DNA of 37,480 bases from IMG/VR virus record IMGVR_UViG_3300031990_000005, positions 1 to 37,480 of that record. One strand, written 5' to 3'. The notes under the pieces were generated by a model. That model saw only the letters and a program-made list of their open reading frames with translations, was not told the origin of the DNA and searched no databases. Position numbers and translations under genes: made by a program. Shown one piece after another: positions 1-37,480 of the stretch. This DNA is from a virus (lineage: Duplodnaviria > Caudoviricetes). Each line of letters starts with the position of its first letter. The first letter of the stretch is position 1.

Positions 1-111
1 GGGGGCAATGAGCCCGAGGTTCACTTGGCCCGAAAATTGCTTAGTTGATTCGCTTTTGCGAAGTTATTCGGCACACAAGCACGAACCGTGCCAACTGTTT
101 GCCGTCTGTCG

Positions 112-140
112 TTGCGCGTTTGCGAACTAAATGCGACAAT
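112..140 (+). promoter_or_regulatory. Putative sigma70-like promoter for terS-terL (TTGCGC-N17-GACAAT)
   Basis: TTGCGC at 112-117, 17-bp spacer, GACAAT at 135-140. ATG follows at 146 with no SD. Overlaps an operator-like palindrome (113-126). Confidence 0.5.
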
Positions 141-145
141 GCCGC

Positions 146-616
146 ATGGACGCAGACTTTGAACTCGACGACAACGGAACGGCGCACGTCATCCCTGCTA
201 GGGGCGGGCGACGAGAGGGCGCCGGTCGGCCGAAGGGCATGGGCAACGAACAGATGCAGGCGCGCGCGGCCGCAGCAGAGGCTGGTGAAGAAGAACTCGA
301 CCCGGAGTCCACCGATCGGCTGACGATCGCGGTGCGCAAGGCCAAGGCCGTCGCGCTGAAGGAAGAGTCGATAGCCGGCCTGAAGGCGCTGGAGCTCCAA
401 GTCGAGACTAAAAAGTACCTCCCGCGGGACGCCTACCGCGAGGCGACAGCGACACTGCTCGCCACGCTGTCGCAGGCGCTTCGCTCAATCCCCGACACTC
501 TGGAACGAAAGTACGGCCTACCCCCGGCCGCGCTGCAGTACGTCGAAGCCACGATAGACGAGCAACTGAGCAGCGCGGCTACAACACTGGCTCTGTTCGC
601 CGGCACAGAAGAATGA
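146..616 (+). CDS. terS: Terminase small subunit (lambda Nu1/DUF1441-like)
   Basis: ORF 131..616; ATG146 preferred because ATG131 lies inside the putative promoter. RGGRREGAGRPKG motif and helical C-terminus (LRSIPDTLERKYGLPP). ATGA overlap with terL. Confidence 0.8.
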   Translation: MDADFELDDNGTAHVIPARGGRREGAGRPKGMGNEQMQARAAAAEAGEEELDPESTDRLTIAVRKAKAVALKEESIAGLKALELQVETKKYLPRDAYREATATLLATLSQALRSIPDTLERKYGLPPAALQYVEATIDEQLSSAATTLALFAGTEE

Positions 617-2808
617 GCGCGGCCTACGCCACCGCGTTGGAAGACGCGTGCTCGGGCCACGCCGCACTGCGCCCACCTAATCGCGTTTCAGTCAGTGCGG
701 GGGCCATGCGAAACCTGGTCATCCAGCAACCCGGCGCACCGAAGGTTTCTTGGTCGGCCGACGAAACGCCCTACATGGTCGAGCCCATGGACGGTTTGTC
801 TAGCCGGACGGAAGAGGCTGTGGTGTTCGTCGGCCCGGCACGTACCGGCAAGACCGCCGGTCTGCTGCTTGGCTGGATGTCGCACAACGTAGTCAACGAC
901 CCGGGCGACATGCTGTTCATTCAGATGTCGAAGGACAAGGCGCGCGAGTTCTCCAAGACGGACGTCGACCGGGCGATACGCCACTCGCCACACATCCACG
1001 CGATGAAGTCAGACCGCGCCGTTGACAGCAACACCTTCGACAGCCTTTTCCGCCACGGCATGTGGCTGCGCATCGCCTGGCCTACAGTCAGCAACGTATC
1101 AGGCTCGACATACCGCTACGTGGCGATCACCGACATCGACCGGATCGAGAACGCCGAGAACGTGGACGGCGAAGGCCCGCTGTTCGACTTGGCCAAGAAA
1201 CGCACAACCACGTTTCTGAGCCGTGGCATGACGCTGGTCGAATCCAGCCCCGGCAAGCCGTTCGAGGATCCCAGCTGGAAACCGGCCACGCCGCACGAAG
1301 CCCCGCCGACCGGAGGCATTCTGTCGCTCTACAACCGCAGCGACCGCCGGCGCTTCTACTGGGCGTGCCCCGACTGTCACGGCCGCTTTGAGGCAGCCCC
1401 GGGCCTGAAGTTGTTCGCCCGCCTGCCCGACGACAAGACGCTGCTCGAAGAGGTTCGCACTGCCGACATCACCGCGATGGCCAAGCACTTCGGGTGCGTG
1501 GTCTGCCCACACTGCGGGTCTGAACCCGAGCACAAGCACAAAGGCCACCTGAACAAAGGTGGCATCTGGGTGCCGGACGGTGTGCGCTTCACCGACGGTG
1601 ACAACATGGTCGGCACGCCGATGACGTCAACCATCCGCGGCTACTGGCTCGGTGGTGTGGCAGCGGCGTACCAGTCCTGGACGTCGATTCTGGAACAGCA
1701 CCTGTACGGCCTGCGCGACTACGCGCTGACCGGAAGCGAAGAGAAGCTGAAACAGACGACCAACACCGACCAGGGCATGCCGTACATGCCGCGGCACATC
1801 GCCGAGGCCAAAGGTACGGGTGTCACGCCGCGCGACCGCGCGGAGAAGGACCTGGAGCGCTACGTCGCACCCGAGGCCGCGCGCATGGTGCTCGTGTCGG
1901 TCGACGTCCAGGGCGGCCAGAACGCCCGCTTCGATGTGCAGGTGCACGCTGTCGGCGTGGACGGCGAGCAGTGGGTTATCGACCGGTTCAAACTCACGAA
2001 AAGCAAGCGCGAGGGCGCCACTCTGGACGACTTCGCCCCGATCGACCCAGCCAGCTACCCCGAGGACTGGGACGTACTCACAGACCGCATCCTGACGGGC
2101 ACCTGGCGCACCACGATGCCGGGGCTGGAGATCAAACCGCTGGCCATGATCGTTGACACCGGTGGCGAGGCCGACAAAAAGAACTCCGACAAGACCAAAA
2201 GCGGCGTGACGCACAACGCCTACGCTTGGTTTCGGCGCATCCGCACGCTCGGGCTGGCCAAACGTGTGGCGCTCTACAAGGGCGGCAGCACACGCGACGC
2301 ACCGAACATGCGCGAGACCATGGTCGGCAAGATCGGCACCAAGGGGCGCAACGACATCCCCCTGCTCCACTGCAACCCGAACAAACTGTCGGACGAAGTT
2401 GACGCCGGCCTGCGGCGGCAGACACCCGGGCCGGGGTACATCCACTTCCCAGCCCCACGGCACCCAGTCAACAACCCGGACGGCTGGGTCAGCGACGCGT
2501 TTTTCGATGAACTGGAGGCCGAGGTTCGCGGGTCTGACGGGGTGTGGACCAAGCTGCGCGCGCGCAACGAGACGTTCGACCACTGCCGCATGATCCGCGC
2601 GCTGATGATCCACCTGGGTGTGTTTCGCGTGAAAGACTGGGGGCAGGTGCTGAAAGGCTTCGCACCGCTGGAGAAAAACAGCATGCTCGTGACGCGCGAC
2701 GACCGCCGCGAGCAGCAACAGAACACCACCGTGGCCGACACGCGCGCCCCCACACCGCAGATCGTCCCGCGGCGCAGGCCCCGCCGCTCGTCGGTTGCCG
2801 CGCTGTAG
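613..2808 (+). CDS. terL: Terminase large subunit, lambda gpA family
   Basis: 731 aa. ETPYMVEPMD, Walker A-like GPARTGKT, ESSPG, CPDC/CPHC zinc motifs, VDVQ nuclease acidic motif, RNETFD near the C-terminus. Confidence 0.95.
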   Translation: MSAAYATALEDACSGHAALRPPNRVSVSAGAMRNLVIQQPGAPKVSWSADETPYMVEPMDGLSSRTEEAVVFVGPARTGKTAGLLLGWMSHNVVNDPGDMLFIQMSKDKAREFSKTDVDRAIRHSPHIHAMKSDRAVDSNTFDSLFRHGMWLRIAWPTVSNVSGSTYRYVAITDIDRIENAENVDGEGPLFDLAKKRTTTFLSRGMTLVESSPGKPFEDPSWKPATPHEAPPTGGILSLYNRSDRRRFYWACPDCHGRFEAAPGLKLFARLPDDKTLLEEVRTADITAMAKHFGCVVCPHCGSEPEHKHKGHLNKGGIWVPDGVRFTDGDNMVGTPMTSTIRGYWLGGVAAAYQSWTSILEQHLYGLRDYALTGSEEKLKQTTNTDQGMPYMPRHIAEAKGTGVTPRDRAEKDLERYVAPEAARMVLVSVDVQGGQNARFDVQVHAVGVDGEQWVIDRFKLTKSKREGATLDDFAPIDPASYPEDWDVLTDRILTGTWRTTMPGLEIKPLAMIVDTGGEADKKNSDKTKSGVTHNAYAWFRRIRTLGLAKRVALYKGGSTRDAPNMRETMVGKIGTKGRNDIPLLHCNPNKLSDEVDAGLRRQTPGPGYIHFPAPRHPVNNPDGWVSDAFFDELEAEVRGSDGVWTKLRARNETFDHCRMIRALMIHLGVFRVKDWGQVLKGFAPLEKNSMLVTRDDRREQQQNTTVADTRAPTPQIVPRRRPRRSSVAAL

Positions 2809-2834
2809 TTTCGCACTTGCGATACACTGGCGCT

Positions 2835-3120
2835 GGACTTCATGGGATTTCCTACAAAACGGCGGCAGATAGTGATCTGCCTAGCCTCGGGCCAGTCCGA
2901 GGACCATCGTGAGTGCCTGTGCTGCTGTGGGATCTCGGCGGGGTACACGCAGGCACTCACGATGGTGGAACAGCCCGTGTGCGGAACCGTGAAACATGAG
3001 ATGACCCCCGTTTGCGGTGTGCGGCCAAGGGGTGACACGTAACGCCGACTGCAACCACCATCGACTTTTTCGCAGTTGTCTCCCTCCCTTTGACCCGGCC
3101 TCGTGCCGGGTTTCTTTTTA
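2835..3120 (+). ncRNA. Putative structured non-coding RNA between terL and gpW
   Basis: Consecutive hairpins (2864-2881, 2885-2902, and a perfect 17-bp stem 2903-2919/2950-2966), upstream -10-like TACACT (2823-2828) and a downstream intrinsic terminator. Boundaries approximate. Confidence 0.55.
3093..3119 (+). terminator. Rho-independent terminator
   Basis: ACCCGGC-CTCGT-GCCGGGT followed by TTCTTTTT. Confidence 0.8.
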
Positions 3121-3142
3121 CTTTCCGGGACTTTCGACTTTT

Positions 3143-3188
3143 TTGCGAAAAGTAACCGCAGTGGGCTTTTGCGACAGCACGCGACACT
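3143..3188 (+). promoter_or_regulatory. Late-promoter-like motif, copy 1 (upstream of gpW/portal)
   Basis: TTGCGAAA-N4-ACCGCAG-N21-GACACT; identical spacing in three other copies. Confidence 0.7.
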
Positions 3189-3195
3189 GCGCCCC

Positions 3196-3444
3196 ATGAG
3201 CACGACCCCAATTGTCGATACCGCCACGCTGCGCACCTATGTCGAGAAGCTGACCAAGGCTATCGGCAGCGGAGTTCGCTCGGTCACCCTTGGCGGTCAA
3301 ACCATCACCTACAACACATCGGCGAGCCTGATCGAGGCGCGAGACAACATGGTGAAGCAGATACAGAAACAGGAAGCTGCCGCAGCCCCCAACAAGCGCT
3401 CGCGCCAATCCTATGCCGTCTACGGCGGGCGGGACTACAACTGA
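3196..3444 (+). CDS. Head-tail joining protein, gpW-like
   Basis: From ATG3196 (MSTTPIV...). KLTKAIGSGVRSVTLGGQTITY pattern; lies between TerL and portal with a TGATG overlap. Confidence 0.8.
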   Translation: MSTTPIVDTATLRTYVEKLTKAIGSGVRSVTLGGQTITYNTSASLIEARDNMVKQIQKQEAAAAPNKRSRQSYAVYGGRDYN

Positions 3445-5411
3445 TGGCCAAATTCAGCGTGAACGGCAAGCGCATGGGGCGCCCGCCGAAACAGAAGCCG
3501 GAAGCAGTCACCCCGCAAGAGGCCGCGATCGGCCGCGCAGCACTGGCTTTCCTGAACCGGTACGACGCCGCAGGCAAGGGTCGTCGCATGGCCGGCTGGA
3601 CCCCACCGAGCAGTGGGCCAAACCGGGCGATTGAAGGTCTGCAGACCCTGCGGGACCGGTCCAGCGACGCTGTGCGCAACGACTGGTCAGGCGAGTCGCT
3701 GATCCAGAAGTGGGCCACCACCCTGATCGGCATCGCGATCACGCCGCGCTTCAGCCGCATCAAAGATAAAAACCGACGCCAAGAGGTCAACGACATTCTG
3801 GCCGATTTCGTGAAGCAGGCCGACGCCGACTGCGTGCTCGACCTCTACGGTATGCAGACGCTGGCGGTGCGCTCCTGGCTGGAGCGCGGCGAGATGTTCG
3901 GACGTCGGCGCTACCGCCGCACGGACGACGGCCTGCGCGTGCCGATGCAGGTCCAGTTGCTCGAAGCCGACATGGTCCCGCTGTTCGATGCGACGACCTA
4001 CCCCGGACTGCTCGCGCGCAACGAGATCCGGTCGGGCATCGAGTTCGACACCCGCGGCCGGCGCGTCGCCTACTGGGTGTTCAAGCGACACCCGGGCGAC
4101 AACTACACAGGCAGTGTGCCTGCGGCAGACAACCTCGTGCGCGTCCCGGCCGAGGACATGTTCCACCTGTACGAGCCCAAGCGCATCGGCCAGCTGAGGG
4201 GTGTTCCTATCTTGGCGCCGATCCTGGCCCGCCTGCGCGGGATCAACGACTACGAGGACGTCACCCTGGAGCGCCAGAAGATCGCCAACCTGTTCGTGGC
4301 CTTCATCTCGCGCACGCTCCCGCCGGTGGATCCGACCGACCCCAATGCAGGCGCACTCAGCGGGCTGGAGTCTGCGATCGACGCTGACGGCTCACCGCTT
4401 CAGCCTATGAAAGCCGGCTTGCTGCAAGAGCTCGACGACGGCCAGGACGTGAAATTCGCCAACCCGCCGGATCCTGCGACCAACTACGCCGAGTACATGC
4501 GCACGTCACATCTCGGCACGGCCGCCGGTGCTGGTATGCCCTACGAGCTATTCAGCGGCGACCTGGCGGGGGTGAGCGACCGCGCGCTGCGCGTGCTCAT
4601 GAACGAACTGCGCCGATTCGCAGCACAGCGCCAGTGGCAGATCATCATCCCGCAGATGTGCCAGAAGGTGATTGAGTGGTTCGGCGACGCGGCCGTCCTC
4701 GCCAACCTGATCACGCTCGACGAGCGCGATGCGGTCGTGCGCTGCCAGCACTCGCCGCACGGCTTCGAGTACATCCACCCAGTGCAGGACGTGCAGGGCA
4801 AGGCCCTGGAAGTGCAAAACGGATTCCGCAGCCGCGCCAGCGTTGTCGGCCAAAAAGGCGACGACCCCGACATGGTCGACCAGGAGCGCGCGGAGGACAT
4901 GGCGCGGGAAGAATCGCTCGGCCTGCCGATCAGCGGCCTCCCGGCCGGCATGGCGCAGCCGGGCGAAGAGGTACCGATCGACAGCCCAGAGAAAAAGGTC
5001 AACGTCGACGAGGCGCAGGCCCGCACGCAGTGGTTCATGGCCCAGGCGAACGCGCTGACCCGCCCCGCCCCTGCCCCAGCGCCTGTGCAACCAACAGACC
5101 CGGTGCAGGTCACGCTGCACAACCACCAGCCGTCGATCACGATGACGAACCACGTGCCAGCACCGGACGTCACGGTCAACAACCAGGTCGAGCCCACGCC
5201 GGTGAACGTGGTCAACGAAGTTCGGCCGACCAACGTCGTGGTCGAGAACAACGTCGCTGCGCCAATGGTCAACGTGGTCAACGAGGTGCAGCCGAACGAC
5301 GTGAATGTGCATCTGCCGGCGCGGCAGACCAGCAGCACCGTCAAGTACAACAGCAAGGGTGAGATCACGTCGGTGCAGCAGATCGAGACTGACGTCGAGG
5401 GTGCTGAGTGA
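3444..5411 (+). CDS. Portal protein, lambda family, with long repetitive C-terminal extension
   Basis: 655 aa. LRDRSSDAVRND, QVQLLEADM, GIEFDTRGRRVAYW, RIGQLRGVP, MPYELFSGDL, YIHPVQDV motifs. Confidence 0.93.
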   Translation: MAKFSVNGKRMGRPPKQKPEAVTPQEAAIGRAALAFLNRYDAAGKGRRMAGWTPPSSGPNRAIEGLQTLRDRSSDAVRNDWSGESLIQKWATTLIGIAITPRFSRIKDKNRRQEVNDILADFVKQADADCVLDLYGMQTLAVRSWLERGEMFGRRRYRRTDDGLRVPMQVQLLEADMVPLFDATTYPGLLARNEIRSGIEFDTRGRRVAYWVFKRHPGDNYTGSVPAADNLVRVPAEDMFHLYEPKRIGQLRGVPILAPILARLRGINDYEDVTLERQKIANLFVAFISRTLPPVDPTDPNAGALSGLESAIDADGSPLQPMKAGLLQELDDGQDVKFANPPDPATNYAEYMRTSHLGTAAGAGMPYELFSGDLAGVSDRALRVLMNELRRFAAQRQWQIIIPQMCQKVIEWFGDAAVLANLITLDERDAVVRCQHSPHGFEYIHPVQDVQGKALEVQNGFRSRASVVGQKGDDPDMVDQERAEDMAREESLGLPISGLPAGMAQPGEEVPIDSPEKKVNVDEAQARTQWFMAQANALTRPAPAPAPVQPTDPVQVTLHNHQPSITMTNHVPAPDVTVNNQVEPTPVNVVNEVRPTNVVVENNVAAPMVNVVNEVQPNDVNVHLPARQTSSTVKYNSKGEITSVQQIETDVEGAE

Positions 5412-7972
5412 CCACCTACACCATCACCGGTGCCAGTACCCTGCGTGCCCTGGGCACGGCGCGCACTGGCGGCGACATCTACAACGTCAACGGGGGATCA
5501 CTGGTCATCGACCAAGACACAAGGTACGGGCTGGGTGGTGGTGCGGCCTTCAGCCTGGGGGCCATGACGATCAGCGCCACTTTGGGCGGGCTTATCGAAG
5601 TGGACGCGCGTAGTGTGAGGCTTGTGCCATACACGGGTGGCAGCGGCACGATCACGGCGGGTTCTACCATCACCTGCGGTGGGGCCACAGGCATCGTCAT
5701 CGGCTTGTATTCCGCGATCAACGTCGCACCGGTGCTCACGGGCGTTGCCGCAGGCTGGATCAAGGTCACGGGGTGGAACGGTGTGGCTTTCCCGACATCG
5801 GGCGCCTTCACGCAAGCGGGCTTCACCTTCACCCTGAACGGCGCGGACAAGGCCGGGTTCATTGAGTTGGTGGGTGACGAAGGTGCTACCTGCACAGTAC
5901 CCCGCCTGGGCACGTTTCGCATGCGGGGCGAGTGGTTCGACGTAGGCACCACCAGCGGTAGCAACGCCACCACCTACCAGCTTCCAACCAACGGCTCAGT
6001 GCAGTATTTTCCGGGCGTGCAGGTCGAAACGTCTGTGGGCTCTGGGGTGTTTGAGTGGTATCCGTGTGCAGGATCCCTCGTGGCGGCCGCATCGACAGCT
6101 ACAGATGCCGTGCGTGGCAAAGTCTGCTGGATCAGCACCGCTGGCGTGCTGCGCCTTGGGTCTGACGGCACCAACTCGGTGGGCTACGTGCCTCCAGTTG
6201 GACTCAAGATTCGCGTGCCCAACATCATCACGGCTAACTGCACCACCGCTGCCCGCACGACCAACGCCCTGCCAAATGCCACCTTGGCGACTCGGTATGA
6301 CTTCACGACCACCAGTGCGGGTGTGATCGACATTGAGAAAGCAAACCTCGCGTAGTATCCCAGCTTTGCGCAGCCGTTCAGCGTGCGGCTGTATGACGTG
6401 GGCATCCAAGAGCAGTTGCTGGTGTCAGAGATTGCATCGCCCATAGACTGGGCGCGGGTGTGCGTAGGGCAGAGCGCCGCGCAGGCGCAGTTTGCCCTGT
6501 CGATGTCGCTGTGCTTCGCTGGCGGTGCGGCCACCGACTGCGTGTGGACCAGTGCGTCTCTGGCAGCCAGCGGGCGGTACACGCGAGCCTTGACCGATGT
6601 GACCGGCGTCACTTGGACGCGCGATCACTCAGCGTCTCGCGTGCTGCGCGGCAACGCAACGACGGGTGATGCAACGCTGACGCGCGTCAACAACTGCAAC
6701 TGGGTGACACCCACGTTCGGCGTTGGCCGGCAGCTGATTACTACCTGTTCAGACCTGAACTTCTCGGGCACCACCTACTACGACGGGCCTGGAACAACCA
6801 CAGGCACAACCAACCCGATGCACGCCTTCGACCCTGCGTCGAACAGCCAGCGCATCACCATCGACGGCATCACGTTCGGCGGGCTGACCAACGTCCAGCC
6901 TTACAACGGTCTGCTGAACATCGCCACCGCAGGGTGCAAAACGATCAAGCTGCGCAATGTAGGCACCCGCGCCGCGCCGCTCAGTCTGGGTAGCACCAAC
7001 GGCAGCGCCCACACCTTCGTCCTGGCCGCAGGCGCGGCGGCGGACGACGTGCGCATTCAACGCGTCTACACCACCGGCACCCGCACTAGCTTCTACACGA
7101 TGGACAACTCGTCCAAAAACGTGGTGATCGAAAACAGCCAGGGGGACTACGCCGACGCCCCTGTCACACCGGGCTTGAACGTGCGGCACAAGGGTGTTGG
7201 TTGCACCCACGCCATGACGGCCCAGACCAGTTGCTACGGCACCCACTGGTTCGATATTTTCACAAGCGCAACAGCGGGTCGCATAGGCGTGCTCATGAAC
7301 GAGGCCACAGCCGACACCACCGATCAGGTGTCGCTCACCGGCGGCGCAGCGTTCACCAGTGCAGGCGGTCTGTACATGCCAGTGATCGGGCACAGCGCAA
7401 CCTTCACCATGCCGTACTCGGCGCTGGGGCACACCGCGTTCGCCAACTCCCCGCTGGTGATGGCTGGCGGCTCTGCGGGCAACTACACCTACGCCTGGCA
7501 GGCCGACACCGGCTCAGGCTTCGGCGCCTGGTCTGCCGAGTTGACGGCGGCCGCCCTTGGTACGGCGCTCAGCGGCCTGGGCGCCATCAACCCAGCCACG
7601 GGCGTGCGCCTCAAGCTGCGCATCACCACCTCGGTGACCAACGCCACAGCGATCACCAGCGTCTACCTCGTCACTGCCACCACGGCGGCGGCGCAAGACA
7701 ACCAGTACCCGCTAGACACCAACACCGTCACGTTCACCGGCCTGCCCACGGGCACCGATGTGGTGGTGCTGCAGGCGGGCACCAGCACGATCCTGGCCCA
7801 GCAAGACGAAGGCGCAGGCAGCATCTACGCCTTTACCTACGCGGGGGCTCAGACCGTAGATGTTGGCTTCCTGAAGGCGGGATATGTCCCGCTGTACATC
7901 CGGGGCCTCGCGCTCACCACAGTCGATTCCGCAATTCCGGTGGCCATGTCCGCCGACCGCAACTACACCTAA
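5408..7972 (+). CDS. Large Thr/Gly/Ala-rich virion-like protein interrupted by an in-frame TAG at 6353-6355 (readthrough, nonsense mutation or sequencing error)
   Basis: ORFs 5408..6355 and 6383..7972 are in the same frame with one stop between them (...EKANLA*YPSFAQPFSVRLYD...). No SD before GTG6383. GTGA overlap with the portal stop. Confidence 0.65.
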
Positions 7973-7984
7973 ACGGAGCCCACC

Positions 7985-9328
7985 ATGCCAAAAATCATCA
8001 GCAAAGCACTGCTCAACGTCGGCACCGAACTGACCATCAACGAGCCCCTGCGCACCATCACGCTCAATGCCGCCGGCAACCTGGTCGCCAAGGATGGCGT
8101 TACCTGGCAGGCTCTGTACTCCAAGTTGGTGGATCTGTGGACCACGGCCACCTACCAGGACAGCCCGTTCCCCGCATACGCGATTGACGCGCTCTCTGGC
8201 CAGTTTCAGATCGGCACTGACGGCGCGACCTTCAGCGGCTGGACCTTCGCCAACGACGCCACACGCCAGATGTTGCGCGACGGCGGCTGGTCTGAGTTCA
8301 GCGGTGCCGGTGTGCTGCAGCGCCAGTACGTAGGCATCGTGGGCCTTGGTGGCGTTTCTGCCGGTGCACAGTTGTACTACCAGCGCACCGCCGTCGAAGC
8401 ACCAAGCAACTTCACGTTCACCGACCAGTGCAACGAGGGCATTCAGGTTTTTGGCGACGCCACAAATGGCAACTTCGACACCCGTGCCTATTTCAAGGGC
8501 TTCGTGCGCGAGCAGGGCAAAAAGTACCGAGATTCGGTGTTGGCTGACACCGGCAAGACCGCGACGGGAGCGTACATCGTCAACATGCTGTTGTCGAACG
8601 AAGACGACTTGAAGATCCAGGCGCTTGACGCCGCCATGACCGGAGCACCCTACAACAACATCACGATCACGTACTTCGGGGTGGACCAGAACCGCCTGAT
8701 TGGCGGCATCAACTACCCGTTCCGTGTGATCATCGCGGGCAACGGCGCCACGCTGGAGCAGATTTACACCAAAGTCCAGTACCTGCTGCGCCAGGCCACC
8801 GACATCGACAGCGGTGCGGGGACTGTGATCGGAAAAACCGCAGCGGCGCTGCTGGCCTTCGTGGGCGACCAACTGGAGACGACAACCGGAGTCTACATCG
8901 ACAACATCCAGTCGGCGGACAGCAACCGCGTGGTGTTCAAAGACCAGAACGGCGTCAACCGCACCAACCCCTACCAAGCCGCCGGAACGATCACCTTCAA
9001 CAGCGTGCTCGTTGGCGCGGGCAGTGCCTACCGCCTGATGTTCAGCGCCCCTGCCGGCGCGGGCAATGACTACGGCGAGGCCGGTGCCATCACGGTGCTG
9101 GACGCAGCAGGAAACCCAATCGCAGGCGCGATCTCGGCCGGCTCGATCGGCTTCTCTTTCGACTACGACGGCGACACCGTTGGAGGCACCGCAGGCACCG
9201 ACAAAGCTGTCACGCTGATCGGCATCCGCCCGGGATATGGAAAATTCGCGGCGGCCACCGGCCTGCTGACCCGCAGCAAGGGCATCAGCCTCTCGCTCGT
9301 CGCCGAGCAGGATCGCGTTTACGCATAA
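7985..9328 (+). CDS. Hypothetical virion structural protein
   Basis: 447 aa, SD GGAG upstream, beta-rich Gly/Thr/Asn composition, phage-like codon use. Confidence 0.7.
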   Translation: MPKIISKALLNVGTELTINEPLRTITLNAAGNLVAKDGVTWQALYSKLVDLWTTATYQDSPFPAYAIDALSGQFQIGTDGATFSGWTFANDATRQMLRDGGWSEFSGAGVLQRQYVGIVGLGGVSAGAQLYYQRTAVEAPSNFTFTDQCNEGIQVFGDATNGNFDTRAYFKGFVREQGKKYRDSVLADTGKTATGAYIVNMLLSNEDDLKIQALDAAMTGAPYNNITITYFGVDQNRLIGGINYPFRVIIAGNGATLEQIYTKVQYLLRQATDIDSGAGTVIGKTAAALLAFVGDQLETTTGVYIDNIQSADSNRVVFKDQNGVNRTNPYQAAGTITFNSVLVGAGSAYRLMFSAPAGAGNDYGEAGAITVLDAAGNPIAGAISAGSIGFSFDYDGDTVGGTAGTDKAVTLIGIRPGYGKFAAATGLLTRSKGISLSLVAEQDRVYA

Positions 9329-9334
9329 GCGCAC

Positions 9335-9865
9335 ATGCCTATCGTCATCGACCCTGTGAACCGGCGCATCGTGCTCGACAGCACGAGCGTCACTGCGCGC
9401 GAGATGTACAGCGCGTGGGTGGACTGGCTCACGCTTGCCGACAACACCAAGTTCCTGCCGGCGTTTCGGTCGGTTGGCGGTGACGACTTGGGTGGTGGGC
9501 TTCTTATACCGCCTTACTATTTCCTGACAAACGGGTGGCGCGTGCGGCCGATGGAAGCAAACCAGACCCTGACGGTCGAGGGCAACCTGTTCGTGGACGG
9601 TGGTGGTGACCCCATCGTGCCAACACTCGGGGCCTTCAACGTCCTGACTAAGCTGGTGGTGCCCGTGCAGGCCCAGGGCATCAACACCGGGTCCGTGGTG
9701 GCCGGGCTAACCCCAGCGCAGGAACTGCTACTAATGCGCTTGGCACTGATCAATGGCCTGGTGGATGGTGTGCCCGCGGTTGTCACGCCGACATCGCGCA
9801 GTGCGGGCGCTGTGAGCCAAACCATCATCGAGGACGGCGACCAGGTCACCGTCGCGCTCCAGTGA
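9335..9865 (+). CDS. Hypothetical virion-associated protein; N-terminus resembles that of 7985..9328
   Basis: 176 aa, tightly packed in the operon. SVTAREMYSAWVDW versus GVTWQALYSKLVDLW. Confidence 0.65.
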   Translation: MPIVIDPVNRRIVLDSTSVTAREMYSAWVDWLTLADNTKFLPAFRSVGGDDLGGGLLIPPYYFLTNGWRVRPMEANQTLTVEGNLFVDGGGDPIVPTLGAFNVLTKLVVPVQAQGINTGSVVAGLTPAQELLLMRLALINGLVDGVPAVVTPTSRSAGAVSQTIIEDGDQVTVALQ

Positions 9866-10068
9866 GCCTGTCCAGCCGATCCATCGCGCTGGCGGGGGTC
9901 GGCTTTGGCGCGCGCCACGTCACACTGCTGGGTCTCGTTCCGATCGACGGTACGCCGCCGGTCGATCGACCCGCGCGCGCCACGGGGTATTCGGGTCGCC
10001 AGGCACCGGTAGAAAGGCGAGACGTGCGGCGGCAAAACGAAGCGATATTGCTGGTCTTGCTGCACTGA
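9862..10068 (+). CDS. Hypothetical protein
   Basis: 68 aa, GTGA overlap with the previous stop; ends immediately before promoter motif copy 2. Confidence 0.55.
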   Translation: MSLSSRSIALAGVGFGARHVTLLGLVPIDGTPPVDRPARATGYSGRQAPVERRDVRRQNEAILLVLLH

Positions 10069-10114
10069 TGCCGAAAAGACACCGCAGCGCGAAACGACGC
10101 GACATTCCGACAAT
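10069..10114 (+). promoter_or_regulatory. Late-promoter-like motif, copy 2 (upstream of lysis genes)
   Basis: TGCCGAAA-N4-ACCGCAG-N21-GACAAT. Confidence 0.7.
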
Positions 10115-10147
10115 ACGGACCTGTTGCAACGACACCTGGACCCCAGC

Positions 10148-10414
10148 ATGCGCACTGAAGACGCCATTGACGCCGCCGGTGTCGCCATCACTGCGAAGGT
10201 CACGCAAGCGGGAGCCGGAGCAACCCTGTTGAGTTGGTTTCTGTCGTCCGAAGGCGGCATGTTTTTTGGCATCGCCATCGGACTGATCGGCCTGGCTGTC
10301 AACTTCTACTACCAGCACCGGCGCGACAAGCGCGAGCACGCCGAGCACCAGATGGTTGCGCTCGAACACCAGCGCCGAATGGACCAGATGGCCACCAAAC
10401 CAGGAGACTTGTGA
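10148..10414 (+). CDS. Holin-like membrane protein
   Basis: From ATG10148. Hydrophobic segments (GAGATLLSWFL; GMFFGIAIGLIGLAVNFYY) followed by a charged tail; upstream of the endolysin. Confidence 0.75.
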   Translation: MRTEDAIDAAGVAITAKVTQAGAGATLLSWFLSSEGGMFFGIAIGLIGLAVNFYYQHRRDKREHAEHQMVALEHQRRMDQMATKPGDL

Positions 10415-10617
10415 TGGAGTTCCTGAATCGCGTCCTGAACGCACAACTCACAGTCACCCTACTCGCCGGGCTCGCAGCGACGATTCTGCGGGTGCAAGAC
10501 CTGATCCCGCCCGACACCTGGCGCGACGTGACCAACACCGGCCTGCTGGCGTTTGTCGGTGGCGGGCTTTTGAAAGAGGGTCTGGTAGCCCTGGCCAACA
10601 AGGGGTCTGCGCAATGA
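10414..10617 (+). CDS. Second small two-TM protein (holin/antiholin candidate)
   Basis: 67 aa from ATG10414, SD CAGGAG, TGATG overlap. Two hydrophobic segments. Confidence 0.6.
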   Translation: MEFLNRVLNAQLTVTLLAGLAATILRVQDLIPPDTWRDVTNTGLLAFVGGGLLKEGLVALANKGSAQ

Positions 10618-10658
10618 TGTTCTGTCTCCTGTGGCCCTATCTTTGGTGGCGGCTCTGA
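10614..10658 (+). CDS. Micro-ORF MMFCLLWPYLWWRL (14 aa)
   Basis: ATGA overlap with the upstream stop, TGATG overlap with the endolysin start, purine-rich AAGGGG upstream. Confidence 0.5.
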   Translation: MMFCLLWPYLWWRL

Positions 10659-11188
10659 TGAACAAGACCCGCATATCCATAGCCCTGCTGTCACTCAGCG
10701 CCGCCGCGTTTGTCGCCCGTGTCTCCCACGAGGGGTACACCGACACAGCCATCATCCCGACCAAGGGTGACGTGCCGACTGTCGGGTTCGGATCCACCGT
10801 CAGGGAAGACGGAACCAAAGTGTCCCTGGCCGACCGGACCGACCCCGTGTCGGCACTGCAACGCGCGCTGGTGCACATCGAACGCGACGGGGTGCACATC
10901 CAGAAGTGCATCGGCCCGGACGTCCCGCTGTACCAGGCGGAATACGACGTCTATGCAGAGCTCGCATACAACATCGGCACAGCCAACTTCTGCGTCAACA
11001 AGAAAACCGGCGGCCCCGCGGTGATACCACGGCATCTGCGCGCCGGCGACTATCGCGGCGCGTGCGACGCCATCCTGCAGTACAAATTTGCCGCCGGCTA
11101 TGACTGTTCAACCCCCGGCAACAAGCGCTGCAGCGGGGTTTGGAAAGACCGCTTGCGCTTGCACGCCAAGTGCATCGCCGCACAGTGA
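10658..11188 (+). CDS. SAR-type endolysin, GH24 lysozyme family
   Basis: N-terminal weakly hydrophobic Ala/Ser-rich segment, then HEGY...GDVPTVGFGST (E-D-T triad) and LAYNIGTANFC. Confidence 0.9.
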   Translation: MNKTRISIALLSLSAAAFVARVSHEGYTDTAIIPTKGDVPTVGFGSTVREDGTKVSLADRTDPVSALQRALVHIERDGVHIQKCIGPDVPLYQAEYDVYAELAYNIGTANFCVNKKTGGPAVIPRHLRAGDYRGACDAILQYKFAAGYDCSTPGNKRCSGVWKDRLRLHAKCIAAQ

Positions 11189-11283
11189 GCACCCCGGAGT
11201 CGAGATCCCAAGTCACGGCACTCGACGTGCCCCGATACCCCAACCCCGGATGCTGCAGGTCTGACCCCGCAGGCAGTTTCGCT

Positions 11284-11329
11284 TTCCGAAATTTAACCGC
11301 AGCACATTTTAGCATCTGCCAAACACAAT
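11284..11329 (+). promoter_or_regulatory. Late-promoter-like motif, copy 3 (upstream of protease/capsid)
   Basis: TTCCGAAA-N4-ACCGCAG-N21-CACAAT. Confidence 0.7.
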
Positions 11330-11355
11330 TCGTCCATTCTGAAAAGGACTGCTCG

Positions 11356-12453
11356 ATGCGACCTTGTTTTAACTTCACAGCACGCGCCGGCGACAAGCCT
11401 GCGGTGCTCGCGCTCGACGAAGAGATTGGTTTCTGGGGAACCCAGGCCAAAGACTTCCGTGCGGCGCTCGATGCTGTCGATGGCGATCTCGTGGTCGAAA
11501 TCAACTCCCCTGGTGGCGAAGTCATGGCCGGTCTCGGCATGTACAACATGCTGCGCGCACGTGCAGCCGCCGGCACCAACATCACGACGCGCGTCACCGG
11601 TGTGGCCGCGAGCATCGCCAGCGTGATTGCCTTGGCCGGCGACAAGCGCGAGATGCCGAAAAACGCTTTCGCCATGACGCACGGCGTCAGCGGCATGGCC
11701 TGGGGCACCGAAGATGTTCTGCGCGACCAAGCGGATGCCGTCGGCAAGATGAACGCCTCGATCCGCAGCATCTACATGGATCGCATGGGCGTGGACGAGG
11801 CCAAAGCCGCCGAGTTGATGTCGAAGGACACCTGGCTCAGCGGCGAAGAGTGCCTGGACCTCGGTTTCGCGACAGCACTGACCGATGCGGTCGAGGCCAC
11901 GGCCAAGTTCGATATGGACCGCGCGGATCTGCCCGAGAACGTCCGCTCGGTGTTCAAGGCCAAGGTCGAACTCGACGACGAAGCGGCAGCAAAAGCTGCT
12001 GCAGACGCTGCCGAAGCCAAACGGTTGGCGGACGAAGCCGAAGCCGCCCGCCTGGCCGCCGAAGCTGCTGCAGTACCGGACACCCCTGTGGCCGAGCAGA
12101 TCGTGACTGAAGCCAAGGCCGCCGGTTTCGAGGCGCACGCGGCGTTCTTCGCCGTGAACTTCACCTCGCTCGCCGAAGCAAAGGCCCGCCTCGGCGTGGC
12201 CCGAGAGATCAATGCGCTGTGCAGCATCGCCGGCAAGCCCGAGATGGCAGCCAAGGCGATCCGGGGCGGCAAGTCAGTTGCAGACATCCGTACCGATCTC
12301 GTCAACGCCCTCGCGGCCGAGGACGAACGGGTCGACAACAAGCAGCCTACACCGAATGGTCCGACGGCCCGGGACAACGCGAAGCCCGCCGACGTCAACC
12401 CGACCGCAATCTGGGCTTCGCACAACTCGCAGCAAAACCTGAAAGGACGCTGA
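11356..12453 (+). CDS. Prohead (head maturation) protease, ClpP-like, with C-terminal scaffold region
   Basis: From ATG11356 with SD AAAGGA. INSPGG, GVAASIASVIALAGD, MTHG and DTWLSGEECLDLGFA motifs; Ala/Glu-rich tail. Confidence 0.92.
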   Translation: MRPCFNFTARAGDKPAVLALDEEIGFWGTQAKDFRAALDAVDGDLVVEINSPGGEVMAGLGMYNMLRARAAAGTNITTRVTGVAASIASVIALAGDKREMPKNAFAMTHGVSGMAWGTEDVLRDQADAVGKMNASIRSIYMDRMGVDEAKAAELMSKDTWLSGEECLDLGFATALTDAVEATAKFDMDRADLPENVRSVFKAKVELDDEAAAKAAADAAEAKRLADEAEAARLAAEAAAVPDTPVAEQIVTEAKAAGFEAHAAFFAVNFTSLAEAKARLGVAREINALCSIAGKPEMAAKAIRGGKSVADIRTDLVNALAAEDERVDNKQPTPNGPTARDNAKPADVNPTAIWASHNSQQNLKGR

Positions 12454-12454
12454 A

Positions 12455-13090
12455 ATGGCTCTCTACTCCAACCCGCCCCTGGCCGACTTCGTCTTGTCCG
12501 AGGCCGAAGGCCAACGCAGCCGTGACAACATCATGGTCATCCAGACTGGCGCGGCCGTTCCTTCGGGCACGGTGCTGTCGGTCAAGACCGCCGGTGTCGG
12601 CGAGTTCGCCCACGACGAAGCTGCTGTCGGCAACTCGACCATCGGCGCGATCACTGTCGGCGCCGCGGCCAAGTTCGGCATCTACACCGGCGAGTTCACG
12701 TCCGCTACGGTGGCCGCACTGACGGACCCGAGCGGCGCAGCGGTGGCGAACGTGACGCTCGGCGTTGCCTTCAACACCGGCGGTCTGACTTTCACCATGA
12801 CGGCCGGTGCCACCGCGCACGTGGCTGGTGACGTGTTCAACCTGGACATCACCCCCGCAGCGCTGACCTACGCCCCCGCCGCCGGTGCCGACAGCCAAGA
12901 CGCCGTCCTCTACAGCGCCCTGCCCGCACAGACCGGCAACTTCGAGGCTGTCGGTTTCACCGGTGACTGCGAGGTCAAGCGCAGCGCGCTGGTCGGCCTG
13001 TCCGCCGCCGGCGAGATCACCCTGGCGGCCCGCGGCATCAAGGTGCGCGGCAAGCAGGGCATCCCGGGCATCTCCACTCCGGCTCTCTGA
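12455..13090 (+). CDS. Head decoration protein (gpD-like with inserted domain)
   Basis: FVLSEAEGQRSRDNI...GTVL start and LAARGIKVR end; located between protease and capsid. Confidence 0.8.
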   Translation: MALYSNPPLADFVLSEAEGQRSRDNIMVIQTGAAVPSGTVLSVKTAGVGEFAHDEAAVGNSTIGAITVGAAAKFGIYTGEFTSATVAALTDPSGAAVANVTLGVAFNTGGLTFTMTAGATAHVAGDVFNLDITPAALTYAPAAGADSQDAVLYSALPAQTGNFEAVGFTGDCEVKRSALVGLSAAGEITLAARGIKVRGKQGIPGISTPAL

Positions 13091-13124
13091 GCCTTTTCAA
13101 CAAGCAACTCAGGAGCATAAGCAA

Positions 13125-14135
13125 ATGGCAACCCTCGACATTTTCAACAACGATGCTTTCAGCGTGTCCCGTCTGACGCAGCTGATCGTTGACATCCCCC
13201 GCGTGCCCACCCAACTGGGGGACGAGCGCCTGTTCACCGAAGCCGGTCTGACGACCACCACGATGATGATCGAGCGCTCCGGCTCCGGTCTGAATCTGGT
13301 CCCGTCTGCGCCCCGCGGCGGTGTTGGCCAGACCGTCGGCCGTGATCGTCGCAAGATGATCCCGATCGCCGCCACACACCTGCCCCAGCGGGACACCATC
13401 ATGGCCGATGAAGTGCAAGGCGTGCGCGCCGCAGGCACCGAAGCGGAAGTCGAGTCGGTCACCGCGCTGGTGACCCGTCAGGCGACCCGTATGAAGTCCA
13501 ACCTGGACCTGACGCTGGAATATCACCGCGTCGGTGCCCTGAAGGGCCTCGTCCTGGATGCCAACGGTGTGGACGTCATCTATGACCTCTACAGCATCTT
13601 CGGCATGACCCGCGAGACGCTGGGCTTCAACATCAACACCGCCAACACCGCTGTCGACCTGAAGCAGAAGTGTGTGGACCTGAAGCGCAAAATCCAGGTG
13701 AAACTGGGCGGCCGCAGCTTCCGTCGCGTGCGCGTCAAGTGCTCGGAGTCCTGGTTCGACAAGTTCGTCGGCCACGACAAGATGAAGGCCGCGTTCGACA
13801 CCTTCCAGGGCAACTCGTTCCTGCGCACCGACCAGTCCACCAGCGACTTTGAAATCTACGGTGTGGTGTTCCAGGTGTACGCAGACGGCACCAGCGGTGG
13901 CGACTTCATCCAGGCCGACCGTGCCTACGCATACCCCGAAGGCGTGCCCGGCATGTTCCAGACCTGGTACGCCCCGGGCGACTACATGTCGACCGTGAAC
14001 ACCATGGGCGTGCCGTACTACATGTCGCAGGAGCGCATGAAGCACGACAAGGGCGTGGAACTGGAGTCGCAGTCGAACCCGATCACGATCAACACGCTGC
14101 CCGAGGCTGTGATCGAGCTCAAGACCGCCTCGTAA
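13125..14135 (+). CDS. Major capsid protein, lambda gpE-like
   Basis: From ATG13125 with SD AGGAG. DIFNNDAFS, TLEYHRVGALKG, GVELESQSNP motifs; 336 aa. Confidence 0.92.
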   Translation: MATLDIFNNDAFSVSRLTQLIVDIPRVPTQLGDERLFTEAGLTTTTMMIERSGSGLNLVPSAPRGGVGQTVGRDRRKMIPIAATHLPQRDTIMADEVQGVRAAGTEAEVESVTALVTRQATRMKSNLDLTLEYHRVGALKGLVLDANGVDVIYDLYSIFGMTRETLGFNINTANTAVDLKQKCVDLKRKIQVKLGGRSFRRVRVKCSESWFDKFVGHDKMKAAFDTFQGNSFLRTDQSTSDFEIYGVVFQVYADGTSGGDFIQADRAYAYPEGVPGMFQTWYAPGDYMSTVNTMGVPYYMSQERMKHDKGVELESQSNPITINTLPEAVIELKTAS

Positions 14136-14148
14136 GCGACACGCTGCC

Positions 14149-14457
14149 ATGCTGGACTTGTTCAGCGACGCAGCCGAAGGCATCCTCGACCTGATTGGCG
14201 AGGATGCCTTTTTAGCTGGCGCGCTCACCCCCATCAAAATCAACGTTGAGCACGGTGTGCAGCTGACGGGGATCGGCGGCGATCAGGCGCAGTACAAAGG
14301 CGACCTGGTGGCCAACCGCGACGTGGCGACGATCCACTCGCGCCACAATCCAATCTCAGGCCAGACCTTCGTGATGGGTGGCGCAACGTACCGCCTGGAG
14401 TTCATGGTCGAAGACACCGGTACGTCTCAGCGCTTCGTGGTGCTGAAGGTGACCTGA
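14149..14457 (+). CDS. Head-tail joining/closure protein (gpFII-like)
   Basis: 102 aa, beta-rich, directly after the capsid gene; assignment by synteny. Confidence 0.6.
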   Translation: MLDLFSDAAEGILDLIGEDAFLAGALTPIKINVEHGVQLTGIGGDQAQYKGDLVANRDVATIHSRHNPISGQTFVMGGATYRLEFMVEDTGTSQRFVVLKVT

Positions 14458-15116
14458 TGGCACGCGGCGGCCGTCGTGGCATATTCCGTGAAGTTGTCGC
14501 CATCGACATATCGGCTCTGTTGGACGTGGCCGATGACCTGTCGCGCATAGAACCTGGCAAACTCCGCGACGCCGCGGCTTCGGCACTCAACGCAGTGGCC
14601 GCACGAACCTTCGACACCGCACGAGATCGGATAACGGCAGGCGTAAACCTGACAGATGACTACCTACAGCGCCGGATGGAGGTGGTTAAGGCGGACAAGC
14701 TCGGCTTGCATGCGGACATCATCGCGCGAGGCGATACGTCCGAGTTGACTCGACTGGCGACATACGACGCCAAGATGGTCATCGTGCCACGCGACACCAC
14801 CGGTCGCAACCGCAACCGTGGCGTGCTAGGCGTCCCGAAGGGGCTGAAGCAGCAGGGCGTAAACGTGACCGTGATGCGCGGCAGTGAGAAGACCCTGGAC
14901 ACAGGCTTTCTGCTGCGGTTGCGCCAAGGCAGCCGTCAAGGTGACAAGTTCGGGGTGTTTTTGCGCGACGGCAAGCGGCTGAAACACCTGTTCGGGCCGT
15001 CTGTCTATCAACTGTTCGCCTGGCAAGTCCCGCGGCTCGTCGGTGAAGTTGCCGATGACCTCGAAAAAACCCTGATCGACCGCGTGGCCGAGCAGATGAA
15101 AGGTATCCTGACATGA
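14457..15116 (+). CDS. Neck/minor tail protein (gpZ-like)
   Basis: Basic 219-aa protein with ASALNAVA and LKHLFGPSVYQLF patterns; synteny. Confidence 0.7.
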   Translation: MARGGRRGIFREVVAIDISALLDVADDLSRIEPGKLRDAAASALNAVAARTFDTARDRITAGVNLTDDYLQRRMEVVKADKLGLHADIIARGDTSELTRLATYDAKMVIVPRDTTGRNRNRGVLGVPKGLKQQGVNVTVMRGSEKTLDTGFLLRLRQGSRQGDKFGVFLRDGKRLKHLFGPSVYQLFAWQVPRLVGEVADDLEKTLIDRVAEQMKGILT

Positions 15117-15601
15117 GCCAAGTATTCACCCGGGCGCGCGACGTCGCGCTGCATATCGACGGGCTGCTGAAGACCATCACCAAGGCCAACGGTTACGAGA
15201 CCGACATTGGACTGAAGGTGTTCCGCGGCAAGCGCAAGGTCGACGACCGCTCGGTGCCCTGCGCGGTGCTGCTGGAGGGGGACGACAGCGTCGGGAACAC
15301 GCAAGGCGACGCCGGCCAGGTGGTCACACAGTCCTACGTCCTGGGCGGCTACGCGCCGTGCGACATCGACAACCCGAACGACACCGCGCACCAGATCATC
15401 TCGGACCTGAAGAAAGCCGTGTTCCGTCGTGTCGACCTGACCAAGGCCGAGACGATCCAGGGAACGACGACTTTCGGTGGGCGGGTGAAGAACGTGGTCT
15501 ACGCCGGACGCAACATCGGCCCCATGGGCGACAGTTCGGCAGTGGTGTTCGGCGTGATCCACATCGACGTCACGTTCGTCGAGCAGCTGCACGCCGCCTA
15601 A
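15113..15601 (+). CDS. Tail terminator/completion protein
   Basis: 162 aa, LKTITKANGYETDIG motif; directly before the tail tube gene. Confidence 0.65.
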   Translation: MSQVFTRARDVALHIDGLLKTITKANGYETDIGLKVFRGKRKVDDRSVPCAVLLEGDDSVGNTQGDAGQVVTQSYVLGGYAPCDIDNPNDTAHQIISDLKKAVFRRVDLTKAETIQGTTTFGGRVKNVVYAGRNIGPMGDSSAVVFGVIHIDVTFVEQLHAA

Positions 15602-15605
15602 GCAT

Positions 15606-15651
15606 TTGCGAAATTCCACCGCAGCGTGAAATTTAGCGGCGCTGCGACACT
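15606..15651 (+). promoter_or_regulatory. Late-promoter-like motif, copy 4 (upstream of tail tube)
   Basis: TTGCGAAA-N4-ACCGCAG-N21-GACACT. Confidence 0.7.
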
Positions 15652-15705
15652 CCGTTGGCATTCAGCGTGCGGCCGTTTCCGCACGGAACCATCAGGAGTT
15701 TCAAC

Positions 15706-16464
15706 ATGGCAGCACGCAGCTTTCTCGGCGCCGGCGACATCTACATCAACCGCATGGTGGATGGTGTCAAGCAAGGCATGATCGGCCCCATCAAGGCCAA
15801 CAAGCTGGAGATCCAGCCGCAGGTGGACACCAAGCAGTCCACCTCCAAAGGCCGGTACGACTACGGCCAGGTGCTGGAGTCCGTCAACCTGGCCCAGCCC
15901 ACCGAGTTCTCGCTGGAACTGAAAGAGGTCACCGGCGACATCCTCGTGATGGCGTTCCTCGGCACCTCGTCGGCCCTGAACCAAGTCTCCGGCTCGCTGG
16001 CCGACTTCCCGGTCACCGTGACCAAAAAGGGCTCGTGGCTGCCGCTGGGCAAGAAAAACCTCGAAGCCCTGATTGCTGTCGAGAACGTCGGCGGGACGGT
16101 GACCTACGTCGAAGGCGTGGACTACGAACTGAACCGCCCGCTCGGCTGGATCCGTATCCTGCCGACCAGCGTCATCGCAGTCGCCGCAGTGGTGAATGTC
16201 ACCGGTGGCTACGACGCTGCGACGGGCACTGTGATCGCAGGCTCGACCCGCACCGAAGTGCGCGCCGAGATTGTGTTCGACGGCATCAACCAGGCGGACG
16301 GCACGCAAACCACGGTGGAAATCTGGGAAGCCGTCCTGTCTGCCGACAGCGCATTCGACTTCCTGGCCGACGACTTCGGCAACGTGTCGCTCACTGGCAA
16401 CCTGAAGACGCCTGTCGGCAAGTCGGCGCCCTACGCGGTCACCGTGCAAGACCCTGTGGCCTAA
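15706..16464 (+). CDS. Major tail (tube) protein
   Basis: From ATG15706 with SD AGGAG. SFLGAGDIYI start, FDFLADDFGNVSLTG end; precedes the tape measure gene. Confidence 0.85.
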   Translation: MAARSFLGAGDIYINRMVDGVKQGMIGPIKANKLEIQPQVDTKQSTSKGRYDYGQVLESVNLAQPTEFSLELKEVTGDILVMAFLGTSSALNQVSGSLADFPVTVTKKGSWLPLGKKNLEALIAVENVGGTVTYVEGVDYELNRPLGWIRILPTSVIAVAAVVNVTGGYDAATGTVIAGSTRTEVRAEIVFDGINQADGTQTTVEIWEAVLSADSAFDFLADDFGNVSLTGNLKTPVGKSAPYAVTVQDPVA

Positions 16465-16501
16465 GCGGTCCCGCACGTGGCGGGTCTACCACCCGCGATC
16501 G

Positions 16502-16539
16502 ACCCGCCACCGCTCCCCAGCGTGGCGGGTTTTGTCTTT
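16502..16539 (+). terminator. Rho-independent terminator with a competing upstream antiterminator arm
   Basis: ACCCGCCAC-C-GCT-CCCC-AGC-GTGGCGGGT followed by TTTGTCTTT. GTGGCGGGTC at 16477-16486 can pair with the 5' arm instead. Confidence 0.7.
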
Positions 16540-16551
16540 CAGGAATGAACT

Positions 16552-19500
16552 ATGGCGACCGGATCAACGCGTGACGTGAAGATGGTGCTGAGCGTCGAAT
16601 CGCTCGGCCAGGAAAACATCACCAAGCTGCAGCAGGCTCTGCGCGACCTCGCCGCCACCGGCGGGGCCGGAACTGCCGAGTTCGCCGAGCTCGCGGACCA
16701 GATTGGTCGCCTGGGCGATCAGGGTGCCGCGCTGCAGTCGTTCAAGTCGCTGAGCGCGGAGACGGACGCGCTGCGGGAGAAGCAAGCGGCCGCAGGCGCA
16801 CAGGCCGAAGCCCTGGCCTCGAAACTTGACCTCGCGCGCACCGCAGCAGACCGGGTCAAAGACTCGCAGGCCGCCGCGCGCCTGGCGCTGGTGGCGGGCG
16901 AGAAAGCCTACGTCGATGCCGGGAATGCCCTTCGATCACTGAAAGCCGAGTACGACAACGCCGGGAAACAGAGTGCTGAGTACCGGAGCAAGCTGCAGTC
17001 GTTGGTTGCCCAGCAGGGTGTCGCACGCACCGCGCTGGTCGACCTGAAAGAGGCCAACCGCCAGGCCAATATCGAAGTCTCGGCGGCTGTTGGGGCGCAG
17101 AGCAAGGCCGAGGCCGCCTACAAGCGCGCGGCCGCGCAGTACGACGCCGCAGGCAGCGCGGTCGAGAAACAGGTTGTCGCATTCAAACAGGCGGGCAACG
17201 CCGCGCAGGAGCTCGGTGTCGACGTCACGGACCTGGCGCTGGCCGAATCCAAGTTGCTGGCGACATTTTCAGCAGGCACGACAACGCTGGAGACCCGCCG
17301 GCAGGCCGTGGCTGAGATGGCAGAAGCCGACCGGCTCGCCGCCATTGAGTCGCGCACCCTGGCCGATGTCTACAAGCGCGGTGAAGCGGCGCTGCAGGCA
17401 GAGACACTGGCGCAGCGCGACGCCGAGCGCGCGGTGCAGGCGTACACCGCCGCCAAAAACAAAGCGACGGCAGATGCAGCCGCATGGCAGCAGGAGGCGG
17501 ACGATATCGTCGCCATGGCCGAGGCACAGCAGCGCGCTCGTGCCGAGACCGAGCGCCTGGTCGCCAGCCTGAACGAACTGAACAGTGTCGCTGCGTTCGA
17601 GAAGCAGGCGCGCGAAGCACAGAAGATGGTGCAGGCGGTCAGCTACGTCAGGTTCTGGGAACAGGCGCTCGACGACGCTGACCGTAAGCAGAACGAACTG
17701 GCTGCCGGCGCGGCCAAGCTGAACGCAGCGTTCCAGCAGATCGACAGCCGTTCGATCGAGCAGGTAAAGGCCGAGATCGACCAGACTACCGCAGCGATGC
17801 GAGACCTCGCTGATTCCGGCCGCCTGACCGGTGGCGTGCTTGCGGTGGCTATGGAGCGTGGTCAGGCGAAGATCAACGCGCTGCAGCGTGAGGCACGCGA
17901 GTTGGCCGGGTCGTTGACGCTGGCCGACCGGGCCGCAGGTCTGCTGAAAAATTCGCTCGGCCAGATCGCGCTCGGCAACATCATCGCCGACGGCGTCGGC
18001 TACATGGTGGAGAAGGTCAAGGAACTCGGTCGCGCCTTCATTGCCGTGACCCTACAGACCGAGTCTGCCCGCAAGGCGCTGACCGCCATCTACAAAGACG
18101 CAGGAACCGCCGGCGCACAGATGGTGTTCCTGCGCAGCACGGCTATCGGTGCCGGCGTGTCGATCGCCAAGATCACCGACGACTTCGTGAAGTTCTCGGC
18201 GGCCACCAAGGGTGCCAACATCCCCGTCGAGCAGAGCAATGCGCTCTTCCAATCACTGACCCGCGCGGCGTCATCGCTCGGTCTCGGAGCCGAGAAGACC
18301 AGCCTGGCGCTGAACGCACTTGGCCAGATCGCCTCAAAAGGGGTGGTCTCGATGGAAGAGCTCAGGCAGCAACTTGGGGACGCCGTTCCAGGGGCGCTGT
18401 CGCTGACGGCCAAGGGCCTGAACATCACCGACGGCGAGTTGATCAAGCTCGTCGAGAGCGGTCAGCTTGCAGCGCGCGACTTTTTCCCGGCCTTCACCGA
18501 AGGGTTGAAGACGATGCAGGGCGAGACCGACGGGGTACGCCAGACGTGGGAGCGCTTCAAAAACGTGCTCACACTCGGTGCCGTCGCGTCAGAAGCCAAC
18601 GGCAGCATCTCACTCCTGGCAGGCGCGTTCAAAGTCCTCGGTGGTACGGTCACCACGATCGTCATCGGACTCTCGGTCCTACAAGAGGGTCTGCTGGCCG
18701 CCGGTCGCGCCGCGTTGCTGTTCTACGAGACGCTGCGCGGCAACGGCAAAGAGGCGTTCGGATTCTTCATCGAAGAATCCGACAAGATGGTCGGGCGCCT
18801 GACGGAGCAAGCCAACGCATTCAACGCCATGCTCGACCCGAGCAAAGAAAACCTGGCGCGGCTGGAAGCCACGGCGGCGGCCAATGCGAAGGTCGCGGGC
18901 ACAACCGCAGGCGTCACGACGGCACTGCAGGTCAACACAGCCGCGCTCGCGGCCAACGCCACGCAGGCCGCCCGGACCGAAGCCGGCGCGCTGGCCTTGG
19001 CCAAAGCCAATTCGATCACACAGAGCTCCGCGCTTGGGCTGGCCGAGCAATGGGTGAAGCTGAACGTGGAGATGGTCAAGCTGGCCAGTCAACAAGAGGC
19101 CAACGTCGTCGTTTCCGAGAAGCTGGCCAAGGCCGCCGAGCTCGAAGGCGTGGCTGCGGTGCGCCTGGCCAAGCTCAAAGGCGACGAAGTTGGGGTGCTG
19201 CAGGCAAATGCAGAGGCGGCCACGCGCAACAGCGAGGCGCTCGCCCGCGTGGCTTTGGCGCGCGAGTCGGAGTCTGCGGTGCTCCGGGTCCAGGCATCCG
19301 AGATGGTCAAGCTCGCCATCGCACAGGACGGATCCACGGCAAGTCGCGCGGCCGAGATCAAGGCCATCACCGACAAGGTTGAAAAGCTCGACGCCGAGGC
19401 ACAGGCGGCGCGCAACGCGGCCGAGGCGGCGCGCATCGAGTCAAAAGAGCGCGAGTTGTCGGTCAAGCTCTACGAAGACAACAGTGCGGCGGTCGGCAAA

Positions 19501-20628
19501 CTGAAAAAAGCACGCGATGATGCGGCGGCCAACCTGCAATACGCCATCGACCTTGAAGGTTTGGGCCTGCGGACAAAAACGGATGTCCTGCGGTCGACCG
19601 AGGAACTGGCCGTGGCGACACGCCTCTACGACGACGCACTGAAAGACTCGCTGGTCAACATCGACCTCGCCACCCGTGCCAAGACCGCCGGCCTGTCGGT
19701 TACGGAAGCCGCGGCGTCGGCAGAGCAGCGGTTATACGAGCGTTTGGCAGCATCGTCCAAGGCACAGGGCGACAACGCCATGGCGACCTACTACTCGATC
19801 GAGGCCAAGCAGCGGGAGATCAAGCAGATCGAACTGTCAATCCAGATGAAAGCACTGGAGATCGCGGCCGACCGGCAAGCCCTCGAAATCCAGCGCCAGG
19901 CGCTCAGCACCGCCGACCCGCTGTACCAGCAGAAGGTCAAAGAACTCGACATCCGCTTGCAGCTGCTCAAGGTCCAGGAGATCGAGAACTCGTCCAAGCA
20001 GCAGGCGATTCTGGCCCTGCAAAAAGAGATCGAGAACCTGCGTCTGTACGGCGACGAGAAGGGGCGCTCTGCGGACAAGACCAACGCAGACACCAAAGCC
20101 ACGGACAGCAACACAAGCGCCAAGTACCGCAACATCGAGGCCTCCGAAAAGCAGGCCGAAGCCGAGCGCAAGCGCCTGAACGTGGACAAAGACGGCTTCT
20201 CTCTGGACAAGAGTGGCGGCCGCCTTTCGATGGGTGGCGACCTGACCACACTGACCGGGGTGATGAATTTCCTGAAGCAAGCAGGGCTGGACGACACGCA
20301 GGCGAAGCGCGTGGCTGTCGAGTTCAGCGATGGCAAAGGGAACATCCCCTACTTCAGCAACCCGGGGCAGATGAAGTATGGCGGCGCCACCAGCACGATC
20401 AGTCAAGCACTGCTGAAGGCGGCCGAGCGGACGACTTTCGGCGGTGCGAGCGTCGGTGGTGCGAGCGTCGGTGGTGCTGCGGAAGAAACAGCGACAGCGC
20501 GTTCGACCAACGTCACGGTCAACATCGGTGGGCGCACTCAGACCATCGGAGTGGCCAGCCAAGCGGACGCAAACACCCTGGTGAGCGTGCTCCGGGATCT
20601 TGAAAACCAAAGCGGTACATCGATATGA
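16552..20628 (+). CDS. Tail tape measure protein
   Basis: 1358 aa, Ala-rich and helical; tape-measure domain motif ALGQIASKGVVSMEELRQQLGDAVPGA. Confidence 0.92.
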   Translation: MATGSTRDVKMVLSVESLGQENITKLQQALRDLAATGGAGTAEFAELADQIGRLGDQGAALQSFKSLSAETDALREKQAAAGAQAEALASKLDLARTAADRVKDSQAAARLALVAGEKAYVDAGNALRSLKAEYDNAGKQSAEYRSKLQSLVAQQGVARTALVDLKEANRQANIEVSAAVGAQSKAEAAYKRAAAQYDAAGSAVEKQVVAFKQAGNAAQELGVDVTDLALAESKLLATFSAGTTTLETRRQAVAEMAEADRLAAIESRTLADVYKRGEAALQAETLAQRDAERAVQAYTAAKNKATADAAAWQQEADDIVAMAEAQQRARAETERLVASLNELNSVAAFEKQAREAQKMVQAVSYVRFWEQALDDADRKQNELAAGAAKLNAAFQQIDSRSIEQVKAEIDQTTAAMRDLADSGRLTGGVLAVAMERGQAKINALQREARELAGSLTLADRAAGLLKNSLGQIALGNIIADGVGYMVEKVKELGRAFIAVTLQTESARKALTAIYKDAGTAGAQMVFLRSTAIGAGVSIAKITDDFVKFSAATKGANIPVEQSNALFQSLTRAASSLGLGAEKTSLALNALGQIASKGVVSMEELRQQLGDAVPGALSLTAKGLNITDGELIKLVESGQLAARDFFPAFTEGLKTMQGETDGVRQTWERFKNVLTLGAVASEANGSISLLAGAFKVLGGTVTTIVIGLSVLQEGLLAAGRAALLFYETLRGNGKEAFGFFIEESDKMVGRLTEQANAFNAMLDPSKENLARLEATAAANAKVAGTTAGVTTALQVNTAALAANATQAARTEAGALALAKANSITQSSALGLAEQWVKLNVEMVKLASQQEANVVVSEKLAKAAELEGVAAVRLAKLKGDEVGVLQANAEAATRNSEALARVALARESESAVLRVQASEMVKLAIAQDGSTASRAAEIKAITDKVEKLDAEAQAARNAAEAARIESKERELSVKLYEDNSAAVGKLKKARDDAAANLQYAIDLEGLGLRTKTDVLRSTEELAVATRLYDDALKDSLVNIDLATRAKTAGLSVTEAAASAEQRLYERLAASSKAQGDNAMATYYSIEAKQREIKQIELSIQMKALEIAADRQALEIQRQALSTADPLYQQKVKELDIRLQLLKVQEIENSSKQQAILALQKEIENLRLYGDEKGRSADKTNADTKATDSNTSAKYRNIEASEKQAEAERKRLNVDKDGFSLDKSGGRLSMGGDLTTLTGVMNFLKQAGLDDTQAKRVAVEFSDGKGNIPYFSNPGQMKYGGATSTISQALLKAAERTTFGGASVGGASVGGAAEETATARSTNVTVNIGGRTQTIGVASQADANTLVSVLRDLENQSGTSI

Positions 20629-21020
20629 GCATCACAATTTCAGACGGAACCACCACGCTCGACCTCAACGCAGACCTGCGGTGGACAGACGAGGACAACT
20701 GGCACCCGGTCCAGCAGGCTGTTCAGCGCACGCTGACGGGCGCCTTGGACATCCAGTCCGCAGCGATGGTCAAAGGGCGACCCATCACGCTGGAGCCCGA
20801 GAACGATGACAGCGCCTGGCTGACGTCAAGCACCGTTGTGCAATTGCGAAACTGGGCCGCAGTCCCCGGGCAAGTCCTGACTCTTACACTGCGTGGTGTG
20901 TCGCAATCTGTGATATTTCGGCACCAGGATGGCGGCTTTGAGGCCCGTCCAGTCGTTCACTACCGGGATCGTCAGCCGGGCGACTTCTACCTTTGCGTCA
21001 TCCGGCTAATGGAGATTTAA
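20625..21020 (+). CDS. Distal tail-like protein
   Basis: 131 aa right after TMP; DLRWTDEDNWHPV...RTLTGAL...GRPITL pattern. Confidence 0.7.
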   Translation: MSITISDGTTTLDLNADLRWTDEDNWHPVQQAVQRTLTGALDIQSAAMVKGRPITLEPENDDSAWLTSSTVVQLRNWAAVPGQVLTLTLRGVSQSVIFRHQDGGFEARPVVHYRDRQPGDFYLCVIRLMEI

Positions 21021-21023
21021 GAC

Positions 21024-24000
21024 ATGCCCATCCTCTCCGACGACATCAAACTGCTGAAGTCTGCCGTCATGGCCGACGTGCCCGAAGGCGGCGGCGCCAT
21101 GACCGGCAACGAGGTGCTGGACGGCCTGAGCAACAACCTGTTCCCGGACACGAGCACCGACGACCGCGCCGCCGGCCGCGTGAACTTCCGCAAGGTGTTC
21201 GGCGTGGCACACACGAACGACACCGACACGCTGCTCGGCGCATCTTTCGCCGTGCTCGCACCCCCGGCCGACCCACTGGTGCACGTGACGCTGTTCGAGA
21301 CGCCCGGCTGGGCCGACGAGCGCGACACCGCGCGCGAGTTGGTGGAGCGCTACCTGGTCAAAGGCCCTCGGTTCGCCTCGCGCATTCTGGACACGCACTA
21401 CACAGGCTCGCTGCTGCTGCAGATGTACCAGGTGGGCGGCACCAACTTCCCAGCCGCTGGTGATGCGATCGTGCTGCGCAACCCGAACGGACAAGAGCAG
21501 TACGTGCGGGTCATCAAAGTCACCGTGTCTTCGCCCACGTTCAACGTGAGCGAGGGTGGCAATGTGGTGAGCGTGGGCACCAATGTGGCCGTTTGCGAGC
21601 TGGGTCAACCGCTGGCGTTTGACGTGCTGGGTCCACCAGTGGCACGAGTCATCAACGAAGGCAACAACTACGCTGTGCCATTCAGCACCAGCGTGGCTGC
21701 CGGCGTGGCGTTCTATGGCGTCAAGCCGCTGGACCAACCGGCCGCGATCGGTGACCGCTCCGTCTTTGCGGACGGCGGTATCTACAGCCCCATCGTGCCC
21801 GCCGCCACCGTGGAGCAGCCGCTGATCGACCTGCAGCCACTCACCCGTCGCCAGTCTCTGAGCCCCACGGCGGTGGCCGCGCTCACGCTACCCGCGCAAA
21901 GCATCAACCTGCAGCCGGGCGTGGTGTTGGCGCTGCCAGTACCGGTGCAGCCAGGCAGTCTGACCATCACCCGTGACGGCACTGTTTTCAACGACAACGG
22001 CGACGGATCGCTGCTGCAAGGCACCACCGTGGTGGGCCTGGTGGACTACCGGGGCCGCACCATCACGATGGAGGCAGGCTCGCCGAGCTACGGCACCGTC
22101 AGCACCGTGGTGGCGTATCTGCCTGCCACGCCGGTGGGTGCCAGCACGCACAGCACCAGCACGACGGTGACCACGGCAAACCAGGGGCAGGCTTTCACCG
22201 CCGCGTTTGAGCCTGTACCGGCCCCGGGCACCTTCACCCTGAGCTACATGGCCCAGGGACGGTGGTACGACCTGCTGGACAACGGCAACGGCAAACTGGC
22301 AGGCGCCGACCCCAGCTACGGCACCGGCACCATCAACTACAGCAGCGGCAGCGTGGCCTTCACGCTCGGGGCGATCCCCGACGTGGGCAGCGAAATCTTG
22401 TACTCGTGGGGAGACAAGAGCAGCGCCATTGCAGTACCTCCCGGCGATCTGCCGGCGCAGCTGGAAGGCGTGATCCAGCTGGATCCACGGCTCAGGCCCG
22501 AGACCCTGGTGCTGAGCTGGACCACCGGCGGCACGCCGCGCACCGCCACCTGCAACGCAGAGGGTGTGATCAGCGGTCACGCCACGGGCACCTGTACCGG
22601 TGGCCGGGTGGTGTTTTCACCGGGCAGCGCGCCGGGCACCGTGGTGTCTTGCGCGTACACCCGCGCGGCAGCGCAACAGTCCGGCGGTGCCAGCTTCACC
22701 AACAACGGCGGGGGTAGCTACACCGCCGCCGTCACCCCGGTGGTGCCAGGCACGCTGCGCATGACGGTGCTGCCCACACCTGTGGCTGACGCCGATCTGC
22801 CCGTGAGCATCGACGTGTATGACAACGGTGCGGGGGTGCTGCTCAGCCGCACCGAAGGCATCACCGGCGCGCTGGGCACGGTGGACTACGCCACCGGCGC
22901 GATCGCACTGAGCCCGACGGTGTCGGCCCGTGTGTGGCGCAGGCAAGCCGTGAGCCGCAACGTGGGCTCGGTGGGTGGCAGCCGCGTGACGGTGTTTACC
23001 GAACGGCAGCTGTACCCGGTGTCGGTCATCGGCCTGATCAACGGCACGGCGGTGGTCAATGGGTTCGGCTCGGGTGTCGACACCGCAGAGACCGAACTGC
23101 GCACGCCCAGCTGGGGCGCGCAGGTCAAGACGCTGGCCGGGCTGAGCATGTCCATCAGCGGGTTGGCGTTTGTGCAAGGTGGTCAGGTCTACACGGCACA
23201 GGGTGGCGTGTTGCAGGCAGGCTGGAACCTGATCACTGGCGTGGGCGCTGCTGCAGGCTCGGTCAGCAGCAGCGGTGCCGTCAATTTGACAACGGCCCCA
23301 CCTGGTGGTCAGAGCGGCGCCATCACCTGGATCAACGCCGCCCAGGACACCGCAGGCAATGACGTCGGGCAGGGCGTGTTCCGTGTCGAGACGGCCCCCA
23401 TCAAAACCGGCGTGTTCCAGATCCAGTCGGGCGCGCTGGTGGGCAGCAGCAACAACGCCGGTGTGATCAGTGGCGGCGGTTGGTCTGGCACGGTGGACTT
23501 TGCCCGCGGCATCGTCAACTGGAACCGCCTGGGCGGCCTCACCGGCGCGCCAGCGAGCTACGCCGAATGGCAGGCGCTCAACCCGGTGGCCGCCGACACG
23601 CTGACCTACAACGCCGTGTTTTTGCAGTACCTGCCGCTGGACGGCAGCCTGCTGGGCCTGGAGACCGCCCGCCTGCCGCTGGACGGCCGGGTGCCGATCT
23701 ACCGGCCCGGGGGCCAGGTGATCGTGCACAACACGCTCACCACCACGCTGCCGAGCATCCCTGTGCGTGGCCAGGCCTACAGCCTGGGCCGCCAGCGCAT
23801 CGCGGCTGTGACCGTGCGCAGCGCCAGCGGTGTGCGTGTGCCGGGCGACCGGTACACCGTGCAGTTCAACGACGGCACGATCACCATCCCCGCTGGCGCC
23901 AACCTGGTGGGCATCGACCAGCCCATGACGGTGCACCACCGCATTGAAGACGAGTTGATGGTGCTGCGCGCCGACATTTCCGGGCGGCTTGACCTGGTGG

Positions 24001-24515
24001 CCGGGCTCACACACAACTACCCGGCGGGCACCAGCTTCGTGAGCAGCAAGCTGCGCAAGGGCGATCTGTTTGCCCGCACCTTCGGCTACCGCGAGCGCAG
24101 CACCTGGGCAAACAGCTGGCAAGCCACCGCCGATGCCACCGCTCAGCCCACCGCCAGTTTCAACGAGACGAACTTCCCCATCACGGTCACCAACCGGGGC
24201 GCCATCGCCGAGCGCTGGGCCGTCATCTTCACGGCCGCCACGGTGGTTCGTGTGGTGGGCGAAGAGACCGGCCAGGTGCTGACCGGCGTATCCATCACCG
24301 GGACCATCGAGGCGATCAACCCCGAGACCAACGCGCCTTATTTCTCCATCAACCCGCTGGGCTGGGGCGGCGGCTGGGCGGTGGGCAACGTGCTGCTGTT
24401 CGAAACCGCAGCGTGTGGTGCCCCCACGTGGGTGGCGCGCACGGTGTTGCAGGGTCCGCCAACGGTGGCCAGCGACTCCGCTGTGATCGCTTTCCGCGCC
24501 GACGTAGACGCCTGA
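21024..24515 (+). CDS. Large tail tip/baseplate protein
   Basis: 1163 aa. MPILSDDIKLLKS...NNLFPD start; repeated DNGxG..GTVDYxTG units; ERWAVIFT near the C-terminus. Confidence 0.8.
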   Translation: MPILSDDIKLLKSAVMADVPEGGGAMTGNEVLDGLSNNLFPDTSTDDRAAGRVNFRKVFGVAHTNDTDTLLGASFAVLAPPADPLVHVTLFETPGWADERDTARELVERYLVKGPRFASRILDTHYTGSLLLQMYQVGGTNFPAAGDAIVLRNPNGQEQYVRVIKVTVSSPTFNVSEGGNVVSVGTNVAVCELGQPLAFDVLGPPVARVINEGNNYAVPFSTSVAAGVAFYGVKPLDQPAAIGDRSVFADGGIYSPIVPAATVEQPLIDLQPLTRRQSLSPTAVAALTLPAQSINLQPGVVLALPVPVQPGSLTITRDGTVFNDNGDGSLLQGTTVVGLVDYRGRTITMEAGSPSYGTVSTVVAYLPATPVGASTHSTSTTVTTANQGQAFTAAFEPVPAPGTFTLSYMAQGRWYDLLDNGNGKLAGADPSYGTGTINYSSGSVAFTLGAIPDVGSEILYSWGDKSSAIAVPPGDLPAQLEGVIQLDPRLRPETLVLSWTTGGTPRTATCNAEGVISGHATGTCTGGRVVFSPGSAPGTVVSCAYTRAAAQQSGGASFTNNGGGSYTAAVTPVVPGTLRMTVLPTPVADADLPVSIDVYDNGAGVLLSRTEGITGALGTVDYATGAIALSPTVSARVWRRQAVSRNVGSVGGSRVTVFTERQLYPVSVIGLINGTAVVNGFGSGVDTAETELRTPSWGAQVKTLAGLSMSISGLAFVQGGQVYTAQGGVLQAGWNLITGVGAAAGSVSSSGAVNLTTAPPGGQSGAITWINAAQDTAGNDVGQGVFRVETAPIKTGVFQIQSGALVGSSNNAGVISGGGWSGTVDFARGIVNWNRLGGLTGAPASYAEWQALNPVAADTLTYNAVFLQYLPLDGSLLGLETARLPLDGRVPIYRPGGQVIVHNTLTTTLPSIPVRGQAYSLGRQRIAAVTVRSASGVRVPGDRYTVQFNDGTITIPAGANLVGIDQPMTVHHRIEDELMVLRADISGRLDLVAGLTHNYPAGTSFVSSKLRKGDLFARTFGYRERSTWANSWQATADATAQPTASFNETNFPITVTNRGAIAERWAVIFTAATVVRVVGEETGQVLTGVSITGTIEAINPETNAPYFSINPLGWGGGWAVGNVLLFETAACGAPTWVARTVLQGPPTVASDSAVIAFRADVDA

Positions 24516-24532
24516 CCTCACCGATCAACACC

Positions 24533-25702
24533 ATGACACAGCCCATCTGGTATGACAGCACCGAAGCCGGTGCCCCAACGCTCAACAACGCCGCTGGCAG
24601 TTTGCTGGAGGTGCTGCGCGCCTGCCTGGTGAACGGCTTCAACGCCCGCGCGGTCACCAGCATCGCCGTGGTCTCGGGCGTGGCCACGGCCACGGCTGCA
24701 GCGCACGGCTTCCGGGCTGGCTTCGGCAAGCTGGTGCTGATCAGCGGGGCGCCGGTGGCCGCGCTCAACGGCCGCAAACAGCCGAGCAACGTGCTCACCA
24801 ACAGCTTCACGTTCCCCGCCCCGGGCGTGGCCGACGGCACCTACACAGGCACCATCAGTGCGCGCCGCGCACCGCTGGGCTGGGCCGAGCCTTACAACGC
24901 AGGCAACGTGAGCATCTTTGCACGCACAGTCCAAGAGTCGACGGCGATGATGCTTAGGGTGAACGACAGCCATGTCGCACCCAGCACCATCAACGATGCG
25001 CGGGTGTTGATGGTCGAGTCGGCGACGAGCACCCTGGACTTTGTGAACCAGTCACCAACAGCGGCGCAGATTTCTGGCGGTTTGCGATGGTTCAAGGGTC
25101 AAGACAGCGCCACCGCCAAGATGTGGGCTGTCTTCGGTGACGATAGGCTGTTTTTCATCGTTCTTCCCAACGTCAACGGCGGTGGTTCTCTTTTTACGTA
25201 CGCGATCCATGCGTTCGGTGACCCGCTCGCCGTGAAGACTCCCGATCCTTTTTTATGCTTACTAGCGGGCGCCACGCAGTCGGTGACAGCTGGGAGTATC
25301 TCCAATCGGCTCGGCACGCGCAACGGCATCAACGCTGGCACAACAGACCCACACACCGTTTTGGCCAGGAGTTTTTCCGGGTTTAATTTTTCTCGCCCAT
25401 GCGAAACGTGCTCGATTGGCGCCGGTGGTGTACCTTTTGGGTCCGTCACCCAAGGCGACCCTGACTTGTCTGACTTTTTACTGACAGGCCCGGCGCTACT
25501 GATTGAACAAGGCACAACGGTGCGGGCGACATTGCCCGGACTTGTGGATCCAACTGCCCGCGCTCCATTCCAGGCGCTCCCCCAGTTTGCGCTTATCCAA
25601 TCTGTATCTGGTACAGATCGGCGATTCGTCAGTGTGTTGTTTCGCTCCACCGGCGGCAGCGAGGGTAATGCACTTATTGATGTGAGCGGACCATGGCGGT
25701 GA
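24533..25702 (+). CDS. Tail fiber/receptor-binding-like protein
   Basis: From ATG24533. GAPTLNNAAGSLLEVLRACLVNGF N-terminus, APLGW motif, IDVSGPWR end; compositionally distinct C-terminal part. Confidence 0.75.
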   Translation: MTQPIWYDSTEAGAPTLNNAAGSLLEVLRACLVNGFNARAVTSIAVVSGVATATAAAHGFRAGFGKLVLISGAPVAALNGRKQPSNVLTNSFTFPAPGVADGTYTGTISARRAPLGWAEPYNAGNVSIFARTVQESTAMMLRVNDSHVAPSTINDARVLMVESATSTLDFVNQSPTAAQISGGLRWFKGQDSATAKMWAVFGDDRLFFIVLPNVNGGGSLFTYAIHAFGDPLAVKTPDPFLCLLAGATQSVTAGSISNRLGTRNGINAGTTDPHTVLARSFSGFNFSRPCETCSIGAGGVPFGSVTQGDPDLSDFLLTGPALLIEQGTTVRATLPGLVDPTARAPFQALPQFALIQSVSGTDRRFVSVLFRSTGGSEGNALIDVSGPWR

Positions 25703-25998
25703 TCTACATCGCGCGCGCGCCGGTTGTCGTCTTTTCTGAGCTTTTCGACGGTGGGGCGTTTCGACTAACGGGCACCACCTCCAACACCGGATCGCCCACG
25801 GTGCCGGTACGCCGCCGGGTGCGCCTGCACGACCAGACCAGCGGGCGGGCGATTCGCGAGGTGTGGAGCGACGCCGCCACCGGCGCCTACAGCTTCGACA
25901 ACATCCGCCAGAGCACCTACTACGTGACGGCGTTTGACCATACCGGCCAGTACGGCGGCGTGATCGAGACCGACCTGACGCCGGAGCCGATGCCATGA
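25693..25998 (+). CDS. Tail-associated hypothetical protein
   Basis: 101 aa; PVRRRVRLHDQTSGRAIREVWSD..TGAYSF pattern; overlaps both neighbours. Confidence 0.65.
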   Translation: MAVIYIARAPVVVFSELFDGGAFRLTGTTSNTGSPTVPVRRRVRLHDQTSGRAIREVWSDAATGAYSFDNIRQSTYYVTAFDHTGQYGGVIETDLTPEPMP

Positions 25999-26405
25999 GC
26001 CTTTCGCTGGCCACGCGCCGCGCCCGCTTGCTCGCCGTGCGCGATCGCATCGACGCTGAAGGCGGCGGCGCGCTGCACCTGCACGGCGGCAGCATGGTGG
26101 CCAGCCCCGAGACGCCACCCCCCGCTGCACCGCTGGTGATCGTGGCGCTTGCCCCGGTGAGCTTTGCCCTGCACCCCACCGCTGCCCAGATGGACCTGGT
26201 GCCCGCTCAGGGCTTTGCCGCGCTGGCCGGGCAGATCACCTGGGGCCGCTACGTGGACGGCGTTGGCAACCCGGTGTACGACTGCACCGCAGGCCCGCCG
26301 GGCAGCGGTGCGGAGCTGATCGTGACGGACGGCGCCACGCCACCCACCGCGCAGGTGTTCACCGGCGGTGAAGTCAACGTCACGCACACCCTCACCGAAC
26401 CCTGA
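25995..26405 (+). CDS. Tail-associated hypothetical protein
   Basis: 136 aa, ATGA overlap with the previous gene. Confidence 0.65.
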   Translation: MSLSLATRRARLLAVRDRIDAEGGGALHLHGGSMVASPETPPPAAPLVIVALAPVSFALHPTAAQMDLVPAQGFAALAGQITWGRYVDGVGNPVYDCTAGPPGSGAELIVTDGATPPTAQVFTGGEVNVTHTLTEP

Positions 26406-26421
26406 TTCGAGTCCCCAAGCC

Positions 26422-28254
26422 GTGGCCGACTTGATCTTTTCCCGCCCCCGCCACGCTGGCGGCCCGGTCAACCTGGTGTTTGGTGCCGGGCCGGTGGTGG
26501 TGGTGCCGGATCCTGTCACCGTCAGCGGCACGAGCGTGCTGGGTGGCGTGAGCGGCTTTGGCCTGGTGCAGTATGACAACCGCAACCCCCGCCGCGCCAG
26601 CACCGTAGCCCGCGCGCCGCACCAGGTGGCGGCCCGAGCGTTGGGGCAGCTGGGTACCGGCTGGGGCCTCAGTGCCCGCGAGCTGGGCGCCATCAGCATG
26701 CTGTGGCAGCCAGCTGCCAGGGCGCAGCGTGAAACGGGCAGCGCCTGGGCGATCTCTGGCCGGGTGCGCACTGAGGCTTTGGCGCCGTGGCAGCTGGGCC
26801 GGGCTGTGGGTGTGCAGAGCGCCCTGGTGCACCAGGCTGCGCGGTTCGTTGGGCAGCAGGCGGCGGGCGTGTGGCAGACCGCACAAGGCAGGGCTGTGCA
26901 GGCCGCGCTGGTCCACCAGGCGGCGCTGTCTCTGGTGGCGCAGGCAGCAGCACCATGGGGCACCGCAGCCGGCCTGCAAGCCCTGGCCGTGGGCCGGCAC
27001 GGCAGCGGCACCGCACGAGCGGTGCATTTTGTGGCCGTGTGGGAAACCGGCCAGCCTGTGCCGCCCGGCCTTGAGCTGTGGCCAAAACCCACGCCCGACG
27101 GCCCCCCGCTCCGCGTGCCCAGCACCCACCTGGTGTTTGCCTGCCCGCCCGGCTGGCTGGGCAGCGGGCCTGTTAACCTGCTATTCGGGCGGGTGTGCAC
27201 GACGACAGACCCCGAATACCCGCCCGGCGTTGTTGTCGTGCCCATCAGGAGCGTCTACATGACGATCAACAGTTTCTCCCTCATTCGCCTCGACACGGGA
27301 TTCAACATCCCGGCTACCGCGCTGTCGCTGTCTCTGGACGTCGACTCGTGGACCTGGAACTGTTCGTTCTCTGTCCGCGGTGACGCGCTGCCTTTTGTCG
27401 AGCCCAACAGCAACGGAGATCCCGTCATCGCGCAGGCCACGGTCAACGGGACGCCCATCCGCGTGCTGATCGAGAAGATCGGGCGCGAGCGCACGTTCGG
27501 GTCGTCGCAGCTGCGCTGCTCGGGCCGCGGTATCTCGGCCGCGCTCGACGCGCCATACGCCCCTGTGCAAAGTTTCGCGAACGCAGGTGCACGCACTGCG
27601 CGGCAGTTGCTCGACGACATCCTGACGGTCAACGGGCAGCCGATTGGCTGGGGCATCGACAGGTTCGATCCGACAGACTGGTTGGTGCCAGCAGGCGTGT
27701 TCTCGCACACCGGCACCTACATGTCGGCGCTGAACGCCGTGGCTGGATCGGTCGGGGCCTACATCCAGCCGAAAGGCACGACCGATGTGCTCGATGTGCT
27801 GCTGCGCTACCCCACTCCGGCCTGGGCTTGGTCGACCGCGACGCCAGACCTGGTGCTGCCGTCGGCGGTGACGTCGCGCGAAGGCATCGAGTGGGTGGAC
27901 AAGCCCGTCTACAACCGGGTGTTCGTCAGTGGTCAAGAGGGTGGTGTGGCCGGGCGCTACACCCGCACCGGCACCGCAGGCGACTTGCTCGCGCCAGCGG
28001 TTGTCGAGCCGCTGATCACGCACTCCGACGCGGTGCGCCAGCGGGGGCGCGCGATAATCTCCGACACAGGCCGTATCGCAAATGTGACACTGCGCTTGCC
28101 AGTCTTGTCCGAGACGGGGATCATCAAACCCGGCACGATGGTGCGATACACCGACGGCCCCGTTGAGCGCATTGGATTGTCGCGCAGCGTGGCGCTCGAC
28201 GTGGCCATGCCGACCATCTACCAAACCATCGAGGTGGAAACCCATGTCGAGTAA
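26422..28254 (+). CDS. Tail protein (hub-like C-terminus, Trp-periodic repetitive N-terminus)
   Basis: ORF 26368..28254; GTG26422 preferred to avoid overlap. SLSLDVDSWTW and YNRVFVSGQEGGV motifs. Confidence 0.7.
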   Translation: MADLIFSRPRHAGGPVNLVFGAGPVVVVPDPVTVSGTSVLGGVSGFGLVQYDNRNPRRASTVARAPHQVAARALGQLGTGWGLSARELGAISMLWQPAARAQRETGSAWAISGRVRTEALAPWQLGRAVGVQSALVHQAARFVGQQAAGVWQTAQGRAVQAALVHQAALSLVAQAAAPWGTAAGLQALAVGRHGSGTARAVHFVAVWETGQPVPPGLELWPKPTPDGPPLRVPSTHLVFACPPGWLGSGPVNLLFGRVCTTTDPEYPPGVVVVPIRSVYMTINSFSLIRLDTGFNIPATALSLSLDVDSWTWNCSFSVRGDALPFVEPNSNGDPVIAQATVNGTPIRVLIEKIGRERTFGSSQLRCSGRGISAALDAPYAPVQSFANAGARTARQLLDDILTVNGQPIGWGIDRFDPTDWLVPAGVFSHTGTYMSALNAVAGSVGAYIQPKGTTDVLDVLLRYPTPAWAWSTATPDLVLPSAVTSREGIEWVDKPVYNRVFVSGQEGGVAGRYTRTGTAGDLLAPAVVEPLITHSDAVRQRGRAIISDTGRIANVTLRLPVLSETGIIKPGTMVRYTDGPVERIGLSRSVALDVAMPTIYQTIEVETHVE

Positions 28255-28468
28255 CCTGTTCACACGCTTCAAACGGCTGCTGCCCACAACGCCGACACGC
28301 ATCGGCACAGTGACAGCTGTCGATGGCACGGACCTGATCCTGACCGAGGTCGGGGGTGGTGTGGTGCGGGTCGCCGGCGAGGCGACTGTTGGGCAGAAGG
28401 TCTATTTTCGGGGGCGCGTGATGGACAGCCTGGCGCCCACGCTGACCGAAGTGCAGGTCGAAGAATGA
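28244..28468 (+). CDS. Small tail protein
   Basis: From ATG28244 with SD GAGGTGG; MSSNLFTRFKRLLP...IGTVTAV; 74 aa. Confidence 0.65.
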   Translation: MSSNLFTRFKRLLPTTPTRIGTVTAVDGTDLILTEVGGGVVRVAGEATVGQKVYFRGRVMDSLAPTLTEVQVEE

Positions 28469-28956
28469 ACAGCTACATTTTTGCCAGCCTCGGCGCCGCG
28501 ATCATTGCGCTCGGCGTGTGGGTCCAGGCGCTGCGCCTTGAAGTGTCGCGACTGGAGACTGACAAGGCGACGATCGAGGCTGTCGCGCGAACCGCCGAGC
28601 GCGACCACGCCGTGCTGATCGGAGAGCGGCAGAGTCGCCACGCGGCGGCGCAACAACTGAAAGAGGACACCTATGCGAAGGACACCGCGCGTCTGGCACG
28701 CCAGCGCGATACTGAGCGGGCTGCTGCTGTCGGCCTGCGCAACAAGCTCGCCGCCGCCACGGCCAACACAGGAGGCCCAGTTGACGCCGTTGCCTGCGAG
28801 CGTGACCGCAATCGGCTTGACGCCCTCGGCGGCCTGGCAGGAGAAGGCATCGAACTGGTTGTTGAAGCTCGACACCTTCTCGACCAGCGCGACGCCGACG
28901 TGCGCAACCTGCTCGGACAAATAGCCACTGACCGGGCGGCGTGCTCACCTCCGTGA
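28465..28956 (+). CDS. Rz: Inner-membrane spanin (Rz-like)
   Basis: N-terminal TM segment followed by a coiled-coil region; contains an embedded lipoprotein ORF. Confidence 0.8.
   Translation: MNSYIFASLGAAIIALGVWVQALRLEVSRLETDKATIEAVARTAERDHAVLIGERQSRHAAAQQLKEDTYAKDTARLARQRDTERAAAVGLRNKLAAATANTGGPVDAVACERDRNRLDALGGLAGEGIELVVEARHLLDQRDADVRNLLGQIATDRAACSPP
28673..28924 (+). CDS. Rz1: Outer-membrane spanin lipoprotein (Rz1-like), embedded in another frame
   Basis: Signal peptide with lipobox LLSAC followed by Pro-rich TSSPPPRP; fully nested in Rz. Confidence 0.78.
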   Translation: MRRTPRVWHASAILSGLLLSACATSSPPPRPTQEAQLTPLPASVTAIGLTPSAAWQEKASNWLLKLDTFSTSATPTCATCSDK

Positions 28957-28957
28957 T

Positions 28958-29314
28958 CTACTTGACGATCTTGACGTAGACCGAAAGACCCCTTTCTCGG
29001 GCCACCTTGATCATGTGCTCGGTCCCCTTGCTCCCTCCGTCCCACACAGCAACCAAAGCATCGGCGTTGTGGGCCATGTCTACGTTGCGGATGAAGCCCG
29101 CGCGGCGGCCGTGCTCGATCCAGTTGGCAGGGTAAGCAACGACGCGAACGCCGGACTTTCGCGCAATGACAGCACCTACCGTGTCCACGCCACGGGCGCA
29201 CCCGCTCAGCACAACGGTTGGGTTGATCGCCTCGAATAGGAATGCCTCGCGCAGCGCGGTACGGACTACCGCCTCGTCGGTGATGGTGCGAGATCCAGCG
29301 ACAATGACACGCAT
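28958..29314 (-). CDS. SLOG-family (DUF2493/YspA-like) protein
   Basis: MRVIVAGSR, VLSGCARGVD, AGFIRNVDMAHNADALVAVWDGGSKGTEHMI. Confidence 0.85.
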   Translation of the reverse strand: MRVIVAGSRTITDEAVVRTALREAFLFEAINPTVVLSGCARGVDTVGAVIARKSGVRVVAYPANWIEHGRRAGFIRNVDMAHNADALVAVWDGGSKGTEHMIKVARERGLSVYVKIVK

Positions 29315-29571
29315 CAGCGGTCCGCCTGGTAGATCAACAGGTTGAACTTCTCGGCCGCCTGCAGGAGGTGTTCGTTCTCACCGATGCAGATCAGTGCATC
29401 GGCATTGATCACCATCCGCCAGTGCTGCTGCCGAACACCAGCCTCACCGCCGACCATCGGGTCGACAGGGCGGGTTTTGTCGGTGATGAACTCGGTCGGC
29501 TCGATACCAGAGAACAGGGACGCGTCGGCCAGGTGCGCTTTGGTGACGGGGCCGTAGGTGATCGTTTTCAT
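29314..29571 (-). CDS. Hypothetical protein, possibly a reduced SLOG-like paralog
   Basis: From ATG at 29571 (MKTITYG...). RMVINADALICIG..HLLQAAEKFNLLIY echoes the neighbour's C-terminus. Confidence 0.55.
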   Translation of the reverse strand: MKTITYGPVTKAHLADASLFSGIEPTEFITDKTRPVDPMVGGEAGVRQQHWRMVINADALICIGENEHLLQAAEKFNLLIYQADR

Positions 29572-29798
29572 GTCGCCACCATCGCCAACTTGACTTTTCC
29601 ACCTGAGTGCAACTCGCGGTCCCACGCGTTGACCAACGCCATCGGGTCGACACCGGGTCGAGCGTGCACGTGCACGCTGTTGAACGTGAACACCATGTCG
29701 CACCGCAACTGGTTGGCCATTCGTACAGCGCCGGCGCACGCGCTCTCGATGTCAGTGCCAGGCGGAAATTCCAGGCGGATTGCTGGGTTGTCGTTCAT
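29568..29798 (-). CDS. Hypothetical phage protein
   Basis: 76 aa, SD CAGGAG, ATGA overlaps on both sides. Confidence 0.65.
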   Translation of the reverse strand: MNDNPAIRLEFPPGTDIESACAGAVRMANQLRCDMVFTFNSVHVHARPGVDPMALVNAWDRELHSGGKVKLAMVAT

Positions 29799-29962
29799 GC
29801 TGTGTACTCCTGAACCAGGAACTCTTCGGCATCGTCCGACCCTTCAGGCAGGACCCGGTAGTCGTCGCTCATGTGGGTGTAGTCGCCGGCGTCCTCGCGG
29901 AAGCACCAGGTGTCGTCGGGCCAGACGAAAATGTCGAGGTTGGATGCGGGGCGGATGTTCAC
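29795..29962 (-). CDS. Small hypothetical protein (55 aa, not in the ORF track)
   Basis: GTG start overlapping the excisionase-like stop. MNIRPASNLDIFVWPDDTWCFREDAGDYTHMSDDYRVLPEGSDDAEEFLVQEYTA; ATGA overlap with the next gene. Confidence 0.65.
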   Translation of the reverse strand: MNIRPASNLDIFVWPDDTWCFREDAGDYTHMSDDYRVLPEGSDDAEEFLVQEYTA

Positions 29963-30159
29963 GCCACCCCCAGCAGCTTGCGGATTTCAGCCACTGGCCA
30001 GGCGAGCCGACCGCCGATGTTGCGCGGGGCGATCGGGCCGGTGCTCTTGCAGGCCCACAGGCGCAGGGTCGCCGGCTGGCGGTCGAGGTAGTGGGCCGCC
30101 TGCGCGGTGCCGACGGTGACCTGATCAATTCGGTCGATGGGTGGGAAAACTGCTGCCAT
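29959..30159 (-). CDS. Excisionase/AlpA-like HTH DNA-binding protein
   Basis: From ATG at 30159 with SD AAAGGA. TAQAAHYLDRQPATLRLWAC...PRNIGGRLAWPVAEIRKLL; adjacent to the integrase remnant. Confidence 0.8.
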   Translation of the reverse strand: MAAVFPPIDRIDQVTVGTAQAAHYLDRQPATLRLWACKSTGPIAPRNIGGRLAWPVAEIRKLLGVA

Positions 30160-30241
30160 TTGCGAGATCCTTTGTGTTGTAGGTGCTCGGTAAGCACCTT
30201 TCAACACAGATCATATCGCAAATGCTCAACTGTGTGCGAAT

Positions 30242-30523
30242 TTATTTCGCAATTGCCAACATGCGTTTTTCACGGGGCTTGTGCACGATGCCTGCTTGGG
30301 CCAGCACCCAAGTCTCGATCGCATCGTGGTGGACACGCAGCAGATCCAGCGGGCGCTCGGTGTAGTGCTTCTCCGCGGTGGCGCTCGGCTTGTGGCCCAT
30401 GATCTGCGCCACCACGATCCAGTAATGCGTCTTGCCGCCACCCTTGCAGGGGTACACGTTGCCCAAGCGCACCGTGGTATCAATCGGCGGCTTAGGCGCT
30501 GGCTGCGGTAGGTTGAATTTCAT
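30242..30523 (-). pseudogene. Chimeric ORF: N-terminus of an unrelated gene fused to the C-terminal remnant of a tyrosine integrase
   Basis: Residues from about 37 onward (30415 downward), VVAQIMGHKPSATAEKHYTERPLDLLR, match the box II H...Y end of phage tyrosine integrases. No box I Arg or HxxR motif is present. Confidence 0.75.
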
Positions 30524-30540
30524 GCTGTCCTCTCGGTAAT

Positions 30541-30594
30541 GCCTAACTGTCGCTTCGAGCGGACTGAGTACAGCCGCTCAAGCTGGCGTTAGAA
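30541..30594 (+). mobile_element. Integron attC-like site 1 (54 bp)
   Basis: R'' GCCTAAC, spacer TGTCG, L'' CTTCGAGC, centre GGACTGAGTACAGCC, L' GCTCAAG, spacer CTGGC, R' GTTAGAA. Confidence 0.85.
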
Positions 30595-31053
30595 CTCTTG
30601 CGCCAGGCTGGCGTACACGTTGTCCCAGAAAATCCGGTCATCGACGCGCAGCAGAAACCCCTCGTTCATGAGGTCGCCGCCAGTGCTGACAATGTGTGCC
30701 GCGCAAGTCCAAGCCTTCGCGGTGTCGGAGTCGGCAGGCTCGCAGCGGTCCAGTTTCTCCAGCGCCAAAAGGTGTTGGCATTCGCGGGTCTTCACACCAA
30801 GACAGCAAGACAAGTGGTTGTCCTTCACCGGGACTGGCGCCTGCATGCTGCATTGCTGGTGCGTCTGTGGCAGCGCGCTCTCGCGCTCCTGGCGGAACAG
30901 CATCACCATCTGCGGCACCTCGTGGGCCATCTTCAGGCCGTCGTACATGAAGCGTGCTTCGCCCCACTCTTGACCGGCAGCGCGCTGGGTGTCTTGATGC
31001 CGATTCACAGCAGCATGCCATTCGTGGTTTAGTGGGTATTTCAATCGGTCCAT
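30589..31053 (-). CDS. Hypothetical Cys/His-rich protein (cassette 1 gene)
   Basis: 154 aa, SD GGAG. Its TAA stop coincides with the TTA of R' in attC 1. Confidence 0.75.
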   Translation of the reverse strand: MDRLKYPLNHEWHAAVNRHQDTQRAAGQEWGEARFMYDGLKMAHEVPQMVMLFRQERESALPQTHQQCSMQAPVPVKDNHLSCCLGVKTRECQHLLALEKLDRCEPADSDTAKAWTCAAHIVSTGGDLMNEGFLLRVDDRIFWDNVYASLAQEF

Positions 31054-31069
31054 GGTGTTCTCCGTTCAG

Positions 31070-31127
31070 TTCTAACTCTGCGCCCCAGCGGGACGCCTAT
31101 CGGCGCCCCTGGGCTTCGGTGTTGGGT
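31070..31127 (+). mobile_element. Integron attC-like site 2 (58 bp)
   Basis: R'' TTCTAAC, TCTGC, L'' GCCCCAGC, centre GGGACGCCTATCGGCGCC, L' CCTGGGC, TTCGGT, R' GTTGGGT. Confidence 0.82.
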
Positions 31128-31681
31128 TTCATGAATGTCACCCAGTGCGTTTTCTGCTGCTTGCCGCTCTTGTGGCCAAACAGTGGCTTGTGTGGCGTCA
31201 GCGCCAGGATGCGCGAAACCGGAATCTCGTCCTCGCACCACTTGAAGATCAACACCCCGTCAGGGCGCAGCACCCGAAAACACTCGGCGAACCCGCCGCG
31301 CAGCATTTCCTGCCAGTCGCCTTTCAGCGTGCCGTACTTCAATCCCACCCAGCCGGTGGCGCCGTTGCGCTCGAAGTGCGGCGGGTCAAACACCACCAGC
31401 GCAAGGGTGTTGTCAGGGAAAGGCAGATCCGTGAAGTCGGCCAGGTGGTCGGGGTCAATCACCAGCTCGCGGCTTCCACCCTTGCTGGAAACGTCCGGGA
31501 GAATGTGCCGCTCGCGGCGCTTGTCAACGAACGTGGCCCGCTGGTCCTTTCGGTCAAACCAAAACATCCGGCTTCCGCAGCAGGCGTCAAGCACTGGCGG
31601 GAAACCCAACTCAACGGTCAACCCGGACAATGCCCGGCGTTCACCGCTCTGGTGTTCTTCAATCGTCTGTTCGCCGGTCAT
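31097..31681 (-). CDS. SAM-dependent methyltransferase, probable amino (N6-A/N4-C) DNA methylase (cassette 2 gene)
   Basis: Motif I VLDACCGSRMFWFD, motif IV-like VVFDPPH, ECFRVLRPDGVLIFKW. Start lies in attC 3 and stop in attC 2. Confidence 0.82.
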   Translation of the reverse strand: MTGEQTIEEHQSGERRALSGLTVELGFPPVLDACCGSRMFWFDRKDQRATFVDKRRERHILPDVSSKGGSRELVIDPDHLADFTDLPFPDNTLALVVFDPPHFERNGATGWVGLKYGTLKGDWQEMLRGGFAECFRVLRPDGVLIFKWCEDEIPVSRILALTPHKPLFGHKSGKQQKTHWVTFMKPNTEAQGRR

Positions 31682-31705
31682 TTCCGGTTACCTCCTGTGT
31701 TATGT
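31604..31705 (+). mobile_element. Integron attC-like site 3 (102 bp)
   Basis: R'' ACCCAAC, TCAAC, L'' GGTCAACC, long imperfect stem, L' GGTTACC, TCCTGT, R' GTTATGT. L'' minus its extra C is the exact complement of L'. Confidence 0.82.
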
Positions 31706-31881
31706 ACCTCGACCGCAATCTCCCACGTCTCGGTAATCATTCGCTCGGCTTCCGCTTTCGTCGGCCACAATCCGCGCTCTTTCATGCTCACGTAAAACTC
31801 GTGGTGGTCATCTTTGACCCACACAAGGCCGCTGGTACAAATGCGCTTTCGCGCCGCAGGTTTCACCATCACTGCAAACAT
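31678..31881 (-). CDS. Hypothetical protein (cassette 3 gene)
   Basis: 67 aa, SD GGGAGG. Stop lies inside attC 3, with an ATGA overlap with the methyltransferase start. Confidence 0.65.
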   Translation of the reverse strand: MFAVMVKPAARKRICTSGLVWVKDDHHEFYVSMKERGLWPTKAEAERMITETWEIAVEVHNTGGNRK

Positions 31882-31882
31882 A

Positions 31883-31960
31883 TCAATCCTCCCGTTGCAT
31901 AACTGTGCTTTCGAGCGGGACGGCTTCGCCGCCCCTCAAAGCGGCGTTGTGCCTGTCCAT
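31883..31960 (-). CDS. 25-aa micro-ORF translated through attC 4
   Basis: MDRHNAALRGGEAVPLESTVMQRED. TGATG overlap with the upstream stop; ends 1 nt before the next ATG. Confidence 0.45.
   Translation of the reverse strand: MDRHNAALRGGEAVPLESTVMQRED
31897..31952 (+). mobile_element. Integron attC-like site 4 (56 bp)
   Basis: R'' GCATAAC, TGTGC, L'' TTTCGAGC, centre GGGACGGCTTCGCCGCC, L' CCTCAAA, GCGGC, R' GTTGTGC. Confidence 0.82.
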
Positions 31961-32172
31961 CACCGCTGCCCTCCAATCTCGGCCGCACGCATGGCCCGCA
32001 AGTGGTCGGCGCCGCAATAGGCATCGCAGTAGCGCACCCCAGGCGGGGTTGGTTCGCCGCATGAGAAACACTGGCCGTTAGCCGGTGGCAATTCAGGCTT
32101 TCGGCTGGCCGCCAGCCGGGCGGGGGCTTCGAGCTCGTCGCGATCGGCTGTCATGTCTGCTTCGTCAGCCAT
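31960..32172 (-). CDS. TraR/DksA-like C4 zinc-finger protein
   Basis: 70 aa. N-terminal ADEAD acidic motif; CFSC...CDAYC. Confidence 0.7.
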   Translation of the reverse strand: MADEADMTADRDELEAPARLAASRKPELPPANGQCFSCGEPTPPGVRYCDAYCGADHLRAMRAAEIGGQR

Positions 32173-32175
32173 CGG

Positions 32176-32451
32176 TCAGATCCCCACACCACTGTTGATC
32201 GCCGACCGCACGGCGTCACGCACCGTATCTGCAGGGGTACCTACCACAGCGTGTGCTGCATCGGTCACCGCCCACTCGCCAGTCTCAAGGTGCTGGACGG
32301 AGTAGCCTGCCTGGTCGAGGAAATCGAGCAGGATGTCGTCATCCGTCGGGCGTTCGTAGGGCACGCCGTTGTTGGTGAGCAGCCACCAGGCCGACAGGAT
32401 GAAAAACGCAATGAGCAACAGCCACGTTGCGATCGGCAGGTAGGTGTTCAT
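32176..32451 (-). CDS. Hypothetical membrane-anchored protein
   Basis: From ATG at 32451 with SD GGAGG/AAGGG; N-terminal TM segment (IATWLLLIAFFILSAWWLL). Confidence 0.6.
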   Translation of the reverse strand: MNTYLPIATWLLLIAFFILSAWWLLTNNGVPYERPTDDDILLDFLDQAGYSVQHLETGEWAVTDAAHAVVGTPADTVRDAVRSAINSGVGI

Positions 32452-33047
32452 GCGGCACCGCCCTTCTGTGCACGGGTGTGGGCTGCCGTCCGCGCACCGT
32501 AGTGCGCCACCTTGTCGGCGTCGTAGACGGGGTTGCCGCCGGCCTTCGCCCGCCCTTGCCGGGCCGCAGCCAGGCGCCACAGGGCCTTGAACGCTTCACC
32601 CTCGTTGAAGGTCATGTTCAGCGCTTCGATGATGTCGGCGCACTCAGCCAGGTAGGGTGCACTCTCGGGATCCACAGGCCGCACGATGTCGACCTGGTAG
32701 TAGTTGGCCTTGCGCTCCAGCTTGCCGCCGCCGCTCGCCACAACTGCCTGCGTGTCGTGAGATTCCTGGATCGCGACTTGCGTGGTTTCGTTCGGGGTGA
32801 TGCCGTTGGGCGCCCGTAGCACCAACTCAACCAGGTCACCCCCGCAACGCCGGCAGGGCTCGCCGGGTGGCAGCGCGTAGCCGTTTTGATTGACCGAATA
32901 GGTGCGGCCGTCCCCCACCTTTAGCACGTTGACCAGATACTTCGGGTCTTCGTCGATGCTGTGCACCGTGACGTGCACCGTGACGTGCACCCCGCTGCGT
33001 GTCCGCCACACCTGGCCGACCTCGATCTTGATTCCGTTCACCGCCAT
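32448..33047 (-). CDS. Hypothetical two-domain phage protein
   Basis: 199 aa, SD CAGGAG. IEVGQVWRTRSG N-terminal domain; C-terminal PYLAECADIIEALNMTFNEGEAFKALWR domain. Confidence 0.7.
   Translation of the reverse strand: MAVNGIKIEVGQVWRTRSGVHVTVHVTVHSIDEDPKYLVNVLKVGDGRTYSVNQNGYALPPGEPCRRCGGDLVELVLRAPNGITPNETTQVAIQESHDTQAVVASGGGKLERKANYYQVDIVRPVDPESAPYLAECADIIEALNMTFNEGEAFKALWRLAAARQGRAKAGGNPVYDADKVAHYGARTAAHTRAQKGGAA
32961..32991. repeat. 12-bp tandem repeat (GTGCACCGTGAC, about 2.5 copies)
   Basis: Directly visible; in frame, encodes VHVTVHVTVH. Confidence 0.85.
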
Positions 33048-33078
33048 CTGATAACTCCTGTTGCGTTTGCGATTGTTT

Positions 33079-33106
33079 ATTTTCGCAAATGCGAACAGAA
33101 AGTCAA
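33079..33106 (-). promoter_or_regulatory. Leftward sigma70-like promoter with an operator palindrome in the spacer
   Basis: Minus strand TTGACT-N16-GAAAAT; palindrome TTCGCA-AA-TGCGAA at 33082-33095; upstream of the accessory operon. Confidence 0.65.
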
Positions 33107-34572
33107 GCAGTTTCTTTCAACCCTTCGATCAGCGCGTCTTGGATCGAGACCTTCGTCGTCAGCCGCTTGACCGCTGACTCTTCGACCGTGCCACGGGCGA
33201 TGATGCGGTGGACTTTCACCACGCGGTCGAAGCCTGCCTGCATCTGGCGTGTCGGGCCGACGCGCTCGATCAACTGAGCATCTTCCTCTGCAAACCAGTT
33301 GGTCGAAAAAATACAGGCGATGCAGCTGTGATACTGCAAGCCGTCAACGCCGTGCCCGATGCTCAGCGGGTGGGCCAGCCACACCAGCCCCTCGCCGCGT
33401 TTAGCAGCCTCCAAGTCGGCGTCTTTACTCAGGTCGAGCGCATCCTTACCGAACACTTTCTTGATCCGCTCCGCGTCGGGCTTGAACCAGTTGGCGACGA
33501 GCACGGGCATGCCGGCGGCCTCTTCGATGACGGACTTCAGCGCCTCGATTTTCTCGTCGTGCGCAAGCACCCATTCTTTCTCGTTTCCGGTGTAGACCGA
33601 CCCGCTGGCGATCTGCAGCAGCTTCTGGCTCTTGGCGCCGGCGGCCAGGGCCTCGATGGTCGTGCCCTGGATCTCGGTCAGCAGGTCGCGGGCCATCTCT
33701 TTGTACTGGCGCATCGCCGCCGGCGGTAGATCGACGTAGATGGGGTTCTGAAAAGGCTCGCGGATGTCGATGTAGTCCTTCAGGTCCACGACCACGGTCA
33801 CATCGCGGATGGCATTCATGATCTGCTCTTGCGCGTAGGGCAGCGGCTCGATCATCTGGCGCGTAGCATCGCTGCCTGGCTTGGCGTAGAACCAGCGCTT
33901 CGAGAAACTGTCGAACGAGTTGCCGAGGCGGTGACCGGTGTCTACGAACCAAGTCTGCCCCCACGCCGCCTCAAGGCCCGACAGCACGAACGTGCCGGTC
34001 AGGTTGACCCATCGGTCCACCCGTGTGTGCGCCACTCGCGCCAAGGCTCGCGCACGACTGGCACCGCTGCCTTTTTTCTTTTTGGCCGTTCCGTCCTCGT
34101 CCACTTTGCCGGCGCCCCGCAGGAATTTTTTGCCGGTCTTGCTGGTTCCGATCGACACCCGCAGGCCGCGCAGCCGCGTACTCTCGTCCACCACCACCAT
34201 GTCGAACGGCCAGTCGGGACCATAGTTGTCGACCAGCCACTCCAGGTTCTCGAAGTTGATCGTGACGATGAACGTCGCGCTGCGGATGGCCGCGTGGCGA
34301 TCGTTTTCGTCACCGATGGCCGTCGCCATGGTCAGGTGACCGAACGATCCACGGAACTTGTGCAGGGTCTCGGGCCAGGTGTACTGCGCCACGCGCTTGG
34401 GGGCGATGATCAGCACCCGTCGGACCTCACCAAACAGGTGAAGAATCGACAGGGCCTCCAAGGTCCCTGCGGTCTTGCCGGACCCCATCCCGGCCAGGAC
34501 GTTGACACGCTTGTTCGTCCTGATGCCGTTGGTGATCGGGGGCTGCCACGGGCGCGGCGTGTACCGACTCAT
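33103..34572 (-). CDS. SNF2-family (SF2) helicase
   Basis: AGMGSGKT, IIAPKRVA, VVVDEST, NLTGT, GHGVDGLQ, QLIERVGPTRQ motifs. Confidence 0.92.
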   Translation of the reverse strand: MSRYTPRPWQPPITNGIRTNKRVNVLAGMGSGKTAGTLEALSILHLFGEVRRVLIIAPKRVAQYTWPETLHKFRGSFGHLTMATAIGDENDRHAAIRSATFIVTINFENLEWLVDNYGPDWPFDMVVVDESTRLRGLRVSIGTSKTGKKFLRGAGKVDEDGTAKKKKGSGASRARALARVAHTRVDRWVNLTGTFVLSGLEAAWGQTWFVDTGHRLGNSFDSFSKRWFYAKPGSDATRQMIEPLPYAQEQIMNAIRDVTVVVDLKDYIDIREPFQNPIYVDLPPAAMRQYKEMARDLLTEIQGTTIEALAAGAKSQKLLQIASGSVYTGNEKEWVLAHDEKIEALKSVIEEAAGMPVLVANWFKPDAERIKKVFGKDALDLSKDADLEAAKRGEGLVWLAHPLSIGHGVDGLQYHSCIACIFSTNWFAEEDAQLIERVGPTRQMQAGFDRVVKVHRIIARGTVEESAVKRLTTKVSIQDALIEGLKETA

Positions 34573-34784
34573 GTCTTCGGTTCAAGCACGTCAGCCACGG
34601 CCCGCAGCTTGGCGGCCACATACTTGTCGAACTCGGGGTCTTTGACGTTCTCGCACTGGGCCACAAGGAACAGCACCACACCGCCGACCGTGACGTCCAG
34701 CGGGGTGCCGTTGGCCAGAACGCCGACTCTGTACGCAATGTCGCGCATGGTCGCGTCGCGTTCCGCTTGTTCGGGTGTGCTCAT
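34569..34784 (-). CDS. Hypothetical protein
   Basis: 71 aa, ATGA overlaps on both sides. Confidence 0.6.
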   Translation of the reverse strand: MSTPEQAERDATMRDIAYRVGVLANGTPLDVTVGGVVLFLVAQCENVKDPEFDKYVAAKLRAVADVLEPKT

Positions 34785-35218
34785 TTTCCGGTGCTCCCGA
34801 AGCCGCCGGCGCCGCGCTCTGTGGTGCTGAGTTCTTCGACTTCGACAAACTCGACACGCTCGATCGGCTCGATGATGCCTTGGGCGATGCGGTCGCCGTG
34901 GTGGACTGCGAATGTGAGGTGGCCGTCGTTCCGCAGCCCAGCCATGACTTCGCCGCGGTAGTCGCTGTCGATCACCCCTACGCAGTTGGCCAACGACACG
35001 CTGTGGTTGTAGCCGTGCCCACTGCGGCTGTAGATGCGCAGCACGTGGCCCGGCGGTACTTCGACAGCGATGCCGGTCGAGATCGGTCGCATCTCACCGG
35101 CGGGGATACCGAGCCAGGTGTCCGGCAGGTCGGCGTAGACGTCGAACGCCGCAGCGCCGTCGGTGCCGTAGGTCGGTGTCTTGGCGGTCTTGGTGAGCTT
35201 TCGGAGTTTGACTTGCAT
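34781..35218 (-). CDS. dut: Trimeric dUTPase
   Basis: AAFDV, SRSG, GVIDSDYRGE, GDRIAQ and RGAGGFGSTG: all five motifs. Confidence 0.96.
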   Translation of the reverse strand: MQVKLRKLTKTAKTPTYGTDGAAAFDVYADLPDTWLGIPAGEMRPISTGIAVEVPPGHVLRIYSRSGHGYNHSVSLANCVGVIDSDYRGEVMAGLRNDGHLTFAVHHGDRIAQGIIEPIERVEFVEVEELSTTERGAGGFGSTGK

Positions 35219-35227
35219 GGTGGTCTT

Positions 35228-35530
35228 TCAGTTGAGTGGAAAATGTTTGTCGATCAGTTCGATCGAGTCGATGACGAGGACCGTCTGGCCGAGGTTGCGC
35301 ATGCGCTCGTGCTCGCGGATCTGGTTGGGTCGGGGCTTCTGGCCGGGGGCTTTGAGCTCGACCCAGACAGTCTGATCAGTCGATTCGTAGTGGTGGTTCA
35401 ACGGTCCCGGCAACATCACTAACTGGTCAGGGGCTCCGTTGCGGCCGATCCACTTGACCTTGCGGCACTCGCCACCCAGCGCCTTGATACGGGCCACCAG
35501 GGCGTCTTCGATCTCAGATTCACGCATCAC
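35228..35530 (-). CDS. VRR-NUC domain nuclease
   Basis: RESEIE...GAPDQLV...WVELKAPG...PNQ PD-(D/E)xK pattern; lies between polymerase and helicase. Confidence 0.88.
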   Translation of the reverse strand: MMRESEIEDALVARIKALGGECRKVKWIGRNGAPDQLVMLPGPLNHHYESTDQTVWVELKAPGQKPRPNQIREHERMRNLGQTVLVIDSIELIDKHFPLN

Positions 35531-35756
35531 AATCTCCTAGGCCATCGGCCGTTGTTTCACAAAGGTGGGGGACATAGCGGTTGCCCGGGTGCTGGCGCTC
35601 GTCATCCGAGAGCCGGTATGCGCCACCAAACAAGCGCCAGTGGACGGTCTTGCAACCGCAGTGTGTGCACACCGGTTTCTTGTTTTTGTTGCGCCCACGT
35701 GGCCCGTAGCCGTAGTCCAGCATTCGGCCGATATAGAAGTCGGACATCTCACCCAT
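35520..35756 (-). CDS. Hypothetical protein with CxxC motif
   Basis: From ATG at 35756 (MGEMSD...CTHCG...HLC); overlaps both neighbours. Confidence 0.6.
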   Translation of the reverse strand: MGEMSDFYIGRMLDYGYGPRGRNKNKKPVCTHCGCKTVHWRLFGGAYRLSDDERQHPGNRYVPHLCETTADGLGDCDA

Positions 35757-36306
35757 TTTTCTTGCCCCGGTTTTTGATCTTGAACAGGTGGTGCACCTGG
35801 AACACCGCATCGCCCAGCGCGTTGTGGGCCGTGCCGTCTTTATCGGCGGGGTTGTATTCGACGGCCGGGTAGAGGTTGCGCACGGTGCGGAAGTCGCGCA
35901 CGTGGCTCCAGTACCAGGGACTTTTCATGCCCAGTCGTTTGCACGCACCGTCGATTTTCGAGATGTCGAACTCGTCGGAGTTGCCCCAAGGCCGCACGTC
36001 CTCGTGGCGACAGGTCTGCGCGATCCAGGTGGCGAAATCTCCAAGCACCAGGTCGATCGGCTCACCGCCGTAGGCCACAGCCTTGCGGGCGGCATCACTC
36101 TGGCGCAGCCACCACAACACAGCACCCGCCTCCATCTGGCCACCGTGCGCCACGCTGCTCACCAGGTTGATCGTGCGGTTGAAGGTCGGACCGAGCGTGC
36201 AGGTCTGCAGGTCGAAGAACACCGCGCCGATCGACAGCAGCGCTGCGTCGTGACGTTTCCCGAGGGTTTCGGTGTCGATCATCAGGTCGAAGAATTGGGT
36301 GGTCAT
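35749..36306 (-). CDS. 3'-5' exonuclease (DEDDh/DnaQ-like)
   Basis: LMIDTETLG, WGNSDEFD, RDFRT, HNALGDAVFQ motifs. Confidence 0.88.
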   Translation of the reverse strand: MTTQFFDLMIDTETLGKRHDAALLSIGAVFFDLQTCTLGPTFNRTINLVSSVAHGGQMEAGAVLWWLRQSDAARKAVAYGGEPIDLVLGDFATWIAQTCRHEDVRPWGNSDEFDISKIDGACKRLGMKSPWYWSHVRDFRTVRNLYPAVEYNPADKDGTAHNALGDAVFQVHHLFKIKNRGKKNG

Positions 36307-36309
36307 CGT

Positions 36310-37479
36310 TCAGTCTTTCTTGTAGCGGTAGGCTTCAAACCCGGCGGCTGCCAAGGGCAGGTCGGGCGCCCAAGCGGGGTTGGTGGCCATGATCGACACG
36401 AGACCGCCTGCCGTGAACTCGTCGGTGTCTGGGACTTCGGTCAGCACTTCGTCGTGCACGGACAGGATCGGCAGGTAGCCACGCTGTTCAGCCACGGCGA
36501 GCGACGGGGCGAGGATGTCCCGTGCGATGGTCTGGCAGCAGTTGCCGGTCAGCTTGCCGCCGTGAGTGAACACACGCACCCACTGGCGTGTCGTGCGGCC
36601 CTCTTCCGAGGCTTCGCCCCAGTAGGCGATCGTGCCGTCGTCGGTGATGTGTGGGTCGAAGTAGGTCAGCAGGCGACCGCTTGGCAGCCGAACAACGAGC
36701 CAGCGCTGTCCACACTGGGCGACGGTGCGCAGCTTGATGAAGGGGCCGACGGAGAACACGACGCCCAGGTTGTTGATCGCGTTTTTCGCTGCGTTGCCCA
36801 GGTCGTACCAGAATTTTTTAGTGGCTGGGTGCCGTGCGCGCCAGGCCAATTTGCAGGTCTCGCTGGCCACCCACTCGATCTCGTCGATCTCCAGCGAGTC
36901 CAACTGTGGGCGGCCCCACGAGTTCAGGTTTTCCCACGCCTTGGCCACGTGCTCGGGCGCGATCATCCGCTGGATCGTGTCCCAGAAGTCGCTCATTTTC
37001 AGGCCGTAGGCATGCGCAAAAGTCTGGTATCCAGCCACTCCACCCTGGTAGCCGGACGCGAGGTCAGGCACCTTGCCGAAGGCGTTGCGATTTTTCTTCT
37101 CGACCTTCCAGGGGTCGCCGCCGATGATGCTCACCGCGGTGATGTTGTAGAGGTCTGGCCCGGTGCCGGCGTCGTACTCGCGGAATGCTTTGAGCTTCCA
37201 CATCTCACGCGCGATCCAGGCGAGCACACGACCCTCGATGTTCGAGAGGTCGGCCACCGCCATTTTCTTTTTCGGTGGGACGATCACGCAACCCCGCAGG
37301 GCCGCCGCGCCGAGCCGCATCAGGTCATCGAAAAACAGGGCGTGCGTGCCGAGCTTCAAGTGCTCGATGTAGTCCTCGATCACCTCGGCGGGTGGCAGGC
37401 CGCGGCTCGGCAGGTTCTGCGCCTGGTAGAGACGACCGGCCCACCGGCGGGTGCGCCCCGCGCCGGCGAACTGAAGGCC
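36310..37479 (-). CDS. Family A DNA polymerase, C-terminal part (5' end beyond the window)
   Basis: Frame is open to the window edge. RTRRWAGRLYQAQNLP, motif A ADLSNIEGR, motif B RNAFGKVPDLASGYQGG, motif C VHDE. Confidence 0.93.
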   Translation of the reverse strand, partial: GLQFAGAGRTRRWAGRLYQAQNLPSRGLPPAEVIEDYIEHLKLGTHALFFDDLMRLGAAALRGCVIVPPKKKMAVADLSNIEGRVLAWIAREMWKLKAFREYDAGTGPDLYNITAVSIIGGDPWKVEKKNRNAFGKVPDLASGYQGGVAGYQTFAHAYGLKMSDFWDTIQRMIAPEHVAKAWENLNSWGRPQLDSLEIDEIEWVASETCKLAWRARHPATKKFWYDLGNAAKNAINNLGVVFSVGPFIKLRTVAQCGQRWLVVRLPSGRLLTYFDPHITDDGTIAYWGEASEEGRTTRQWVRVFTHGGKLTGNCCQTIARDILAPSLAVAEQRGYLPILSVHDEVLTEVPDTDEFTAGGLVSIMATNPAWAPDLPLAAAGFEAYRYKKD

Positions 37480-37480
37480 G

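Follow-up and report, generated by a model that had tools for sequence, protein, structure and literature searches.

A probable back-to-front array of integron-type cassettes in a phage genome, with an attC site that may couple a methyltransferase gene to its upstream neighbour

The CALIN rule asks for at least two same-strand attC sites within 4 kb (available sections of PMC4889954), and the accessible text of Qi et al. (2023, PMC9892861) describes phage CALINs which, like the locus presented here, are intI-less clusters of phage attC sites with a methyltransferase; the methyltransferase of ctTUS972 (their Table S4) belongs to the same family as the one studied here. According to the same parts of that paper, phage attC sites (other than those analysed below) recombine with IntI1. 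The accessible text of PMC2727003 places an extra-helical G in the R''-L'' arm of the attC bottom strand and the cut between the A and C of R', and the supplement of PMC9892861 depicts the bottom strand of aadA7 with the same anatomy. Translation through recombination sites is also on record, in the available text of each source: coupling by ORF-11 of attI1 and short ORFs in attC sites are reviewed in PMC8876359, a fusion through attC is reported for gcuF1-blaOXA-28 (PMC3375312), and attC sites are given as only minor causes of polarity (PMC11511950).

We analysed a linear virus contig of 37,480 nt with an estimated completeness of 74%, the whole of which is referred to here as the window. Terminase, lambda-type portal, capsid and tape-measure genes are located on its + strand, DNA polymerase, exonuclease, dUTPase and helicase genes on its - strand, and the cassette array lies within the - strand small-gene region, past a DksA/TraR-like gene which is the final resident phage gene ahead of the array. 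The features of the array and its flank are, in the order of transcription on the - strand:

31960..32172, - strand: DksA/TraR-like zinc-finger gene (PHROG 54, E 2e-8)
31883..31960, - strand: micro-ORF of 25 codons (SD pairing -9.8 kcal/mol)
31897..31952, 56 bp, top strand is +: attC4, crossover 31947/31946, predicted leader of the 67-aa cassette
31678..31881, - strand: 67-aa gene with its own SD (-10.0 kcal/mol), no Pfam or PHROG match, homologues in loci L046 and L047
31604..31705, 102 bp, top strand is +: attC3, crossover 31700/31699, with the SD, predicted start and codons 1-26 of the methyltransferase gene
31097..31681, - strand: SAM-dependent methyltransferase gene, 194 aa, PHROG 954 (annotated DNA methyltransferase)
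31070..31127, 58 bp, top strand is +: attC2, crossover 31122/31121, with the methyltransferase TAG and no start of the downstream gene
30589..31053, - strand: 154-aa gene with its own SD-like GGAGA, stopping at the TAA/C of attC1 (slash, crossover), with 21 related viral loci
30541..30594, 54 bp, top strand is +: attC1, crossover 30589/30588, crossed by no annotated ORF
30242..30523, - strand: 93-aa chimeric ORF of 36 residues from a last cassette gene and 57 integrase C-terminal residues
29959-30162: excisionase-like gene, adjoining the integrase remnant

The four same-strand attC sites occupy 1.4 kb without a neighbouring intI, which makes the region a CALIN and not a complete integron; no family match to IntI (TIGR02249) or tyrosine recombinases (PF00589) was found anywhere in the 37.5 kb of this 74% complete contig. 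The integrase tail in the 93-aa ORF is of the phage type, with 52/57 of its residues (37-93) identical to residues 362-418 of P0001, the C-terminus of a phage tyrosine integrase. Other contigs diverge from the window at 30412-30416, and a deletion near 30415 likely removed the far end of the array together with most of the integrase, an assembly join being a conceivable alternative origin of the chimera. A 23 nt inverted repeat at 30157-30224, between the integrase tail and the excisionase-like gene, is possibly part of an attP or an operator. As candidate promoter for array transcription, a single sigma-70-like site was present in 29900-33300 (0.5 expected), at 33106-33079 on the - strand, between the helicase gene and a 199-aa gene, whereas an intrinsic terminator near the array was unsupported (1 site vs 3.4 expected). 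The 199-aa gene itself contains a tandem 12 nt duplication (32965-32998) encoding VHVTVHVTVH. None of the data sets listed as containing the region is RNA, run X2 being marked as probably DNA.

The attC sites were called using a purpose-written structural detector, which also reports the arm of the extra base. In 4/4 sites the R boxes (AAC/GTT) flank complementary L boxes (6-7 of 7 positions paired) at spacers of about 5 nt, and in 4/4 an extra-helical G is present on the window - strand, in the R''-L'' arm of the bottom strand. This position of the extra-helical base identifies the window + strand as the canonical top strand, and at all four sites the genes are on the recombining bottom strand; each attC is therefore the 5' leader of the gene after it. 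The TAA of the 154-aa gene (30591-30589) is located in the R' box of attC1, which the first-pass annotation had named correctly, with + as the canonical top strand. The classical cassette layout, a top-strand ORF followed by its attC, is absent: the array ORFs are on the bottom strand and overrun the sites, with the methyltransferase gene running from attC3 into attC2 and the 67-aa gene ending inside attC3. Classical polarity, in which the methyltransferase would be a start-less cassette borrowing its neighbour's attC, was rejected by the extra-helical base test.

When the loci L001-L086 were read on the strand of the query gene, 153/171 sites were bottom-strand, compared with 6/105 (99/105 being top-strand) in integrase-linked controls read away from intI, which comprised 40 regions beside intI genes (some too short for a site) and a Vibrio phage array. 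Shuffled DNA from 40 loci gave 19 sites, split 8 vs 11 by strand. A site was detected in 81 of 123 viral loci found by DNA pattern alone, and the 189 G/C-bulge sites in these pattern-found loci were assigned as 172 reversed, 13 classical and 4 ambiguous, by an amino-acid-composition caller which also called 13/84 control sites reversed; as the search pattern was derived from reversed sites, these loci form a biased census. Searching plasmids by blastn with attC1 or attC4-attC3 as query returned no useful hits. Taken jointly with the proposed coupling at attC3 discussed below, the region is probably an integrase-less array of integron-type cassettes, placed back to front.

It had been proposed that attC3 supplies the translation signals of the methyltransferase gene, and each of these elements was recovered: an SD (ACAGGAGG, 31698-31691 on the - strand) is located 9 nt ahead of the ATG, this ATG (31681-31679) lies on the TGA of the 67-aa gene (31680-31678) in an ATGA overlap, the first 26 codons (MTGEQ...VELG) are encoded by attC3, and the TAG (31099-31097) falls inside attC2 (31070-31127), preceded there by the last 8 methyltransferase residues. 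The 67-aa gene in turn has its final 7 residues (from AAC) and its stop in attC3. The match to PHROG 954 (E 5e-68) covers residues 28-190. Six in-frame starts are available within the first 42 codons, and ATG 31681 inside attC3 has both the best SD pairing (-11.3 vs -2.5 to -3.5 kcal/mol at the other five) and the lowest opening energy (8.8 vs 14.6-23.1 kcal/mol). TTG 31630, 31621 and 31609, GTG 31594 and ATG 31567 were rejected on these two measures, ATG 31567 additionally being located beyond the DACCG motif. The role of attC3 as the translation start module of the methyltransferase gene, with ATG 31681 as predicted start, is thus supported.

Folded by itself, attC3 has its SD and AUG base-paired, but in context their opening energy is ordinary; no special burial of the methyltransferase start was seen relative to the start of the 67-aa gene (8.8 vs 8.6 kcal/mol). 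As this start is not specially buried and the SD is strong, the methyltransferase could initiate without coupling, and a need for coupling is drawn from the frame statistics given below, not from structure. In the predicted protein model, pLDDT was <50 for residues 1-24 (the alignment rows used for the model left out residues 1-26, which itself lowers confidence there), the first strand spans residues 30-34 and the core starts at about residue 28, so that residues 1-24 are predicted to be unstructured. The model resembles the fold of SAM-dependent methyltransferases. Qi et al. list a methyltransferase (ctTUS972; locus L092, MW202573, 2600-3186) whose annotated start is an internal Met and from which the DACCG motif is missing; by eye, the DACCG frame of this locus extends into an attC-like hairpin with AAGGAG and TTG, just after an AAC-frame TGA.

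The relation between genes and sites was examined at 226 phage sites from loci other than the window, all of them bottom-strand sites whose bulge is G or C and which lie no closer than 150 nt and 200 nt to the locus ends, with near-duplicates removed and, among the pattern-found loci, limited to sites called reversed; the controls consisted of 73-74 sites, with the Vibrio array left out. In 74 cases the upstream gene read into the site in the AAC frame, in 62 it terminated at TAA/C and in 7 it used another frame (83 ambiguous), vs 10, 17 and 13 (33 ambiguous) at 73 controls. The sequences and their comparison thus show a family-wide rule: an upstream gene either terminates at TAA/C or reads AAC as a codon on entering the site. 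In 75/226 phage sites, vs 3/74 and 2/73 in the control readings, an internal ATG opens an ORF that continues for 120 nt or more beyond the site, although some of these 75 starts are due to chance, because the non-coding strand of the same 226 sites gives a long ORF from an internal ATG in 30. Among the 75 sites, an ATGA overlap with the first stop occurred in the AAC frame 31 times and in the other frames 6 and 2 times (binomial p 4e-9), and counted by locus (96 loci) it occurred in 23 vs 6 and 2. These ATGA sites were found in both subsets (14/108 and 17/118), their loops are unrelated (similarity above 0.7 in 2/465 pairs), and the present upstream gene enters 16 of them in the AAC frame and stops at TAA/C in 8, with 7 ambiguous. 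An SD-like motif was found in 15/31 ATGA sites and was absent from 16, and leader sites were longer (median 101 vs 64 bp). By these counts, the coupler layout of attC3 is beyond chance and general across related phages, while translational coupling itself at attC3 is something we infer.

The account we favour, and consider probable, is that of a reversed array in which the attC3 start overlaps the upstream stop and translation of the methyltransferase is coupled to that of the preceding gene. With its ribosome binding site, start, 26 codons and a stop for the upstream frame, attC3 would likely couple the methyltransferase to whichever gene precedes it. A host or helper IntI would move the cassettes, the ATG in attC3 would be the start in use, and ribosomes terminating on the upstream gene would reinitiate there. 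Selection may maintain the frame rule, so that reshuffled cassettes would still be expressed within the tightly packed early operon. It is the long attC sites alone that tend to act as such coupling leaders; attC2 and attC1 are followed by genes with starts of their own.

Alternatively, the attC-borne start may be real and work alone, with the ATGA overlap having little effect on expression, either as a relic of a captured phage stop/start junction or as a tidy end for stop-less neighbours. The strong SD and ordinary opening energy at ATG 31681 fit this possibility, as do the predicted lack of structure in residues 1-24, the different leaders among homologues, and the description of attC as a minor polarity determinant in class 1 arrays in the accessible text of PMC11511950. 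A relic, however, leaves unexplained why stops are biased to the AAC frame (31 vs 6 and 2) across unrelated loops, and why upstream genes avoid the other frames (74 vs 7), and the 16/31 ATGA sites lacking an SD-like motif would have little else to start from; we regard an independent start as unlikely.

A broader claim of the first-pass annotation was that translation signals in the attC sites form a coupling relay through the whole array, and of this the coupler layout at attC3 stood but the extension to every site did not. End-to-end translation is seen at 2/4 sites only, attC4 and attC3, whereas translation leaves a gap of 43 nt behind the stop in attC2 and one of 65 nt behind that at attC1, and the genes downstream of these two sites have SD-like motifs of their own. 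The micro-ORF is as had been noted: its ATG overlaps the stop of the DksA/TraR-like gene as TGATG, and it traverses attC4 and ends 1 nt before ATG 31881. After its first 14 nt it follows the AAC frame through attC4 and the 67-aa cassette leader. As a general device, micro-ORF relays fell away, since they were detected at 4/129 sites vs 3/54 controls. These 129 sites have a gene start after the site, with an SD-like motif in 84, and the AAC-frame stop was not nearer to the downstream start than the stops of the other frames (13, 12 and 9 of 129 sites). Of the shuffles of the 72 nt core of the micro-ORF, 46% were also open, and because of this and of the missing enrichment of relays the micro-ORF is not beyond chance.

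The origin of the micro-ORF may be visible in one contig of run X9, which agrees with the window through the DksA/TraR-like gene and the beginning of the micro-ORF as far as 31947, precisely at AA/C, and there leaves it. Its remaining 152 nt begin unlike an attC, 30 letters read by eye contain no stop in the micro-ORF frame, and the base beside the crossover is a C, not the G of GWT. Judged from this one contig, the next resident gene likely received the first cassette at a point five codons in, with the micro-ORF as a stub and its first 14 nt as the likely start of the interrupted gene. The DksA/TraR-like relatives in L258-L260 (44-51% identity) were too distant to show an empty allele. The micro-ORF is likely translated, and it may aid the 67-aa gene, which has its own SD. 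A continuous, polarity-preventing ribosome relay, with signals at every attC and a selected micro-ORF, would agree with the good SD of the micro-ORF (-9.8 kcal/mol), with the end-to-end crossing of attC4 and attC3, with the AAC-frame stop of attC4 1 nt before the next ATG, and with short ORFs in attC reportedly raising downstream translation (available text of the review PMC8876359). It is nevertheless improbable given the untranslated 43 and 65 nt, the unenriched micro-ORF relays and the lack of closeness of AAC-frame stops, the presence of the micro-ORF start in a relative without attC4 (X9), and the same frame stopping ahead of the SD in L046.

The borders of the cassettes were compared with those in other contigs. 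R''/R' pairing across the three array genes is 6/7, 7/7 and 7/7. In L046, which has an 89% homologue of the 67-aa gene, the alignment spans the right arm of attC4 up to CATAAC and ends there. Up to 31701, contigs of runs X8 and X17 (studies P4 and P10) show 0 and 1 differences from attC3, beyond which they continue in unrelated DNA; a contig of run X6 stops at 31702, and the X8 and X6 contigs run on into the methyltransferase gene with 1 difference each. These comparisons place the cassette borders at AA/C and show that attC3 stays with the methyltransferase gene. Among 286 sites, pairs alike on both sides shared their site in 13/13 cases and random pairs in 14/2000, whereas pairs alike only upstream had the site in common in 1/42 (41/42 change site) and pairs alike only downstream in 7/24, with the qualification that the pairs are mutually non-independent, as are the sites of one lineage. 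The 17/24 downstream-only pairs with a differing site, which include attC3 of the window compared with L005 and L044, show that attC leaders get replaced over longer times. That the hairpins are RNA elements or chance inverted repeats, and the overlaps ordinary phage gene packing, is very improbable: the contig (74% complete) has no IntI or tyrosine recombinase family match and stop/start overlaps are common in the operon (such as TGATG at 31960), but this leaves unaccounted for that R and L boxes are present with their extra-helical base, that R boxes pair across genes and that neighbours switch at AA/C; in addition, an Rfam scan of the window gave 0 matches, and other phage attC sites recombine with IntI1 in the accessible part of PMC9892861.

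Two loci contain array genes in other surroundings. In L046 (2950-3200), the 67-aa cassette is alone in AT-rich DNA, without an attC after CATAA/C, and its attC4-like site is shortened and apparently rearranged. L048 (2880-3550) contains a 90% homologue of the 154-aa gene that, as judged by eye, is flanked by no attC upstream or downstream. It nevertheless terminates in TTCTAAC, after which come an SD and the next gene, an arrangement like that of a pre-cassette or domesticated copy.

Because the cassettes are reversed, a point that accounts for the anatomy and is missing from the first-pass annotation of these signals, the N-terminus of a protein travels with its own attC, and the C-terminus alone is set by the neighbour. 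We searched 63 loci with methyltransferase homologues, of which 7 lacked the motif and 3 were duplicates, leaving 53 scored (window included). Upstream of these, 13 have a detected attC and 38 have none, the remaining 2 being truncated; the ATG was present only inside the site in 8 of the 13 and after the site in 5. Downstream, 13 entered a site in the AAC frame, 4 stopped at TAA/C, 1 used another frame, 34 had no site and 1 was incomplete. The tails of the homologues diverge right after the core, past AAC, and the window's own sites would yield C-terminal tails of 7, 8, 15 or 21 residues, which supports the expectation that cassette order would change C-termini. At the N-terminus, the 5/13 homologues that start after their upstream attC likewise mark the leader as replaceable. 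L035, L069 and L076 lack a detected upstream attC yet have attC-like leader peptides ending in GSASV or GSAFPPV, which suggest eroded sites.

In the usual model a cassette is a gene-then-attC unit, in which attC is a passive or inhibitory spacer. The sites described here would constitute a large phage-borne class of opposite polarity, in which the site doubles as ribosome binding site, N-terminus and terminator for the neighbour, and this shifts where cassette borders and protein ends get drawn; gene callers already truncate such proteins, as in ctTUS972. We further propose, with slightly less than even confidence, that phages maintain their own pool of reversed integron cassettes, in which a shared junction grammar makes any cassette plug in coupled. 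Genes in such a pool would end in TAA/C or carry on into the next site by reading AAC as a codon, long attC loops would set an AAC-frame stop atop their own start, and shuffling would swap C-termini. Homologues that have an attC and others that lack one suggest that ordinary phage genes, captured at AA/C points, give rise to such cassettes; the old question of where cassettes come from could then be tested directly.

Compared with known systems, phage CALINs and ORFs in attC are already published. No published description of reversed, frame-locked phage cassettes with attC-borne starts was found in a search that covered subscription journals thinly, and the accessible texts of PMC4889954, PMC8352920 and PMC7923331 do not mention a reversed design. 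Bottom-strand genes and starts inside attC, present here, are likewise not described for the phage CALINs in the accessible text of PMC9892861, although the sole detected site of ctTUS972 is reversed; the three sites of TJE1 are classical according to the structural detector, unlike those of the window. Classical integron cassettes (class 1 and sedentary chromosomal) differ in that here the gene is on the bottom strand and the attC leads, and genes here are often without a stop, and sometimes without a start, that belongs to them. Internal starts on the coding strand also separate the two groups (2/73 classical control sites vs 75/226 phage sites). In the classical Vibrio phage array of L093 (MK672802, 28334-41115), 3/18 annotated ORFs are on the opposite strand, including a methyltransferase and a transposase.

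Insertion at attG off-target sites (bioRxiv 10.1101/2022.09.11.507474, available text) offers a route by which cassettes enter at GWT and can disrupt a gene, but it was demonstrated in E. coli with classical cassettes, and the C of the X9 allele leaves a GWT target unconfirmed. ORF-11, -17 and -18 of attI1 and short ORFs in attC, credited to Hanau-Bercot 2002 and Jacquier 2009 as cited in PMC8876359 and PMC11511950, and gcuF1-blaOXA-28 resemble the phage sites, as far as the accessible sources go, in that translation through a recombination site helps or alters the product of the next cassette, through termination and reinitiation or through fusion. Those cases, which PMC11511950 in its available text calls "anecdotal", keep the classical polarity and amount to short helper ORFs or isolated fusions, whereas the phage sites would encode the N-terminus of their own gene and have the stop locked to one frame in many unrelated sites. 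The closest parallel in design is the synthetic coding attC of Nivina et al. (2020, PMC7439510, accessible text), where likewise one sequence is both recombination hairpin and unstructured peptide; those attC sites are engineered linkers, while the phage ones are natural, are located at protein ends and carry start signals. The reversed phage sites may thus represent a natural counterpart of engineered coding attC sites, and provide testable cases of cassettes arising from ordinary genes.
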